A stretch of DNA of 63,992 nt, filler included, from Sandaracinaceae bacterium (GTDB lineage: Bacteria; Myxococcota_A; Polyangia; Polyangiales; JADJQN01): assembly GCA_947483975.1 (NCBI GenBank). It is 3 parts of 3 records of this genome, joined end to end, with 100 filler letters (N's around TTAATTAATTAA, not from the genome) between each part and the next. Parts side by side here need not be neighbours in the genome. Positions count along the whole stretch, not along the records: positions 27,409 to 54,406 come from CANKOL010000026.1; 2 more parts are not named here. One strand, written 5' to 3'. The notes beneath the pieces were generated by a model. It ran no database searches, was not told the DNA's origin, and was given only the letters and a program-made list of their open reading frames with translations. The position numbers were made by a program, and so were the translations under genes. Below, piece by piece: positions 1 through 63,992 of the stretch. How positions within the stretch are numbered: the first letter of the stretch is position 1; each line of letters starts with the position of its first letter.

Positions 1-1013
<1,013 letters not shown>

Positions 1014-1075
1014 CAGCGCTCCGGATGATCGTGGGGACCGCGCCGCGCGTCAATGCGCGCCTCACTCGATCGCGT

Positions 1076-1636
1076 CTACCAGAGCCACATCGTCACGCAG
1101 CGCGTCACCCACACGGTGAGCGAGACGCCTGCCATCACGAGCGCCCAGCGCTCGATGTACAGCCGCTCGAGCACCGGCACGACGGCCCAGCCGCGCACCA
1201 GCCCGACGAGCGCCACCGGGACAGTCGCCCCAGAGACGAGAAACAGGAGAACACCGAAAGCATTGGCGTGAGCCGCCGCGATGGGATGCCCGTGCACCAT
1301 GTTCGCGAAGGCGGTCGTCAGCCCGCAGCCGGGACACGGATAGCCCGTCACGACGAGAAAGCCGCACGGCGGCAGCCCAAGCTGCATGTGCGTCCCGTGC
1401 CCGAGTGGGTTTGGCGTCAGCGTCGCCGCGGTCGCGATCACGCTCGCCGGCAGCGCCGCGAGGATGAACCACACGATGCGCGACATCAGGTCGCCGAGCG
1501 GCGTCCCGAAGCGCGGGTCGAGCACCTCCGGCTGCGCGATGGCGAAGCCCTGAGCGGGCGCATGGGTCGCCTGAGGAGCAGGCGCACCGGCGTCTTGGAC
1601 CTCGGGGAGCACGGTACGAACGGCTGTCTCGCTCAC
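1076..1636 (-). CDS. DUF2752-like membrane protein
   Basis: GHGTHMQLGLPPCGFLVVTGYPCPGCGLTTAF motif plus hydrophobic helices; start uncertain (GTG 1636 or ATG 1486). Confidence 0.8.
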   Translation of the reverse strand: MSETAVRTVLPEVQDAGAPAPQATHAPAQGFAIAQPEVLDPRFGTPLGDLMSRIVWFILAALPASVIATAATLTPNPLGHGTHMQLGLPPCGFLVVTGYPCPGCGLTTAFANMVHGHPIAAAHANAFGVLLFLVSGATVPVALVGLVRGWAVVPVLERLYIERWALVMAGVSLTVWVTRCVTMWLW

Positions 1637-1730
1637 GACGCCTAGCTCGCCACGGCAGCGCGCGGGCGTCAAGCGCCGTGACGGCGCCCCATTGCAGCGG
1701 GCGATTCCGTGGCCACGGTGTAGGCGTCCC

Positions 1731-2558
1731 ATGAACACCGCCGTCCGCCGCGCTGCCGTCGCCGGTAGCTTCTATCCCGCCTCGCCCATCGAGCTTGCGG
1801 CGCTCGTCGACGCGTTCGTCGCGGACGCCGGCCCATCGTCCACCCTCGAGCGCGGGCCGAAGGCGCTCGTCGCGCCACACGCCGGCTACGTCTACTCTGG
1901 CTCGATCGCGGGGACCGCTTATGCGGCGCTCGCCGCGCGCGCCTCGAGCGTGCGCCGGGTCGTGCTGCTCGGCCCTGCCCATCGCGTGAGGGTCCGCGGG
2001 CTCGCCTTGCCGGGCGTCACCGCGCTCGAGACCCCGCTCGGGGAGGTCGCCGTCGATGAGGCCGCGATCGCCTCGCTCGCCGGTCTCCCGCAGGTCTCGA
2101 CGAGCCCGCTCGCGCACGCGCGGGAGCACTCGCTCGAGGTCCAGCTGCCGTTCCTGCAGCGGGTGCTCCGGCGCTTCACGGTCGTGCCGCTCGTCGTCGG
2201 CGACGCCTCGCCGGAAGAGGTCGCGGAGGTGCTCGAGCGGCTCTGGGGCGGGCCCGAGACGCTGATCGTGATCTCGTCGGATCTCTCGCACTACCTCCCC
2301 TACGACGTGGCCCGCAACGTCGACGCGCAGACCGCCGAGCGCGTCCTCGCGGGGCACTTCGTCGAGCCCGAGGCCGCGTGCGGCGCGGCTCCCGTGAACG
2401 GCCTGCTCGTCGTCGCGCGGCGGCGCGGGCTGCGCGGCGCGCTCCTCGATCTGCGCAACTCGGGCGACACCGCGGGCGCGCGCGACGAGGTCGTCGGCTA
2501 CGGCGCCGTCGCCTTCTACGAGCCCTCGGACACGAGCGCAGAGGGGAGCCTCTCATGA
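1731..2558 (+). CDS. amrB: AmmeMemoRadiSam system protein B (MEMO1 family)
   Basis: VRRAAVAGSFYP, PHAGYVYSG, EHSLEVQLPFLQ, SSDLSHY, NSGD..VVGY; ATGA-coupled to next gene. Confidence 0.95.
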   Translation: MNTAVRRAAVAGSFYPASPIELAALVDAFVADAGPSSTLERGPKALVAPHAGYVYSGSIAGTAYAALAARASSVRRVVLLGPAHRVRVRGLALPGVTALETPLGEVAVDEAAIASLAGLPQVSTSPLAHAREHSLEVQLPFLQRVLRRFTVVPLVVGDASPEEVAEVLERLWGGPETLIVISSDLSHYLPYDVARNVDAQTAERVLAGHFVEPEAACGAAPVNGLLVVARRRGLRGALLDLRNSGDTAGARDEVVGYGAVAFYEPSDTSAEGSLS

Positions 2559-3121
2559 CCACGCGCGAGGAGGCGCAGGCGCTGCTCTCGCTCGCGCGCA
2601 GCACGATCGCAGAGGCGCTCGGCGCGCCACGCGCGTCGGTGCCGCGGCTCGCGCTCCTCGAGACGCCGCGCGGGTGCTTCGTCACGCTCCATCGCGGCGG
2701 GGCGCTGCACGGCTGCATCGGCAGCTTCGGTGGGCGCCCGCTCGGGGCCGCCATCCGCAGCAACGCGTACGCCGCGGCGTTCGAGGACCCGCGCGCGCAG
2801 CCGCTCGACCTCGCCGACGTAGACGACCTCGAGGTCGAGATCTCGCTGCTCTCGCCGCGCACGCCGCTCTCGTTCGAGAGCGAGGCCGACGCCCGCGCGC
2901 AGCTTCGCCCCGACGTCGACGGGCTCGTGCTCGAGTGGGGCCGTCATCGCGGAGTGTTCCTGCCGCAGGTCTGGGAGAGCCTGCCCGAGCCGCGCGAGTT
3001 CCTCGATCACCTGAAGCTGAAGGCCGGTCTTCCGGCGGATTTTTGGGCGCCCGAGCTGACCCTCGAGCGCTTCACCGTGGAGAAGTTCCTCGATCCGGCT
3101 CGCCTCCGCGGGCTTGCGTGA
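2555..3121 (+). CDS. amrA: AmmeMemoRadiSam system protein A (AMMECR1 domain)
   Basis: GCFVTL..LHGCIGS, AAFEDPR, EISLLSP, FLPQVW, LKLKAGL. Confidence 0.95.
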   Translation: MTTREEAQALLSLARSTIAEALGAPRASVPRLALLETPRGCFVTLHRGGALHGCIGSFGGRPLGAAIRSNAYAAAFEDPRAQPLDLADVDDLEVEISLLSPRTPLSFESEADARAQLRPDVDGLVLEWGRHRGVFLPQVWESLPEPREFLDHLKLKAGLPADFWAPELTLERFTVEKFLDPARLRGLA

Positions 3122-3143
3122 CGACGGCAGCAGGGGGTGCGCG

Positions 3144-4211
3144 ATGTCTTCGATTCCGACGAAGTACCTGACGCGCTTGGCGGATGGTCGCCTGCGCTGC
3201 GACGTGTGTCCGCGCGCGTGCACGCTCGCGGACGGGCAGCGCGGGCTCTGCTTCGTGCGCCAGCGGCAGGGCGACGAGCTGATGCTGACGACCTACGGGC
3301 GCTCGTCGGGCTTCTGCCTCGACCCGATCGAGAAGAAGCCGCTCTACCACTTCTATCCCGGCTCGAGCGTGCTCTCGTTCGGCACGGCCGGCTGCAACCT
3401 GACCTGCAAATTCTGCCAAAACTGGGAGATGTCGAAATCGCGAGAGATGGACACTCTCGCCGACGAGGCCTCCCCCGAGCAGCTCGCTCAGGCGGCGCTG
3501 GCGGCGGGCGCGAAGAGCGTCGCGTTCACCTACAACGATCCGACGATCTTCCTCGAGTACGCCGTCGACGTCGCGAAGGCGTGCCACGCGGTGGGCGTGA
3601 AGACCGTCGCCGTCACCGCGGGCTACCTCGAGGACGCGCCGCGGCGGGAGCTGTTCGGCGTGATGGACGCGGCCAACGTCGACCTCAAGGGCTTCACCGA
3701 GGACTTCTACGAGAAGGTCTGCGGCGCTTCGCTCGCCACGGTGAAGGAGACGCTCGTCTACCTCGCCAAGGAGACGAAGGTCTGGCTCGAGGTGACGACG
3801 CTGCTGATCCCCGGGCACAACGACTCCGACGCGGAGCTTCACGCGCTCACCGCGTGGGTGCGTGACGCGCTCGGTCCCGGCGTGCCGCTCCACTTCAGCG
3901 CGTTCCATCCCGCCTTCAAGCTGCTCGACGTGCCCGCGACTCCGCACGAGACGCTGCGCCGCGCGCGCCGCATCGCGCTCGAGGAGGGGCTGCAGCACGT
4001 CTACCTCGGCAACGTGCGCGACCCCGACGCGGAGACGACCCGCTGCGCGTCGTGCCACACGGCGCTGATCGCCCGCGATTGGTACGCGCTGCTCGACTAT
4101 CAGCTCGACGCAGACGGGCGCTGTCGCGCGTGCGGCGCGGCGCTCGCGGGGCGCTTCGACGCGAGCCCAGCGCACTTCGGTCGGCGCCGAACGCGCGTCG
4201 CGATCGCCTGA
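3144..4211 (+). CDS. amrS: AmmeMemoRadiSam system radical SAM enzyme
   Basis: CNLTCKFC (CxxxCxxC), N-terminal CDVCPRAC, DPIEKKPLYHFYPG. Confidence 0.95.
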   Translation: MSSIPTKYLTRLADGRLRCDVCPRACTLADGQRGLCFVRQRQGDELMLTTYGRSSGFCLDPIEKKPLYHFYPGSSVLSFGTAGCNLTCKFCQNWEMSKSREMDTLADEASPEQLAQAALAAGAKSVAFTYNDPTIFLEYAVDVAKACHAVGVKTVAVTAGYLEDAPRRELFGVMDAANVDLKGFTEDFYEKVCGASLATVKETLVYLAKETKVWLEVTTLLIPGHNDSDAELHALTAWVRDALGPGVPLHFSAFHPAFKLLDVPATPHETLRRARRIALEEGLQHVYLGNVRDPDAETTRCASCHTALIARDWYALLDYQLDADGRCRACGAALAGRFDASPAHFGRRRTRVAIA

Positions 4212-4216
4212 AGGCG

Positions 4217-4996
4217 CTACTCGCCGCGGTAGACGGGCGCGCGACGCTCGGCGAACGCCGTCAGCCCCTCTTGGTAGTCGTGGCTGTCCCAGACCGTGCG
4301 CCGCGCGCCCTGAATTTCCTCGAAGGTGATGGGCGGGAGCGCGTGCGCGGAGGCGAGCGTCTTGATGGACTGCTTCATCGCGGCGACGGAAAGCGGCGCG
4401 TTCGCAGCGATCTTGAGCGCGAGCGCGCGCGTGAACTCCTCGATCTCGGCGGGCGGGCGCACGTGATTGACCAAGCCCTGCGCGTACGCGCGCTGCACGT
4501 CGATGGGCTCGCCGGTGAAGGCCATCTCCTTCAGCACGGACATCGGCATTCGATTGAGGAACGTCAGCAGCCCCGTGACGTTGTACGGCACAGAGAGCTT
4601 CGCGGGGGTGATCGCGAAGGTGACGTCGGGCGACGCCACGAGCAGATCGCAGCTCAAGGCGAGCTCGCACGCGCCGCCCCAGACCGTGCCCTCGATCAGG
4701 CCGACCACGGGAAATGGCGCGTCCTCGATGCGGCGGATCAGCTGACGCAGAGGGTCGCTCCAGCCGAGCGGATCGCGGCGCCCGGCGGGCAGTTCGCGCA
4801 CGTCGTGGCCGGCGCTCCACACCTTGGCGCCCGGCGCGGCGCGCAAGATCACGGCGCGCGTCCCCGCTTGCTCCATCACGTCGAAGGACGCGAGCAGCGC
4901 CTCCACGAGCGCCGCGGAGAGCGCGTTGCGCTTCTCTGGATGGTTGAGCGTGACGACGCCGACCGCGTCTGCGTGCGAGGTGAGGACGAGGCTCAT
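4217..4996 (-). CDS. scpB: Methylmalonyl-CoA decarboxylase (crotonase family)
   Basis: SAGHDVRELPAGRRDPLGWSDPLRQL and EGTVWGGACEL resemble E. coli ScpB. Confidence 0.85.
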   Translation of the reverse strand: MSLVLTSHADAVGVVTLNHPEKRNALSAALVEALLASFDVMEQAGTRAVILRAAPGAKVWSAGHDVRELPAGRRDPLGWSDPLRQLIRRIEDAPFPVVGLIEGTVWGGACELALSCDLLVASPDVTFAITPAKLSVPYNVTGLLTFLNRMPMSVLKEMAFTGEPIDVQRAYAQGLVNHVRPPAEIEEFTRALALKIAANAPLSVAAMKQSIKTLASAHALPPITFEEIQGARRTVWDSHDYQEGLTAFAERRAPVYRGE

Positions 4997-5063
4997 GGTC
5001 GGCGCAGGGTAGTCCGCGGGTCGACCTCGCGCGAGAGACGCGCGGCGCGTAACGTCGGGCGCG

Positions 5064-5888
5064 ATGCAGGTACACCTCGTCGACGGGACCTACGAGCTCT
5101 TCAGGCAATTCTACGCGCCGGGCGCGAGCGCTCGCCGCGACGAGAGCGGCGCGCGCGGGCGCCCGGACACCCTCGACACGACGGCCGCGAGGGCGCTCGC
5201 GCGCTCGATGCAGGCGCTGCTCCGCGAGCCCGGTGTCACGCACCTCGGCGTCGCGTTCGACACCGTGATCGAGTCGTTTCGGAACGCGCTCTTCGACGGC
5301 TACAAGACCGGCGAGGGGCTCGACCCGGCGCTCTTCGCGCAGTTCGACGTCGCGGAGGAGCTGTGCGCCGCGCTCGGTATCGTCGTCTGGCGCATGCGCG
5401 AGTTCGAGGCCGATGACGCGCTCGCGACGATGGCCGCGCGCGCTGCCGCCGACCCGCGCGTCGAGCGCGTCGTGATCTGCTCGCCGGACAAAGATCTCGC
5501 GCAGTGCGTGCGCGGTCAGCGCGTGGTGCGCCTCGATCGGCTGCGCGGCGTCTTGCTCGACGAGGATGGAGTGCGCGCGAAGTACGGCGTCTCGCCCGCG
5601 AGCATCCCGGACCTGCTCGCGCTCGTCGGCGACGCCGCCGACGGGATCCCGGGAATCCCGCGCTGGGGTGAGAAGAGCGCCGCCGCGGTGCTCTCCGCCT
5701 ACGAACACCTCGACGCGATCCCCGACGACGCGGCCGCGTGGAAGGTGAAGGTGCGCGGCGCGTCCGCGCTCGCCGCGGAGCTTGCGACGCGCCGCGCCGA
5801 GGCGCGCCTCTACCGCACGCTCGCGACGCTCCGCGAGGATGTACCGCTGACCGAGGACGTGGACGCGCTCGAGTGGCGAGGCGCGTAG
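5064..5888 (+). CDS. Stand-alone 5'-3' exonuclease / flap endonuclease
   Basis: HLVDGTYELFR, FEADDALAT, SPDKDLAQ, LVGDAADGIPGIPRWGEKSA (H3TH). Confidence 0.92.
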   Translation: MQVHLVDGTYELFRQFYAPGASARRDESGARGRPDTLDTTAARALARSMQALLREPGVTHLGVAFDTVIESFRNALFDGYKTGEGLDPALFAQFDVAEELCAALGIVVWRMREFEADDALATMAARAAADPRVERVVICSPDKDLAQCVRGQRVVRLDRLRGVLLDEDGVRAKYGVSPASIPDLLALVGDAADGIPGIPRWGEKSAAAVLSAYEHLDAIPDDAAAWKVKVRGASALAAELATRRAEARLYRTLATLREDVPLTEDVDALEWRGA

Positions 5889-5890
5889 CC

Positions 5891-5972
5891 CCGAGCGTCA
5901 ACCTCGGTCGGCTCGGCGCCGAGCGTCAACCTCGGTCGGCTCACTGCGCCGAGCGTCAACCTCGGTCGGCTC
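5891..5972. repeat. Three copies of 24-bp CCGAGCGTCAACCTCGGTCGGCTC
   Basis: Exact copies at 5891-5914, 5919-5942 and 5949-5972, between convergent genes; each contains a CCGAG-N7-CTCGG hairpin. Confidence 0.95.
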
Positions 5973-6462
5973 ACTCGGACAGCGCGGTCGCGAGCGCCTT
6001 GCGCAGCGCCGGATCGTTCGGGTCCGTCGGCGGCGCAAAGCGCGCGACGACGAGGCCGTCTTTGCCGACGACGAACTTGCCGAAGTTCCACTTCACGTCG
6101 CCCGCACCCTCGGGCGCGGTGTCCTCGCCGGTGAGGAACGCGTAGACGGGCGCGCGGCTCGGACCGTTGACGTCGACCTTCGCGAAGAGGGGGAAGGTGA
6201 CGTCGTACTTCGTCGAGCAGAACGCCTTGATCTCGTCCTCGCTGCCCGGCTCCTGCGCGGCGAACTGGTTGCAGGGGAAGCCGAGCACGACGACGCCGTC
6301 GTCCTTCAGCTCGCGGGAGAGCTTCTCGAGGCCGGCGTACTGCGGCGTGAGGCCGCAGCGCGAGGCGACGTTCACGACGAGCAGCACCTTGCCCGCATAG
6401 TCGGCGAGCGACTTGGTCTCGCCATCGATCGTCTTCACCGCAAACTCATGGAGGCTGGTCAT
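5971..6462 (-). CDS. gpx: Glutathione peroxidase (Cys type)
   Basis: VNVASRCGLTPQY, GFPCNQF, KWNFGKF. Confidence 0.95.
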   Translation of the reverse strand: MTSLHEFAVKTIDGETKSLADYAGKVLLVVNVASRCGLTPQYAGLEKLSRELKDDGVVVLGFPCNQFAAQEPGSEDEIKAFCSTKYDVTFPLFAKVDVNGPSRAPVYAFLTGEDTAPEGAGDVKWNFGKFVVGKDGLVVARFAPPTDPNDPALRKALATALSE

Positions 6463-6525
6463 GCCGCAGTCCCTGGGGACCGCGACGGGCGCTGACAAGC
6501 GGTGCGCCCCACGTCGCGCGCAGGC

Positions 6526-7320
6526 TCAGGAGCGCAGCGCCGCGCGGACCGAAGCGTAGCGGCGCTCGTCGGCAGGCTCGAAGCGCTCGGCCGAGAAAAG
6601 CTCGCGCAGCACGGCTCGACCGCGGGGCTCATCCGCGAGCCCGACGAAGGCCTCGAGCACGCGCGCCTGCAACGCGGCGTCGACGGAAGGGCCGACGCAC
6701 AACACGTCACTGGGGATCGGATCGGTCGTCAGCAGCGGTCGCATGGGCACATCGGAGGTGTCGTACCAACCCGCCGAGATGGCGCCGCTGTCGCCCCGCG
6801 TGACGTCCATGTTGAGGAACGTCGCGCCGACGTCGACCTCGCGCGCGACCACGGCGCGCGCGACCTGCGCGTGGCTGCCGCAGAACGTCTCGGAGCCGAA
6901 CAGCGCCACCGGGTCGAGCCCACGCAGCACGAGCGCTTGGCGCGGGAAGAGGTAGCCGCTCGAGGAGTCGCGATCGACCCAGCCGACGCGCAGCCCACGG
7001 AGATCCTCGACGCGGTGCCAGCGGGAGGAGGCGAGCACGTAGAGCGTGCCGTAGAAGAACGCGCCCGGCGCGCGGACGACCTCTGCGAGCATCGTCGCGA
7101 CCTTCGCGTCCGCGGCGCGCACCGCGAGCGCTGGAGGCAGCCACGCGAAGTCGAGCGCGCCCGCATTGAGCCTCGACTCGAGCGTCCCGTAGTCCGCGAA
7201 GGAGACGACGTCGACGTGCACGCCGATGCGGGCGCCGAGCAGCTCCGCGAGATCCGCGCGCCGCTCTGCCGTCGCGCCACGCACGCGAAGTGGACCCGTG
7301 GCTAGGACTGCCTTGTGCAC
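6526..7320 (-). CDS. PhnD-like phosphate/phosphonate substrate-binding-fold protein
   Basis: DFAWLPP, DRDSSSGYLFPR, GSHAQVARAV, TDPIPSD; start approximate. Confidence 0.8.
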   Translation of the reverse strand: MHKAVLATGPLRVRGATAERRADLAELLGARIGVHVDVVSFADYGTLESRLNAGALDFAWLPPALAVRAADAKVATMLAEVVRAPGAFFYGTLYVLASSRWHRVEDLRGLRVGWVDRDSSSGYLFPRQALVLRGLDPVALFGSETFCGSHAQVARAVVAREVDVGATFLNMDVTRGDSGAISAGWYDTSDVPMRPLLTTDPIPSDVLCVGPSVDAALQARVLEAFVGLADEPRGRAVLRELFSAERFEPADERRYASVRAALRS

Positions 7321-7421
7321 GGCGCGTATGCTGGCGAGCGCTGGACGAGACCGCAAGCCGAGCCAGGCGCGAGATTTGTACGCCTGGCTACGGTTCTACC
7401 TGCGGGCCGCGGCCGAGGGTA

Positions 7422-8807
<1,386 letters not shown>

Positions 8808-8819
8808 GCGGAGCATCGA

Positions 8820-8835
8820 TGCAGGGTGCGTGCCG
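8820..8835 (-). promoter_or_regulatory. Putative sigma54 (-24/-12) promoter
   Basis: Minus strand CGGCACGCACCCTGCA (GG-N10-GC), 13 nt upstream of ATG 8807. Confidence 0.65.
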
Positions 8836-9033
8836 AGCCTCGAGAACGCCAGCACATAAGGAAACCTCAACGCTTTCTAGGCCCGCGCCCCGCCCGCGCC
8901 CCGACCGAGGTTGGCGGCCGGCAAGTGCGTCCGCCACCCCGCCGGCGGAAAGCGGCTAGCCGAGTCGCCAGGCTACGACGCTTAGCTCACCACTGAGTCC
9001 GCGGTCGTGCTAGCTTCGGCTCCGGCATTGAAG

Positions 9034-9792
9034 ATGGCGAAGGGTCCCTCCCCGCTCCTCGGGTACAACACGAACGTCCGCCACAAGGGGCGTGTTTACC
9101 ATATCCAAACTGAGGACTCGGGCCTCGCGCACCCGCACATCATCACGCACTTGTTCGCGGATGGCGGCCGCATCGTCGCCTCCCGCAAGACGAGCTACGC
9201 CGAGTACGTCGCCGACGACAACTACGCGGTGACCGTCAAGAAGATGATGCAGGAGCAGCACAAGGCGCTGTTCATCGCCCTGCGCGACGGCATCTACGAT
9301 GTGGAGGGAGACTCGACCTCGCCCGGCGCATCGACCCCCGCCCCCGCGACGACCGCGAGCGGCGACACGCGCGCCCCAGCGCAAGCCGCGCCGGTCAGCG
9401 AACCCGAACTCCGTGAGCCGCTGCGCTCACCGCAGAGCGGCCCCATCAGCATGGAAGCGCTCGAGCGCGCCGCCGCCGCGCGAGTGAACGCCTCGCACGT
9501 CACGCGCGACATCGACGCCCTCGAGCGCGCCGCCGCTGCGGCCAGCGCCGCCGCGCCGGGCAAGGCCCCCTCCGCCGCGCCGAGCGCCGCGACCGCCGGA
9601 CGCTATCAGTCGACGCGCCCCGCCGTGAAGACCGAGCGTGTCTCGGCGCCGCTCGCGGACGCCGCAGAGACGACTCCGACCAAGCCGCAGCCCGCGAGCG
9701 ACTCGATCTTCGGCGGTGACCTCGTCAGTGAGCGCTCGCTCGACGAGGTCATCCTGAGCTACCTCGCCGAGGACCTCGAAGAAGAGACCTGA
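9034..9792 (+). CDS. Hypothetical protein (myxobacterial/deltaproteobacterial type)
   Basis: Ordered N-terminal GYNTNVRHKGRVYHIQTEDSG domain, Ala/Pro linker, C-terminal FGGDLVSERSLDEVILSYLAED. Confidence 0.8.
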   Translation: MAKGPSPLLGYNTNVRHKGRVYHIQTEDSGLAHPHIITHLFADGGRIVASRKTSYAEYVADDNYAVTVKKMMQEQHKALFIALRDGIYDVEGDSTSPGASTPAPATTASGDTRAPAQAAPVSEPELREPLRSPQSGPISMEALERAAAARVNASHVTRDIDALERAAAAASAAAPGKAPSAAPSAATAGRYQSTRPAVKTERVSAPLADAAETTPTKPQPASDSIFGGDLVSERSLDEVILSYLAEDLEEET

Positions 9793-9846
9793 GCCAACCG
9801 CCCGGGTCCGGAGAACGCGCGGCCTGCTGACGTTCCGGCCGCCGAG

Positions 9847-11043
9847 CTACACGCCGAGCGCCGCGAGCTCGTCCTCGCTCAGCCCAGCCTCGAGCAGCAC
9901 TTCGCGGGTGTGCGCCCCTTGGCGCGGTGCGCACGCGACGTCGGCGCTCGCCGCAGCGATCGGCGTGCGCGGGATCGGCAGCGTCGCACCGCCCGCGAAC
10001 GTCGCCGTCGTGAACACGTTGCGGGCGAGGTGCTGCGGATCCTGCGGGAGCTCGTTCGGCTCGAGCACCGGCTCGAGGCAGCAGTCGTGCTGCTCCGCGA
10101 AGCTCGCCCACTCCTCGCGCGTGCGCGCGGCGATGACCTCGGCGACCTTGCGCTTGCACTCGGGCTGATGGGGCCCCGGCGCGAGCGCCTGCAGGTCGAA
10201 GGGCAGCCCCGTGCCGCTGCAGAACGCCATCCAGAACTTCGGCTCGAGCGCGCCGAGCGCGACGGCCTTCCCGTCCTTCGTGCGGTAGGTGTTATACGCC
10301 GCGATCCCGCCGCCGAGCACGTCGGCGCCCGCGACGGTGCCCATGCCGCCGTAGCGCGACATCAGCCCGAAGATGCCGAACGCGAGCGCTCCCTCGCACA
10401 TGCTCACGTCGACGAACCGGCCCTTGCCGCTGACCCCGCGCGCCGTCAGCGCCGCGAGGATCCCTGCGACCGCGAAGAGCGCCCCGCCCCCGACGTCCGC
10501 GAGCTGCACGCCCGGCACCTGCGGCGCGCCGCCCTCGGGCCCGGTCAGCCCGAGCACGCCCGCGCGCGCGAGGTAGTCGAGGTCGTGCCCCGCGCGATGG
10601 GCGAGCGGACCCGTCTGCCCGTAGCCCGTGATCGCGCAGTACACGAGGCGCGGGTTCGTCTCCGCGAGCGCGGCATAGCCGAGCCCGAGGCGCTCGAGCA
10701 CACCGGGGCGGAAGCTCTCGACGAGCACATCGTAGCCCGCGACGAGGCGCAGCAACGCGGTGCGCGCCTCGGACCTCTTCAGGTCGAGCACGAGGCTGCG
10801 CTTGCCCCGATTGAGCGCGTGAAAAACCGCGTTCATGCCGCCCACCTGAGGCGGCATGATCCGCAGATAATCGCCCCCAGACGGGTCCTCGACCTTGTCC
10901 ACCTGCGCCCCGAGATCCGCGAGCACCATCGTCGCGAAAGGGCCGGGCAGGAGGCGCGAAAGATCGAGGACCTTCAAGCCGAGGAGCGGTCGATCATCGA
11001 CGGCGCGCGCAGCCGTAGCCGCGCGCGCGCCGTCACCGGGCAT
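9847..11043 (-). CDS. CaiB/BaiF family III CoA-transferase (alpha-methylacyl-CoA racemase-like)
   Basis: VLDLSRLLPGPFATMVLADLGA, NRGKRSLVLDLK, ESFRPGV, AGHDLDY. Confidence 0.92.
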   Translation of the reverse strand: MPGDGARAATAARAVDDRPLLGLKVLDLSRLLPGPFATMVLADLGAQVDKVEDPSGGDYLRIMPPQVGGMNAVFHALNRGKRSLVLDLKRSEARTALLRLVAGYDVLVESFRPGVLERLGLGYAALAETNPRLVYCAITGYGQTGPLAHRAGHDLDYLARAGVLGLTGPEGGAPQVPGVQLADVGGGALFAVAGILAALTARGVSGKGRFVDVSMCEGALAFGIFGLMSRYGGMGTVAGADVLGGGIAAYNTYRTKDGKAVALGALEPKFWMAFCSGTGLPFDLQALAPGPHQPECKRKVAEVIAARTREEWASFAEQHDCCLEPVLEPNELPQDPQHLARNVFTTATFAGGATLPIPRTPIAAASADVACAPRQGAHTREVLLEAGLSEDELAALGV

Positions 11044-11057
11044 CGAGCCCGGCGAGC

Positions 11058-11387
11058 TCAAGCGAGGATCTGCTGGAGCTTGGTCGCGAGCATCGCGTTG
11101 CCGGAGACCTTCAGCTTGCCCTGGAAGTAGAGCTGCATCGCGGCGCCCGGGTTCTCGCTCATCGTCTTCCAATCCTCGTCCGTCAGCTCGAGCGTGCAGT
11201 CGGGCGTGAGCCCCTCCGCGTCGCCCGCCGAGACGCCGACGTTCTCCTTGAGGTCGAGGTACCAAGTGCCGCCGTCGTCGCCGCTGATCTTGAAGAGGAA
11301 GGTCGCGCCGATCTCCTTGGCCTTGTCGGGGTTCGCGGCGATCTTGGCGGGGATGTTCGTCGTGAAGTCGGTCTTGGCGTCGGGCAT
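11058..11387 (-). CDS. SCP2 sterol/lipid-binding domain protein
   Basis: GGTWYLDL, PDCTL, MQLYFQGKLKVSGNAMLATKL; AAGGA RBS. Confidence 0.93.
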   Translation of the reverse strand: MPDAKTDFTTNIPAKIAANPDKAKEIGATFLFKISGDDGGTWYLDLKENVGVSAGDAEGLTPDCTLELTDEDWKTMSENPGAAMQLYFQGKLKVSGNAMLATKLQQILA

Positions 11388-11496
11388 GGTCGAGTCCTTC
11401 GTTAGAGGTCGCTGAATGGCGATTCAGCGGGACGGAACTAGCATCGCCGGGCTGGGGGCGTCAAGGCTGCGCGAGGGGCCGCGGCAACGCGCGCGC

Positions 11497-12306
11497 TCAG
11501 TGGTTGCCGCGGAGCGTCCGCACCTTCGCCTCGATCTGCGTGCGGTTCGGATCGTCGGGGCGCGCGCGCAGGAACTCGCGGTAGTAGTCGATCGCGTCCT
11601 GCGTACGCTCGAGCTTCTCGGCGGTGATCGCGAGGTTGTAGATGACCTCGGGAAGCCGCGCGAAGTTGTACGCCGCGATGAACGCCTGCATCGCCGCGTC
11701 GAAGTGACGCCCCTGGAACATCGTCACGCCGCGCAGGAAGAACGTGCGCGCCTCCGCGGTGAGGTCGTCGGTGCTCGCCGGTGCCGCGAAGATCTGGTCG
11801 TGCTGTCGCTGCGCGAGCGCCTCGAGCGCGGCGATGCGGCGCGCGATGTCCGTGCGCTCGGCGTCAGTCGGCGTGCCATCGCGCAGATAGATCCGGAAGT
11901 TCGCGATGCCCTTCTCCGCGTCGCCCATGCGCTCGTAGATGCGCGCGACGTTGAACGCGAGCTCCGGCGTCGGGACGAGCCCGTAGGCCTCGGCGAGCTT
12001 CGTCGCGGCCTCCTCGAGCCGCCCAGCCTCGTAGGCGGCGAGCCCGTCGGTGAAGAGGACGCGCGCGCGCTGCACAGCGGGGTCGCTCGCGTCGACGGCG
12101 AGCCCCGAGGGCGGCCCCGCGTCAGGCGCGGTCGGCTCGACGACCTGGGTCTCGCCGCCGGTGCCCGCAGCGCCGCTGCCCGCGGTCGTCGCGTGCGTCC
12201 CCGCGCCCGCCTCACCCTCGACGGTGCTGCCTCCACACGACACGACGAGCGCGAGCGCCGACCCGAGCGCGAGCCGCGCTCCGAGGGAACGAGAGGAGGC
12301 GCGCAC
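11497..12306 (-). CDS. TPR-repeat lipoprotein
   Basis: Lipobox LVVSC; two TPR pairs (FNVARIYERMG, YNLAITAEKL). Confidence 0.82.
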   Translation of the reverse strand: MRASSRSLGARLALGSALALVVSCGGSTVEGEAGAGTHATTAGSGAAGTGGETQVVEPTAPDAGPPSGLAVDASDPAVQRARVLFTDGLAAYEAGRLEEAATKLAEAYGLVPTPELAFNVARIYERMGDAEKGIANFRIYLRDGTPTDAERTDIARRIAALEALAQRQHDQIFAAPASTDDLTAEARTFFLRGVTMFQGRHFDAAMQAFIAAYNFARLPEVIYNLAITAEKLERTQDAIDYYREFLRARPDDPNRTQIEAKVRTLRGNH

Positions 12307-12308
12307 GC

Positions 12309-12596
12309 TCAGGCCTTCGAGCCGTCGGCGTCCTTGTTCTTGGCGCGCTCCTTCTTGAGCTCCTGCTCCATCTTCGAGAGCGCGCGCTTGAGGTCTCGGA
12401 GCTCCGCCTTGGTCGCGAGGTTGAGCTGCTTGGCGACCGTCTCGACGCGCGCGTCGAACTGCTCCTGCGCGTGCTGCTTGAGCTGGAAGCCCTTCATCAC
12501 CGTCTTCATGACGCGCTCGTCCTGCATGAGCTTCATGAAGCGCGGGTCCTGAATCACCTTCGAGCCCTGATCTTTGAAGAAACGCTTGAGGTCCAC
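12309..12596 (-). CDS. Small coiled-coil, phasin-like protein
   Basis: LNLATKAELRDLKRALSKME resembles PHA-granule-associated proteins; GTG start. Confidence 0.6.
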   Translation of the reverse strand: MDLKRFFKDQGSKVIQDPRFMKLMQDERVMKTVMKGFQLKQHAQEQFDARVETVAKQLNLATKAELRDLKRALSKMEQELKKERAKNKDADGSKA

Positions 12597-12635
12597 GGCG
12601 CGGTCCCTTTCGAGTTGGTCGAGCTTACGTCGAAA

Positions 12636-13271
12636 TCAGTGTGCGGAGTTGCCGCCCCCGACGAGCAGCGAGAGCAGCGTGCCGACGAGGGTGAAGAGGG
12701 TCGCCCCGAAGAAGACGAACACCAGCGTCGGGATGACCACGCTCGCGGCGGCGAGCACGACGCCGAGCCCCACGAGCGCGTAGTCCGCAGGGTGCGGCTT
12801 CTCTTTGGGGTTGTCCTTGAACTTCTGGATCAGGTCGAGGTTCTTGCGGTTCGACTTCCAGAAGAGGTCGAAGACGTCGCCGACGATCGGCACGCTGCCG
12901 ACGAGCGTGTCGATCCCGATGTTGATCAGCATCCGGCCGATGACGACCGTCGGGAGCTTGTGCCGGATCGCGAGAAAGAGCAGCGCGACCGAGCCGAGCC
13001 CGGTGACGACGTCGCCCACCGCAGGGAAGAAGAAGCCGACGACGGCGTCGAGGCCGATGCCGAAGTTCGTGCCCGGGACGCGCACGAGGTCGTCGAGGCC
13101 GCGCACGAGCTTCTCCGCCCACGGGGCGATCAGCGTGACGACCGCCTTGCGCTGCTGCGCGCTCGCGTCGGGGAGCAGGCGCTCCATCGCCTTCTCGGCG
13201 GCCGTCTCGGCGAGCCGCTGCGCGCCCGGCGCGGGCGTGATCGCGTCAGTGGGAGGCTTGGCTGCGCTCAT
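12636..13271 (-). CDS. DUF4112-like membrane protein
   Basis: LDDLVRVPGTNFGIGLDAVVG, PIVGDVFDLFWKSNRKN; ATGA overlap with upstream gene. Confidence 0.88.
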   Translation of the reverse strand: MSAAKPPTDAITPAPGAQRLAETAAEKAMERLLPDASAQQRKAVVTLIAPWAEKLVRGLDDLVRVPGTNFGIGLDAVVGFFFPAVGDVVTGLGSVALLFLAIRHKLPTVVIGRMLINIGIDTLVGSVPIVGDVFDLFWKSNRKNLDLIQKFKDNPKEKPHPADYALVGLGVVLAAASVVIPTLVFVFFGATLFTLVGTLLSLLVGGGNSAH

Positions 13272-14287
13272 CGACGGGCGAGCCATTGTTGCACGAGCGG
13301 CCACACGGTCACCGGCGCCTCGCGCCCGATGATCAGGTCGACGTGCCCCGCGGGAAACTCCCGATACATCTTGTCGCGCGAGCGACTCAGCTCGTACGCG
13401 GGGCGCACGCTCGCCGGGGGCGCGAGCGTGTCGTCGGTGCCCGCGATGACGAGCAGCGGCTTCATCAACATCTCGAACGCCGTGCCGTAGTCGGTCAGCC
13501 CGTCGAGGCTCTTGAGCGACGCCTCCTGCCCCGCGCGGACGATGTCGAGCCCGACCGAGAGGCTCGTCGGATCGAAGGCGCGAGAGAGGTAGTCGTCGAG
13601 CACGTTCCGCTCGACGGAGCCCGGGCGCCAAGCCCGGATCGGCGTGGGCAGCGCCTTCAGATCCCAGAGCGCCGCGCGCTTGCGCAGGTGGTTCCCGACG
13701 ATGCGCAGCGGCATCGGCGGGTTGCGATCGAGCACGCCCGTGAAGCGCACGGCGCTCGCGAACGCCGAGAGCGCGAGCAGCGCGCGGCTGCCGAGCCCGA
13801 AGCGATACGGCGAGCCGATCGAGACCACGCCGCGCACGCGGTCGCGCAGGCTGGTGCCGGCGACGCTGTACGCGATCAGCCCGCCCATCGAGTGCCCGAC
13901 GAGGAAGAGCTTGTCGTGGCCCGACATCCGCAGCGCCTCGTCGACGAACGCGGGCAGGTCGAGGCGGATGTAGTCGTCGAGCAAGCGCGGGCGCTCGGAC
14001 CCGAAGCGCCGCGAGCGCCCGTGCCCGCGCAGGTCGACGTTGAAGACGTCCCAGCCCGCCGCCGCGAGATACGCGGAGAAGCTGCGGTGCTTGTTGTGCC
14101 AGGTGTAGCGGTTCTGCCCGAAGCCGTGGATCAGCACGACCGTGCCGAGCGTCTTCTCGAGCCCGAACAGGCGCTTGCGCACCATGCCGAGCGGGTGCTC
14201 ACCCTCCGTCATGAGCACGTCTTTGGCGAACGTCGCGCGCTGGTCGCCGTCGATGGTCTGCTCGACGGTCTCGGAGCGAAGAAGCAT
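13268..14287 (-). CDS. Alpha/beta hydrolase (lipase/esterase-like)
   Basis: LIHGFGQN, DLRGHGRS, GHSMGG, GTDDTLAP, GHVDL. Confidence 0.9.
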   Translation of the reverse strand: MLLRSETVEQTIDGDQRATFAKDVLMTEGEHPLGMVRKRLFGLEKTLGTVVLIHGFGQNRYTWHNKHRSFSAYLAAAGWDVFNVDLRGHGRSRRFGSERPRLLDDYIRLDLPAFVDEALRMSGHDKLFLVGHSMGGLIAYSVAGTSLRDRVRGVVSIGSPYRFGLGSRALLALSAFASAVRFTGVLDRNPPMPLRIVGNHLRKRAALWDLKALPTPIRAWRPGSVERNVLDDYLSRAFDPTSLSVGLDIVRAGQEASLKSLDGLTDYGTAFEMLMKPLLVIAGTDDTLAPPASVRPAYELSRSRDKMYREFPAGHVDLIIGREAPVTVWPLVQQWLARR

Positions 14288-14388
14288 CTGCGCGGCAGAG
14301 TAGCAGCGTGCCGGGGAGAATGCCGCAGCGCGGCATGGAGAAGAGCACGCCCCCAAGAGGAGACACGCCGCGTGCTACCCTCCGGACG

Positions 14389-14952
14389 ATGCTTCGACTC
14401 CGCCGCCTCTCTGCGCTCGCGCTGCCCGTCGTCGGTCTGCTGCTCGCGTCCGCTGCGCTGCTCGCCGCGCCCCGCACCGCGCACGCCGCGCCGCCGGATA
14501 TCGCGCGCGTCCGCGAGATGCTGAGCGGCTACGAGGGCGGGCCGCCGGAGAGCGTCTGGCGCGAGCTTGGACCCGAGACGCTGCCTGTCCTGATCGCGCT
14601 CTACGACTCGACGCAGGAGGCGCCGTTCGTGCGGCAGCGCGCGGTCGCAGCGGCGGCGTTCTATCCGTCGCCCGCGACGCGCACGTTCTTGCACGCGGTG
14701 CTCGCGACGCCGGGGCAGCACGAGATCTACCTGCGCACTGCCGTCGACGCGCTCGCCCGCGCGTTCGGCGCCGGCGCCTGGGACGAGGTACGCCCGTACC
14801 TCGCGCACAACCTCGTCACGGTGCGCATGGGCGCGGTCCGCGCGGCCTCGCGGATCAACACCCCCGCCGTGCGCGCTGCGCTCCGCGCGCGCCTCGGCAG
14901 CGAGCAAGAGCCCGAAGTGCGCGACGCGATCACGGCAGCGCTCGCGCGCTGA
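14389..14952 (+). CDS. Secreted HEAT-repeat protein
   Basis: Signal peptide ending AHA; HEAT-like VRQRAVAA / VRMGAVRA / EVRDAI. Confidence 0.75.
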   Translation: MLRLRRLSALALPVVGLLLASAALLAAPRTAHAAPPDIARVREMLSGYEGGPPESVWRELGPETLPVLIALYDSTQEAPFVRQRAVAAAAFYPSPATRTFLHAVLATPGQHEIYLRTAVDALARAFGAGAWDEVRPYLAHNLVTVRMGAVRAASRINTPAVRAALRARLGSEQEPEVRDAITAALAR

Positions 14953-14972
14953 GCCTCGACGCGATGAGCCCG

Positions 14973-15596
14973 CTACGGCGGCACGACGCAGATGCCGCCG
15001 CCGCAGTCTGGCAGACAGCTCCAGGTGCCCGTCGTCGCCTCGCACGCGCAGCCGCTCGAGGCGCAGCCCGCTGTCGCGACGCAGTCTTGACCGATCGGAC
15101 AACCGCGCGCGACGCAGCCGACGGGCGGCGCGCCGGTGCAGGCGTCGTTGACGCAAAGGTTCCCCTGACAGCAGGACGCGTCAGCCGCGCTGCACCAGCA
15201 GAACGCGCCCGGCGCGCACTTCACTCCAGTGCCGCAGTCGGCGTCCGAGGCGCACTCGTTGGGCGGCGCGCACGCGCAGGGCTGACAGCCATTGCGCGTG
15301 TAGAGCGACCAGCCGAACTGACAGAGGATGTCGCAGACGAGCGCGGAGTTGTCGCAGGCGACGCACGCGCCGCCGACGCACCACTCGGTGCCCGACGGGC
15401 AATCGCTGTCGCGCACGCAGGCGTGCCCGCCGTCGCCGAGCGCAGCGTCGACGCCGAGGTCGCCCGCTGCTGCGTCGACCCCGAGATCCGCGAGGGCGGC
15501 GTCAGCGCCGAGGTCGGCAGGCGGCGGTGCGTCGTCGTCGCCGCACGCGCCGAACAGCATCGAGAGCACCACGAGCGCGCGGAGTGAGTTCCCCAT
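14973..15596 (-). CDS. Cys-rich lipoprotein
   Basis: Lipobox FGAC, DLG low-complexity linker, many Cys. Confidence 0.8.
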   Translation of the reverse strand: MGNSLRALVVLSMLFGACGDDDAPPPADLGADAALADLGVDAAAGDLGVDAALGDGGHACVRDSDCPSGTEWCVGGACVACDNSALVCDILCQFGWSLYTRNGCQPCACAPPNECASDADCGTGVKCAPGAFCWCSAADASCCQGNLCVNDACTGAPPVGCVARGCPIGQDCVATAGCASSGCACEATTGTWSCLPDCGGGICVVPP

Positions 15597-15629
15597 GCGC
15601 GCAACGTAGCGCGCGGGCAGAGACTCCGC

Positions 15630-16427
15630 TCAGCGCCAGAGCGCGATGCCGCCGAGGATGCCCGCGTCGTTCGACACGATGCGCACGTTGCTCGGTAGCT
15701 CGCCGACGACGCGCTTCGCGTTGCCGCCGCCGAGGTAGATGACGCGCGGGTTGAAGATCGGCTGGAGCTGCGCGAGCGCCTCGAGGACGCGCTTGGACCA
15801 CTTCTTCTTCCCGAGCTTCTCGAAGGTCGCGTTGTCCAGGTACTCCTCGTAGGTCTCGCCCTTCTTGAAGGGGTGATGCCCGAGCTCGAGGTTCGGCACG
15901 AGGATTCCGTCGACGAAGAGCGACGAGCCGACGCCTGTGCCGAGCGTCAGGCACAGCTCGAGCCCATGCCCCTCGATGGCGCCAAAGCCTTGAATCGCGG
16001 CGTCGTTGAGGACGCGCGAGGGCTTCTGCGTCAGCTTCGTGACCGCCGCGTCGATGTCGACGTTGGCCCAGGTCGGGTCGAGGTTCGGCGCGGTGTGCAC
16101 GACGCCGTCCATCACGACGCCGGGGAAGCCGACCGAGACGCGGTCGAAGTGCGGCTGCTGCTTGATCACCTGCGCGAGCGCGGCGAGCAGCGCCTTCGGG
16201 GTCGCGGGGCGGGGCGTCTCGACGCGGACGCGCTCGTTGAGCGGCTTGCCGTCGTGATCGAGCACCATGCCCTTGAGCCCGGTGCCGCCGATGTCGAGCG
16301 CGAGCGTGCGCGCGCCCTTCGACGCGACGGGCGCCTCGGCGCTCGGCGGCTTGGCCGGCTTGGTCTGCTTCGTCGGCTTCGCCGCAACGTCCGAGACGCG
16401 CGGCGCCCTCCCCTTGGCGATGGTCAT
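15630..16427 (-). CDS. ppgK: ROK-family polyphosphate glucokinase
   Basis: LALDIGGTGLKG, VGFPGVV, LNDAAIQG, LTLGTGVGS, NLELGH. Confidence 0.85.
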   Translation of the reverse strand: MTIAKGRAPRVSDVAAKPTKQTKPAKPPSAEAPVASKGARTLALDIGGTGLKGMVLDHDGKPLNERVRVETPRPATPKALLAALAQVIKQQPHFDRVSVGFPGVVMDGVVHTAPNLDPTWANVDIDAAVTKLTQKPSRVLNDAAIQGFGAIEGHGLELCLTLGTGVGSSLFVDGILVPNLELGHHPFKKGETYEEYLDNATFEKLGKKKWSKRVLEALAQLQPIFNPRVIYLGGGNAKRVVGELPSNVRIVSNDAGILGGIALWR

Positions 16428-16490
16428 GCGCGCGACGATACACGAACTGAGGTTGCTTCGCGCGCGCCCTTCGCGATACGAGTCGCCCCC

Positions 16491-18464
16491 ATGGCTGCTC
16501 TGACTCCCGAGACTCCCGCCGCCGCGGACGCCCCCGAGGCTCCGCCGTTCGACCTGATGTCCGTCGCCCCGGAGGACCGCGACCGCGCGTGGGTCAAGCA
16601 CTACTACCAAGGCGACGACGTCCCGCAGCTGACGTGGCGCGCGGTGATCATGGGCGGCGTGCTCGGGATGCTGATGAGCATCTCGAACCTCTACACGACG
16701 CTCAAGCTCGGCTGGTCGTTCGGCGTCGCCATCACCGCCTGCGTGCTCTCGTACGCCATCTGGAACGCCTTCACGGCCCTCGGGCTCGCGAAGTCGAAGA
16801 TGACGATGCTCGAGAACAACTGCATGCAGTCGACGGCGAGCGCCGCGGGCTACTCGACGGGCGGCACGCTCGCGACGGCGGTGGGCGCGCTCCTCTTGAT
16901 CTCGGGCGACGGCGAGCGCCTCGGCTGGTTCCCCGTCGCGTGCTGGGTGCTGCTCACCGCGCTCCTCGGCGTGTTCCTCGCCATCCCGATGAAGCGGCAG
17001 ATGATCAACCAAGAGCAGCTGCCGTTCCCGTCGGGCATCGCGGCGGCGGAGACGCTGCGCAGCCTCTACGCGAAGGGCAGCGAGAGCATCCTGAAGGCGC
17101 GCGCGCTGATCGGCGCGCTCGTCGTCGGCGGCGTGATCGGCTTTCTGCGCTCGTTCCCGCTGCTCAAGGACTCTGCGGGCGAGCCGACGACGCTGATCCC
17201 CGGTGAGTTCCCGTTCGCGTTCAAGGTCTTCAGCATCCGCGGGCGCGCGATCAGCGGCGCGCAGCTCGCGGGCTTCAACTTCGAGCCGAGCTTGCTGCTG
17301 ATCGCCGCCGGCATGATCGTCGGCATTCGAGTGTCGGCGTCGATGATGCTCGGCTCGCTCGTCAACTACCTCGTCCTCGTGCCGTACGCGATGGGCCTCG
17401 CGGACTGGCAGCAGCCGCACAAGACGTTCATCGGGCACATGGAGGTCGCGCTCGGCGACTCGGGCGAGCTCGTGATGGTGAAGGTGACGCGCTGGAGCCT
17501 CTGGCTCGGCACGGCGCTGATGGTGACCTCGGGGCTCACGTCCTTCGCGCTCGGCTGGCGCACGATCCTGCGCGCGCTGACGGGCCTGAGGTCGAAGGGC
17601 GACGGCACGCCGGTCAACGACGATCCGGTCGCGCGCCTCGAGGTGCCGATGAAGTGGTTCGTCGTGGGGATGGCGCCGATCACCGTCGGGCTGATGGCGC
17701 TCTGCTGGCTGTCGTTCGGGATTCACCCGGCGCTCGGGCTGCTCTCGGTCGTGCTCTCGTTCGTGCTCGCGCTCGTCGCGTGCCGCGCGACGGGCGAGAC
17801 GGACACGACGCCGATCGGCGCGATGGGCAAGATCACGCAGTTCGTCTACGCGGTGCTCTCGCCCGCGAACAAGACGGTCAACCTGATGACGGCCGGCATC
17901 ACGGCTGGCGCGGCGGGCTCGTCGGCCGATCTGCTCACCGACCTGAAGAGCGGCTATCTGCTCGGCGCCAACCCGCGCAAGCAGTTCCTCGCGCAGTTCT
18001 ACGGCATCTTCTTCGGCATCGTCGCCGTGATCCCCGCCTGGTATCTGCTCGTGCCGAACAAGGCGGCGCTCGAGGCGTTCAACCCGCCGGCGACCAATAT
18101 GTGGTTCGCGGTCGCGGAGGCGCTCTCTGCGGGCATCTCGTCGATCCCCGAGAGCGCGCGCTACGCGATCGCGATCGGCGGCATCATCGGCATCGCGCTG
18201 CCGCTCCTCGACGCGCTCTTGCCCGCCAAGGTCAAGCGCTTCATCCCCTCGTCGATGGGCATCGGCCTCGCGTTCGTGGTGCCGTTCGCGAACTCGCTCT
18301 CGTTCTTCATCGGCGCGGTGATCACCGAGGTCTGGATGTGGCGCGCGAAGAAGAGCGGCGAGCGCTACATCATCCCGCTCGCGTCGGGCGCGGTGGCGGG
18401 TGAGTCGCTCGCGGCGGCAGCGGCAGCGATCGCGATGAACATCAAGCTGATGTTCTTCCCGTAG
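16491..18464 (+). CDS. OPT family oligopeptide/YSL-type transporter
   Basis: QLTWRAV, LENNCMQSTASA, LPFPSGIAAAE, GETDTTP, DLKSGYLLGANPRKQ. Confidence 0.93.
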   Translation: MAALTPETPAAADAPEAPPFDLMSVAPEDRDRAWVKHYYQGDDVPQLTWRAVIMGGVLGMLMSISNLYTTLKLGWSFGVAITACVLSYAIWNAFTALGLAKSKMTMLENNCMQSTASAAGYSTGGTLATAVGALLLISGDGERLGWFPVACWVLLTALLGVFLAIPMKRQMINQEQLPFPSGIAAAETLRSLYAKGSESILKARALIGALVVGGVIGFLRSFPLLKDSAGEPTTLIPGEFPFAFKVFSIRGRAISGAQLAGFNFEPSLLLIAAGMIVGIRVSASMMLGSLVNYLVLVPYAMGLADWQQPHKTFIGHMEVALGDSGELVMVKVTRWSLWLGTALMVTSGLTSFALGWRTILRALTGLRSKGDGTPVNDDPVARLEVPMKWFVVGMAPITVGLMALCWLSFGIHPALGLLSVVLSFVLALVACRATGETDTTPIGAMGKITQFVYAVLSPANKTVNLMTAGITAGAAGSSADLLTDLKSGYLLGANPRKQFLAQFYGIFFGIVAVIPAWYLLVPNKAALEAFNPPATNMWFAVAEALSAGISSIPESARYAIAIGGIIGIALPLLDALLPAKVKRFIPSSMGIGLAFVVPFANSLSFFIGAVITEVWMWRAKKSGERYIIPLASGAVAGESLAAAAAAIAMNIKLMFFP

Positions 18465-18491
18465 ACTGGCGACCTCGAGGCGCTCGACCGA

Positions 18492-19319
18492 CTAGAGGTC
18501 GATCGCCTCGACGGGCAGCGCCTCGACGTCGATGCCGACGAAGCGCGACGCGACCTCGGCGAAGCGCCCCGGCAGATCGGTGACGAGCAGGCGCAGGCCG
18601 CCGCCCTCCTCGCGCTCGCCGCGCAGGCCGCGGGCGTCGAGAAAAGCGCGCAATTCCTCGGCCGTCGCGTGCGCGCTGTCGACGACCTTCACGGGATGCC
18701 CGGCCATGCGCTCGGCCTCTTCGCGGATGATCTCGGCGAGCAGCGGATAGTGCGTACAGCCGAGCACGAGCGCGTCGATGTCGTGCTGCGCGAGCGGCTC
18801 GAGGTAGCGTCGAACGGCGAGGCGCGGGACGTCGCCGTCGAGCCAGCCCTCCTCGACGAGCGGCACGAGGAGCGGCGCGGCGCGCTGAAAGACCTCGACG
18901 CGCGAGCTCGTCCCCGCGACCGCGCGCACGTACGCGCCGGAGAGCACGGTGCCCGCCGTCGCGATGACGCCGAGGCGCCCGTTCCGACACGCGGCGACCC
19001 CCGCGCGCGCGCCCGGCTCGATCACGCCGAGCACGGGGATGTCGAGCTCGACGCGCAGCGAGTCGAGGGCGACGGCGCTGACCGTGTTGCAGGCGACGAC
19101 GAGCAATTTCACGCCGCGCTCGGCGAGCTTGCGACCGCAGCCGCGGGCGTAGCGCACGACCGTCGCGGGGCTGCGCGTGCCGTACGGAACGCGCGCCGTG
19201 TCGCCGAGGTAGATCAGGTCCTCGCCGGGCAGCGCGTCGCGGATCGCGCGCGCCACGGTGAGGCCGCCGAGCCCAGAGTCGAAGACGCCGATCGGCGCGG
19301 TTGCGGAAGGGACGGACAC
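18492..19319 (-). CDS. murI: Glutamate racemase
   Basis: GVFDSGLGGLTV, PYG, VACNTVS, LGCTHYP. Confidence 0.97.
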   Translation of the reverse strand: MSVPSATAPIGVFDSGLGGLTVARAIRDALPGEDLIYLGDTARVPYGTRSPATVVRYARGCGRKLAERGVKLLVVACNTVSAVALDSLRVELDIPVLGVIEPGARAGVAACRNGRLGVIATAGTVLSGAYVRAVAGTSSRVEVFQRAAPLLVPLVEEGWLDGDVPRLAVRRYLEPLAQHDIDALVLGCTHYPLLAEIIREEAERMAGHPVKVVDSAHATAEELRAFLDARGLRGEREEGGGLRLLVTDLPGRFAEVASRFVGIDVEALPVEAIDL

Positions 19320-19327
19320 CGGGGGCC

Positions 19328-20494
19328 TCAGGTGCAGGTGCCGGCGGTCGTGGCGGTGGCCCCGACGCAGGCGCCCTCAGCGCACGCATCGTCGAGGTAG
19401 CAGGTGCCGCCGCGGGGACTGCGCGGGAGGCAGAAGCCGCTGCCGCCGGCTGCGAGACCGGCGCAGAAATTTCGGCTCGTCCCGGGCGTGTTGCACTCGG
19501 CGGAGGACGCGCAGGCGCGCGTGCAGAGATCGTAGTGCGTGCCGCTGATGTCGAGGGGCGTGCAGGCCGTCCCGGGCGGGTCGTTCAAGCAGGGATAGGC
19601 GCCGCTCGCGTCCGTGCAGCTCGGCCAGCCGAGCGCGTAGCGCACCGAGCAGAGCCCGCCGTCGACCCCGCCGCCCGCCGCCGCGTCGCACGCCATCTCG
19701 AAGAGTCCATCGAAGCTGCCGCCGCGCGAGAGCCCCGCGCAGCCGAGCGCGCCGAACTGCCGCGAGGCCTCGTTGCAGGTGATGGTGCAGATGCGGCCGA
19801 CGGCGCCGGTGTCGAGGCAGCGACCGAGCAGGCAGTTCGAGTCGTCATCACAAGAAACACCGGAAATGCCGGGAATGCACGGAGGAGGCGCCGGCGGCTC
19901 GGCTCGAGAGAACAACGTCGCCTGGTGCAGGCAGCCGAAGCCGGGCGGGCAGATGCGGTCGGCCGTCGCGCACGTCGGGAAGCAGTACGGCGAGGTGTCG
20001 TTGAAGATGTCCTGGGCCGACACCGACCCGGCGGCGCACGGGGCCGTCGCGGCGCTCGGGACGCAGTAGAGGCGGTCGATGTGAAAGCCATCGCTGAGGC
20101 AGGCTTGGCCGGCGGGGCAGTCGCCGTCGAGCGCGCAGACCTGCACGGGATAACAGACTCCGCTGTTGCTCTCGAGGCTCGTACGAATACACGCGTAGTC
20201 GAGGCTCGGGCAGGCCGAGGTGCTGCCGTCGTCGTAGATCTGACAGCCGCGCAGGCAGAGGTTGTCGCGCGTGCAGATGCCGTCGCAGGTGCTGACGTCG
20301 CCGGAGACGCAGCGCTGCGCGCAGAAGTCGACCGAGTACGGGGTCGCGCGCTTGCAGCCCCAGCCTGTGCCGCAGCTACCGTCGTTGGCGCAGGCGAAGA
20401 GCGCGGTGTCGAGGGTGGAGTCGTCGACGGTGCACGCCGAGAGGAGCACGGCGAGCGCGAGCGCGGAGCAGCGAACGAGCGTGGACGGCTGCAT
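19328..20494 (-). CDS. Cys-rich lipoprotein
   Basis: Lipobox LLSAC; dense Cys pattern; coupled to upstream PEGA gene. Confidence 0.8.
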   Translation of the reverse strand: MQPSTLVRCSALALAVLLSACTVDDSTLDTALFACANDGSCGTGWGCKRATPYSVDFCAQRCVSGDVSTCDGICTRDNLCLRGCQIYDDGSTSACPSLDYACIRTSLESNSGVCYPVQVCALDGDCPAGQACLSDGFHIDRLYCVPSAATAPCAAGSVSAQDIFNDTSPYCFPTCATADRICPPGFGCLHQATLFSRAEPPAPPPCIPGISGVSCDDDSNCLLGRCLDTGAVGRICTITCNEASRQFGALGCAGLSRGGSFDGLFEMACDAAAGGGVDGGLCSVRYALGWPSCTDASGAYPCLNDPPGTACTPLDISGTHYDLCTRACASSAECNTPGTSRNFCAGLAAGGSGFCLPRSPRGGTCYLDDACAEGACVGATATTAGTCT

Positions 20495-21609
20495 CAGAGG
20501 CTCCCTCCGAACGTCAGGGCGGCGCCGCCCGGGAGCGGCACGACCTCGAGCCGCGCGGTGTCGTCTCGCATGACCTCGGCCTCGTCGCGACCGTCGGCGT
20601 TGGAGAGGAGCGAGAGGATGACGCCGATGCCGAGCGTGATCGCGCCAGCGCCGAGCACCGCGAAGCCGATGTTGGCGAGCAGCGCCTCGGTGCGGCGCTG
20701 CTGAAAGTCGTCGACGGCTTGCGCGCGCGTCGCGCCGTCGCCTGCGCCCGATTGGGAGAGCAGCCCGAACGCCAGCGCGGAGCCTCCGCCCGCGACCAAG
20801 AGCCCCCCGCCGACCCAGACGAGCGGCGAGACTCCCGGCGTCCCGAGCTCCGCGTCGAGCTGCAGGGTCGCGCCGCTCGCGACGTGGACCGCGCGCAGAT
20901 ACGGTCGATGCCCGCGCGAGCGGACGCGCACCTCGTGCTGCCCGGCGGCGACGCCCTCGAGGCGCACGGGCGCGCCGTCGTGATAGGTGCCGATGACGAG
21001 GCCGTCGATGGCGACCTCTGCGCCGTCGACGTTGCTCGAGACGAGGATCGTCGCCGGCCGACGCACGACGGCGTAGAGCGCGGGCAGCGCGTCCTGAAGC
21101 TCACCGGCGACCGCCCCGAGATCGCCGGCGACCTCGCGGAACACGCGACCGAGCAGCTCGCCCGTGCGCACGTCGACGCGGTTGAGGTTGAAGACCCAGG
21201 TCCCGTCGCGTTGCCCGATCGTGCCGGAGATGACCTGATCGACGCTCAGCTCGACGCCGACGCGCCCGAGGCACGCGGCCGAGGACACGCACTCGAGCGA
21301 GCCGCGCTCGCCGCCCCCGAGCCGCGCTTGGAACTCCTCTTTGCCGACGATGGTCACGCCGCCGCGCTCTGCGACGGCGCCGATCAGCACCTCGCTGAGG
21401 TCGTCCGCGCTGCCCGCCTCGACCTCGCCCGTCGCGAGCAACAGCACGACGACGCGCGTCGCGGGCACGACCGCCGCGCCCTGCCCCGGCGCGTCGAGCG
21501 ACGTGCCGGACTGAACGGGAGCCACCGCGTCCTCCTGCGCGCGGGCGACGGATGAGACCGCCGCGAACGAGAGAGAGAGGACGAGCAGGCACACGAGCGG
21601 GCGAAGCAT
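20494..21609 (-). CDS. PEGA-domain protein
   Basis: Signal peptide; VSSNVDGAEVAIDG..GQHEVRV PEGA; two C-terminal hydrophobic helices and terminal FGGSL. Confidence 0.85.
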   Translation of the reverse strand: MLRPLVCLLVLSLSFAAVSSVARAQEDAVAPVQSGTSLDAPGQGAAVVPATRVVVLLLATGEVEAGSADDLSEVLIGAVAERGGVTIVGKEEFQARLGGGERGSLECVSSAACLGRVGVELSVDQVISGTIGQRDGTWVFNLNRVDVRTGELLGRVFREVAGDLGAVAGELQDALPALYAVVRRPATILVSSNVDGAEVAIDGLVIGTYHDGAPVRLEGVAAGQHEVRVRSRGHRPYLRAVHVASGATLQLDAELGTPGVSPLVWVGGGLLVAGGGSALAFGLLSQSGAGDGATRAQAVDDFQQRRTEALLANIGFAVLGAGAITLGIGVILSLLSNADGRDEAEVMRDDTARLEVVPLPGGAALTFGGSL

Positions 21610-21722
21610 CGGCGCGATCATACGGGGCCCCCCGAGAAGGAGCCAGGTTTGGACCCGCGCGCACGAGCTAGGCGCGGGGCCGCGCACTTGATAGGATGAC
21701 TCTCCGGCGTCGGCCGTTTCTC

Positions 21723-23795
21723 ATGCAGTCCGTACGCACCATCCTGATCGTCGACGACGATGCGCAGACGCGCAGCGTCCTCGAGGCCTCGCTGCAAGGC
21801 GCCGGCTTTCGAACGCGCACGGCAGCGGACGGCGCCGCTGCGCGGCTCGCGCTCGAGGCGGGGTGCCCTGATCTGCTGCTGCTCGATGTGTCGCTCCCCG
21901 ACGTCGATGGCCTCGCGCTGCTGACGGAGCTGCGGCAGAGCCCGGCGACCAAGGACGTCACCGTCATCATCCTCACCGCCCGCGAGGACAACGAGGAGGT
22001 CGCGCGCGCGTTCGAGGCGGGCGCCGACGATGTGCTGCGCACCCCGGTGCGACCGACGGAGCTGCTCGCGCGCATCCGCAGCCATCTACGCCTGCGGGGC
22101 TACGTCGACGAGCTCGCGCGCAAGGAGCGCGACGCGCAGGTGATGGTCGAGCTCACGCGGGCGCTCGCGTCGTCGCTCGACTTCCGCGAGATCCTCTACA
22201 CCGTCGTGCGCCGCATCGCCGACGTCGTGCAGGTCGATCGCGTGAGCATCGTGCTCGCGCCCGAGGACGCGAACGTCGGCTACGTCGTCGCGGCGTCCGA
22301 CGACGAGCAGCTCTCGAACCTGCGCATCGACCTCGCGAAGTACCCCGAGATCCAGCAGGTGCTGCGGACGCGCGAGCCGCTGACGATCTCCGACGTCGCG
22401 ACGCATCCGGTGCTCGACGGCGTGCGCGACGACATGCAGCGCATGGGGCTCTCGTCGCTCTCGCTGCTGCCGATCGTCTGGGAAGATCAGGCGATGGGCG
22501 TGCTCTTTCTGCGCGTCGCCTCGATGCGCGGCTCGCTCAGCGAGCGCGAGATCGGGTTCTGCCGGGTCGTCGCCAACGCGACCGCCGTCGCGCTCAGGAA
22601 CGCGCGCGTGCTGCAGTCCCTCCGGGATCAGACGCAGCAGATCACCTTCGCGCGCTTCGAGGCGGAGCGACGCCTGCGCTCGCTCAAGCGCTACGCGGAC
22701 TACTTCGCGTCGGCCGCCGACGGGCTCGCGGCGCTCGACCTCGAGGGTCGGCTGCTCTTCGGCAACCCGCGCTCGTTCGACCTCGTCGGCTACACGGAGA
22801 GCGAGCTGCTCGGCCGCAAGCTGCGCGAGGTCGTGCACTCGGACGAGGTCAAGCGCGTGCGAGAGCTCGCGTTCGGCTTCGCGCGCGGCGACTACCCGCG
22901 CGGCATCGACATCCGCGTGCTGCGCAAAGACGGCGCGAGCCGCACGATGAATTTCAGCTTCTCCCCGCTGCTCGACGGCGAGGGCGCGGTGCTCTTCTCC
23001 TTCCGCGACATCACGGAGGAGCGCGAGACGGCGGCCGAGCTGATGCAGACCAAGGAGTTCCTCGAATCCTTGATCGACGCGTCGGTGGACCCGATCGTCG
23101 CCGCCGACATGAAGGGCACGATCATCCTGTTCAACATGGGTGCCGAGCGCGTCTACGGCTATCGGTCGGCGGACGTCATCGGCAAGATGAGCGTCGAGCG
23201 GCTCTACCCGGAGGGCGGCGGACGCGAGGTGATGCGCATCATCCGCTCGCCGCAGCACGGCGGCGTCGGGCGGCTCGACAGCATCCGCACCGAGGTCATC
23301 GACTGCGCGGGGACGCGCATCCCGATCTCGCTCTCGGCGTCGCTGATCTACCGGGGCACGGAGCCCGTCGCGAGCTTCGGCATCTTCACGGATCTCCGCG
23401 ACAAGCTGCGCTCCGAGGACCGCCTCGCGCAGGCGCAGCAGCAGCTCGCGGTCACCGAGAAGCAGGCGCTGATCGCGGAGCTCGCGGGCACGGCGGCGCA
23501 CGAGCTGAACCAGCCGCTGCAGAGCGTGATGGTCTACGCCGAGATGCTGATGCGGAAGATCGCCGCGGGCACGAGCGAGCACAACTACGCCAAGACGATC
23601 GTCGGTGAGACGGAGCGGATGAAGGAGATCGTCCGCAAGATCGGGAAGATCACGAAGTACGAGACGAAGTCGTACGTCGGCACGCAGCGCATCCTCGACC
23701 TCGACAAGGCCGCGGGCGAGTCGCGCGACAGTGACTTCCCGAAGCGCATCTCCTCGAAGCCGCCGGCGGCAGACCGAGGAGAGCCGAAGTCGTGA
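21723..23795 (+). CDS. REC-GAF-PAS-PAS-HisKA signalling protein lacking an ATPase domain
   Basis: ILIVDDD..LLLLDV receiver; GAF; two PAS; AAHELNQPL H-box followed by only about 100 aa with no N/G1/F/G2 boxes. Confidence 0.88.
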   Translation: MQSVRTILIVDDDAQTRSVLEASLQGAGFRTRTAADGAAARLALEAGCPDLLLLDVSLPDVDGLALLTELRQSPATKDVTVIILTAREDNEEVARAFEAGADDVLRTPVRPTELLARIRSHLRLRGYVDELARKERDAQVMVELTRALASSLDFREILYTVVRRIADVVQVDRVSIVLAPEDANVGYVVAASDDEQLSNLRIDLAKYPEIQQVLRTREPLTISDVATHPVLDGVRDDMQRMGLSSLSLLPIVWEDQAMGVLFLRVASMRGSLSEREIGFCRVVANATAVALRNARVLQSLRDQTQQITFARFEAERRLRSLKRYADYFASAADGLAALDLEGRLLFGNPRSFDLVGYTESELLGRKLREVVHSDEVKRVRELAFGFARGDYPRGIDIRVLRKDGASRTMNFSFSPLLDGEGAVLFSFRDITEERETAAELMQTKEFLESLIDASVDPIVAADMKGTIILFNMGAERVYGYRSADVIGKMSVERLYPEGGGREVMRIIRSPQHGGVGRLDSIRTEVIDCAGTRIPISLSASLIYRGTEPVASFGIFTDLRDKLRSEDRLAQAQQQLAVTEKQALIAELAGTAAHELNQPLQSVMVYAEMLMRKIAAGTSEHNYAKTIVGETERMKEIVRKIGKITKYETKSYVGTQRILDLDKAAGESRDSDFPKRISSKPPAADRGEPKS

Positions 23796-25495
23796 GCAAG
23801 CGCGACCGCAGCGGAGAGTTGGGCGACGAAGGGCGCGGCACGAGGGCGCCGCGCGTGAGCAACGTCTTCTCGACCGAGCGACCGAGCGGCCCGGCTCCGC
23901 GGTCGGCGGCGCCTGCCGCAGCGCTCGAGGCGCCGTCGCCCGATCGCGTGCTCTTCGCGGTGCTCGATCTCAGCCGCACCGCCCTCGTCGAGCAGCACGA
24001 CGAGGAGATCGTGCACCACTACGTGGACGTGCTCCGCGGGCTCTTCCCGGCGCGGCAGTTCGCGGTGCGCCTCGTCGCGCCGGACACCGGCGAGCTGACC
24101 GTCGTCTACGCGACGGGGCGCCTGCGCAGCGAGACGCGAGACGCCGTGCGCGTGTCGCAGACGGCGCTGACGCGACACTCGATCCAGATCGAGCACCCTG
24201 GGATCACCGCGTCGGACGGCTATATCCCCCTGTTCACCGAGGACGGCTGCGGCTTCGACGTGCCGCTGGTGGACGGGGAGCGCTTCCTCGGGACGGTCGC
24301 CGTCGAGTACGCCGCCGGCACGACGCCGCCTCCCGGGGACCCGCCGACGATCGTGCCGATGGTGCTGCAGCTCGCGGCGACGCTGCGGAACGCGCAGCTC
24401 TTCCGCGAGTCCGTCTATCTACGCGACTACCTCGGCAAGGTCGTCGAGAACGCCAACGCGCCGATCCTCGTCGTCAGCCGCACGCGCGCGATCACGGTGG
24501 TCAACCGCGCGTTCCTCTCGACGACGGGCTTCACGCGCGAGGCGCTGATCGGCAGGAATTTCCTGCGGATGCTGCCCGCCTCCGAGCGCCGACGGCTGCT
24601 GCCCGTGTTCATCGGCGCGCTCCGCGGCGAGCCCGCGTCGAACGTGGAGGTGTCGCTCCCGCGGGCGAGCGGAGGCGCGGCGCGCCTGTCGGTCAACGTC
24701 GCCTCGATCATGAGCTCGGACGGCGAGGTCGAGGGCGTCATCGCGATCTGCCGCGACCTGACCGAGGTGCGCAACCTCGAGCATCAGGTGCTTCAGGCGG
24801 AGAAGCTCGCCACCCTCGGGCAGCTCGCGGCGGGCGTCGTGCACGAGCTGAACAACCCGCTGACGAGCATCACGGTCTACGCCGAGCATCTGCTGCGCAA
24901 GAACGAGCGCGCGGGCGGCGATCCGACCGACACCGAGCGCCTCGGGCGCATCCTCGAGGCAGCGCAGCGCATCCTCAATTTCACCCGCGACCTCGTCGCC
25001 TATGCGCGCCCGAGCGCCGAAGAGCCCCGCGAGATCTCGCTCGAGTCCGTGCTCGATCAGGCGATCGTCTTCTGCGCGCACGTCCTCGAGGAGGGCGGCG
25101 TCACGGTCGAGAAGCGCTACACGAGCGGCCTGCCGCATGTGTACGCGGTGCGCTCGCAGCTGCATCAGGTCTTCATCAACCTGATCACGAACGCCTGCCA
25201 CGCGATGCCGGACGGCAAGGGACTGCTCGGCCTCGAGACCAGCGCCGACGCGTCCACGGGCCGCGTGCTGGTGCGCGTGCAGGACAACGGCACCGGCATC
25301 GACCCGGCCACGATCGAGCGCGTCTTCGAGCCCTTCTACACGACGAAGGGCGAGGGCAAGGGCACCGGGCTCGGGCTGTCGATCGTGCGGAACATCGTGC
25401 AGCAGCATCGCGGCGAGATCACCGCCGAGAGCGCTCCAGGAGTCCGCACGACCTTCACCGTCAAGCTGCCGGGCAAGGCCGACCCCGCGGCCTGA
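23792..25495 (+). CDS. GAF-PAS sensor histidine kinase
   Basis: GVVHELNNPL, QVFINLITNA, DNGTGI, FEPFYTTK, GTGLGL; GTGA overlap with previous gene. Confidence 0.93.
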   Translation: MSKRDRSGELGDEGRGTRAPRVSNVFSTERPSGPAPRSAAPAAALEAPSPDRVLFAVLDLSRTALVEQHDEEIVHHYVDVLRGLFPARQFAVRLVAPDTGELTVVYATGRLRSETRDAVRVSQTALTRHSIQIEHPGITASDGYIPLFTEDGCGFDVPLVDGERFLGTVAVEYAAGTTPPPGDPPTIVPMVLQLAATLRNAQLFRESVYLRDYLGKVVENANAPILVVSRTRAITVVNRAFLSTTGFTREALIGRNFLRMLPASERRRLLPVFIGALRGEPASNVEVSLPRASGGAARLSVNVASIMSSDGEVEGVIAICRDLTEVRNLEHQVLQAEKLATLGQLAAGVVHELNNPLTSITVYAEHLLRKNERAGGDPTDTERLGRILEAAQRILNFTRDLVAYARPSAEEPREISLESVLDQAIVFCAHVLEEGGVTVEKRYTSGLPHVYAVRSQLHQVFINLITNACHAMPDGKGLLGLETSADASTGRVLVRVQDNGTGIDPATIERVFEPFYTTKGEGKGTGLGLSIVRNIVQQHRGEITAESAPGVRTTFTVKLPGKADPAA

Positions 25496-25514
25496 GCGCT
25501 CGCGGGGGGCGGGC

Positions 25515-26111
25515 TCAGCCCTCGAGCTCGGACTGCTTCTCGACGACGCGATTGACGAGGCCGTACTCCTTGGCCTCGAGCGAGGTCAGCCAGAAGTCGC
25601 GGTCCGAGTCGTTCTCGACCTTCGCGAAGGGCTTGCCGGTCGCCTCGGCGACGATCTGGTTGTAGCGGCGCTTGAGCGCGACGATCTGCCGCGCGGCGAT
25701 GTCGATGTCGGTGGACTGCCCGCGCGTCACGGTGGACGGCTGGTGCAGCAAGAAGCGCGAATTCGGGAGCGCGAAGCGCTTGCCCTGCGGCGCGCCGAGG
25801 AAGATCAGCACCGCGGCGGAGGCGACGAGGCCGTTCGCGACCGTGCGGATCGGCGCCGTCGAGAAGCGGAACAGGTCGAAGATCGCGAAGCCGACATCCG
25901 CCGCGCCGCCGGGCGAATTGACGAGCACGGTGATCGGCTTCGACGAGTCCTTGCGCTCGAGGATCGAGAGCTGGGTCGCGACCTTGCGATAGAGGATGTC
26001 GCTGACCTCCTCGCCGACGATGATCCTGCGCGACTCGAGCAGTTCGCTCTCGAGCCTGGGGCTGCCAGCTTCCTTGGGCTGACTCTCACCGTCTTCTGCG
26101 TAACGCGTCAT
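25515..26111 (-). CDS. clpP: ATP-dependent Clp protease proteolytic subunit
   Basis: NSPGG, GLVASAA (Ser), LLHQPS (His), DRDFWL, EAKEYGLV. Confidence 0.93.
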   Translation of the reverse strand: MTRYAEDGESQPKEAGSPRLESELLESRRIIVGEEVSDILYRKVATQLSILERKDSSKPITVLVNSPGGAADVGFAIFDLFRFSTAPIRTVANGLVASAAVLIFLGAPQGKRFALPNSRFLLHQPSTVTRGQSTDIDIAARQIVALKRRYNQIVAEATGKPFAKVENDSDRDFWLTSLEAKEYGLVNRVVEKQSELEG

Positions 26112-26244
26112 GTTGATTCGTCCTCCGGGTCGGCCCGACGCTAGCACCCTGCCCGCGCCGACGCTCGATTCGAGGGCCGCGGGCGCGCGGCGCGAACCCT
26201 TTTCGCGCGACGCTGGCTCTGACTACGCAACCCAGGAGGCGTCG

Positions 26245-26421
26245 ATGTGTCAGGCAGTCCAGTGCGCGAAGTGTGAGAAGACCGGCTGGAAGGGCTGTGG
26301 AGCCCACGTCGAGCAGGTGCTCGCGGGCGTCCCGAAGGCGCAGCGCTGTCAGTGCGCCGGCGGCGCGCAGTCGAAGCCGATGGGCGATATGCTGCGCGGG
26401 CTGTTCGGGATGAAGAAGTAG
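26245..26421 (+). CDS. Small Cys-rich protein (58 aa)
   Basis: AGGAGG RBS at 26234-26239; MCQAVQCAKCEKTGWKGCGAHVEQVL..RCQC. Confidence 0.8.
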   Translation: MCQAVQCAKCEKTGWKGCGAHVEQVLAGVPKAQRCQCAGGAQSKPMGDMLRGLFGMKK

Positions 26422-26482
26422 CGCGCGGCTCGGCGTGCTGCGCTGAGCGCTCAGAGCAGCTCAAGCGCTCGCTCAGAGCAGC

Positions 26483-27308
26483 TCAGATCAGCACGCCGCC
26501 GATACCCGGCACGACGATGTAGACGTTGCGGAGGTCGAGCCGCGAGCCGCCCGGCACGTCGACGACCTCGATCTGCGCGCGGAAGATCTGCACGTACGCC
26601 TGCTGCGGCAGGAAGTCGTTCTGGAAGGTCACCTGGAAGGTGATCGTCGTGCCGCCCGCGACGCCGTAGAAGGTCGTCGCGTCGAACGTCGTCGCGCGCG
26701 TCGCGCGGAGCGGCGCGACCGCCTTGATGAAGAGCGTCGCGTCGACGGCGTCGCTCGTGTCGTCGAGGTTGTGCGAGGTGACGTCCTGCTGCGCCGCGCC
26801 GACGAGCGCGAGGACGCCATCGACGACCGAGGTGCTGACGGCGCCGCCCGGCACGTCGTAGACGGTGAGCGCGCCCGAGGACGACACGGAGCCCGTCGCG
26901 CGGGCAAGCTGCTCGAGATCCGCGCGCGCGGGCGTGAAGAAGAAGATCGGCACCGCGGCGCCGACGAGCTTGACCGCGCCGCCGGTGAGCGCCGCGACGG
27001 TCGTCGGCCAGTCGACCGCGGCGACGCCGCTGTAGGCGTTCGCGGGGTCCGAGTCGTTGTGCGCGTGCGCGTCGGTGACGACGACGATGATCGGGTAGCT
27101 GTCGCGCCGGAAGCACGCGCCGCCGAAGCCCGCGCCCGTCGCGCAGACGCCGCTCGCCGCGCCGTAGAGCCCCTCGAGCATCGCCTCGGGCTCGTCGTTG
27201 CCGCCGCCCGCGACGAGCGTGCCGAGCGCCGTCTGCACCGCGGGGACGCTCGCGGTCATCGTCTGGCGCGTGACGTACGAGAAGTCGCCGGGGCTGCCGT
27301 AGGGGTCG
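26483..27308 (-). CDS. C-terminal part of a vWA-like secreted protein (truncated by contig end)
   Basis: GGGNDEPEAMLEGL, PIIVVVTDA; frame open to the gap. Confidence 0.75.
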
Positions 27309-27408
27309 NNNNNNNNNNNNNNNNNNNNNNNNNNNNNNNNNNNNNNNNNNNNTTAATTAATTAANNNNNNNNNNNNNNNNNNNNNNNNNNNNNNNNNNNN
27401 NNNNNNNN
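27309..27408. other. Artificial contig linker
   Basis: 44 N + TTAATTAATTAA (stops in all six frames) + 44 N. Confidence 0.98.
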
Positions 27409-28044
27409 ATCCGCGCCGCGGGAGGCGAAGCGCACGCCATCGTCGCCGACCACACGCAGCCCGCCGACAACGCGCGCGCCGTCGCCGAGGCGATCGCCGC
27501 CCTCGGTGGCCTCGACGCGCTCGTCAACGCCGCGGGCGTCATCGGCAACGACGGCTTCCTCGCGCCGCGCGCCGAGGAGTGGCGCCGCGTGCTCGACGTC
27601 AACGTCGAGGCCGTCTATCAGCTGACGACCGCCGCCGTCCCGCACCTGATCGAGGCCGCGAAGTCCGGCCGCGGCGCGACCATCGCGAACGTCTCGAGCG
27701 TCGCGAGCCTCCGCCCCTACCCCAACCTGCTCGCCTACTGCACCAGCAAAGCGGCGCTCGACATGATGACCCAAGTGGCCGCGATCGAGCTCGCGCCGCA
27801 CGGCGTCCGCGCCAACGCCGTCAACCCCGGCGTCGTCATCAGCGAGCTCCACACCATCACCGGCACGGTCGCCGACTACCCCGCGTTCCTCGAGCGCGCG
27901 AAGGCGACGCACCCGCTCGGTCGCCCCGGCACCCCCGACGACATCGCGGCGCTGATCGCGTTCCTCGCGAGCGACGACGCCTCGTGGATCACCGGCGGCC
28001 TGCACTCCATCGACGGCGGGCGCGCCCTCACCTCGCTGCGCTGA
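27409..28044 (+). CDS. SDR family oxidoreductase (5' truncated)
   Basis: LVNAAGV, NVSS, YCTSK, NAVNPG, ITG..IDGG. Confidence 0.92.
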   Translation: MRAAGGEAHAIVADHTQPADNARAVAEAIAALGGLDALVNAAGVIGNDGFLAPRAEEWRRVLDVNVEAVYQLTTAAVPHLIEAAKSGRGATIANVSSVASLRPYPNLLAYCTSKAALDMMTQVAAIELAPHGVRANAVNPGVVISELHTITGTVADYPAFLERAKATHPLGRPGTPDDIAALIAFLASDDASWITGGLHSIDGGRALTSLR

Positions 28045-28066
28045 GCCGCGCGAGCCGCCGGCTCGT

Positions 28067-28726
28067 TCAGTCGTCGAAGCGCACGTTGTCCGCGAGGGGC
28101 GAGCGCGTCGTGCGCGCGGCGTTGACGGGCGCGCGCTCGTCCTCGTAGCCGAGCGCGATCCCGAAGAACAAGCCGACGTGCTCGTCCCACTTCAGAAACG
28201 GGCGCGCCGCGTCCGCCTGCGTCGCGAGCGCCGCCTGCGCGCACGCCGACACGCCCTCCTCCGTCGCCATCAGCAGCACGGACTGCAGCCAGCAGCCGAG
28301 GTCGATCGCCGCGTACGGCATCATGCGCTTGTCGAGCCCGACCATCGCGACGTGCGGCGCGTCGAAGCCGCGGTAGTTGCGCAGCCACGCCTCGTGCCGC
28401 CCCGCGTGGTCGCCGCGCGCGACGCCCATCGCCGTGTAGAGCGCGACGCCGCACTCCTTGCGGTGCTGCCCGTACGGCTCGGGGAACTCCGTCGGCCACT
28501 GAAAGTCACAGCCCGCGTTGCCCGCGAGCGCCGCGGCGACGAGGGCATCGGTGAGCGCGGTCTTCGCTGCGCCGCTCGTGACGACGACGCGCCAAGGCTG
28601 GACGTTGCACCACGACGGCGTCAGCTGCGCAGCCGAGAAGATCCGCTCGAGCGTCGCGCGCGGGACCTCGCGCTGCTGAAAGCCGCGCACGCTGCGCCGC
28701 TGGGTGAGTGCCTCGAAGACGTCCAT
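28067..28726 (-). CDS. Nitroreductase family protein
   Basis: RRSVRGF, PSWCNVQPW, FDAPH, GIALGY. Confidence 0.92.
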   Translation of the reverse strand: MDVFEALTQRRSVRGFQQREVPRATLERIFSAAQLTPSWCNVQPWRVVVTSGAAKTALTDALVAAALAGNAGCDFQWPTEFPEPYGQHRKECGVALYTAMGVARGDHAGRHEAWLRNYRGFDAPHVAMVGLDKRMMPYAAIDLGCWLQSVLLMATEEGVSACAQAALATQADAARPFLKWDEHVGLFFGIALGYEDERAPVNAARTTRSPLADNVRFDD

Positions 28727-28805
28727 CGTGCGCCGAGGGTAGCAGCGCCCGACGCGGCCCGCGCCCGGCCTTGACACGCCCCCGCGCAGCCCCGAGCCTC
28801 GGCGC

Positions 28806-29987
28806 ATGCGCCTCCGACCGCCCCACTCTGCTGCCAACCGCTCGTGGGCCCTCGCCTCCGCGCTCCTCATGTTGCTCTCGGCGAGCGCCTGCTCGACCGA
28901 GAGCGGGACGCGGCGGCACGGCACCTCCGACGGCGGCGTCACGCCCACCGATCTCGGCCCGCGCGCAGACCTCGCCGGGCTCGACCTCGGCCCCGCGCCG
29001 ATCTGCGAGACGACCGTCGCGACCGCCGAGCCGCGGCCGGCGACGCTCGTCTTTCAGCTCGACACGAGCGGCAGCATGAACTGCGACCGCGCCGCCGCGT
29101 CATGCCTCGTCGGCGACCCGACGCCCGCGCCCGACGACTCCCGCTGGGACGTGATGCGCACGGAGCTAGGCGCCGCGCTCGCGTCGCTCCCCGACTCGAC
29201 GCGCGCCGGCCTGCTGCACTACCCCTCGACGTTCAGCTGCGCCCCCTCGGACGCGCCGCCGCTCGTCGCCGTCGACGTGCTCTCGACGACGCGCGCCCTC
29301 ATCGCGGCGGCGACCGCGGCCCTCGCGCCGCAGGGCATCACGCCGACGCGCGACGCCGTCCAGGCGGCCCTCACCGTGCTCCGCGCGCGCCCCACGACCG
29401 AGGACCGCTACCTCCTGCTCGCGACCGACGGCGCCGCGACCGTCTGCCTCGGCTGCCGCGCCGACTGCTCCTACTCCGAGCTAGACGCCGACAACCTCGC
29501 GCTCGTCGACGACGTGCGCACGGCCGCGAGCGAAGGCATCCGCACCTTCGTCGTCGGCGTCCCGGGCTCGCAGGGCTACCGCGCGGTCCTCTCTCAGCTG
29601 GCGACCGCCGGCGGCTCCGCGCGCGCAGGCTGCTCCGACGCCGGCCCGCTCTACTGCCACTACGACCTCACCGACGCTTCCACAGACTTCGCGACCGGCC
29701 TCCGCGACGCGCTCGCCGCCATCGGCGGCGCCGTCGTCAGCTGCGACTACACGATCCCCGCAAACCCCGACGGAACCGCCTTCGATCCGACGTCCGTCAA
29801 CGTCGTCCTCTACGACGCCGCGGGCACCGAGACGGGCCGCCTCGCGCGCGACCCCGCCCGCGCCGACGGCTGGGACTACTCCGACGACCTGAGCCACATC
29901 GTGCTGCACGGCCCCGCCTGCGATAGCGCCCGCGCGACCGAGGGACGCGTGGAGGTGCAGTTCGGCTGCCCGACCGTGTTCCTCTAA
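28806..29987 (+). CDS. vWA-domain lipoprotein
   Basis: Lipobox SASAC; QLDTSGSM MIDAS; LATDG; C-terminal LHGPAC..FGCPT. Confidence 0.85.
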   Translation: MRLRPPHSAANRSWALASALLMLLSASACSTESGTRRHGTSDGGVTPTDLGPRADLAGLDLGPAPICETTVATAEPRPATLVFQLDTSGSMNCDRAAASCLVGDPTPAPDDSRWDVMRTELGAALASLPDSTRAGLLHYPSTFSCAPSDAPPLVAVDVLSTTRALIAAATAALAPQGITPTRDAVQAALTVLRARPTTEDRYLLLATDGAATVCLGCRADCSYSELDADNLALVDDVRTAASEGIRTFVVGVPGSQGYRAVLSQLATAGGSARAGCSDAGPLYCHYDLTDASTDFATGLRDALAAIGGAVVSCDYTIPANPDGTAFDPTSVNVVLYDAAGTETGRLARDPARADGWDYSDDLSHIVLHGPACDSARATEGRVEVQFGCPTVFL

Positions 29988-30062
29988 ACCGTGTTCCTCT
30001 AAACCGTGCTCCTCTAAACCGTGTTCCTCTAAACCGTGCTCCTCTAAACCGTGCTCCCCTAA
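29973..30062. repeat. Six tandem copies of 15-bp ACCGTGYTCCYCTAA
   Basis: Copies start at 29973, 29988, 30003, 30018, 30033 and 30048. Confidence 0.97.
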
Positions 30063-31609
30063 GCGCTCAGCGAGCGGTGCTTGGTCGCCTTCATGCCGAC
30101 CCAGTAGAGCCCGCCTGCGACCGCAAAGCCCACGAACCACGCGAACACGTACACCCAGTGCAGCGTCCAGTGGAGCGGGCCGACGAGCTTCACCTGCTCG
30201 AGAAACCCGGGCACGTTCGGCAGAATCCCCACGATCGTCGCGCCTACCGCGATCCAGTTGACGCCCGCGAACTTGCCATTGGGCCGATACAACTCCGGCA
30301 CATCGAGCGTCTGCTTTCGCAGCACCCAGTAGTCGATCAGCATGATCCCGCAGATTGGCCCGAGCAGCGCGCTGTAGCCGACGAGCCAGTCCATCACGCC
30401 GTGACTGACCAGCTTCCACGGCATGAACAGAAACCCAGCGACCGCCGTGATCAGCCCGCCCGTCTGAAACGAGATCTTCCGCGGCGCGAGGTTCGCGATG
30501 TCGTTGGCGGGCGACACGACGTTCGCCGCGATGTTGACCGAGATGCTCGCGACGCCGACGCCGACGACCCCGAGGAGCGCGACGAGCACGCGCGTCCCGC
30601 CCGACGCGAAGAGCGGCGCGTCGAGCCCCGGCGGCGGCGTCGCCGTCGTCATCCACGCGAGGATCTTCACCGGATCCCAGAGCGCGGCGAGCTCGTCGGG
30701 CGGCAGCCCGTGCAAGAGCGCGCGCGCCGCGCTCGTGATGATCACCGCCATCGCGGAGAACACGATCATCGTCGTCGGCAAGCCGAGCGCCTGCCCGAGC
30801 ATCTGCTCGCGCTGCCCCTTCCCGAAGCGCGTGAAGTCCGGGATGTTGAGCGCCAGCGTCGACCAGAAGCCGACGACGCCCGTCAGCCACGGGAGAAACA
30901 CCGCGAAGAACTTCGCGCTCGTGTCGAGCGTCGACGGCTGCGAGAGCATGTCGCCGAACCCGGCGCGCGCGACGACCCAGACGAGCAGCCCCGCCGCCAT
31001 CACGAGCACGAGCGGCGCCGCCCAGTTCTCGAACACGCGGAGGAACTCCATCCCGCGATAGATCACGAAGACGTTGAGCGCCCAGAACACGCTGAACGCG
31101 AGCATATGCGGGAGCGGATAGCCGAGGATCTCGAGCCCTCCGCCGAGACGTCCCCAGCCGGGCCAGATCGCCTCGACCACGGTCGACACCCCCTCACCGC
31201 CGAAGTAGCAGTTGATGCCGAACCAGCCGCACGCGACGACCGCGCGCAGCATCGCGGGGAAATTCGCGCCCGTCGTGCCGTAGGACGCGCGCGCCAGCAC
31301 GGGGAACGGCAGCCCATACTTCGTGCCCGGGTGCGCGTTGAGCAGGATCGGCACGAGGACGAGCATCGTGCCGACACCGATGGTGCAGAGCGCCTGCCAC
31401 CAGCTCATCCCCGCCGCGATCATCCCGCCCGCGAGCGTGTACGTCGGGATGCAGTGGCACATCGAGATCCACAGCGCCGCGAACGAGTACGTGTTCCACG
31501 TGCGGCGACTCGGCGGCACGGGCGCGAGATCCGCCGAGAAGAGCGGCGAGGTCGCGATGTCCGGCGGCAGCAGCGCCAGAGCTTCAGCGGCGAGCGAAGG
31601 GTCGTGCAT
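30059..31609 (-). CDS. NCS1 nucleobase:cation symporter
   Basis: DLAPVPPSRRTW, HPGTKYGLPFPVLARAS, CGWFGI, LALNIPDFTRF, NIAANVVSPAND. Confidence 0.95.
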   Translation of the reverse strand: MHDPSLAAEALALLPPDIATSPLFSADLAPVPPSRRTWNTYSFAALWISMCHCIPTYTLAGGMIAAGMSWWQALCTIGVGTMLVLVPILLNAHPGTKYGLPFPVLARASYGTTGANFPAMLRAVVACGWFGINCYFGGEGVSTVVEAIWPGWGRLGGGLEILGYPLPHMLAFSVFWALNVFVIYRGMEFLRVFENWAAPLVLVMAAGLLVWVVARAGFGDMLSQPSTLDTSAKFFAVFLPWLTGVVGFWSTLALNIPDFTRFGKGQREQMLGQALGLPTTMIVFSAMAVIITSAARALLHGLPPDELAALWDPVKILAWMTTATPPPGLDAPLFASGGTRVLVALLGVVGVGVASISVNIAANVVSPANDIANLAPRKISFQTGGLITAVAGFLFMPWKLVSHGVMDWLVGYSALLGPICGIMLIDYWVLRKQTLDVPELYRPNGKFAGVNWIAVGATIVGILPNVPGFLEQVKLVGPLHWTLHWVYVFAWFVGFAVAGGLYWVGMKATKHRSLSA

Positions 31610-31672
31610 GGTGCGCGCGAGGATATCCGAGACGCAGCCGCCTCGATATCGTCGCGCGCCCCGCGGCCGGGC

Positions 31673-33673
31673 TCAGTTGATGCGGCTGAGGTTCATGCCC
31701 GCCGCGTAGGCGTAGCTGACGAACGCATCGAAGCCGGTGACGACGACCGCGACCGGCAGGTCGGAGACGAGCGTGTGCACGCCGTCGTTCTGCTCCCCAT
31801 CCTCGACGCGCACGTTCGGCAAGCCGATGACGTCCGGGTAGCTCAGCTGACAGCGATACACGAGGTAGGTCGGCGGCGGATCGCCCGCGCGACGCACGAC
31901 GCCATCCCCGGGGCTCGCAGTGCACTCAGGGGGAAGCGGCGAGCCATCGAGCATGATGCGCGCGGCGGCCGGCGCCATGATCGTGAGGAAGTCGAACGCG
32001 TACTGGTCGGGCGTCAAGAGGACGTAGTCCTGACGCCACTGCGCGATCGGCGGCACGATGATGATCGACGGGTCGCCGCCCGGGTAGTAGTTCGGGATGC
32101 CCGTCGCCTCTTGGCTGCTGATCGCCTGCAGCACCGCGACAGGGCGGTCGGCGGTCATCTGGAAGTCCTGGTCCGCGCGCAGGATGACGTCCTCCCGCGG
32201 GTACACGACGACGACGTCGTTCGGCGGCGGGAGCGTCGTGCGGATGGTCGTCGTGTCGCTGATGGCCACGATGCGCACCCACTCAGGCTCGTTGACCTCG
32301 GCGACGCTGTCCGCGAGGGGGTTGAGGAAGGCGGCGTTGAGCGCGTTCGTGCGACGCGGCGCGCGCCCGATGACGAAGTCCGTGCCGAGCGTGGAGTCCG
32401 GCGCGAGCTGCTCCTCGAGGTGATCGGCGCAGCACTGCCGCGTCGCGAGCGTCCCGAAGCGCGGCGCGTCCGACGCCTCGCTGCCGACGTAGACGATGAC
32501 GGGCTTGTCGGCGTCCACGATCGAGCCCGTGAAGTCCGCGTTGAACGCCTGCGTCTCGAGGTTGAGCACGTCGTACGGCCCGAGCGTGACGTGGACGACC
32601 TCGCCCCCGCCGAGGTAGGTGCCCGGCGTCAGCCCGACGACCTGAATCGACTGCGCGCCGAGGTCGACGCTGACGGTCGTGCCCTCTTGCGTGCCGACGA
32701 TGGTCAGGAACGCGCGGAGGTCTTCGTCGGTCACCGAGGGGTCGAAGTCAGTCTCGGGGTTCGTCGAGTTCGCGATCGTCTGCGGCCAACCGACGACCGT
32801 GTAGTGCCCGTCGACGCCGGACGTCGGGATGAGGAGCGAGGCGTCGTTCGAGAACACGCCGACGTTGTCGAGCGGGTTGAACTGATACGCGACGATCGGC
32901 AGCGTGGACTTCACGCGATAGGCGGCCGAGGTGAGCGCGGTGTGCGAGCCCTCGCTGATGCCCGCCATGAGCCCGCGCGCCGTGCGGCCATCCACCTCGC
33001 GCTGCGGCAGCAAGAAGACCTCGAGGTCGCCCGGCAGCACGGTCTGACGGTCGACCTCAGTCTCCGCGACCGGCGCGCCGGGGGCCGCGTCGTTCTGCGT
33101 GATGACGACCTCGGTCGCGACCGTGCCCGCGTTCGACACGACGACCGCGTACTGCTGCGCCGAGGCGTCGCGCCCCGCGCCGAGCGAGGCGTTGTCGAGG
33201 TCTACCGCGAAGAACTCGCAGCCCTGATAGCTGCGCGTGCGCGTCGCGACCTCGCAGAGGTTCTGACAGGCGCCGTCCTGACACGCGAAGCCCGCGCTGA
33301 GGTCGCACACCTCGCTGACGTCCCAGCCGCTGCCGTCCGCGCGGCACACGGCCGCGTCCCCGTTGAAGCAGCCGACCTCGCCCGGGCGGCACACCACGCA
33401 CCAGAGATTCGGCACGCAGATCCGCCCATCGAGCCCGCAGTCGAGGCCGCGCTGCGAGAGGAACTCGCCGTCCCGCACGCAGCTCCTGTAGACGTTCCCG
33501 TCGCAGGCTTGGTCCGCCTCCGACTGACACACGAAGCTGCCGTCGATGAACGGCGAGTGCGCGTCGCTCGCGCCGCCGTCCATATGAGGAGGGACGACCG
33601 GGCCCTTCGTGCAGGCCATGAACAACGCCCCGGCGAGCACCGTGAGCGCGAGTGAAACGAGGATGTTGCGCAC
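31673..33673 (-). CDS. IgGFc-binding-domain lipoprotein
   Basis: Lipobox FMAC; SYQGCEFFAVDLDN, AYQFNPL, SNDASLLIP, DHLEEQL, GDPS, SYAYAAG. Confidence 0.88.
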   Translation of the reverse strand: MRNILVSLALTVLAGALFMACTKGPVVPPHMDGGASDAHSPFIDGSFVCQSEADQACDGNVYRSCVRDGEFLSQRGLDCGLDGRICVPNLWCVVCRPGEVGCFNGDAAVCRADGSGWDVSEVCDLSAGFACQDGACQNLCEVATRTRSYQGCEFFAVDLDNASLGAGRDASAQQYAVVVSNAGTVATEVVITQNDAAPGAPVAETEVDRQTVLPGDLEVFLLPQREVDGRTARGLMAGISEGSHTALTSAAYRVKSTLPIVAYQFNPLDNVGVFSNDASLLIPTSGVDGHYTVVGWPQTIANSTNPETDFDPSVTDEDLRAFLTIVGTQEGTTVSVDLGAQSIQVVGLTPGTYLGGGEVVHVTLGPYDVLNLETQAFNADFTGSIVDADKPVIVYVGSEASDAPRFGTLATRQCCADHLEEQLAPDSTLGTDFVIGRAPRRTNALNAAFLNPLADSVAEVNEPEWVRIVAISDTTTIRTTLPPPNDVVVVYPREDVILRADQDFQMTADRPVAVLQAISSQEATGIPNYYPGGDPSIIIVPPIAQWRQDYVLLTPDQYAFDFLTIMAPAAARIMLDGSPLPPECTASPGDGVVRRAGDPPPTYLVYRCQLSYPDVIGLPNVRVEDGEQNDGVHTLVSDLPVAVVVTGFDAFVSYAYAAGMNLSRIN

Positions 33674-33674
33674 T

Positions 33675-35786
33675 TTAGTTCGCCTGAGCAGTGAAGAAGT
33701 CGACCGCGCTCTTTTCCCAATAGCGGTCGCTCAGATACGCATAGCTGAACGTGTCGAAGTCGAAGCCCGGGATCGTCACGGCGTAGACCTGCCAGACGAT
33801 GTCGCCCGTCGCGATGTCGGCGACGCCGAGCGGCGTGGTGTCGGGGATCGGCGCCTCGTAGACATTGCCCGGCAGGAACTGCCGCCAAGCGGGGTTGCCG
33901 TCGCCGCCGCTCATCAGGAGCACGTGCAGGCTCGGCGTCGGGCCATCCGCGGTCCAGCGCAGGATACGGTCCGCGGGGAGCGGCGCGCCGTACTCGGGCG
34001 AGGTCGCCGTCGGGATGCCGAGGAAGCCGTTCATCGCGATCGGGCGATCCACGCCGACGATGCCGGTGCGCACGATCTGCGTGTACGGCAGGCTGTCGTA
34101 GTCGCCCGTGAACCAGCCCGCCTCGACGCGGTAGCGGCCATCCGAGAGCGCGTCGAAGAGCGCCGGCTGCGAGACGAGGCGGAACGGCCCGTCGTTGCTG
34201 CGCCGGCGGAGCGTGTCGATCTCGACGCCGTTGACGACGCGGACGATCACGCCCTCGCCGCCGAGGTCCACGGCCGCGCGCACCTTGTAGCGGTTCGGGC
34301 CGCTGCGCGCCGACGCCGGCAGCTCAGTCATCACGACGTCGACCGAGCGGTCGAGCGTGATGTTCATGATCATGTCCTGGTCGACGATCTCCTCGCCGGG
34401 GCCGGCGAGGACGTTGCGCGCGATGCCCATCACGTACGGGATGAACTCGCCCGTCGTGGTGTTCTCGAGGCCCGAGAGCGCGTAGACGGCCATGCCGCCG
34501 GGGCGGACGAAGATGCGGTACGGATAGCCGCGCTCATCGGCGGGGAGCGGGTCGGCGATCTCCTCGAGGACGCGCTGGATCGCGCCGCCCGACGCCGGAT
34601 CCGGGTTCGTGACGTCGACGCTCGGCTGCGTCGCGTAGACGTAGGCGACCTTGATCTCGTTGGCGCGCGCGGGCGGGATGTTGAGCCACGGGTTCGGCGA
34701 GAACTCGCTCGGTCCGCGCCAGATCAGCGAGCCGCTGATGAAGGACCCGCTGCGACCGCGCCCAGGCGGCGGCGTGCCCGAACCCATCCCGCACATCGGG
34801 TCGGTCCACGGCACGAGGAACATCGTCACATCGCTCGCGTCCGCGGCGACGAACGTCGTCTTCTCGAAGCAGAACTTGCTGCCCGTGACGACCTGCGCGC
34901 CCATCAGGTCCGCGCCCGAGAACGTGATGCGCCCGCCGACGTCGGTGTCGCCGACGTACGGCCCGCCGACGTTGCCGAGGAAGACGGTCGCGCCGTCGAC
35001 CGGGTCACCCGTCGTCGCGTTGAGCACGGTGACGTTGACGCTCCCGTTGACGGGCCCGCCGCCGAGGCCGCCACCGAAGGGATCGGAGGTGTCGTAGTAG
35101 GTGTAGGCGTCCGGCGCGACGAGCGTCGAGCCATCGGCGGTGTGCGTGACGGTGACGTCCACCGTGCTCGCCGAGAGCGGCGGCGTCTTGCAGGTGATGC
35201 GCGTCGGCGAGACGACGGCGATCTCCGTGCACGCCGAGCGGCCGAAGGTGACCGTGTCGCCCGTGGTGAAATTCGTGCCCGAGCCGACGATGCTGACGAA
35301 GGTTCCGCCCGCGACCGAGCCGCGCTCGGGCTCGACGTAGATGGCGTCGTAGGTGTAGCCCGCCGGCAGCGTGACCGACGCGTCGCCGAGCGTGATCGCG
35401 ACGTCGGCCGGGCCGACCTCACCCGCGGGCACGACGACCTGCAGGCGGCGCGAGTCGATCAGCTCCATGTCCGCCGGCTGCACCATGCGCCCCGCGAACG
35501 TGACGACCGCGTCGAGCGAGAAGCCGCTGCCGCGCAGCACGACGGTGTTGCCGCCGCGGTACGGGCCGTGATCCGGCACGACGCGCGTGATCAGCAGCTC
35601 GCCCATCCCGATGCCCGTGTCCGGGAACATCGGGCCGAGGTCCTCGGTGACCGGTCCGCCGTCGGGCGGGGGCAAGCCGAGGTCGAGGTCCATCGCGATG
35701 GGATTGGTCCGGCCGCAGCCATCACAGCCGCCCCCGAACACCATCGCGAGCACGAGCAGGCCACCTATCGTCGAACGGCGCATCAT
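33675..35786 (-). CDS. IPT/TIG-domain secreted protein
   Basis: Two IPT/TIG units (VVPDHGPYRGGNTVVLRGSGF; VEPERGSVAGGTFVSIVG), then beta-rich domains. Confidence 0.85.
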   Translation of the reverse strand: MMRRSTIGGLLVLAMVFGGGCDGCGRTNPIAMDLDLGLPPPDGGPVTEDLGPMFPDTGIGMGELLITRVVPDHGPYRGGNTVVLRGSGFSLDAVVTFAGRMVQPADMELIDSRRLQVVVPAGEVGPADVAITLGDASVTLPAGYTYDAIYVEPERGSVAGGTFVSIVGSGTNFTTGDTVTFGRSACTEIAVVSPTRITCKTPPLSASTVDVTVTHTADGSTLVAPDAYTYYDTSDPFGGGLGGGPVNGSVNVTVLNATTGDPVDGATVFLGNVGGPYVGDTDVGGRITFSGADLMGAQVVTGSKFCFEKTTFVAADASDVTMFLVPWTDPMCGMGSGTPPPGRGRSGSFISGSLIWRGPSEFSPNPWLNIPPARANEIKVAYVYATQPSVDVTNPDPASGGAIQRVLEEIADPLPADERGYPYRIFVRPGGMAVYALSGLENTTTGEFIPYVMGIARNVLAGPGEEIVDQDMIMNITLDRSVDVVMTELPASARSGPNRYKVRAAVDLGGEGVIVRVVNGVEIDTLRRRSNDGPFRLVSQPALFDALSDGRYRVEAGWFTGDYDSLPYTQIVRTGIVGVDRPIAMNGFLGIPTATSPEYGAPLPADRILRWTADGPTPSLHVLLMSGGDGNPAWRQFLPGNVYEAPIPDTTPLGVADIATGDIVWQVYAVTIPGFDFDTFSYAYLSDRYWEKSAVDFFTAQAN

Positions 35787-35865
35787 GGACTCCTGCATCG
35801 GAAAACCTCGCATCAAGCTAGTGGCTTCCTAGCGAGTATCGGGTTACCACCAGCCAAGTCAAGCT

Positions 35866-36969
35866 ATGCCCCTGCTCCGCCTGGTGGTGAGCGACCTGCA
35901 TCTGGGCACCGGAGTGCGGCAGGGCGAGCTCAATCCGTTTGAGGATTTCCTCCACGACGACCGCTTCGCGGAGCTGCTCGCGCACTACGACGCGGAGGCG
36001 GGCGCGGACACCGAGACGGAGCTCGTCCTCAACGGCGACATCTTCGATCTGCTCAAGGTGAAGGTCGAGGGCGAGTGGCCGCTCGAGATCACCGCCGAGG
36101 TCGCCGTCGAGAAGCTGCGGCAGTGCCTCGACGGGCACCCGCGCTTCGTCAACGCCCTGCGCGAGTTCCTCGAGAAGCCCTCGCGGCGCCTGACGTACAT
36201 CCCCGGCAACCACGACCTCGATATGTGGTTCCCCGCGACGCACGAGCTGTTCCGGCGCCGAGTCGCGCCGGGCGTCCTCGGCGAGCGTGTCCGCTTCATC
36301 ACGCAGACAGACACCTATCATCTGCCCGAGGGCATCCAGATCCGGCACGGGCATCAGCTCGAGCGCATCCATCGCGTCGACTACGCGCGCATGACGCGCA
36401 AGCGCCGCGACGGGCGCGACGTGCTCGATCTGCCGTGGGGCACGCTCTGGATCCTCGAGGTGCTCAACCCCGCGAAGGAGGAGCGCAGCTACATCGACCG
36501 CATCCAGCCGCTGTCGCGCTTTCTCGCCGCGGGGCTGCTCTTCGACACGAGCTTCTCGGTGCGCTTCCTGGCGCGCTCGACGTTCCACTTCATGCGCCAT
36601 CGCATCTTCACGATCCGCGCGTGGAGCGAGCGCATCCGCAACGTGTTCACGCTGCTGCGCGAGGAGATCGTCGCGCTCGGCGGCTATGACGAGCTTGCGA
36701 CGCGGGCGCTCCGGCGAGTGCGCGGGGTGCACACGCTGATCGTCGGGCACAGCCACTCGCCGCGGTTCCGCGCGATGCCGGGCAACAAGGTGCTCGTCAA
36801 CAGCGGCACCTGGATGAAGATGATCAACCTCGACCTGCGCCACCTCGGGCAGGACAGCGGGCTCACCTACGTCGTCATCGACTACACGACCGACGGCAAG
36901 CCGCGCACCCGCCTGATGCGGTGGAACGGCACCACCCTGCCCTGCGAGACCATCTTCTACGCGGACTGA
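35866..36969 (+). CDS. Calcineurin-like metallophosphoesterase
   Basis: SDLHLG, NGDIFD, PGNHD, HGH, GHSH. Confidence 0.9.
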   Translation: MPLLRLVVSDLHLGTGVRQGELNPFEDFLHDDRFAELLAHYDAEAGADTETELVLNGDIFDLLKVKVEGEWPLEITAEVAVEKLRQCLDGHPRFVNALREFLEKPSRRLTYIPGNHDLDMWFPATHELFRRRVAPGVLGERVRFITQTDTYHLPEGIQIRHGHQLERIHRVDYARMTRKRRDGRDVLDLPWGTLWILEVLNPAKEERSYIDRIQPLSRFLAAGLLFDTSFSVRFLARSTFHFMRHRIFTIRAWSERIRNVFTLLREEIVALGGYDELATRALRRVRGVHTLIVGHSHSPRFRAMPGNKVLVNSGTWMKMINLDLRHLGQDSGLTYVVIDYTTDGKPRTRLMRWNGTTLPCETIFYAD

Positions 36970-37125
36970 GCGGGCGGGGCAGCACGGGAGGCGGCGCTCG
37001 AGGGGGCGGAGGGGACGCGCAATCCTTGCGCCGTTCCCGATGGGGGAATGCAGGGCTTGCGCGGGCCGCACGCCTCGACCGACCGACGTTGAGGCAATTG
37101 GGCGGCTTTTTCGGGGCCTAGCCCG

Positions 37126-37141
37126 CGGCACGGGGCCTGCA
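37126..37141 (+). promoter_or_regulatory. Putative sigma54 promoter
   Basis: CGGCACGGGGCCTGCA (GG-N10-GC), 13 nt before ATG 37154; palindrome GCGCAATCCTTGCGC at 37017-37031 is a candidate enhancer. Confidence 0.6.
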
Positions 37142-37153
37142 CAGGGGCGCCGC

Positions 37154-37240
37154 ATGGCACTGCCCCTCGAGACCATCGTCCGCGTCGCCTTCTTCGCCGC
37201 CATCGCCGCGCTCGCCCTCGCAGCCGTCGCCGTCGGCTGA
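37154..37240 (+). CDS. Putative 28-aa single-helix membrane peptide
   Basis: MALPLETIVRVAFFAAIAALALAAVAVG; host-like codons; behind a sigma54 motif. Confidence 0.55.
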   Translation: MALPLETIVRVAFFAAIAALALAAVAVG

Positions 37241-37278
37241 GCTGAGCTGACCGAGGGCGCGGCTGGGGCGCGTCGCGC

Positions 37279-39552
37279 TCAGCGCTCCCTCGTCCGCCGG
37301 AGGCACGCCCCGAGCAGCGCGAGGAGCGCCTCGTGGGTCGGCGGCTCCCGTAGCTCGACCTCGAGCTCGAACGCCGCCTCAGCCTCGCGAACCCGAGTGA
37401 CGGTGGCGCGCTCGTCACGGAGCGCAGCGGCGACCCACGCAGAGGCCGCGCGCGCAGCCGGCGATTGCCTGTCGAGGCGCGCCCGCACCCACGCGGCGAG
37501 GCGCGCGAACGACGAGCCGACGTCCGCATCGACCCGCGCCGACACCGGCGCGGCGGACGCAGCGTAGATCCCGACCGACAGCCCGACGCGGCCCGCGTCC
37601 GGCACCCGCAGCCCGAGCACGACCGCGTGCGGCGAGCGGCTCAGGTGCAGCGTCGTCCCGTCATCGAGAAGCTCCGCCGCGCGCGCGTCGCGGTAGCCGC
37701 CAGCGCCCTCCTGCCGCGCGAGCCGCGCGAGCACCTCGCGCGCGACGGCGCTCTGCTCACGCCGCAGCACCTCGCGCTGCGCGGCGGCCGAGGGCGGCGG
37801 ATACGGCACCGCGCAGCGCGTCGTCACGCCGTTCGAGCGCCCGAGCGCGAGCGTCCCATCGGGGGCGAAGCAGACGACGGCGGCGAGGTCCTCGGCGTCG
37901 AGCGTGACGGGCGGCGCGTCCGAGTGCGGATCGAAGACGCAGACCGGGCTCGCGAAGGCCGCGCAGGCGAGGTGCCCGTCGGCGTCGAACGCGAGGCACT
38001 CCACGAGCGCGAGGTCGTAGGCGCGGCGCTGCGTCCCGCTCGCGAGGTCGTGCACGAGGACCTGCCCATCGAGCCGATACGCGAGCCAAGGCGCGTGCTG
38101 CGCGAAGGCGAGCGCACCACAGCACGTCGCCTTCGCGGCGAAGACCTCGCGCCCGGTCGCGACCTCGTGCACGACGACGCGGTCACGCCCGCCGAGCGAC
38201 GCGAGCAGCACGCCGTCGCGCGACCACGCGAGCGCGCCCGCCCAGAAGTGCCCCGGCTCCTTGGAGGGCGCCGTCAACTCCTGCAGCGCCTCGCCGGTCA
38301 GCGGATCGCGCAGCACCACCGACCCGGCGCGGCAGAGCGTCGCGAGCCAGGCGCCCGCTGGGTCGAAGGCGACAGCGGCGAGGTCGCGGCCGTCGTGCGC
38401 GTTCGGGACCGCGCTCCGACGCTCGCCCGTGCCGACGTCGAAGAGGCGCAGCGTGCCGTCCATGCCGCCGCTCGCGAGCAGCGCGTCGTCGACTGAGAGC
38501 GAGAGCGAGGCGACGTAATTGGCGTGGCCGGGGATGGCCCGGAGGTGCTCGCCGGACTCGCTCGCCCAGAGGTTCACCGTCTTGTCGTGGCCGCCCGCCG
38601 TGGCGAGCAGCGCGCCAGCCGAGCTGAAGGCGAGCGACGACACGCCCGAGCCGTGCCCGGGCGGCGTCGGGAGCGGCGACTCGCCTCCCGGCTCGAGGAC
38701 GCGCGCGTGCCGATACGCCGCGGCGACGAGCCCCCCACCCGGCCTCGCGGCGACCGACGCGCGGCCACCGCGGGGCGAGACCTCGTCAGCGCGAAGCGCT
38801 CCGGTCCGCACGTCGACGAGCGCCACTGGCCCGCTCAACGAGTGCCGCACCCAGAGCTCTGCGCCGTCCGCCATGAAGCCGAACGACTCCAGCTCGAACG
38901 GCAGCCGGAGCACGCGCGCGGGCTCGTCGCCGACGAAGCACGAGAGCGCATCGGAGCCCGCCGCCGCGACCACGAGCAGGTCCTCACGCGGCGAGAACGC
39001 GACCTCCACGCGGCGCCCCGCGCGCTGCGGCTGCGCACGGCGCACCTCGCCGCCGCTCCGCGCGTCGACCACGACCGCGTGCGCGCTGCCGCCGACGGCG
39101 AGCCACCGCGAGTCGCGCGAGAACGAGAGCCCGACGAGGTGCGCGACGTCGTGCCCCACCGCGCCTAGCTCCCGCCGGCTCTCCACGTCGAAGAGCACGA
39201 CCTCCCACGCGTCGAACTTCGCGCGCCCCGCGGCGAGCGTGCGCCCGTCGGGGGACAGCGCGACGGGCGAACTGAGGTCGGCGCTCGGAAGGGCTTGCGT
39301 CACCTCCGGCGCGCCGACGGTCCACGAGAACACTCGCCCGTACGCGAGCCAGAGCGTCCCGCCATCCCGCGAGAACGCGAGGCTGTGCGCGGCTTGCCGC
39401 ACCCGCGCGACGAGCCGCCCCTCGGGGAGCGTCCAGACCGCTGTCTCCACATTCGACCCGAGCGCGACGAGGCGCCCGTCCGGCGACACCTCCACGGCGT
39501 CGATGTCCGCGTGGAGCCGGAGCCGGTCATCTCCGTATTGCAGCGCGCGCAC
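37279..39552 (-). CDS. WD40-repeat protein
   Basis: GHGSGVSSLAFS, GHANYVASLSLS..GTLRLFD and SPDG repeats; GTG 39552 chosen from the TACGCT box. Confidence 0.85.
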   Translation of the reverse strand: MRALQYGDDRLRLHADIDAVEVSPDGRLVALGSNVETAVWTLPEGRLVARVRQAAHSLAFSRDGGTLWLAYGRVFSWTVGAPEVTQALPSADLSSPVALSPDGRTLAAGRAKFDAWEVVLFDVESRRELGAVGHDVAHLVGLSFSRDSRWLAVGGSAHAVVVDARSGGEVRRAQPQRAGRRVEVAFSPREDLLVVAAAGSDALSCFVGDEPARVLRLPFELESFGFMADGAELWVRHSLSGPVALVDVRTGALRADEVSPRGGRASVAARPGGGLVAAAYRHARVLEPGGESPLPTPPGHGSGVSSLAFSSAGALLATAGGHDKTVNLWASESGEHLRAIPGHANYVASLSLSVDDALLASGGMDGTLRLFDVGTGERRSAVPNAHDGRDLAAVAFDPAGAWLATLCRAGSVVLRDPLTGEALQELTAPSKEPGHFWAGALAWSRDGVLLASLGGRDRVVVHEVATGREVFAAKATCCGALAFAQHAPWLAYRLDGQVLVHDLASGTQRRAYDLALVECLAFDADGHLACAAFASPVCVFDPHSDAPPVTLDAEDLAAVVCFAPDGTLALGRSNGVTTRCAVPYPPPSAAAQREVLRREQSAVAREVLARLARQEGAGGYRDARAAELLDDGTTLHLSRSPHAVVLGLRVPDAGRVGLSVGIYAASAAPVSARVDADVGSSFARLAAWVRARLDRQSPAARAASAWVAAALRDERATVTRVREAEAAFELEVELREPPTHEALLALLGACLRRTRER

Positions 39553-39698
39553 GGGGGGAGCGTACGCCACGCGCGCGAGGGCGTCATTGGCCGAGGCGAG
39601 GTCCGCGCGGTCGGGCGATGTGTGAGTTTTTTTTCTGCGGCGTGAATGGCGCGCTTCCGGCTGCGTCAAAACGAGAGAGAGCGCCGCCCCACGGAGCG

Positions 39699-39814
39699 CT
39701 TTTCATCAAGACGGGTGGAGGGACAGGCCCTGCGAAACCCGACCAACCGACCGCGAAGCGGCACGGTGGCAAAGCCTGAAAACGAGGTCCACCGACCTCG
39801 TCCACGATGGAAGG
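39699..39814 (+). ncRNA. SAM-I (S-box) riboswitch, translational type
   Basis: P1 CTTTTCATC/GATGGAAGG; J1/2 AAGA; P2 CGGGT/ACCCG with GGAG/CGAA kink-turn and GGGACAGGCCC; P3 CCAACC..GGTGG; L2 CAGG pairs with J3/4 CCTG; P4 ACGAGGTC/GACCTCGT. Confidence 0.88.
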
Positions 39815-39822
39815 AGGCACTC

Positions 39823-40482
39823 ATGGCGACAGACGAAGATTGCGAATCCGATGATGTGTTGGTGACGTGTGGCCGCCGTTGGCGGGCCGACGGAATCCCG
39901 GTCAACTCCTATCGATGCGGCTGGAACCGCATCCGAGCGCGCGTCGCCGCCGGAGACGTGCGACTCACACGCAATCTCGGGAGAGTCGGCACCGGGATCA
40001 GCGTGTCACTCGACGAGCTCGAACCGCTGATCACCCTCCTGCGCTGGTACGGGACGCAGCGCCTGAGCTGGTCAGCGTTCTATTGGTCGGGGCATGGCCA
40101 CGTGCCCGGCTGGGGCTGCGCTGGGGCGTACTACCAGCCCCCCGGCGACGCGCGACAGGTCGAGGTCGCCTCGAAGGCGTACGGCAAGCTACGGGGGGAG
40201 GACTTCACCGGAGAAGACGTGCGCATCCGCGTGGACCCGCCCGAGCGCGTCGCCGACGTGGCCGACCTCGTCGCGCGGATCGTGCGGAAGGGCGAGCGAT
40301 TCGGCAATCGCGCGGGCGAACAGGTCGGGGCCGTCTATCACCTCGGCACGCTGGTCATCGACGCCAAACGCATGGAGCTCGTTCTCCAGCGCGGGAAGGA
40401 GTGGATCTCGCTCGAGGATGGCGAGGACTTGTTCCTCGAGCGTCTGCTCTCCATCGAGCGGGCCCTCGCCTCCTCGCGCTGA
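39823..40482 (+). CDS. Hypothetical protein (219 aa) downstream of SAM riboswitch
   Basis: AAGGAGG RBS at 39811-39817, ATG 39823; no motif recognised. Confidence 0.75.
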   Translation: MATDEDCESDDVLVTCGRRWRADGIPVNSYRCGWNRIRARVAAGDVRLTRNLGRVGTGISVSLDELEPLITLLRWYGTQRLSWSAFYWSGHGHVPGWGCAGAYYQPPGDARQVEVASKAYGKLRGEDFTGEDVRIRVDPPERVADVADLVARIVRKGERFGNRAGEQVGAVYHLGTLVIDAKRMELVLQRGKEWISLEDGEDLFLERLLSIERALASSR

Positions 40483-40595
40483 GCGAGCGCGGGGCGCCGC
40501 ACGAACCTAGCGACCGTCGCGCGTGGCGGTGATCGCGGCCGAGGACCTCGGCCACGGAGTCACCGTCACGCTCGATGGAACCACCTATTCGGCGC

Positions 40596-42116
40596 TCAGA
40601 AGAAGCCGAGCTTGCTCTCGCTGTAGCTGACCAGCAGGTTCTTGGTCTGTTGGTAGTGATCCAACATCACCTTGTGCGTCTCGCGCCCGATGCCCGACTC
40701 CTTGTAACCACCGAACGCCGCGTGCGCGGGATAGGCGTGATAGCAGTTCGTCCAGACGCGCCCGGCCTTGATCGCGCGGCCCATGCGATAGGCCACGTTG
40801 CCATTGCGACTCCACACTCCGGCGCCTAGCCCATAGGCGGTGTCGTTGGCGATGGACAAGGCCTCTGCCTCGTCCTTGAAGGTCGTGACCGCGAGCACGG
40901 GGCCGAAGATCTCCTCTTGGAAGATCCGCATCTTGTTGTGGCCCTTGAACAGCGTGGGCTGGACGTAATAGCCACCTCCGAGCTCACCCTCGAGCTGCGC
41001 CTGTTCGCCGCCGATCAGCACCTCGGCGCCCTCCGCCTTACCAATCTCGAGATAGGAGAGGATCTTGGCGAGCTGCTCCTTCGACGCCTGCGCGCCCATC
41101 ATCGTGTCGGTGTCGAGCGGAGAGCCGTGCTTGATGGCCGCGACTCGCGCGAGGACGCGCTCCATGAAGCGCTCGTAGATGCTCTCTTGGATCAGGGCGC
41201 GCGACGGGCAGGTGCAGACTTCGCCCTGGTTGAAGGCGAACAGCACCAAGCCCTCGATCGCCTTGTCGAGGTAGCCGTCGTCCTGGTCCATCACATCCGC
41301 GAAGAAGATGTTGGGCGACTTGCCGCCTAGCTCCAGCGTCGCGGGGATCAGGTTGGTGGCGGCCGCCTGCGCGATCACGCGCCCCGTCGCCGTCGAGCCG
41401 GTGAACGCGATCTTGGCGATGCGCTTGCTGGTAGCGAGCGGCAGGCCGGCCTCACGCCCGTAGCCATTGACGATGTTGAGGACTCCGGGCGGCAGCAGAT
41501 CGGCGATCAGCTCCGCGACGATCAGGATGCTGATCGGCGTGGACTCCGCCGGCTTGAGCACCACGCAGTTGCCCGCGGCGAGCGCCGGGGCGAGCTTCCA
41601 CGCGGCCATCAGGATCGGGAAATTCCAGGGGATGATCTGCCCGACGACGCCGAGCGGCTCGTGCAGGTGATACGCGACGGTGGTCTCGTCGAGCTGGCTG
41701 AGGGCGCCCTCTTGGGCGCGCACGCAGCCCGCAAAATAGCGGAAGTGATCGATCGTCAGCGGGATGTCGGCGTTGAGCGTCTCGCGGATCGGCTTGCCGT
41801 TGTCCACCGTCTCGGCGTAGGCGAGCAGCTCGAGGTTGGCCTCGAGGCGATCGGCGATCTTGAGCAGGGCGTTGGAGCGGTCCGTCGGGGAGGTCTTGCC
41901 CCACGCATCGGCGGCCGCGTGCGCCGCGTCGAGCGCGAGCTCGATATCCGCCGCCGTCGAGCGCGCGGCCTGCGTGTAGACCTTGCCGCTCACCGGCGTG
42001 ATCACGTCGAAGTACTGCCCGTCGACCGGCGCGACGAACTTGCCGCCGATGAAATTGTCGTAGCGGGGCTTGTAGGTGAGCTTGGCTCCTGCGGAGCCTG
42101 GGGCGGCGTAAATCAT
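40596..42116 (-). CDS. aldB: NAD-dependent aldehyde dehydrogenase (AldB/ExaC/AcoD type)
   Basis: [37 protein letters not shown]. Confidence 0.95.
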
Positions 42117-42194
42117 CTGTGTCTCCCGAGCGGTGATGAGGGGTGTGGAGGGCGCGCCCCGAGGGTCACGCCAACCGTTCGCGCGGCGTGCTTG

Positions 42195-42210
42195 AGCACG
42201 GTGTGTGCCA
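42195..42210 (-). promoter_or_regulatory. sigma54 promoter of aldB
   Basis: Minus strand TGGCACACACCGTGCT (GG-N10-GC); divergent activator; TGTC-N11-GACA at 42287-42305 is a candidate UAS. Confidence 0.75.
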
Positions 42211-42444
42211 GTCCGTCGAATGAGCCGTGAATGGCGCCGGCGCGGTCGAAACCCACCCTGCGCGTCCGTCCGGGGCATACGCGCGCTGTCTCGCGCCACA
42301 GGACAGGCTGTGTCGAAACGGAACAACCTCCGCCCCAATCCGGGTCAAATCGGCCTGGGCGCTGTGGCACAATCCCCGATGCGCGGGCCCGCGGCGAGAG
42401 AGGCTGCGCGCGCGCTGCACACCCGATCGAGGAGACGAGCGACG

Positions 42445-44406
<1,962 letters not shown>

Positions 44407-44568
44407 ACGCGGGGGGGTGCGGTGGGGGCGCAGGACCTCGTCGCGCGCGCCGCGCTCCGCGTCGCCCCTCACTGTTTCGCTCCATATCCGTGGTTCCGGC
44501 ATTCAGCCCAGGCTCGTCCTGCCGATTTCCATCGTGGGCGCACGGCGCGCCCCCCCCCGGAACCGGCC

Positions 44569-45204
44569 ATGAAGCTCTTTCACCTGCCCTACAGCCACCA
44601 CTGCGCGAAGGTGCGCATCACGCTGCTCGAGAAGGGCATCGCCCACGAGCTGCCCCCACTCCCCGGCGGCTCGACGCGCTCGCCCGAGTTTCTCGCGCAG
44701 AACCCTCTCGGCAAGGTGCCGTTCATCGTGGACGGGGACGTCGCCCTCGCCGAGAGCGAGGTCATCGTCGAGTACCTCGAGGAGGCGTACCCCGAGCCGA
44801 CGATGCTGCCGAGCGGCGCGGCGAAGCGAGCCCACTCGCGCTGGCTCTCGCGCTTTCACGACCTGTACTTCGGCAAGCAGCTCAGCACGCTCTACTTCGC
44901 CCTCAACGACGGCCGCCGCGACGACCCCGCGATGGTCGCGGAGGTGGACGAGCTCTACCGCCTCACCGACGTCCTCGAGGCGGCGATCGAGCCTGCGCCG
45001 TTCTTCTTCGGGGAGACGTTCGGCCTGGCCGATGCGTCGTTCGCGCTGAGCGTGCTCTACCTGAAGATGCTTACCGAGGCGTACGGCCGCCCGCTCCCCC
45101 CCGAGCGCGCGCCGAAGCTCCTCGCGTGGTTCGACGCCGCAGGGCGCCGCCCGTCCGTGGCCAAGGTGATCGCCGACTGCCAGGCCGCGCTCGGCGGCGC
45201 CTAA
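44569..45204 (+). CDS. Glutathione S-transferase
   Basis: KVRITLLEKG, NPLGKVP, LAESEVIVEYLEE, FGLAD. Confidence 0.92.
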   Translation: MKLFHLPYSHHCAKVRITLLEKGIAHELPPLPGGSTRSPEFLAQNPLGKVPFIVDGDVALAESEVIVEYLEEAYPEPTMLPSGAAKRAHSRWLSRFHDLYFGKQLSTLYFALNDGRRDDPAMVAEVDELYRLTDVLEAAIEPAPFFFGETFGLADASFALSVLYLKMLTEAYGRPLPPERAPKLLAWFDAAGRRPSVAKVIADCQAALGGA

Positions 45205-45212
45205 GCGACAGA

Positions 45213-47849
45213 GTGACCCGCGCTGCCCAGCTCCGCGTGGGGGATCTCGAGAGGCTCGCCTGGATGCAGGCGCCTCTCTGGGTCTTCGACGTGGAGGCGC
45301 GGGGGATGGTGTGGGCCAACCCCGCGGGCCTCGAGCTCTGGGGCGCCGCGAACCTCGACGAGCTCCGCGCGCGTGACTTCTCGGATATGTCGGACGCAGC
45401 GGTCACGCGCTTTCGCGCGGCGCTCGCCCGGATGGCCGCAGGCGAGGTGCTGCACGAGCAGTGGACGCTGTATCCGAAGGGTAAGCCGACCACGGTGAGC
45501 GTGACGCGCGTGGCGATCGAGCTCGAGGACGGATCGCTCGCCAGCCTGCAGGAGGCGCAGCCCGCGGCGTTGGTCGACCCGGAGACGCTCCGCGCGGTGG
45601 AGGCGCTGCACCACACGCAGCTGCGCATCGCGCTCTTTCGTCGCGACGGCGCCGTCGTGCTGGAGAACCCCGCCGCGTCGAGCACGTTCGGGCTCCTCGA
45701 GGGCGGGCCCGAGCGCGACTCGTTCGCGGCGCTGTTCGACGACGCCGAGGACGCCGCGCGAGCCCGCGTCATCCTCGCTGAGGGCGCGGTCTACTCGGCC
45801 GAGGTCCCCCTCGCGACGGTGGGTGGGGCGCGCTGGCACGGGATCGACGCGAGGACGGTGCTCGACCCGGTCACCGGCGCGCCGCTCACGCTCGTCAACG
45901 CGCGCGACATCGAGGACAGGCGCTCCGCGGAGGCCGCGCTGCTCCGATCCGTCGAGAGCCAGAAGCGCTTTCTCGCCGCGATCTCCCACGAGATCCGCAC
46001 GCCGCTCAACTCCGTCGTGGGCTTCGTCGAGCTCCTGCGTGGGACCCAGCTCAACGAACGGCAGCGCCGCTTCGCAGGCAACGCGCACCTGAGCGCGCAG
46101 CACCTCCTGGCGCTCGTGACCGACGTGCTCGACGTGTCCAAGGTCCAGGCCGAGCAGCTGGAGCTCGCGCGCGACGAGCTCGACCTCGAGGACGTCTTGG
46201 TCGAGTCGGTCGTCATCGCCTCCACGCGGGTCCGCCCCGGCGTCGACCTCAGCTATTCGCTCCCGGAGCTCGACAGCGCCGTCATCGGGGACCGCGTCAG
46301 GCTGACGCAGATCTTCGTCAATTTGCTGGGGAACGCCGCCAAATTCACCGAGACGGGCTTCGTCCGCCTCCGGCTCGTCGAGCGCGAGAGTGCAGGCCCC
46401 GAGGGCGCAGTGAGCCTCGAGATCACCATCGAGGACTCGGGCATCGGCATCCCGGAGGCCAAGCTCCCCGACCTGTTCACGGCGTTCGGCCAGGCGCACG
46501 GCTCCAAGCTCGGCGGCACCGGGCTCGGGCTCTTCCTCTCGCGCTCCCTGGCGCGGCTGATGGGTGGGGACATCCGCGTCGAGAGCGCGGTCGGCTCGGG
46601 CAGCCGCTTCACCGTCGCGCTGACGCTCCCTCGGGGCGCGTCTCGGACCGAGGGCCGCGGCCTCGCGGGCCAGCGCGTGCTGCTGCTCACCCGCGACGAG
46701 GGCCTGGCCCTGGTGCTGTCGGAGGGCTTCCACGGCTGGGGCGCGGAGATCGTCACCTCGCCCGCGCCCACGACGAGCGACGCGCTGCGGCTGTGCCTCG
46801 ACACGGGGGCTCGGTGCGACGTCATCGTGCTCGACTTCGAGCTCTCCCCGTCCGCGCGCGCCATCGCGGCGTTGCTCCGCGAACACTGCCCCAAGGCGAA
46901 GCTCGTCGGCCTGCTCGCGCGCCCCGAGGGCGACAGCTTGCCGGTCGACGTCGTGATGACGAAGCCGTTCTCCTTCTATCGGCTGACGAAGCTGCTCGAG
47001 GCGGCGAGCGCGGGCCTCGCCGAGGTTCCGGAGGCGGGCGACCTCCGGGGGATGCGGGTCCTCGTCGCCGAGGACGTGGACATGAACATCGACCTCCTGC
47101 GGGAGATGTTTCAGAGCTGGTACGGGCTCGGCTTCGACGTCGCCCGCGACGGCGAGGAGGCGGTCGCGAAGGTGCGCGCCAACGGCTACGACCTCGTGCT
47201 GATGGACCTGCAGATGCCTCGCGTCGACGGGGTCGAGGCCACTCGGAGGATCCGCGAGGCGGGCCTTCGCGTGCCTATCGTGGCGCTCACCGCCAGCGCC
47301 ATGTCCGACGACATGGAGCGGGCGCGCGCCGCGGGCGTGGATGGCTACATGACGAAGCCGGTGCGGCGCCTGGAGCTCACCCGCGCGCTGCAGCGGTACG
47401 CACCGGCGCAGGACGAGGGGTCGCGCCTCAGCCGGCCTCCCCGCGTGGCGCGCCCGTCCTCGGTCGTGCCGGTCCACGTCCGCGCGCCCTCGCTCGGGCT
47501 CCTCCGCGACGCCGCGTCGCCGGTCGCGGACCTCGTCGCCATCGCCCGCGCACACTTCGAGTCCATCTTCGACTCGACCCGCGCTCAGCGGCTGGTCGCG
47601 AGCTCGAGTCAGGGCGTGCGCTCCGGGCTCGAGCGCCTCGACGAGGTGCGCGCCGCGGGCGACCTCGAGGAGCTCGGGCGGGCGCTGCACGTCCTCAAAG
47701 GCCTGCTCCTCAACAGCGGCCTCCTGGCGCACGGCGAGCGAGCGTCCGAGCTCGAGCAGCTCGCGAGGGCCGGGCGCGCGCCCGAGCCGACCGTTCTCGA
47801 TCAGCTCGCGGCCGAGCTACGACCCTACTCCCGAGCAGAGGCCCCATGA
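45213..47849 (+). CDS. Hybrid histidine kinase (PAS-PAS-HisKA-HATPase-REC-REC-HPt)
   Basis: ISHEIRTPLN, NLLGNAAKFT, GGTGLGL, LMDLQMP, ALHVLKG (HPt); start approximate. Confidence 0.9.
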   Translation: MTRAAQLRVGDLERLAWMQAPLWVFDVEARGMVWANPAGLELWGAANLDELRARDFSDMSDAAVTRFRAALARMAAGEVLHEQWTLYPKGKPTTVSVTRVAIELEDGSLASLQEAQPAALVDPETLRAVEALHHTQLRIALFRRDGAVVLENPAASSTFGLLEGGPERDSFAALFDDAEDAARARVILAEGAVYSAEVPLATVGGARWHGIDARTVLDPVTGAPLTLVNARDIEDRRSAEAALLRSVESQKRFLAAISHEIRTPLNSVVGFVELLRGTQLNERQRRFAGNAHLSAQHLLALVTDVLDVSKVQAEQLELARDELDLEDVLVESVVIASTRVRPGVDLSYSLPELDSAVIGDRVRLTQIFVNLLGNAAKFTETGFVRLRLVERESAGPEGAVSLEITIEDSGIGIPEAKLPDLFTAFGQAHGSKLGGTGLGLFLSRSLARLMGGDIRVESAVGSGSRFTVALTLPRGASRTEGRGLAGQRVLLLTRDEGLALVLSEGFHGWGAEIVTSPAPTTSDALRLCLDTGARCDVIVLDFELSPSARAIAALLREHCPKAKLVGLLARPEGDSLPVDVVMTKPFSFYRLTKLLEAASAGLAEVPEAGDLRGMRVLVAEDVDMNIDLLREMFQSWYGLGFDVARDGEEAVAKVRANGYDLVLMDLQMPRVDGVEATRRIREAGLRVPIVALTASAMSDDMERARAAGVDGYMTKPVRRLELTRALQRYAPAQDEGSRLSRPPRVARPSSVVPVHVRAPSLGLLRDAASPVADLVAIARAHFESIFDSTRAQRLVASSSQGVRSGLERLDEVRAAGDLEELGRALHVLKGLLLNSGLLAHGERASELEQLARAGRAPEPTVLDQLAAELRPYSRAEAP

Positions 47850-48934
47850 CCTTCCCCCCGAGCCCCGGCAGGATCCTCGCGGTCGACGACGTCGAGTTCA
47901 ACCTCGACCTGCTCGCGGCGGTGTTCGAGGAGGGCGAGCCTCAGGTCGAGCTCATCCGCGCGACCAATGGTCGGCGCGCGCTGGAGCTGCTCGCGGAGAG
48001 CCCGGGCGTCGACGTCGTGCTGCTCGATCTCGAGATGCCCGGGATGTCCGGCTACGAGGTGCTCGAGGCGGTGCGCGCGGCGCCCGACGAGAGCCTCCGG
48101 CGCATCCCCATCCTCGTGCTCACCGCGAACGCCGACGAGAAGAAGCGCGCGCTCTTGCTCGGCGCCAACGACTTCATCAGCAAGCCCTTCGACGCCGAGG
48201 AGCTCCGGCTCCGCTGCGTGAACTACCTCGAGATCCGGCAGCACCACGAGCTGCTCCGCAACATGCGCAGCGCGCTCGAAGAGGAGGTGGCCCGCCGGAC
48301 GGCCGACCTCGCGGAGGCGCTCCGCCGGGCCAGCCACAACGCGTACGAGATCTCCTTCCGCCTCGCGCGAGCGTCGGAGTACCGCGACTCCGACACCGGC
48401 GCGCACCTCGTGCGGATGAGCCGCTGCTCCGCGCGCCTCGCGGAGCTCGCCGGCTTCCCCGCCGCGGAGGTCGAGCTGATCCTGCACTCCGCGCCGCTGC
48501 ACGACGTCGGCAAGATCGGCATCGACGACGCGATCATGCGCAAGCCCGGTAAGCTCACGCCCGAGGAGTTCACCGCCATGAAGCGGCACACCCTCCTCGG
48601 CGCCTCGATCCTCGCCGACCCGGGGGAGTGCACGCTCGTCGAGGCGGGCCGCATCATCGCCGAGCAGCACCACGAGAAGTGGGACGGCAGCGGCTACCCG
48701 TACGGCCTCGTCGGCGAGCAGATCCAGCGGTCGGCGCGCGTCGTGGCGATCTGCGACGTCTTCGACGCGCTCATCTCGGCGCGCGTCTACAAGCCCGCGC
48801 TGCCGGTGGAGCAGGCCGTGGAGATCCTCCGCGAGGGCCGAGGCAAGCACTTCGACCCTGCGCTCCTCGACGTGTTCCTCGGCGCGCTCGACGACTTCGT
48901 CGAGATCTCGCGCCAGCACGTCGACGAGGGGTGA
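47846..48934 (+). CDS. Response regulator with HD-GYP cyclic-dinucleotide phosphodiesterase domain (RpfG-like)
   Basis: LLDLEMP receiver; LHDVGKIG; HHEKWDGSGYP; ATGA-coupled to the kinase. Confidence 0.93.
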   Translation: MTFPPSPGRILAVDDVEFNLDLLAAVFEEGEPQVELIRATNGRRALELLAESPGVDVVLLDLEMPGMSGYEVLEAVRAAPDESLRRIPILVLTANADEKKRALLLGANDFISKPFDAEELRLRCVNYLEIRQHHELLRNMRSALEEEVARRTADLAEALRRASHNAYEISFRLARASEYRDSDTGAHLVRMSRCSARLAELAGFPAAEVELILHSAPLHDVGKIGIDDAIMRKPGKLTPEEFTAMKRHTLLGASILADPGECTLVEAGRIIAEQHHEKWDGSGYPYGLVGEQIQRSARVVAICDVFDALISARVYKPALPVEQAVEILREGRGKHFDPALLDVFLGALDDFVEISRQHVDEG

Positions 48935-49140
48935 GCGATCGACGCCCGATCACGTCGAGCGCGAGCCGCGTCCGCTGACAGCCCGAGCGAGCGCCCACAG
49001 TGCAGGAGCGCGCGGCGCGAGGTCACCGCAGCGAGCTGAGCCCACGCGCGCTCCGCCGCGCTCCGGTGTGCCACGCGCCCGGCGAGGAAGACCGCGTCGA
49101 CGTGCTCCCGAGGCGCGATGAGCTCCGGCTCGAGTACCTC

Positions 49141-49428
49141 GGCAAGGCCGCGGTGAAGAGCGGCCGGGCGGCGTCCCTCAGCGCCTGGGTGAACACGGCG
49201 CTGGTCGAGCGCGCGGCCACGGAGCGGCGCCTCGCCGCGATGGGGGACGCGATCGCCGCGTACGAGGCGGAGTTCGGCGAGATCAGCGCCGCGGAGCTTC
49301 TCGCACAGCAACGCGCCGACCGGCGCTCGGCCGTGCTCGTCGGGCCGATGGCCCCCGTGGCGAGCAGGCGACGCGCGGTCCCGAAGCCGAAGGTCGCCGC
49401 GCCTCGTGCCCCTCGGCGGACGGCGTGA
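49141..49428 (+). pseudogene. Antitoxin partner of PIN toxin, apparently 5'-truncated
   Basis: AVKSGRAASLSAWVNTAL..AIAAYEAEFGEIS; GTGA overlap with PIN gene; no credible N-terminus or RBS upstream. Confidence 0.55.
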
Positions 49429-49829
49429 AGCTCGTGCTCGACGCTGGCGCGCTCATCGCGCTCGACCGCAACGACCGCGCGATGTGGCGTCGGCTCAAGG
49501 CCGCGCACCTCGCCGGCGTGCTCGCCGTCACTCACGGGGGCGTGGTCGGTCAGGCGTGGCGCGGAGGCGGCGTGCGTCAGGCCTCGCTCGCCCGAGCGCT
49601 CGCGGCGCTCGAGGTGCGCGCCCTCGACGAGAGCCTCGGGCGCGAGGCGGGCAAGCTCCTGGCGCGCGCCGGGCGCTCGGACGTGGCGCGCGCCGGGCGC
49701 TCGGACGTGGTCGACGCGGCGCTCGTCCTGCTGGCGGACGACGACGACCAGATCGTCACGTCCGATGCCGGCGACCTCGCGCCCCTCGCGCAGGCCGCAG
49801 GCCGACATCTCGAGCTGCTCCCCGTCTGA
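49425..49829 (+). CDS. PIN-domain (VapC-like) toxin with internal 8-aa duplication
   Basis: LVLDAGALIA, SDVVDAA, IVTSD; ARAGRSDV duplicated. Confidence 0.8.
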   Translation: MKLVLDAGALIALDRNDRAMWRRLKAAHLAGVLAVTHGGVVGQAWRGGGVRQASLARALAALEVRALDESLGREAGKLLARAGRSDVARAGRSDVVDAALVLLADDDDQIVTSDAGDLAPLAQAAGRHLELLPV

Positions 49830-49867
49830 ACGGACGCGAGAGACGCGTCTGTTCGGAGGTCGACCCT

Positions 49868-49986
49868 GCGCACGCGCTGCGGGGCCCCGAGGCGCTCGGC
49901 AAGCGCGTGCGCGGTCGCCGCGACCTCGGCGCCGAGCGACCCCAGGCCCCCGATCAAGAGCACCCAGCGCAGCGACAGCGGCACGA
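49868..49986 (-). pseudogene. Degenerate copy of the 3' part of the YihY gene
   Basis: Ungapped match to 51297-51415, about 13 mismatches in 119 nt by hand. Confidence 0.85.
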
Positions 49987-50177
49987 TCCCCGCTGCAAGT
50001 GGCGCCAACAGCTGCCTCTTCACCTCCGCGAAGGACGACGCGCACCTCGGGGACACGAACGGCGACGGCAGCGCCACTGGCCCGAGCGACGCCGACTGGA
50101 GCGGCGTCAACCTATGCCGAGGCGGGCCGTGCGAGCGGGCCACTTGGAGCGACATCCTCTACGCAGACCGCAAGTGA
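49986..50177 (+). pseudogene. C-terminal fragment of a secreted beta-helix-type protein
   Basis: LFTSAKDDAHLGDTNGDGSATGPSDADWSGV then stop at 50177; no start codon. Confidence 0.55.
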
Positions 50178-50253
50178 GGCTCAGCGGCCGTGCGGGCCCG
50201 TCGTCGCGGGGTCGCCAGCGCCCGCTGACGCGGCGCGTGGTAGCGTCCCGCTC

Positions 50254-50856
50254 GTGCAGGAGCCGCTCGCGCGCTATCCGGTCCGGACGCCCGCGTGGGT
50301 CTGGGGCGCCTTCGCGCTCACGGCGCTCGCGACGGCGACGCTCGCGTGGCAAGCGGGGCTGCTCCCCGCGCCGGGACTTCCGCTGTCGCTCGCGCTGCTC
50401 GCGCTGCTCTCGCTGCCGATGGTGCTCGTGGTCTGGAGCAGCCGCCCCTATCGCGTCGGCGGCGCGAGCGTCGAGGTCTACGCAGATCGCGTCGAGATCC
50501 CGCGCCCATTCCGTGGACACCTCGCGTTTCCGCTCGACACGCTCCGGGTCTCGCGCCTGCGCGTCATACAGAGCCTCACGGTGATGCACCTGCCGACGGG
50601 CGTGCAGCTCGACCGCGGTGAGCTCGTCACCTTCCTCGCGCCGGGCATGCCGAGCCGCCGCCTCTCCGATCGCGTCTTCATCGAGCCGGGGAGTCTGTCT
50701 CAGCTCCTCGCGGACCTCACCGCCGCCTCGAAGGGAGAGCCCGCGCGCGGGCCCGAGGGTTGGACCAAGCTCTTCCGCGAGCTAGACGCCGTCGTGCGAG
50801 CGCAGACTCCCATCGATCCACGGGACGCCGAGCTCGACGCGGAGCTGCGGCGCTGA
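50254..50856 (+). CDS. Hypothetical membrane protein
   Basis: Two N-terminal TM helices then soluble domain; TGGTAGCGT box 7 nt before GTG. Confidence 0.65.
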   Translation: MQEPLARYPVRTPAWVWGAFALTALATATLAWQAGLLPAPGLPLSLALLALLSLPMVLVVWSSRPYRVGGASVEVYADRVEIPRPFRGHLAFPLDTLRVSRLRVIQSLTVMHLPTGVQLDRGELVTFLAPGMPSRRLSDRVFIEPGSLSQLLADLTAASKGEPARGPEGWTKLFRELDAVVRAQTPIDPRDAELDAELRR

Positions 50857-50975
50857 TTCGCCCTCAGGCGACCGCGGCGTCGAGGAGCGTCGAGCGGCGG
50901 CCGCGACTCGCGGGGTCGGCGCCCAATGGTGGACGGCGCGCGTGCCCGTGGAGCGCGAAGACGCCGGACGAGCCG

Positions 50976-51182
50976 GCCGTCGGTACCGCGCGCACGCTCG
51001 CCCTCCTCACGGACATCGTCATTCCAGCGGGCGTCATCCTCGCCGGCATTGGGCTCACGCTGATGCTCACCGGACGTGACGAGCAGTCCCCCGGCGACGA
51101 CGGGCAGCGCGCGGCTTCCCTGACGCTCGCTCCGCTCGTCGGCCCAGGGTTCGTCGGCCTCGGCGCGGGCGGGACGTTCTGA
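50976..51182 (+). pseudogene. C-terminal fragment of a PEGA/TPR-type protein
   Basis: LALLTDIVIPAGVILAGIGLTLML..LAPLVGPGFVGLGAGGTF*, the same kind of tail as 20494-21609; 5' boundary approximate. Confidence 0.5.
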
Positions 51183-51218
51183 GCGACCACGCGCGTCGCC
51201 CGGCCACCGCTCTTCGGC

Positions 51219-52247
51219 TCACCCCGCCGCGCGCCCGCGGCCGTGCTGCGCGACCTTGCGCCGCAGGCGTCGCCGCCAGCTCCGGACGATCACTCGGCGC
51301 ACGCGCGGCGGGGCCCCGAGGCGCTCGGCAAGCTCGTGCGCGGTCGCCGCGACCTCGGCCCCGAGCAGCACGAGGATCCAGATCAAGAGCACCCAGAGCA
51401 GCAGCAGCGGCACGAAGGCGACCGCGCCCCACACGAGGTGAATCCCGCGCCCGAGATACGTGACGTACAGGCTGAAGCCGAGCTTGCCCGCCTCGAGGAG
51501 CACCGCGGCGACGACCGCGCCGAGGAGCGCGTGTCGCCGGCTGACGTGTCGCCCCGGCAGGTACGCGTAGACGAGATAGAGCACGCCCGCGCTGACGAGC
51601 AGCGGACCGAGGTGCATGTCGACGAGCGAGTACGCCGCGCCGCTGCCGAAGCGCGGCACGTAGCGCGCGCTCAGCACGGCGAGCATCGGCGCCCCGAGGG
51701 CGAGCCCCGAGTGCACCAAGAAGCGCAGCGAGAACGCCGCCTGCGGCGGCGCGCGGAAGACGTCGGCGAGCGCGCCCTCGACCTGCCGGACGAGGCTCGT
51801 CATCACGGGCAGCAGCAGCAAGATGCCGAGGATCCCGGCCGTCGAGACCTCGGTGCGCGTGATCAGGGGCGTGACCGCGTCGATGGCGGCGTCCGTCGCG
51901 CGCGGGAAGTAGCGGTCCGCGACGAAGCGCACGACCGCCTGCGAGCCGGACTGACTGCCGAAGCGCGAGAGCGCGGCGAACGTCGCCGCGAGGATCGGCA
52001 CGACGCTGAGCAGCGTGTAGAACGCGAGCGCCGCCGCGCGCTGCGGCACGCGGTCGGCGATCACGCGCCGCACGATGCGAAAGACGAACCGCAGCCCGAT
52101 GGTCGCGCGCGTCGTCCACGGGTGCCGCGCGCGGTCCGCCGGCGGCGGCAGCATCGACCGCCGGGCGTACGCGCGCGCGCTCCGAAATGTCGTCCGCATC
52201 GTGCGGTTGGCGGGGTCGAGCTTCGGAGTGGGGGGCGTGTCGCTCAC
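51219..52247 (-). CDS. YihY/BrkB family inner-membrane protein
   Basis: RAAALAFYTLLSVVP, LYLVYAYLP, WGAVAFVPLLLLWV..LLGAEV. Confidence 0.9.
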   Translation of the reverse strand: MSDTPPTPKLDPANRTMRTTFRSARAYARRSMLPPPADRARHPWTTRATIGLRFVFRIVRRVIADRVPQRAAALAFYTLLSVVPILAATFAALSRFGSQSGSQAVVRFVADRYFPRATDAAIDAVTPLITRTEVSTAGILGILLLLPVMTSLVRQVEGALADVFRAPPQAAFSLRFLVHSGLALGAPMLAVLSARYVPRFGSGAAYSLVDMHLGPLLVSAGVLYLVYAYLPGRHVSRRHALLGAVVAAVLLEAGKLGFSLYVTYLGRGIHLVWGAVAFVPLLLLWVLLIWILVLLGAEVAATAHELAERLGAPPRVRRVIVRSWRRRLRRKVAQHGRGRAAG

Positions 52248-52482
52248 GGGAGGGTCGCGGCGAGCACGCTATCACGCCGGGCCCGACCGACACGGCCGCG
52301 GTCGCTCCCGCCCTCAGCGCGTGATGAACGGCGAGTTCCCCGGCAGCCCGGGCCCGATGGGCGCCGCCACAAAAACCGTCGCGGCCGCGGGCACCGTCAC
52401 GCCAGCAGACGCCGTCGCCGCAGGCGTGCCCAGGCCACCCAACCCGACCGGCGCGGCCGTCGGCGCGGCGCAGCAAACCGAC

Positions 52483-52546
52483 AGCAAACCGACCAAGGTT
52501 GGGCTTCGATCCCTAGCAAACCGACCAAGGTTGAGCTTCGATCCCT
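52483..52546. repeat. Tandem 32-bp repeat AGCAAACCGACCAAGGTTGRGCTTCGATCCCT x2
   Basis: 52483-52514 and 52515-52546, one mismatch; partial CAGCAAACCGA at 52471. Confidence 0.93.
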
Positions 52547-52617
52547 CGTCGCGCTCGGCAAATGACAACCTGGACGCCTCGTCGCCACCATGTCACAAGC
52601 CTCGACATGGTGTCCCA

Positions 52618-54069
<1,452 letters not shown>

Positions 54070-54245
54070 CCGCGGGGACCCGCCGCCGAGTCCAGATTTT
54101 CCGCGTGCCAGTTTGTCAGCGCCGGGCCCCAACCTCGGTCGGTCCCTGCCAGCTTGTCGAGCCTGGCCCGAGCGCACCCCGGACCGACGCCGGGGCCGCC
54201 CCCAAAACCACCGGGATCTCCTTTCTTCTTCGCAGTTTCTGCGCT

Positions 54246-54261
54246 AGGCACGCGCCCTGCT
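54246..54261 (+). promoter_or_regulatory. Putative sigma54 promoter
   Basis: AGGCACGCGCCCTGCT (GG-N10-GC), 13 nt before GTG 54274, directly downstream of a sigma54 activator gene. Confidence 0.65.
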
Positions 54262-54273
54262 AAGGGAGGCAAT

Positions 54274-54406
54274 GTGGGCATCGATGGCAAGCAACGCCGT
54301 GTGACCGTGGTCGTCGTCCTCGTGACGCTCGGCCTGGTCTCGCTGTTCTTCGCCTCCGGGCTCACGCGCCTCGTCGCCGGGGCGCTCCTGCCCCTCGCGG
54401 CGGGCC
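54274..54406 (+). CDS. N-terminus of a membrane-anchored protein (possibly GspC-like), truncated by contig end
   Basis: GGGAGG then GTG; GIDGKQRR followed by a hydrophobic helix; product is a guess. Confidence 0.45.
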
Positions 54407-54506
54407 NNNNNNNNNNNNNNNNNNNNNNNNNNNNNNNNNNNNNNNNNNNNTTAATTAATTAANNNNNNNNNNNNNNNNNNNNNNNNNNNNNNNNNNNNNN
54501 NNNNNN
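54407..54506. other. Artificial contig linker
   Basis: 44 N + TTAATTAATTAA + 44 N. Confidence 0.98.
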
Positions 54507-57067
54507 CGAGCTGCGAGTTCAGCGACGCGCTCACCTGCACCGCGCACGGCGTCGTCGACGTGAGCGGCGCGTGCACCTGCGTCATCGGGTACGGCGGCGC
54601 CGACTGCACGACGCCGACGCTCTGGCAGGGGCTCGACGGCAGCTCTTGGGGAGTGCCGCACACGACGGCGCTCGGGCGCAGCTCCAACAACGGCTACGGC
54701 CTGAGCCAGACGGCGAACGTGTCCTCTCCCTCGCTGGTGCTCGACGCGAGCGACCGCCCGGTCGTCAGCTTCGCCACGGCGACGGGCGCGGGCGGGGTCT
54801 TCCTGCGTCAGTGGACCGGGACGCGCTGGGACGAGCTCGGCGGCTCATGGTCGAACGCGGAGGGGCTCGGCCTGCGCGGTTTCTCCACTATGGGTACGGC
54901 TGTGGGCCTCAGGCCGGACGGGAGCCCTTTCGTCGCGTGGCTCAGCAACTTGCGACCCGGCACCGACCCGTGGCTCGGCTACCTGCGAGGCTGGGACGGC
55001 AGCGCTTGGAGCGGGCTCGCGGGGTCTGATCTCGGGGCCACCGGCCCCCTCAACGTCGGGACGCCGCTCGGGAACGGCGGCGGCGTGGCCATGGCGACCG
55101 ATCCCGCAGGTCACCCTGTGGTCGCGTGGCAGCAGAACAGCAGCCCGGGCGGCATCGCCATCAAGCGCTGGGATGGCAGCGCGTGGGCGACCTACGGCGC
55201 GAGCCCCGCGCTGCCCGTGTCCGCGGCCGGGCACGTTCCGCGCGACGCCGCCCTCGCCCTCGACGCGGGGGGGAACCCCGTCGTCGCCTGGCAGGAGACC
55301 TTCGGTGCCGCCGGTTCCTGGACCGCACCGTTTCAGGTCTACCTGCGGCGCTGGAGCGGCAGCGCGTGGGTCGAGCTCGGCGGCTCCGCGTCGGCTGGCG
55401 GCGTGAGCAACACCGGCGTAGCGGCCTCGCCCCGGGTCGCGGTCGGCGCTGATGGCAGCGTCGTCGTCACCTGGTACGAGACGGTGGGCGCGGCGAACTA
55501 CGTCTACCTGAAGCGGTGGAACCCGGCGTCGGCTACCTGGAGCGAGCTGGCCGGGTCGGCGAGCGGAACGGGCGTCGCGGCGGGGGTGTATCCCCAGGTC
55601 GCGGTGGACGCCGCTGGCGTGCCGACGGTCGCCTATGTCTGCCTCAACGGAGACCGCGAAATCTGCCTCAAGCGCTGGAGCGGCGCGGCGTGGGTGGAGC
55701 TCGATGGGTCCGGGAGCGGCGGCGGGCTGAGCCATACGGGCCTGGCGACGTCCACTCTTCCGCAGCTGAGGCTCGACGCCGCGGGGCAGCCCGTGGTCGT
55801 CTGGACCGAGGACTTCGACACGGGCTGGATCGGCAGTCGCTCAATCTACGCGCGCCACTTCGATGGCACGCACTGGCAGAGCTACTGGGAGGGCACGCCT
55901 GCGCCGGCGGGGAGCGTCAGCGGCGACGACGCGAACGCCGCGACAGGGCCTGCCATGCAGCTGAACTCCATCGGCGCACCCGTGATCGCCTGGCAAGAGC
56001 AGGCACCGGGGGGCTTTTCGCTCCGGCTCAAGGCGTGGGACGGCGCGAGCTGGGCGGGCCTCGGCGCCTCGGCGACGACTGGGATCCTCGCGACCGGCAC
56101 GACCCGCAGCCCGAGCCAGACGCGAATCGCCCTCGACCCGCTCGATCGACCGGTCCTCGCGTGGGCGGACCAACGCTCTGGCAACTGGGACGTCTACCTG
56201 ACGCGCTGGGACGGCACGGCCTGGGCCGACCTCGGCGGCTCGTCCGCGCCCGGCGGCCTGAGCAACACACCGGCCATCTCCGCGAGTCCGGCCGTCGCGG
56301 TCGACAGCGCCAGCAACCCCATCGTCGCGTGGTCTGAGACCACGCCCGGAGGCACGGGGACCGACGTCTACGTCAAGCGCTGGAACGGGACAGCCTTCGT
56401 CGGGCTGGGAGGCTCGGCCACGGGCGCAGGGCTCAGCGGCACGCCCACTCTCTCGTCCTACGGCGGCGCGCAGGGGCTCGCGGTCGACGCGCTCGACCAC
56501 CCGTTCGTCGCGTGGCGCGAGGCCCTCGATGCGACGCACAGCGAGGTCTACCTGAAGGTGTGGGACGGCACCGGTTGGGTGGAGCTCGGCGGGTCCGCGA
56601 CGGCCGGCGGCGTGAGCCACGCAGGTGCGAGCGTCACCGCTCCGTGCCTCGCGCTCGACGCGGCGGGGCATCCTGTCATCGCCTGGAGCGACAGCCACGC
56701 GGGCGTCTACCAAGTGTACGGCGCCGCGTGGAACGGCACGGCGTGGCTGCCGTATGGCGCGACCGCCGTCAGCAGCGGGCCGCTCCCCGCGACGGTGAGC
56801 GGACTCAGCCTCGACGCGAGCGGCCGACCGATCGTCGTCTGGTCGGAGCAGATCGACAAGACGAACACCGAGCTCTACGCGCGCCGCTGGACCGGCAGCG
56901 CGTGGGTCGAGCACGGCCTCGCCTCCGCCTCGGGCGGCGGCATCAGCAACACGCTGACGCCCTCGACCACCGCCTCGGTCGCGGCGCGCGCGGGCATCAT
57001 CGGGATCGCCTGGCAGGACTGGAGCGTCGACAACATCGAGGCCTACTACCGGCAGATACCGCAGTGA
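54507..57067 (+). CDS. Large secreted protein with EGF-like domain and Trp-rich beta-propeller repeats (5' truncated)
   Basis: CTAHG..CTCVIGYGGADC; 13 repeats of PvvAW..vy.krWdGsaW..lgGs. Confidence 0.85.
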
Positions 57068-57198
57068 ATTCGGCGGCGGGGCGCTCTACGGGGCGCCCCG
57101 CTGCACCGCCGGGTCAGCGTGTGAGACGCTGACTCCAAGCGCGCGCTGCGATGCACCGACTCACGCCGCGGCGTGCGACGCGGCGCGCGACTCGCAGG

Positions 57199-58119
57199 CT
57201 AACAGCGAGGCGTGCCCGTGCCGGGCGGGCGCGTCGCGCGGGCGAGCGGCTCGGGGATCGGGCTCCAGCCGCGCACGGGCGCGAGGCGATTGACGTGCCG
57301 GCGCAGGAAGCCGGGGATGACCTCCTTGTGCGCGCGGTCGATGCGCTCGGGGTGCGCGATCGTGCGCATCATCCGCTCGTGCGTGAGGTTGCCGTACGCC
57401 TCCTTGAAGGCGGCCTCTTGCTCGGGCTTGTCGATCCACGCGTGAATGCCCGCGCGATCCGCCTCGGGATGGAAGAGCGTCGACTCGATGCCGGGGCCGA
57501 TGTGCACCGAGGTGATGCTCTCGCCCTTGTCGTGCACGTCGGGGCGGCTCTCCGCCGCGAGCACGGCGCCCGAGAGCGCGGCGAGCGTCTTCGCGTCCGG
57601 GTCGAGCGCGTCCCAGCTGCGGTGCTCGAACGCGAAGATGCGATCCTTGAACATCGCGAGCAGCGGGTGATTGCGGCCCGCGGCGGTCGTGTACTGCGGC
57701 TGCACGCCGAACTTCTTCTCCGGGCGCAGCACGAGGCGCGCGACGCGGAAGTGCATCACGACGAGCTCGAACGAGTAGCAGATGGGCATCAGCCCGGGCG
57801 CGTCCTCGCGGCCCTTGTCGTGCGCCTCGTAGAGATAGTCGAGGAAGTTGCTGTACGCGACGCCCCAAGGGGTGCCCTCGGAGTCGAACGGCGAGCCCGG
57901 ACCGCCGGACGACAGATAGAGGTCGTAGCCCGTCGGGATCGCGTCCGCCTTGTCACGCGGGGAGACGACGGTGAGCGCGATCGGCACGTCGGGGTTCGCA
58001 TAGCGAAGCTGACGCTCGAAGATCGCCATCGTCGCGTGCAAGCAACGGATCGCCTCGTTCTTGACGCCGGCGTTCATGTCGATGAGGCAGACACGAACAG
58101 GCGGGGGTGCAGCAGTCAT
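57199..58119 (-). CDS. Stand-alone class I glutamine amidotransferase-like protein
   Basis: SSGGPGSP, PICYSFE (Cys), LFHPE (His-Glu). Confidence 0.82.
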   Translation of the reverse strand: MTAAPPPVRVCLIDMNAGVKNEAIRCLHATMAIFERQLRYANPDVPIALTVVSPRDKADAIPTGYDLYLSSGGPGSPFDSEGTPWGVAYSNFLDYLYEAHDKGREDAPGLMPICYSFELVVMHFRVARLVLRPEKKFGVQPQYTTAAGRNHPLLAMFKDRIFAFEHRSWDALDPDAKTLAALSGAVLAAESRPDVHDKGESITSVHIGPGIESTLFHPEADRAGIHAWIDKPEQEAAFKEAYGNLTHERMMRTIAHPERIDRAHKEVIPGFLRRHVNRLAPVRGWSPIPEPLARATRPPGTGTPRC

Positions 58120-58274
58120 CTGAGGCGCGCGAGTCTACTGTATTTCGTCGTCGATGGCACGCTCTGGGGCGGCGTCCTCCGCGCTCGACCCGCACCCGGG
58201 GAGGCGAAGTGGCCGCTGGCGCGCGCGCCGGGGCGTGGAATCCTGCGCCGACTTTTTCACGCGAGGATGTCCCG

Positions 58275-59849
58275 ATGCTCCGGATTCGAATGAGCGCTTC
58301 GTTGGTCGCGGTGGCGGTGGTCGGCGTCGTGGGCTGCAGCGAGAGAGAGGCCGCGCGGCCGCTCCCTGACGCAGGGCTGTACGACAGCGGCTTCGACAGC
58401 GGGGCCGTGGTCGACGGCGGGCCGGTGCTCGACGCAGGACCCATGACGGACGGCGGATCGGTGACAGACGGCGGACCGATGCTCGACGGCGGACCGAGGG
58501 TCGATGGCGGGCCGACGTTCGACGGCGGGATGCTGTGCCCGGTCGCGACGCTCGGCTGCACCTCGGGCACCGTCATGGGGAACACGGCGTACGGCGCGAC
58601 GCGCGTGACCGACTGGAGCAGCTGCGGCGCGAGCGCGACGGACTACACGGGCGCCGAGTCGGCGTACACGTTCGCGACCGGGTCGGCGACGGCGCAGGGC
58701 GTGACGGTCGTCGCGCACCGCATTTCGTCGGCCGACGACTACGACCTCTTCGTCGTCGCGGGCGACACGACGACGTGCGACGGCGCGGGGATGTGCGCGG
58801 GCTCCAGCACGGACACCACCGCGGACGAGACCATCTCGTTCATGGCCGCTCCGGGCGAGAACTTCGCGGTCTACTACGACCGCTACACGGCCGGCCCGGG
58901 GACGACGACGTTCTCGCTCACCGTGACGTGCGCCCCCGTGTCGTGCGGCGACGGGGTCGTCGCCACGGGGTTCGAGGAGTGCGACGACGGCAACGTGGTC
59001 GCGGGCGACGGCTGCGACGACACCTGCGCGCTCGAGACGGGCTGGTCCTGCGCGGGCGCGCCGTCGGTGTGCGCGCTCGACTGCGGCAACGGCCTGATCG
59101 ACGCCATCGAAGACTGCGACGACGGCAACGTGGTCGCGGGCGACGGCTGCTCGGACACCTGCGTCGGCGAGCCCGGGTTCAGCTGCACCGGCGAGCCGTC
59201 GGTGTGCGCGCCGCTCTGTGGCGACGGTGCGCGCGACCTCGGCGAGCAGTGCGACGACGGCAACCGCGTCAGCGGCGACGGCTGCGGCGCGTGCGTGCTC
59301 GAGGCGAACTTCGGCTGCGTCAGCGAGCCGTCGATCTGCACGGCGTTCATGTGCGGCAATGGCGTGCTCCAAGGCGGCGAGTCGTGCGACGACGCGAACC
59401 TCGTCAGCGGCGACGGCTGCAACGCCGCCTGCAAGACGGAGACGTTCACCGCGACGGCCGCGCCTGGGGCCTCGGTCGTGCTGAGCGGGAACCTCGCGAT
59501 GTCGACGACGACGTTCGTGCGCCCGTACGCGGACTGCGTGTCGCTCGCCACGACGCCGGTCCACTATCAGGCGTTCGTCGTTCAGAACACGACGGCCACC
59601 GCGCAGACGCTGACGCTGACGGCCGCGTGGGGCGGCGACGGCTACCTCTTCGTCTACCAGCCCTCCCTCGCGCCGGCGTCACCCCTCGACCGCTGCCTCG
59701 TCGGAGACGACGACTTCGGCGGCACCGCCGGCAGTCAGATCGTCGGGCTCGTCATCCCGCCGGGCGAGCAACGCGTCGTCGTCGCCACGACCTACAGCGA
59801 CTCCGCCGCGTCGCTCGCGCCGTTCACCGTCACCGTCGCCACGCTCTGA
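58275..59849 (+). CDS. Lipoprotein with Myxococcus Cys-rich (DUF4215) repeats
   Basis: Lipobox VVGC; DGG linker; four CG[DN]G..E.CDD.N..GDGC..C repeats. Confidence 0.88.
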   Translation: MLRIRMSASLVAVAVVGVVGCSEREAARPLPDAGLYDSGFDSGAVVDGGPVLDAGPMTDGGSVTDGGPMLDGGPRVDGGPTFDGGMLCPVATLGCTSGTVMGNTAYGATRVTDWSSCGASATDYTGAESAYTFATGSATAQGVTVVAHRISSADDYDLFVVAGDTTTCDGAGMCAGSSTDTTADETISFMAAPGENFAVYYDRYTAGPGTTTFSLTVTCAPVSCGDGVVATGFEECDDGNVVAGDGCDDTCALETGWSCAGAPSVCALDCGNGLIDAIEDCDDGNVVAGDGCSDTCVGEPGFSCTGEPSVCAPLCGDGARDLGEQCDDGNRVSGDGCGACVLEANFGCVSEPSICTAFMCGNGVLQGGESCDDANLVSGDGCNAACKTETFTATAAPGASVVLSGNLAMSTTTFVRPYADCVSLATTPVHYQAFVVQNTTATAQTLTLTAAWGGDGYLFVYQPSLAPASPLDRCLVGDDDFGGTAGSQIVGLVIPPGEQRVVVATTYSDSAASLAPFTVTVATL

Positions 59850-59936
59850 GGCCCACGCGCCGACGAGCGGTTCCGGGCGGGCTTGCGCGTTCCCGCGTGC
59901 GTCGCCGTCCTCAGCACGTTACAAGCCCGTTCTTCG

Positions 59937-61070
59937 ATGCCCTCGCACAGCAAGCACCCTGCCCGCCCGGTCGCCACGCGCCTCGTCACCGACACTCGCT
60001 TCACCGGGCGCGGCGTCACGATCGCGTTCCTCGACTCGGGCTTCTACGCGCACCCGGATCTCACCGCGACGCGCCACCGCATCAAGGCGCACCACGACGT
60101 CACCACCGGCGTGACGCTCAAGCGCGCGGTGCCGCGGCCCGACGTCTCCTCGTGGCACGGCATGATGACCTCGGTCGTCTGCGCGGGTGACGGCTCGCTC
60201 TCCGGCGGCAGATACCGCGGGCTCGCGTCGGAAGCCGACCTCGTGCTCGTCAAGGTCGGGACCTCCGCGCGCATCCGGCACGAGGACATCCAGAAGGGCC
60301 TCGAGTGGATCCGCGCGAACCGCGAGACCTTCGACATCAAGGTCGCCAACATCTCCTGCGGCGGCGACTGGGAGGCCAGCTACCTCACCGACCCGCTCTC
60401 GCGCATCGCCGAAGACTGCGTGCGCGAAGGCATCGTCGTCGTCGCGGCGGCGGGCAACTCCGGCGATCAGCGCGCGCACAAGGTGCTCCCCCCGGCCAAC
60501 TCGCCCGCGGTGCTCACCGTCGGCGGGCTCGACGACGCCAAGCACGGTCAGCTCGATCGGCGCGGGCTCTATCACTCGTCGCACGGCCCGACGATCGACG
60601 GCTTGCAGAAGCCCGAGATCATCGCGCCCGCGATCTGGGTCGCCGCGCCGATCCTGCCGGGCACTCCGACGGCGGAGCAAGCGAAGCTGATCGCCGACCT
60701 CTCGCGCACCGAGGACGACGACACGCTGCGCGCGATCCTGCACGCGACGCACGGCGTCGACGCGGAGCTCGACGCGCTCCGAGACGCGCCGGGAGCTGCG
60801 CTGCGCAGCCTCGTCGAGCTCAAGCGGCGCGATCAGAAGGTGATCAACGAGCACTACAAGCACGTCGACGGGACGAGCTTCGCGGCGCCGATCGTGAGCT
60901 CGGTGGTCGCGCAGCTCCTCGAGGCGTGCCCGACGCTGACGCCGATGCAGATCAAGCGCCTGCTGATCGACACCGCCAAGCGCATCGACGACGTCAGCCC
61001 CGACAAGCAGGGCTGGGGCGTGGTTCAGCCCGCCGCCGCGCTCGAGCTCGCGCTCAGCCTGAAGCGCTGA
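59937..61070 (+). CDS. Subtilisin-family (S8) serine peptidase, AprX-like
   Basis: AFLDSG, WHGMMT, AAAGNSG, DGTSFAAP; no signal peptide. Confidence 0.92.
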   Translation: MPSHSKHPARPVATRLVTDTRFTGRGVTIAFLDSGFYAHPDLTATRHRIKAHHDVTTGVTLKRAVPRPDVSSWHGMMTSVVCAGDGSLSGGRYRGLASEADLVLVKVGTSARIRHEDIQKGLEWIRANRETFDIKVANISCGGDWEASYLTDPLSRIAEDCVREGIVVVAAAGNSGDQRAHKVLPPANSPAVLTVGGLDDAKHGQLDRRGLYHSSHGPTIDGLQKPEIIAPAIWVAAPILPGTPTAEQAKLIADLSRTEDDDTLRAILHATHGVDAELDALRDAPGAALRSLVELKRRDQKVINEHYKHVDGTSFAAPIVSSVVAQLLEACPTLTPMQIKRLLIDTAKRIDDVSPDKQGWGVVQPAAALELALSLKR

Positions 61071-61929
61071 CAGTCGGCGCCACGGGGGGCGGCGCCGTCG
61101 CGGCGATCAGCGTCGCGCACACGACGAGCCCGCCGCCCGCCGCGAGCTGCCAGCGCCACAGATCGCGCCCGAGCGCGAGCGAGAACACCGCCGCGTACAC
61201 GGGCTCGAGCGTGTAGATGACGCTCGCCTCGACGGCGGGCATGGTCCCCTGCGCGTTCGTCATCACCGTGAAGCTCAGCGCGGAGCAGATGACGCCGAGG
61301 TACGCGACGACGAGCAGCGTCCCCGGCGCGAAGTCGAAGGTCAGCGTGTCGAAGACGAGCGCGCACGGGACGGCGAGCACGGCGATGCCGAGCGTCTGCG
61401 CGAGCACGAGCGTCTGCACATCGTGCGTCGGAGCCACCCTGGAGAGCGCGAAGACGTAGTAACCGAAGGAGATCGCGGAGAGCACGGTCAGCGTGTCGCC
61501 GAGGCGCCACTCGAGCCCGACGGGATGAAAGAGCGCGAACACGCCGAGCGCGGCGACGCTGACCGAGACGAGCAGGCGCGGGCGCGGCGCGCGGCGGGTG
61601 TGCAGCAGCTCGAACGCCGGCACGAACACCACCATCAGCGAGGAGAGGAACGCCGAGCGCGCCGGCGTGGTCGTCTGCAAGCCGAACGTCTGCAGGCCGA
61701 AGCTCAGCACCATCGTCAGCGTCAGCGGGAGCGCGGCGCGCGTCGCGCGGAGCGCAGGCAGGAGCGAGCGCGGGCGCCACAGCACGAGCACGACGGACGC
61801 GACGGCGAAGCGCGCGGCGATCAGCACGAACGGGCTCGCCCCGCCGAGCCCCGCCTCGATGACGACGAACGTCGAGCCCCAGATCGCGGTCAAGAGCGCC
61901 AGCGCGATGCGCGCGCGCGGGAGGCTCAC
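61054..61929 (-). CDS. EamA/DMT family transporter
   Basis: IWGSTFVV, ARFAVA, GLQTTT, GDTLT, YTLEPVYA; GTGA overlap with MMPL stop. Confidence 0.9.
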   Translation of the reverse strand: MSLPRARIALALLTAIWGSTFVVIEAGLGGASPFVLIAARFAVASVVLVLWRPRSLLPALRATRAALPLTLTMVLSFGLQTFGLQTTTPARSAFLSSLMVVFVPAFELLHTRRAPRPRLLVSVSVAALGVFALFHPVGLEWRLGDTLTVLSAISFGYYVFALSRVAPTHDVQTLVLAQTLGIAVLAVPCALVFDTLTFDFAPGTLLVVAYLGVICSALSFTVMTNAQGTMPAVEASVIYTLEPVYAAVFSLALGRDLWRWQLAAGGGLVVCATLIAATAPPPVAPTVSASG

Positions 61930-63992
61930 GCGCGCGGCCCGCTCTCCACGGGTGGCTTCGCGCGCCCGAAGCGCGCAGAGAGCGCCGCCGGCATCACGAG
62001 CAGCGCGGCCGTCGTGCACGCGAACTCACCGGCGATCGCGTAGCGGCCGAACGACTGCAGCGCGAGGTTGTCGGCGAAGAGCAGCGAGCCGTAGCCGAGC
62101 ATCGTCGTCAGCGAGCAGAGGAACACCGCCCCGCCGACCGAGCGCACGCCCTCGGCGATGTCCGCGCGCGTCACCTCGAGCGCGCCGTCCTTGCTGCCAG
62201 CGCGCTCCCAGGCGGAGTGCCGGATGCGCTCGAAGAGGTTGATCGCGTACTCGATGCCGATGCCGAAGGTCAGCGGCAGCGCGACGAAATTCAGGAAGTT
62301 GAGGCGCACATCGAGCCACGCCGCGCCGCCCACCATCCAGAGCACGCCGGCGACGAGCGAGCCGAGCACCGAGAGGATCGGCGCGAGCCGACGCGAGACG
62401 ATCAGCGACACGAACACGACGACGAGGAACGCGATCAGCGTCACGCGCGGGCTGTCGCGCTCGAGCGAGCGCACCATCTCGGCGAAGATCGCCGCGCGGC
62501 TCGCGTTGGGCACGACCTCGTGCCGCGCGTCCCGCACGCCGTCGAGGATGTCGCTGATCTTCAGCAGGTTCTCGCCGCGGCTCTGCGAGATCCCGCGCTG
62601 CAAGGACACGAAGACGGCGGTGCCGTCGCGCCCATCTTTTTCACGGAAGCGCTCGCGCACCAGGTTCGGCAGATCCGCCGCCGTGAGCACGCGCAGGTAC
62701 TCGGGCGGGCGCCAGCGCGCCGCAATCTCGCGCTCGTCGGCGGGGAGATGCGGCGCGACGTGATCGAGGTGATCGCGGATCAGCTCGAGCAGCTCGAGCT
62801 TGTGCGTGACCGCCTCCGGCGTGCCGCCGAGCGCGTCCCAGATCGTCTCGACCTTCTCGACGAAGCGACCGCCCGTGACGCGCTGGTCGCTCGCGAGGAC
62901 GGCGGCGGCGATGCCGCTGACCTCGGAGACGTCGCGCGCGAGCAGGAGCTGCGGCGCGCCGCGCGTGCGCAGCACGTCGTTGCTGCGCTTGCTCCACTGC
63001 CCCGCGCCGCGCTCGGAGCTCGACTTCGAGCGGAGCTTGGAGAAGTCGTACTCCCACGGGTTCGCGAGGTACTTCTTGAGCGGGACCGCCGCGGCGAGCG
63101 AGAGCAGCGCGGCGAGCGCGACGATGGGCCACGCGTAGGCGGTGGTCACGCGGCCGACGAGCTGCGCGATCGGCGCGCGCTCCGGCGCGGGGACGGGCGA
63201 GCTCCGGCTCGTCGCGGAGCGGAAGCGGGCGCGCAGGCGCTCGATGAGCGAGATCGACGCGGGCGAGATCAGGAAGGTCGCGACCCAGCACGCGAGCATG
63301 CCGACGCCGCCGATCAGCCCGAACTCGCTGAAGCCGCGGAAGGACGTCAGCAGGAGCGCGCCGTACGCGCCGCTCGCCGCGAGCGACGCGAGCCAGGTGC
63401 CGCTGCGACAGGTCTCGGCGGCGTCGACGAGCGCGGCCTCGACGGAGTCGCCCGCGCCGCGGCGCTCGCGATAGCGCGCGTAGTAGACGATGCCGTAGTT
63501 GATGCCGTTGCCGAAGATGATCGAGCCGAGGAAGCTCGTCGCGGCGTTGAGGTGCCCGTACGCGCCCATCGCGACGGCGAACGCGACGCCGCCGCCCGTG
63601 AACACCGCGAGCCCGATGTGCACGAGCACGAGCGGCGAACGGAAGAACAGCACGATCGAGAGAAGCACGAGCAAGATGGCAATACTGGAGACGGTGGTGA
63701 TGTCGTCTTGCAGCGCCTGCCGCTCGGCGATGGCGTTCGGGATGTCGCCCGCGAAGCCGATCTCCACGCTCGCGGGCAAGCGCGCGCGCTGCGCCGCGAC
63801 GATGCGCTGCACGGACGCGTAGAGCTTGTCGCCGCGCGAGTCGCCGAAGCCGGCGCTCGGCGAGCGCACGACGAGCACGAAGGTGTGCCCCGCCTCGTCG
63901 CGGAAGTAGCCCGTGGGGAACTGGTCGCGCGCGGCGAGCTCCGCCTGGGCGCGGCGGTCGAAGGCGCGGAGGGCCGACTCGCCCGGGATGGC
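61926..63992 (-). CDS. MMPL/RND family transporter (HpnN-like), 5' end beyond window
   Basis: GNGINYGI, FRGFSEFGLIGGVG, LTFGIGIEY, CSLTTMLGYGSL. Confidence 0.88.
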   Translation of the reverse strand, partial: AIPGESALRAFDRRAQAELAARDQFPTGYFRDEAGHTFVLVVRSPSAGFGDSRGDKLYASVQRIVAAQRARLPASVEIGFAGDIPNAIAERQALQDDITTVSSIAILLVLLSIVLFFRSPLVLVHIGLAVFTGGGVAFAVAMGAYGHLNAATSFLGSIIFGNGINYGIVYYARYRERRGAGDSVEAALVDAAETCRSGTWLASLAASGAYGALLLTSFRGFSEFGLIGGVGMLACWVATFLISPASISLIERLRARFRSATSRSSPVPAPERAPIAQLVGRVTTAYAWPIVALAALLSLAAAVPLKKYLANPWEYDFSKLRSKSSSERGAGQWSKRSNDVLRTRGAPQLLLARDVSEVSGIAAAVLASDQRVTGGRFVEKVETIWDALGGTPEAVTHKLELLELIRDHLDHVAPHLPADEREIAARWRPPEYLRVLTAADLPNLVRERFREKDGRDGTAVFVSLQRGISQSRGENLLKISDILDGVRDARHEVVPNASRAAIFAEMVRSLERDSPRVTLIAFLVVVFVSLIVSRRLAPILSVLGSLVAGVLWMVGGAAWLDVRLNFLNFVALPLTFGIGIEYAINLFERIRHSAWERAGSKDGALEVTRADIAEGVRSVGGAVFLCSLTTMLGYGSLLFADNLALQSFGRYAIAGEFACTTAALLVMPAALSARFGRAKPPVESGPRA

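Follow-up and report, generated by a model that had tools for sequence, protein, structure and literature searches.

A SAM-I riboswitch aptamer that overlaps the ribosome-binding site of a gene from an uncharacterised protein family in a Sandaracinaceae bacterium

The aptamer and its relatives

The window, by which we mean the whole 63,992-nt stretch of DNA that was analysed and along which all positions are counted, comes from a Sandaracinaceae bacterium (GCA_947483975.1) and carries on its + strand a SAM-I (S-box) aptamer followed by a gene for a 219-residue protein, P0001 (Table 1). In an Rfam covariance-model search, positions 39700–39813 (+) matched model positions 1–108 of RF00162 with 61.8 bits (E 6.6e-12), above the gathering cut-off of 44.4 that decides membership of this family. 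The match is the sole Rfam match in the whole window and the single RF00162 match in the organism's own draft genome (5.29 Mb, 81% complete). An earlier note on this DNA had paired a complete SAM-I riboswitch by hand and had suggested a search with RF00162; the score obtained and the covariation described below bear that reading out, and the helices that it listed were each found at the coordinates that it gave. The nucleotides that we take to contact SAM, namely AGA of J1/2, tandem A-U and U-A pairs in P1 and, in P3, the CAAC/GGUG core together with its bulged A, all agree with the RF00162 consensus in the covariance-model alignment of the window copy, while the outermost position of P3 is an A/C mismatch.

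Table 1. Features of the leader and of the gene that follows it
Feature	Position	Strand	Sequence or pairing	Basis
SAM-I (S-box) aptamer with P1–P4, kink-turn region and L2–J3/4 pseudoknot	39699–39814	+		RF00162, covariation
P1	39699–39707 with 39806–39814	+	CTTTTCATC with GATGGAAGG; 9 pairs, 2 of them G-U	
J1/2	39708–39711	+	AAGA	read from sequence
P2a	39712–39716 with 39737–39741	+		read from sequence
P2b	39720–39722 with 39728–39730	+		read from sequence
Pseudoknot, L2 with J3/4	39724–39727 with 39775–39778	+	CAGG with CCTG	read from sequence
P3	39743–39769	+	A39742/C39770 unpaired	
P4	39782–39789 with 39794–39801	+	ACGAGGTC with GACCTCGT; 8 pairs	
Candidate upstream hairpin	39677–39703	+	GAGAGCGC, 11-nt loop, GCGCUUUU	sequence, minimum-energy fold
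P1 3′ strand (39806–39814) overlapping RBS (39811–39817)	39806–39817	+	RBS AAGGAGG	sequence; overlap shared by relatives
Start codon	39823–39825	+	ATG, 5 nt after RBS	
Putatively regulated gene, 219-aa protein P0001	39823–40482	+		translation, GC3, relatives

Across 12 related aptamers, 97.8% of the alignment cells were paired and 10 of the 26 pairs showed compensatory change, a level of pairing that none of 500 shuffles reached and that compares with 27–46% of cells paired in slid controls. RNAalifold recovered P1, P2a, P2b and P3, with compensatory change in 8/22 pairs. Pseudoknot pair 28/84 covaries (CG in seven rows of the alignment, AU in four), and in P1 the A-U and U-A pairs beside J1/2 (6/115 and 7/114) are each invariant (12/12). 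At its base, P3 has C-G in place of the consensus G-C, which the earlier note had read as a sign of selection on structure. The change is a real compensatory one, but it is not peculiar to the window copy: it is kept in all 12 rows (column 46 with column 76), and this P3 variant is also seen ahead of metH-like genes from other phyla. In several relatives one or two non-standard pairs lie in the outer half of P1, and P4 varies in length or is absent, being missing from the junction in L004, L008, L009 and L015–L017.

The SAM-IV (RF00634) and SAM-I/IV (RF01725) riboswitches share a SAM-I-like binding core and belong to the same Rfam clan as RF00162 (CL00012), and the lack of a junction P4 in several relatives of the window element is a likeness to them. 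However, RF00162 wins the clan competition for the window copy and for its relatives, the window copy has a full P4 of eight pairs, and in the relatives that lack P4 the start codon comes immediately after P1, so that no replacement hairpin stands there. SAM-IV, SAM-I/IV and SAM-II gave no match in the organism's own genome, a result that is uninformative, since the latter two were also silent in control genomes and the genome is 81% complete.

Metatranscriptome contigs from two studies match the locus. One (run X20, 152 nt, 0 mismatches) spans 39752–39901 and joins the 3′ half of the aptamer, the RBS and the start of the open reading frame; the other (X19, 205 nt, 1 mismatch) covers 39849–40053. 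Either may derive from DNA contaminating the RNA library, and the two libraries, which had no contig over 39300–39751 or 40100–40600, are uninformative on the transcript ends.

The protein family and its pairing with the switch

The P0001 gene looks real because its GC3 of 0.84 falls among those of its neighbours (0.81–0.94) and because its product has 126 representative relatives (clusters) in public data, 89 of them at E ≤ 1e-10. With P0001, a soluble protein of some 220 residues, a first member of this uncharacterised family is described; each name listed for the cluster members reads ‘hypothetical protein’. P0001 matched nothing in Pfam, NCBIfam, PADLOC or PHROG; 82 family members gave one chance-level Pfam match and one chance-level PADLOC match, and PHROG matched 1/82, weakly. 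A sequence-profile search of the PDB returned nanobody noise only, a protein atlas search gave no usable match, and no informative fused domain turned up in the longer members of the family.

The AlphaFold2 model of P0001 (pLDDT 94.6, pTM 0.90) predicts two lobes built on beta-sheets, with a long helix at the end of each, an arrangement that most resembles the single-strand nucleic-acid binders of the Pur-alpha and Whirly type. Its best structural match was Drosophila Pur-alpha (3k44_A; rmsd 3.7, 122/145 residues aligned) with a Z of 8.1, a value within the range typical for models that have no true match and thus possibly fortuitous. Further matches were 2it9_A (Z 7.0) and 2nvn_A (Z 5.4), and the Whirly-class entries 2gia, 3cm1 and 1l3a, which cover MRP1/2, SsgA and PBF-2, gave Z 3.2–3.6. 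P0001 has no sequence-level similarity to the group, and its second lobe is made of about ten strands instead of four. Foldseek searches with the model gave nothing at E ≤ 0.001, the rows against the PDB being weak polo-box and Pur-alpha ones only (TM 0.15–0.3), and the PUR and Whirly Pfam models matched neither P0001 nor family members. Because the Z of 8.1 is borderline, Foldseek was empty and these Pfam models were silent, the fold hints weakly that P0001 may bind nucleic acid, perhaps as a protein needed only under SAM shortage.

Pairing of the family with the switch was examined at 12 loci that had been found by protein search alone (E ≤ 1e-10), one of which (L010) lies in an unpublished genome, G122. 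An RF00162 match is present directly upstream of the family gene at all 12, including three at which the protein is just 25–32% identical to P0001. Eleven of these matches score 50.2–63.1 bits; that at L077, where the ATG lies inside P1, scores 39.4 bits (E 1.2e-6), below the cut-off of 44.4. L077 was also the one locus returned when metagenome contigs were searched with the family alignment, and the P0001 sequence alone found no relative among genome contigs.

Layout of the leader and probable control of translation

The P1 helix ends 8 nt before the ATG and, overlapping the RBS as the earlier note had proposed, covers four of its seven bases; related leaders share this overlap, their P1 3′ strand (GAUGGAGG or GAUGAGGA) doubling as the purine run of the RBS. 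Of the 12 family leaders, 11 have a purine-rich RBS that begins 0–4 nt past the GAUG/CAUG core and an ATG 12–19 nt from that core; in the twelfth, L018, such an RBS is lacking and the ATG is 8 nt away from the core. A scan of the + strand between 39300 and 40300 gave no terminator-like site, in agreement with the earlier note, which had seen no intrinsic terminator, and no sigma-70-like promoter was found in the same interval. The RBS is thus situated in, or abuts, the helix that ligand would stabilise, with no terminator, which is the arrangement expected of an RBS-sequestering switch.

We consider it likely that the element is a functional SAM-I aptamer in the 5′ leader of the single gene at 39823–40482 and that it turns translation off at high SAM; the covariance-model score, the covariation and the layout kept in relatives all support the translational OFF switch without a terminator that had been claimed. 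We infer that SAM binding would stabilise the four-way junction and the P1 helix, the 3′ strand of which, GAUGGAAGG, holds the first four bases of the RBS. Because the RBS would then lie partly in P1, with its remaining bases and the AUG no more than 17 nt from the folded aptamer, loading of the 30S subunit would presumably be blocked and translation initiation would be off, whereas at low SAM P1 would open and the gene would be translated. A separate expression platform such as a terminator appears to be dispensed with, and there would be no room for one. Secondary-structure modelling of RBS accessibility gave mixed results, the probability that the RBS is unpaired when the P1 core is forced going down in eight of the 12 leaders, up in three and remaining unchanged in one; occlusion would therefore depend partly on tertiary compaction, which is outside the reach of the model.

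The earlier note went further and assigned an anti-aptamer function to a helix upstream of P1, in which GAGAGCGC (39677–39684) pairs with GCGCTTTT (39696–39703) through eight pairs, two of them G-U. According to this proposal, at low SAM the helix would hold the P1 5′ strand, of which the hairpin would take up 5 nt, and would thereby make the ON state of the translational switch sharper. The helix does exist, as part of the predicted minimum-energy fold of 39660–39840, and in the predicted ligand-free ensemble 6.6 of the nine bases of the P1 5′ strand pair upstream, as do 4.0–6.8 of the nine in leaders L007, L008 and L018. What did not hold up is its conservation: upstream pairing is seen in just these four of the 12 leaders and is absent from the predicted ensembles of the other eight, and neither the sequence nor the position of the helix is conserved. 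Moreover, in all 12 leaders 10–92% of shuffles matched or beat the energy of the duplex that the upstream sequence forms with the P1 5′ strand, in a test that omitted the GCG immediately before P1, and the gap between the aptamer and a divergent upstream ORF, in its longest reading, is only about 30 nt. An anti-aptamer role for this helix is therefore doubtful, at perhaps one chance in a few. Rho-dependent termination or mRNA decay is known for some other translational riboswitches, and the switch might likewise act mainly on transcription or RNA stability, through Rho or the decay of untranslated mRNA, rather than primarily on translation initiation. Such action may well occur as a secondary effect, but as the main mechanism it is improbable to our minds, given that the leader has neither an intrinsic terminator nor space for one and that the overlap of P1 with the RBS is a feature conserved across relatives. 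Least probable by far is that the element is a decayed or non-functional SAM-I relic beside an unrelated gene. The gene has no visible tie to sulphur or methyl metabolism and the A/C mismatch replaces the outermost P3 pair, as might be expected of a relic, but the element scores 17 bits over the cut-off with every ligand-pocket position matching the consensus, compensatory changes are present among its relatives, and the switch has stayed with the gene at 12/12 loci despite the divergence of the proteins.

Classical SAM-I switches end in an intrinsic terminator and control genes for sulphur, methionine or SAM metabolism. The window switch shares with this class (RF00162; the met and cys leaders of Bacillus subtilis) the four-way junction, the kink-turn region, the L2–J3/4 pseudoknot and the pocket nucleotides; it differs in having no terminator, in placing its RBS in P1 and in having as its cargo an unnamed protein family. 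Another parallel is the SAM-I Xcc switch of Xanthomonas campestris, which is reported to act primarily on translation, to control the met operon and also to sense uncharged initiator tRNA (PMC7270179). Both are SAM-I aptamers, the translational action reported for Xcc being the one that we consider likely for the window switch. In contrast to SAM-I Xcc, the window switch does not precede a met gene, and it has no separate anti-Shine-Dalgarno platform, since its ATG comes straight after P1.

Distribution and possible meaning of the coupling

The family is sporadic, being present in 8/401 genomes of an order-level sample and 6/401 of a phylum-level sample (each count includes the window's own genome), and the genes that neighbour its loci are not conserved. 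One copy (in G013) lies directly upstream of, and on the same strand as, two GmrSD/HEC-05-like genes and adjoins a PDC-S28 helicase, and another genome has two family copies within 8 kb of each other, near an integrase. A general setting in defence islands was considered and rejected, the convincing PADLOC neighbours being confined to G013 (PDC-S28, HEC-05) and one PDC-S01-like gene in G149. PADLOC found nothing around the window copy, and its kinase matches among neighbours elsewhere are uninformative in a kinase-rich phylum. A viral origin of the module was likewise set aside: the riboswitch pattern had 0 matches in viral contigs, and Foldseek against viral models gave nothing at E ≤ 0.001.

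The RNA belongs to a textbook class and by itself adds little; its value is as a label for the protein family, and it is the gene, which is not a methionine gene, that makes this locus unusual. The switch is strictly coupled to a family that has no name, matches no known domain and may have a nucleic-acid-binding fold. This coupling suggests that cells need the family only under SAM shortage, and it would provide a direct handle on the family's function. More speculatively, the switch and the PUR-like protein could constitute a self-contained ‘low-SAM alarm’ module with no connection to methionine synthesis, as part of a wider, so far undescribed set of accessory genes, a reading that we regard as unlikely but that is suggested by the sporadic distribution of the family, its unconserved neighbours, the copy beside GmrSD/HEC-05 and PDC-S28, the pair of copies near an integrase, and the orphan cargos of 18/25 SAM-I switches described below. 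Such a set would be found in Myxococcota and, through transfer, also elsewhere among the phyla, and would be switched on when SAM collapses; MoxR-like AAA+ ATPases, an HTH protein and small orphan proteins might be among its products. It might respond to the destruction of SAM by phage SAM lyases or, as another possibility, protect under-methylated DNA or RNA.

A full-text literature search gave no paper on SAM-I or SAM riboswitches in Myxococcota or myxobacteria. In a sample of 151 Myxococcota genomes, most SAM-I switches precede orphan or accessory genes rather than methionine genes, 18 of the 25 matches being followed by genes without a recognisable tie to the metabolism of sulphur or methyl groups. 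Because of these orphan cargos in Myxococcota, and because a MoxR-like ATPase with 52–75% identity across three phyla lies downstream of the same switch, our results suggest that the SAM-I regulon outside the Firmicutes is broader than has been described.

The aptamer and its conserved fold

The RNA at 39700-39813 (+), on contig C26 of the window's own genome (G000), belongs to a well-known riboswitch class and is an ordinary example of it; what stands out is its cargo, a protein family without a name and of sporadic distribution, which has a SAM-I switch in every locus examined. This stretch was the single match in an Rfam scan of the whole window, scoring 61.8 bits against RF00162 (SAM-I; curated cut-off 44.4 bits) at an E-value of 6.6e-12 and covering model positions 1-108. 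The earlier note had read a complete SAM-I riboswitch from the sequence, and the helices that it named all lie where it placed them.

Coordinates of the window's SAM-I element and adjoining genes, and of three ATPase-linked aptamers (L059, L034 and L035, positions within each locus)
Feature	Coordinates	Strand	Remarks
P1	CTTTTCATC 39699-39707 with GATGGAAGG 39806-39814	+	9 pairs, 2 of them G-U
J1/2	AAGA 39708-39711	+	read from sequence
P2a	39712-39716 with 39737-39741	+	read from sequence
P2b	39720-39722 with 39728-39730	+	read from sequence
L2 / J3/4 pseudoknot	CAGG 39724-39727, complementary to CCTG 39775-39778	+	read from sequence
P3	39743-39769	+	read from sequence
P4 hairpin	39782-39801	+	8 pairs
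Purine run AAGGAGG (ribosome-binding site)	39811-39817	+	starts within P1 3′ strand
ATG of P0001 gene	starts 39823	+	read from sequence
P0001 gene	39823-40482	+	219-aa ORF
Aldehyde dehydrogenase gene	40596-42338	-	next gene, convergent with P0001 gene
L059 SAM-I aptamer	1501-1613	-	66.5 bits; Polyangiales-order genome
L034 SAM-I aptamer	964-1077	-	71.4 bits; Verrucomicrobiales MAG
L035 SAM-I aptamer	968-1078	-	63.5 bits; Holophagales MAG

In an alignment of 12 related aptamers collected across genomes (A5), RNAalifold recovered the P1 core, P2a, P2b and P3, with compensatory change in 8 of 22 pairs. Once the pseudoknot had been added to the structure by hand, standard pairs filled 97.8% of 312 cells and both sides had changed in 10 of 26 pairs; the covariation score of 0.252, against 0.100 in shuffles, was reached by none of 500 shuffles, figures that overstate independence because the sequences are related. 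Moving the 3′ partners by 1-3 columns, a control without that weakness, lowered pairing to 27-46%. Pseudoknot pair 28/84 is C-G in seven sequences and A-U in four, the two P1 A-U/U-A pairs beside J1/2 are invariant, and P4 ranges from the window's 8 pairs through 5-6 to none (L008, L009, L015-L017) while the remaining aptamer is kept. At its base, P3 has a C-G pair in place of the consensus G-C. The earlier note was right to call this a compensatory change, and it is present in 12 of 12 rows, but it is not peculiar to this locus: a pattern search of 185,579 species genomes found 25 loci with the variant, eight of them preceding metH-like homocysteine S-methyltransferase genes (Planctomycetota and other MAGs).

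Probable translational control and the upstream helix

A search of 39300-40300 for terminator-like sites found none on the + strand, and P1 ends only 8 nt before the ATG, which leaves no room for a terminator or a separate sequestering hairpin. The 3′ strand of P1 does overlap AAGGAGG, at 39811-39814, as had been proposed together with the absence of a terminator. In the family leaders the Rfam-aligned P1 3′ strand reads GAUGGAGG, GAUGAGGA or GAUGAGGG, which is the ribosome-binding site itself. In 11 of 12 leaders the ATG is 12-19 nt from a GAUG or CAUG core. The remaining leader, L018, has its ATG 8 nt from the core and shows no purine run, and in the metagenome member L077 the ATG falls inside the P1 3′ strand. 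It is chiefly this conserved layout of P1, ribosome-binding site and ATG that argues for control at translation initiation. The case is incomplete: P1 takes in four of the site's seven bases, its outer half contains one or two non-standard pairs in several relatives, and a secondary-structure model with the P1 core imposed made the site less accessible in 8 of 12 leaders, more accessible in 3 and no different in 1. Occlusion probably relies also on the compact ligand-bound junction, which would sit directly against the ribosome-binding site. Translational SAM-I control as such is not new, a case from Xanthomonas campestris having been reported already (PMC7270179).

Translational control, the main point of the mechanism proposed in the earlier note, is supported; its upstream anti-aptamer fared less well. 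GAGAGCGC (39677-39684) can pair with GCGCTTTT (39696-39703), the hairpin is present in the predicted minimum-energy fold, and such a helix is possible for the window copy. Conservation of the helix as an element of the device is not supported, because upstream sequence takes the P1 5′ strand in just 4 of 12 predicted ligand-free ensembles (window, L008, L007 and L018), no common sequence or position of the pairing was found across the leaders, and the duplex energy of the P1 5′ strand (9 nt) with the 50 nt that precede it, tested with exclusion of the GCG immediately before P1, was never within the best 10% of shuffles.

Metatranscriptome contigs from two runs of different studies match the locus: one of 152 nt without mismatches (39752-39901), running from the aptamer 3′ half across the ribosome-binding site into the start of the ORF, and one of 205 nt with a single mismatch (39849-40053). 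They suggest, weakly, that leader and gene share one RNA, DNA carry-over being a possible source of such contigs.

The P0001 family and its coupling to the switch

Because the next gene is convergent and on the opposite strand, the switch would control the P0001 gene alone. The GC3 of this gene is 0.84, compared with 0.81-0.94 for its neighbours, and public protein sets contain its product in the 219-aa form. Its frame is open upstream through the entire aptamer as far as the ATG at 39646, which makes a 278-aa ORF (39646-40482, +), a start that, if taken by a gene caller, would hide the riboswitch within coding sequence.

P0001 had no match in Pfam or NCBIfam. A word-indexed search of 5.8 billion proteins returned two relatives, and a profile search of 1.84 billion representatives returned 126 at E <= 0.001 and 89 at E <= 1e-10, nearly all of about 210-245 aa; every listed name of a family cluster member is 'hypothetical protein'. 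Eighty-two aligned members (A2) gave one chance-level match each in Pfam, PADLOC and PHROGs. R50, W76, G108, G169 and R183 are near-invariant in this alignment, which has no conserved acidic, histidine or cysteine set indicative of an enzyme. An AlphaFold2 model built from the 82 sequences (pLDDT 94.6, pTM 0.90) has a five-stranded sheet and helix (13-82), then a larger sheet region and helix (85-218). Foldseek found nothing at E <= 0.001 in the PDB or among viral models. In an exhaustive VIA search the top match was Drosophila Pur-alpha (3k44_A, Z 8.1, rmsd 3.7 Å over 122 residues), followed by two cyanobacterial proteins of unassigned function (2it9_A, Z 7.0; 2nvn_A, Z 5.4) and, at Z 3.2-3.6, by MRP1/2, SsgA-like and PBF-2 entries, which we take to be Whirly-class. 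A PUR/Whirly-like, nucleic-acid-binding fold is a lead rather than a finding, since models that have no true match typically reach Z 7-8.

Members were sought by protein profile alone. Among 401 genomes of the same order, full-length copies were found in G000, G013, G037, G066, G122 and G343 (the last with a second, truncated copy), further members in G149, G462, G474 and G521 among 401 genomes of the phylum, and one locus, L077, in metagenomes. All 12 loci with protein E <= 1e-10 have an RF00162 match directly upstream of the family gene, one of them (L010) resting on the unpublished genome G122. Eleven of these matches score 50.2-63.1 bits; that of L077 scores 39.4 bits, under the cut-off, at E 1.2e-6. 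L011 and L012, whose protein matches were weak and partial (E about 1e-4 to 1e-3), had no aptamer at E <= 0.1 and were left out of the member count. Three of the 12 proteins are just 25-32% identical to P0001, a divergence indicating that the coupling is old or strongly maintained. Three more members were found via the riboswitch, a biased sample kept outside the 12: L042 (E 1.4e-68), L037 (E 1.1e-20, a Planctomycetota MAG copy ending at 172 aa) and L058 (E 1.9e-8). Occurrence is sporadic, in 8 of 401 order and 6 of 401 phylum genomes, with the window's own genome in each count.

No earlier paper on the pairing of riboswitch and family was found. A search of the open literature found nothing on SAM-I riboswitches in Myxococcota or myxobacteria and, by titles and abstract openings, nothing linking SAM lyase or phage SAM depletion to a riboswitch; nor did it find the word 'riboswitch' in the MoxR-vWA conflict systems paper (PMC7159879).

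SAM-I cargo and gene neighbourhoods

RF00162 matches once in the window's draft genome (524 contigs, 81% complete), at the window element, and the metK of this genome, on another contig, has no match. The window includes 176 N, the first at 27309 and the last at 54506, which, with the contig mapping, suggests that more than one contig of a draft MAG makes it up. Matches occur in 4 of 41 genomes of the order; three precede the P0001 family and the fourth (L004, 41.4 bits) an unrelated 180-aa protein. A sample of 151 genomes of the phylum yielded 25 matches in 23 genomes, whose downstream genes were assigned by our own ORF calls and Pfam scans. Five precede classical genes (two Cys/Met PLP enzymes, homoserine dehydrogenase, metK and an alpha/beta hydrolase, possibly metX-type), five the P0001 family, one (L059) an AAA_5/MoxR-like ATPase and 12 small proteins without a confident Pfam match; two were not classifiable, one at 29 bits and one cut by a contig end. 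Most SAM-I switches in the phylum appear to lie on non-metabolic genes. Several small Myxococcota proteins lacking a confident Pfam match follow a SAM-I aptamer directly, in the same layout with P1 overlapping the ribosome-binding site; they group into at least three small families, which neither BLAST nor HMM relates to P0001. L056, L062 and L063 are mutually related (about 200 aa), as are L066 and L067 (128 aa); L040 and L043/L004 are 143-182 aa, and L070, also behind a SAM-I aptamer, is 259 aa with a weak HTH_31.

The L059 aptamer, like those of L034 and L035, lies upstream of an AAA_5/bpMoxR-like ATPase. The L059 ATPase is 75% identical to that of L034 and 52% to that of L035, and this identity across phyla suggests that switch and ATPase gene were transferred together.

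Neighbours of the P0001 family are not conserved between loci. The window has a WD40 protein gene on the other strand, divergent from the P0001 gene; in G474 and G521, VWA and MerR genes precede the family gene on its own strand; and G037 and G066 have mostly unnamed neighbours, including a GST, a phosphoribosyltransferase-type protein and an AI-2E-type transporter. G343 has an integrase, kinases and, within 8 kb of the first copy, the second family copy: at L022 (G343:C21) the full-length gene (about 7300-7950, +) and the 133-aa truncated one (14695-15096, -) have one aptamer each (56.3 and 62.2 bits), near a phage-type integrase gene (L022 3179-4675). Two GmrSD/HEC-05-like genes lie directly downstream on the same strand in G013, and a PDC-S28 helicase and a MoxR-VWA pair pointing the other way are also present. 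At this locus (L021, G013:C2, 4992-9141, -) aptamer and family gene are followed after ~40 nt by the two GmrSD_N/HEC-05-like genes, an arrangement that may be an operon whose leader also governs type IV restriction-like genes.

In the window, an eight-T run (39627-39634) stands ~65 nt 5′ of the aptamer in surroundings of otherwise 72% GC; it may mark a shared promoter region of two divergently transcribed genes, and no sigma-70-like match was found in 39300-40300. On the other side, at 40596-44406, the aldehyde dehydrogenase gene (-) adjoins a GAF-PAS sigma-54 activator gene (+), a pair resembling AcoR-type regulated aldehyde or acetoin utilisation loci.

Follow-up and report, generated by a model that had tools for sequence, protein, structure and literature searches.

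The window, i.e. the whole stretch of 63,992 bases analysed here, is made of several assembly contigs joined by N runs, and the riboswitch and ORF under study lie wholly inside one of them (G000:C26). The ORF (P0001) occupies positions 39823-40482 of the (+) strand, stop included, from an ATG at 39823 to a TGA at 40480-40482, and encodes a protein of 219 amino-acids. It is bordered by the divergent gene of a 796-residue WD40 protein (37279-39669, (-) strand) and by a convergent aldehyde dehydrogenase gene (40596-42338, (-) strand), and is thus alone on its strand. A Shine-Dalgarno sequence (SD), GGAAGGAGG, is read off the sequence at 39809-39817 (+), with a 5-nt spacer to the ATG. The initial annotation had described a monocistronic ORF of this length with a ribosome-binding site and oppositely oriented flanks, and was right on each point. 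Its placing of the locus at the edge of an accessory-looking region is upheld in part: gene order is shared with the same-genus genome G001 over 28068-36969, and breaks directly after a Metallophos gene.

A SAM-I aptamer overlapping the Shine-Dalgarno sequence

Positions 39700-39813 (+) match the SAM-I (S-box) model RF00162 with 61.8 bits (E 6.6e-12), its gathering score being 44.4. The match covers the full model (positions 1-108), confirming the riboswitch that had been proposed ahead of the ORF, and no second Rfam match above threshold is present in the window. The helices are supported by aligning the aptamers of 12 family loci: 8 of the 23 predicted pairs vary on both sides with pairing kept, a good example being columns 15-43, CG in seven aptamers and GC in five. 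Judged by this full-length match and these compensatory changes, the RNA is a genuine SAM-I riboswitch and is predicted to bind SAM. At SAM-I riboswitches, SAM is expected to turn expression off.

The P1 helix is formed by a 5' strand, UUUUCAUC (39700-39707, +), pairing at 8 of 8 positions, G-U counted, with the 3' strand GAUGGAAG (39806-39813, +), which overlaps the ribosome-binding site. The first 5 nt of the SD are located within P1; as these are only five of its nine bases, masking may be partial. The same layout is observed in 14 of the 15 family loci listed: the P1 3' strand reads GAUGAGGA, GAUGGAGG or GAUGGAAG, it holds or leads straight into a purine-rich SD-like motif (GAGGA, GGAGG, GGAA or GAGAG), and the ATG follows 4-11 nt on. 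The length of P1 ranges from 6 to 8 pairs across family loci. One locus (G343, L012) has a different platform, composed of a hairpin and an SD ~50 nt downstream.

This riboswitch differs from the SAM-I class as usually described. It governs no methionine, cysteine or SAM gene, and its P1 3' strand also serves as SD, without a separate expression platform. Delta-proteobacterial S-boxes, in contrast, are described in PMC545781 as carrying terminator hairpins after the aptamer; here, a scan returned no terminator-like site between the aptamer and the 219-aa ORF. The same locus was scanned for a sigma-70-type promoter without any match, a result that says little for Myxococcota. The P1/SD overlap would couple the aptamer directly to expression: with SAM bound, P1 would be locked and the ribosome-binding site masked, keeping translation off; upon a drop in SAM, P1 would open, free the ribosome-binding site and allow the 219-aa protein to be produced. 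The architecture thus implies, as had been proposed, a protein made when SAM falls.

A hint of transcription comes from metatranscriptome contigs. One of them matches 39752-39901 without mismatch and spans the 3' part of the aptamer, the SD and the ORF start; a second matches 39849-40053 with one mismatch. They belong to two libraries from two studies; contigs of RNA libraries may include DNA and reveal neither transcript ends nor strand. No such contig covers 39300-39751 or 40054-40595, an absence that proves nothing.

A rare protein family strictly paired with the riboswitch

A full HMMER scan gathered 67 representatives of the family at E<=1e-3, 40 of them at E<=1e-10. Most members are 210-245 amino-acids long, and the family is conserved down to ~25-30% identity. 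Long candidates were discarded as mis-called starts (P0045) or as a false match to a repeat protein (P0070); no fused or longer form was found. The dN/dS ratio amounts to 0.31-0.50 across six pairs. By these sequence criteria the ORF is genuine and conserved, and belongs to a rare, unnamed family under purifying selection.

At E<=10, P0001 matches neither Pfam, its PUR families included, nor NCBIfam, in keeping with the initial remark that the ORF shows no MetK, PLP, Rossmann, radical-SAM or transmembrane signature. In PADLOC-DB 2.0, no family is reached at E<=1 by P0001, P0006, P0018 or P0036. PHROGs yields a single weak match for P0001 (E 0.014), to a family without assigned function; at E<=1, three weak matches (E 0.014-0.41), one each for three of four proteins, all point to families without assigned function. 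PDB sequences, searched with a profile, returned weak nanobody matches only (best E 0.012), judged spurious. Judged by sequence comparison, the family, seen so far in Myxococcota, belongs to no Met/SAM-pathway family.

The pairing of gene and riboswitch is strict. The loci were collected through the protein alone, part of them by scanning DNA for degenerate encodings of the motif WAAFY..G.P.G.G; of the 14 matches to this pattern, 5 had arisen by chance and lacked a family gene, among them L024, L033, L035 and the marginal L025 (E 3.5e-4). Fourteen loci could be assessed (G000, G013, G037, G343, G122, G135, G189, L022, L023, L026, L027, L028, L029 and L030), a fifteenth, L031, stopping short of upstream DNA. 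RF00162 lies directly upstream of the gene in all 14, above gathering score in 13 and at 41 bits in the last one; none lacks it. Riboswitch co-occurrence in homologues, a test set beforehand, is thus found at every assessable locus. In the reverse direction, among 61 relatives RF00162 exceeds its gathering score in three genomes, identical to the three with a family-profile match; the 58 others have no such match. In each of the eight family genomes checked, the RF00162 match is the sole one of the genome. Searches for further classes of SAM/SAH riboswitch (RF01057, RF01725 and RF00521) gave no match in five family genomes; control genomes were likewise blank, making this result uninformative.

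The distribution is patchy: of 401 phylum genomes, 6 have a family match, and a search of G001 (94% complete) did not find the gene, a pattern that speaks against a central role in met gene regulation. The family gene is sometimes the first of a short operon, and no met gene adjoins it at any locus examined. Riboswitch and gene appear to move jointly, as an accessory unit with variable neighbours.

An RNA-centred explanation would make the riboswitch transcript the main product, a trans-acting small RNA, with the ORF secondary. The precedent is DseA of Desulfovibrio vulgaris: bioRxiv 10.1101/803072 describes DseA as a SAM-I riboswitch that lies upstream of a small hypothetical gene, DVU1170, and also targets the sahR mRNA. 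As described there, it shares with the family locus a SAM-I riboswitch preceding a monocistronic hypothetical protein rather than a met gene, and a linkage to homologues of the protein kept across species; moreover, some aptamers in Myxococcota have nothing but ORFs of 24-38 amino-acids behind them. We consider this explanation very improbable. DVU1170, placed 129 nt downstream from a terminator-type switch, is 189 nt long (about 62 amino-acids), as compared to 219 residues for P0001, and DseA acts in trans as well, whereas translational control is the predicted mode at the family locus, which has no terminator to free a short RNA. The SD-in-P1 layout would couple SAM directly to translation of an ORF that is conserved to ~25-30% identity, has a confidently predicted fold and evolves under purifying selection.

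Predicted fold and proposed nucleic-acid binding

The AF2 model of P0001 is of high quality (pLDDT 94.8, pTM 0.90). Compared with it, entries of PURA/Pur-alpha repeats I-II reach Z scores of 9.1, 8.2, 7.7, 7.5 and 7.2, aligning 111-123 of ~141-144 residues with rmsd of 3.3-3.5 Å and 10-14% identity; the next unrelated fold falls to Z 3.4. A wide structure search independent of Foldseek also ranks Pur-alpha first, with a Z of 8.2; the search tool notes that best values of 7-8 are usual where Foldseek finds no clear counterpart to a model. Pur-alpha is followed by 2it9 (Z 6.8) and 2nvn (Z 5.9), cyanobacterial proteins without assigned function. Foldseek against PDB and BFVD gave nothing at E<=1e-3, and the ESM Atlas no usable match.

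PUR repeats I-II form a type I PC4-like (Whirly-like) domain according to PMC7549692. The core of P0001 resembles such a PUR/PC4-like type I domain in the model: a single chain holds two copies of the β-β-β-β-α motif, the second half having additional strands. Sixteen strands are counted instead of eight in the PUR domain, the first half comprising five strands and a helix, the second ~10 strands and a helix. The best structural match covers most of the PUR I-II domain, and both proteins, from the description of Pur-alpha in PMC7549692, repeat a β-sheet-plus-helix unit twice per chain and are rich in conserved arginines and aromatics. P0001 differs from Pur-alpha by its large insertions and by the lack of sequence similarity. 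A role of the kind proposed here is described for Bpur/BpuR of Borrelia burgdorferi, a small PUR-fold protein binding DNA and RNA and modulating transcription and translation (PMC3764826, PMC6736767). Bpur/BpuR is a single-repeat, dimerising protein (type II, PMC7549692), whereas P0001 is modelled with two repeats in a single chain, and no sequence relationship between the two is detectable; the abstracts of PMC3764826 and PMC6736767 mention no riboswitch control.

The conserved Arg and Trp residues and the charge of the family bear indirectly on nucleic-acid binding. Near-invariant positions are R50, R80, R183, W76, W83, L208 and glycines; conservation reaches 88-89% for R36 and R155, 80% for E158 and 89% for E198. 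The median family pI is 9.1, 33 of 56 members being above 8; P0001 has a non-basic pI of 6.3, and 15 of the 56 lie below 6.5. According to the model, the protein is most likely a single-strand DNA/RNA binder, acting as a regulatory or protective factor rather than as an enzyme.

The initial annotation had noted four cysteines and a WSGHGHVPGWGCAG segment, and considered an unrecognised sulfur/SAM-metabolism protein. A sulfur or redox role resting on these features is not supported, as neither is conserved: among 56 aligned homologues, Cys7 recurs in 2, Cys16 in 1, Cys32 in 2, Cys99 in 6, His91 in 2 and His93 in 12, and the family consensus at the WSGHGHVPGWGCAG segment reads S..G.P.G.G. More generally, P0001 might be an unrecognised protein of Met/SAM metabolism, either an enzyme or one that carries or binds a metabolite related to sulfur or SAM. 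SAM-I riboswitches normally govern such genes, and 5 of 24 RF00162 matches in a phylum sample do precede met genes (Cys/Met PLP enzymes, homoserine dehydrogenase/MetX or MetK); besides, R50, R80, R155, R183, E158 and E198 could form a site for a carboxylate or phosphate ligand. Against this stand the lack of any Pfam or NCBIfam match, the absence of conserved Cys, His, Asp, Lys or Ser in the family alignment, where R, W, G and L alone are near-invariant, a fold that is PUR-like rather than enzyme-like, the absence of an adjacent met gene, and the 58 of 61 relatives without a profile match. A metabolic function is therefore disfavoured, and we consider it distinctly doubtful.

The aptamer, its P1/SD overlap, the conservation of the gene, its strict pairing with the riboswitch and the likeness of the fold are established here. 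The reading that we narrowly favour assembles them into a self-contained low-SAM module: a SAM-I riboswitch whose P1 3' strand overlaps the SD would repress translation of a PUR-like, probable nucleic-acid binder, which, once produced, would bind single-stranded DNA or RNA in a regulatory or protective capacity.

Genomic neighbours and the phylum-wide pattern

The neighbourhood of the family gene raises another explanation, an alarm for SAM depletion within a conflict system, an idea that the initial annotation had put forward as the more speculative one. Sensing a collapse of SAM, caused for example by a phage SAM lyase, the riboswitch would either free translation of an effector or adaptor able to block nucleic-acid transactions of phage or host, or turn on the nuclease genes downstream of it. 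Defence genes adjoin the family gene in 4 of 15 distinct loci. In G013, it lies 34 nt upstream of a co-oriented HEC-05/GmrSD-like gene (E 5e-81), with another GmrSD-like gene and a helicase assigned to PDC-S28 (E 3.8e-235) further on; in G343, it is found amid McrBC, a PIN toxin and PDC-S01; a GajA-like ATPase is near it in L022, and AbiEii (E 1.5e-90) lies directly 5' of it in L028. Other neighbours are an IS91 transposase domain in L027 and a tRNA gene 134 nt downstream in L029, and the 3' partners change from nucleases (G013) to an ADP-ribosylglycohydrolase (G124) or a 302-residue uncharacterised ORF (G037). The patchy distribution, the synteny break and the fairly high dN/dS (0.3-0.5) also fit a conflict role. 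A matched PADLOC control, however, demonstrates no enrichment: specific matches are obtained in 2 of 6 family loci versus 1-3 of 13 regions of 8 kb drawn at random from the genomes of these loci, the 13 holding one clear case (BREX) and two weak ones. A claim of defence-island enrichment was dropped in view of this control, and the PADLOC matches to a kinase (PD-T4-6) and to a sigma-54 activator (RtcR-like) are generic here. Furthermore, no defence neighbour is present at the window locus, in G037 or in the g133 lineage, P0001 matches no PADLOC model and displays no nuclease, pore or NADase feature, and a literature search returned no report tying a SAM riboswitch to defence. An alarm of this type is conceivable and, on the whole, unlikely.

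Lone SAM-I riboswitches of Myxococcota usually precede orphan ORFs and not met genes. A second orphan family, A3 (four sequences), is unrelated to that of the window (A1), with an hhalign probability of 0.1%; its AF2 model (pLDDT 62.6) is too low in confidence for a structure search. Besides the PUR-like family, the cargo observed after lone SAM-I riboswitches takes in micro-ORFs, an HTH-like protein, a MoxR-ATPase/MetK-like operon and at least two further orphan families. A broader proposal, which we regard as speculative and quite unlikely, is that the lone SAM-I riboswitch with its SD in P1 is a portable sensor of SAM collapse for swappable cargo, the family of the window being a conflict effector or adaptor that fires on depletion by a phage SAM lyase. 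If the conflict reading were true, the GmrSD-like nucleases of G013 would be licensed only once host DNA methylation cannot be maintained, and this would be the first riboswitch-gated immune trigger reading a metabolite targeted by phage counter-defence.

Riboswitch regulons are usually taken to map the metabolism of the ligand itself. In the present case, an aptamer of the textbook SAM-I type goes, at 14 of 14 assessable loci, with a family without metabolic signature and with a predicted fold of the nucleic-acid-binding type. That only 5 of the 24 phylum matches stand before met genes points to an undescribed use of SAM sensing, be it regulatory, stress-related or in conflict. The low-SAM module favoured here would offer a compact, testable system, an RNA of ~125 nt and one protein of 219 amino-acids, for a low-SAM response beyond methionine synthesis, together with a new protein family whose confident model is open to structural and RNA biologists.

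The SAM-I aptamer and its predicted switch

The only Rfam match above threshold in the window is a SAM-I aptamer (RF00162, 39700-39813, + strand; full-length model, 61.8 bits, gathering score 44.4, E 6.6e-12). It ends 9 bases before the ATG (39823) of a 219-codon ORF on the same strand (39823-40482, TGA at 40480-40482). Both lie wholly within contig G000:C26 of an assembly that is 81% complete; the N-run joins fall at 27308-27408 and near 54505 (176 N in total), and no feature should be read across them. The upstream neighbour is a divergent gene for a 796-aa WD40 protein (37279-39669, - strand) and the downstream one a convergent aldehyde dehydrogenase gene (40596-42338, - strand), beyond which lies an AcoR-like sigma-54 activator. 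Scans found no terminator-like site between aptamer and ORF, and no match to a sigma-70-type promoter.

The 5' strand of the P1 helix (UUUUCAUC, 39700-39707, +) is paired at 8/8 positions with the 3' strand (GAUGGAAG, 39806-39813, +), and a strong Shine-Dalgarno (SD) sequence (GGAAGGAGG, 39809-39817, +) stands 5 nt before the ATG. Masking of the SD may be partial in this locus, because only the first five of its nine bases are inside P1. In 14 of the 15 loci of the family, the P1 3' strand (GAUGAGGA, GAUGGAGG, GAUGGAAG or similar) is, or runs directly into, the ribosome-binding site, so that a P1 stabilised by SAM should mask the SD. P1 comprises 6-8 pairs, the ATG follows 4-11 nt past it, and the loci with the SD in P1 have no room for a separate expression platform, nor is one predicted. 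The exception, G343, has a hairpin and an SD ~50 nt downstream. Judging from the sequence, binding of SAM would stabilise P1, mask the SD and turn the gene off; loss of SAM would free the SD and turn it on. In the g133 lineage the aptamer begins 13 nt past a co-oriented MerR gene, a spacing that fits a translational switch within a longer mRNA.

A conserved family with a predicted PUR-like fold

The product of the ORF, P0001, has no match in Pfam, NCBIfam or PADLOC and a single weak one in PHROGs, to a family of unknown function. A word-indexed search retrieved two relatives; HMMER, run in full on 1.84 billion representatives, gave 67 matches at E<=1e-3 and 40 at <=1e-10, nearly all of 210-245 aa and end-to-end, among them a few fragments and one mis-called start (P0045). 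Another candidate member, P0070, was rejected as a false hit. Cluster members are unnamed or annotated “hypothetical protein”. In the family alignment A1 (56 members), R50, G53, W76, R80, W83, G108, G125, G130, G157, G169, R183 and L208 are near-invariant, and R36, R155, E158 and E198 are conserved in 80-89%. The cysteines and the WSGHGHVPGWGCAG segment singled out by the initial annotation are not conserved: each Cys occurs in 1-6 of the 56 members, His91 in 2 and His93 in 12.

Codon-level comparison of six pairs yields dN/dS values of 0.31-0.50, indicating a gene under purifying selection, yet evolving fairly fast. The aptamers are in turn selected as RNA: 8 of 23 predicted pairs stay paired through double changes among the 12 compared. 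A function residing in the RNA only is highly improbable. A ~98%-identical strain variant from a freshwater DNA run carries indels solely outside the aptamer and ORF. Metatranscriptome contigs, from two libraries of two studies, match the locus at 39752-39901 with 0 mismatches, covering the 3' part of the aptamer, the SD and the ORF start, and at 39849-40053 with one mismatch. As such libraries can hold DNA, this is a hint, not proof, of transcription. The region 39300-40900 or close variants is present in ~18 freshwater or lake-water metagenome runs of ~9 studies, four of these runs having been aligned to it; this suggests that the source is a bacterium met repeatedly in fresh water.

AlphaFold2 with A1 returns a model with pLDDT 94.8 and pTM 0.90. 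Foldseek against PDB and BFVD finds nothing at E<=1e-3. All-against-all structural alignment places Drosophila Pur-alpha (3k44_A) at the top (Z 8.2, rmsd 3.6 Å, 123 aligned), followed by two cyanobacterial proteins of unknown function (Z 6.8 and 5.9) and, further down, by MRP1/2, an SsgA-like protein and the Whirly protein PBF-2. When the Foldseek top 1000 are re-examined, five PURA/Pur-alpha repeat I-II entries score Z 9.1, 8.2, 7.7, 7.5 and 7.2 with matches spanning most of the repeat I-II domain, the next unrelated fold being at Z 3.4. In the model, a first half of five strands plus a helix precedes a second half of about ten strands plus a helix; this order is consistent with a PC4-like domain of type I, under the definition given in PMC7549692, with insertions. 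P0001 has no sequence match to the Pfam PUR families, and its predicted fold is hence called PUR-like rather than that of a PUR protein. Nucleic-acid binding would agree with the conservation of Arg and Trp and with a median family pI of 9.1, although the pI of P0001 itself is 6.3.

Pairing of riboswitch and gene across the phylum

Family loci were gathered via the protein alone by three routes: a single-protein search of 61 relatives; A1 profile searches of those 61 relatives and of 401 phylum genomes; and a coding motif written as a degenerate DNA pattern and scanned against genome and metagenome collections, true members being verified by hmmsearch. Fifteen distinct loci resulted (G000, G013, G037, G343, G122, G135, G189, L022, L023 (= L034), L026, L027 (= L032), L028, L029, L030 and L031), of which L031 stops short of the upstream DNA. 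All 14 assessable loci have RF00162 directly upstream and none lacks it: 13 are above the gathering score (49.8-63.1 bits) and L028 is at 41.0 bits. The initial annotation had reported a SAM-I riboswitch before an orphan gene and proposed looking for it in homologues; the observation is confirmed and strengthened. The riboswitch led to a sixteenth, distant member in G124 (hhalign probability 90%), which is left out of the count.

The family is rare, being found in 6 of 401 phylum genomes (profile search, 7 candidates scored per genome) and in 3 of 61 relatives. Among these relatives, RF00162 exceeds the gathering score in exactly the three genomes with a profile match, and it is the sole RF00162 match of the genome in 8/8 family genomes checked. 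It is very likely that aptamer and gene form a portable module in which SAM acts as a translational repressor, the predicted direction of control included.

RF00162 occurs in 22 of 151 sampled phylum genomes (24 matches, nearly always one per genome). Five of the 24, with long leaders, are upstream of Cys/Met PLP enzymes, homoserine dehydrogenase/MetX or MetK; four belong to the P0001 family and one to its distant member. Most others show the SD-in-P1 design before ORFs that match no Pfam family. Among these, A3 is a second family (166-213 aa, G[FW]AH motif) that occurs in four genomes (L053, L059, L060, L061) and is unrelated to A1 by hhalign. Other orphan cargo (L062, L063; L065; L068; L057; L067; L019; L020) comprises a 128-aa protein rich in Cys and shared by two genomes, a protein of 259 aa that weakly matches HTH_31, and ORFs of 112, 38 and 24 aa. 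A hidden metabolic function of the P0001 family is quite unlikely.

In G151, an aptamer of 66.5 bits heads an apparent operon (L078, G151:C41, 1375-6087, minus strand) with a MoxR-type AAA+ (AAA_5/bpMoxR) ATPase, a 155-aa ORF, a 464-aa ORF with a weak DUF2201_N match, and a divergent MetK (S-adenosylmethionine synthetase) homologue; a Mu-like portal gene adjoins it. In the 61 relatives, two sub-threshold RF00162 matches with the SD in P1 also precede other orphan ORFs, of 182 and ~100 aa, at L080 (G007:C37, 41.4 bits) and L079 (G057:C57, 44.1 bits), amid Uma2, a DUF2397 protein, a SNF2/ResIII helicase and a HAD_SAK_2 protein. Searches of a literature library retrieved nothing relevant on SAM riboswitches, whether in Myxococcota or in connection with defence; the nearest published precedent found is DseA-DVU1170 of Desulfovibrio vulgaris (bioRxiv 10.1101/803072).

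Neighbouring genes and the possible role of the module

The family gene was not found in G001, of the same genus (94% complete). Gene order is collinear with G001 over 28068-36969, the break coming immediately ahead of the WD40 gene. Within this stretch, 28736-31673, with a cytosine/purine permease gene (30059-31609, - strand), is absent from G001, where the flanks are directly joined (L049 1685 to 1708).

Neighbours vary between loci. In G013, two GmrSD/HEC-05-like genes, starting 34 nt on, and a PDC-S28 helicase come after the gene, with a bpMoxR-vWA pair divergent to it; in G343 it lies amid McrBC, PIN and PDC-S01. It adjoins a GajA-like ATPase in L022, AbiEii in L028 and an IS91 transposase domain in L027, while a tRNA gene lies 134 nt past it in L029. 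An ADP-ribosylglycohydrolase follows in G124 and, 6 nt on, an unknown 302-aa ORF in G037; the g133 lineage has the order vWA, MerR, aptamer, gene. MoxR, vWA and beta-propeller parts recur near the gene: the WD40 protein of the window (37279-39669, -), the bpMoxR and VWA_2 pair of G013 (L036 8905-11933, +) and the vWA protein of the g133 lineage (L039 6020-7336, + and L040 5854-7308, +). This recurrence may be due to chance, given how often these genomes carry genes of this kind.

These surroundings resemble a defence-island pattern, and a control was therefore run on GC3-filtered ORFs, comparing 6 family loci with 13 stretches, each 8 kb long and placed at a fixed offset within the same genomes (PADLOC, E<=1e-10). 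Specific defence matches were found in 2/6 family loci versus 1/13 controls, plus two more weak ones; the control match is a BREX system in G013, 40 kb from the family gene. Kinase and sigma-54-activator PADLOC matches are generic in family loci and controls alike. The BREX-type cluster (L081, G013:C2:81400-89400; PglZ, BrxD, BrxHI; E down to 7e-280) is on the same contig as the family gene. The association with defence genes is thus suggestive only, and a role as trigger of a conflict system, in line with the anti-phage effector of the initial annotation, is a rather doubtful reading.

The reading with most support is that of a portable module, repressed by SAM at the level of translation, whose product belongs to a new family and probably binds single-stranded nucleic acid; on balance we lean slightly towards this statement as a whole, nucleic-acid binding included. 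The riboswitch class and the masking principle are known; the cargo is unprecedented and the regulon unusual.
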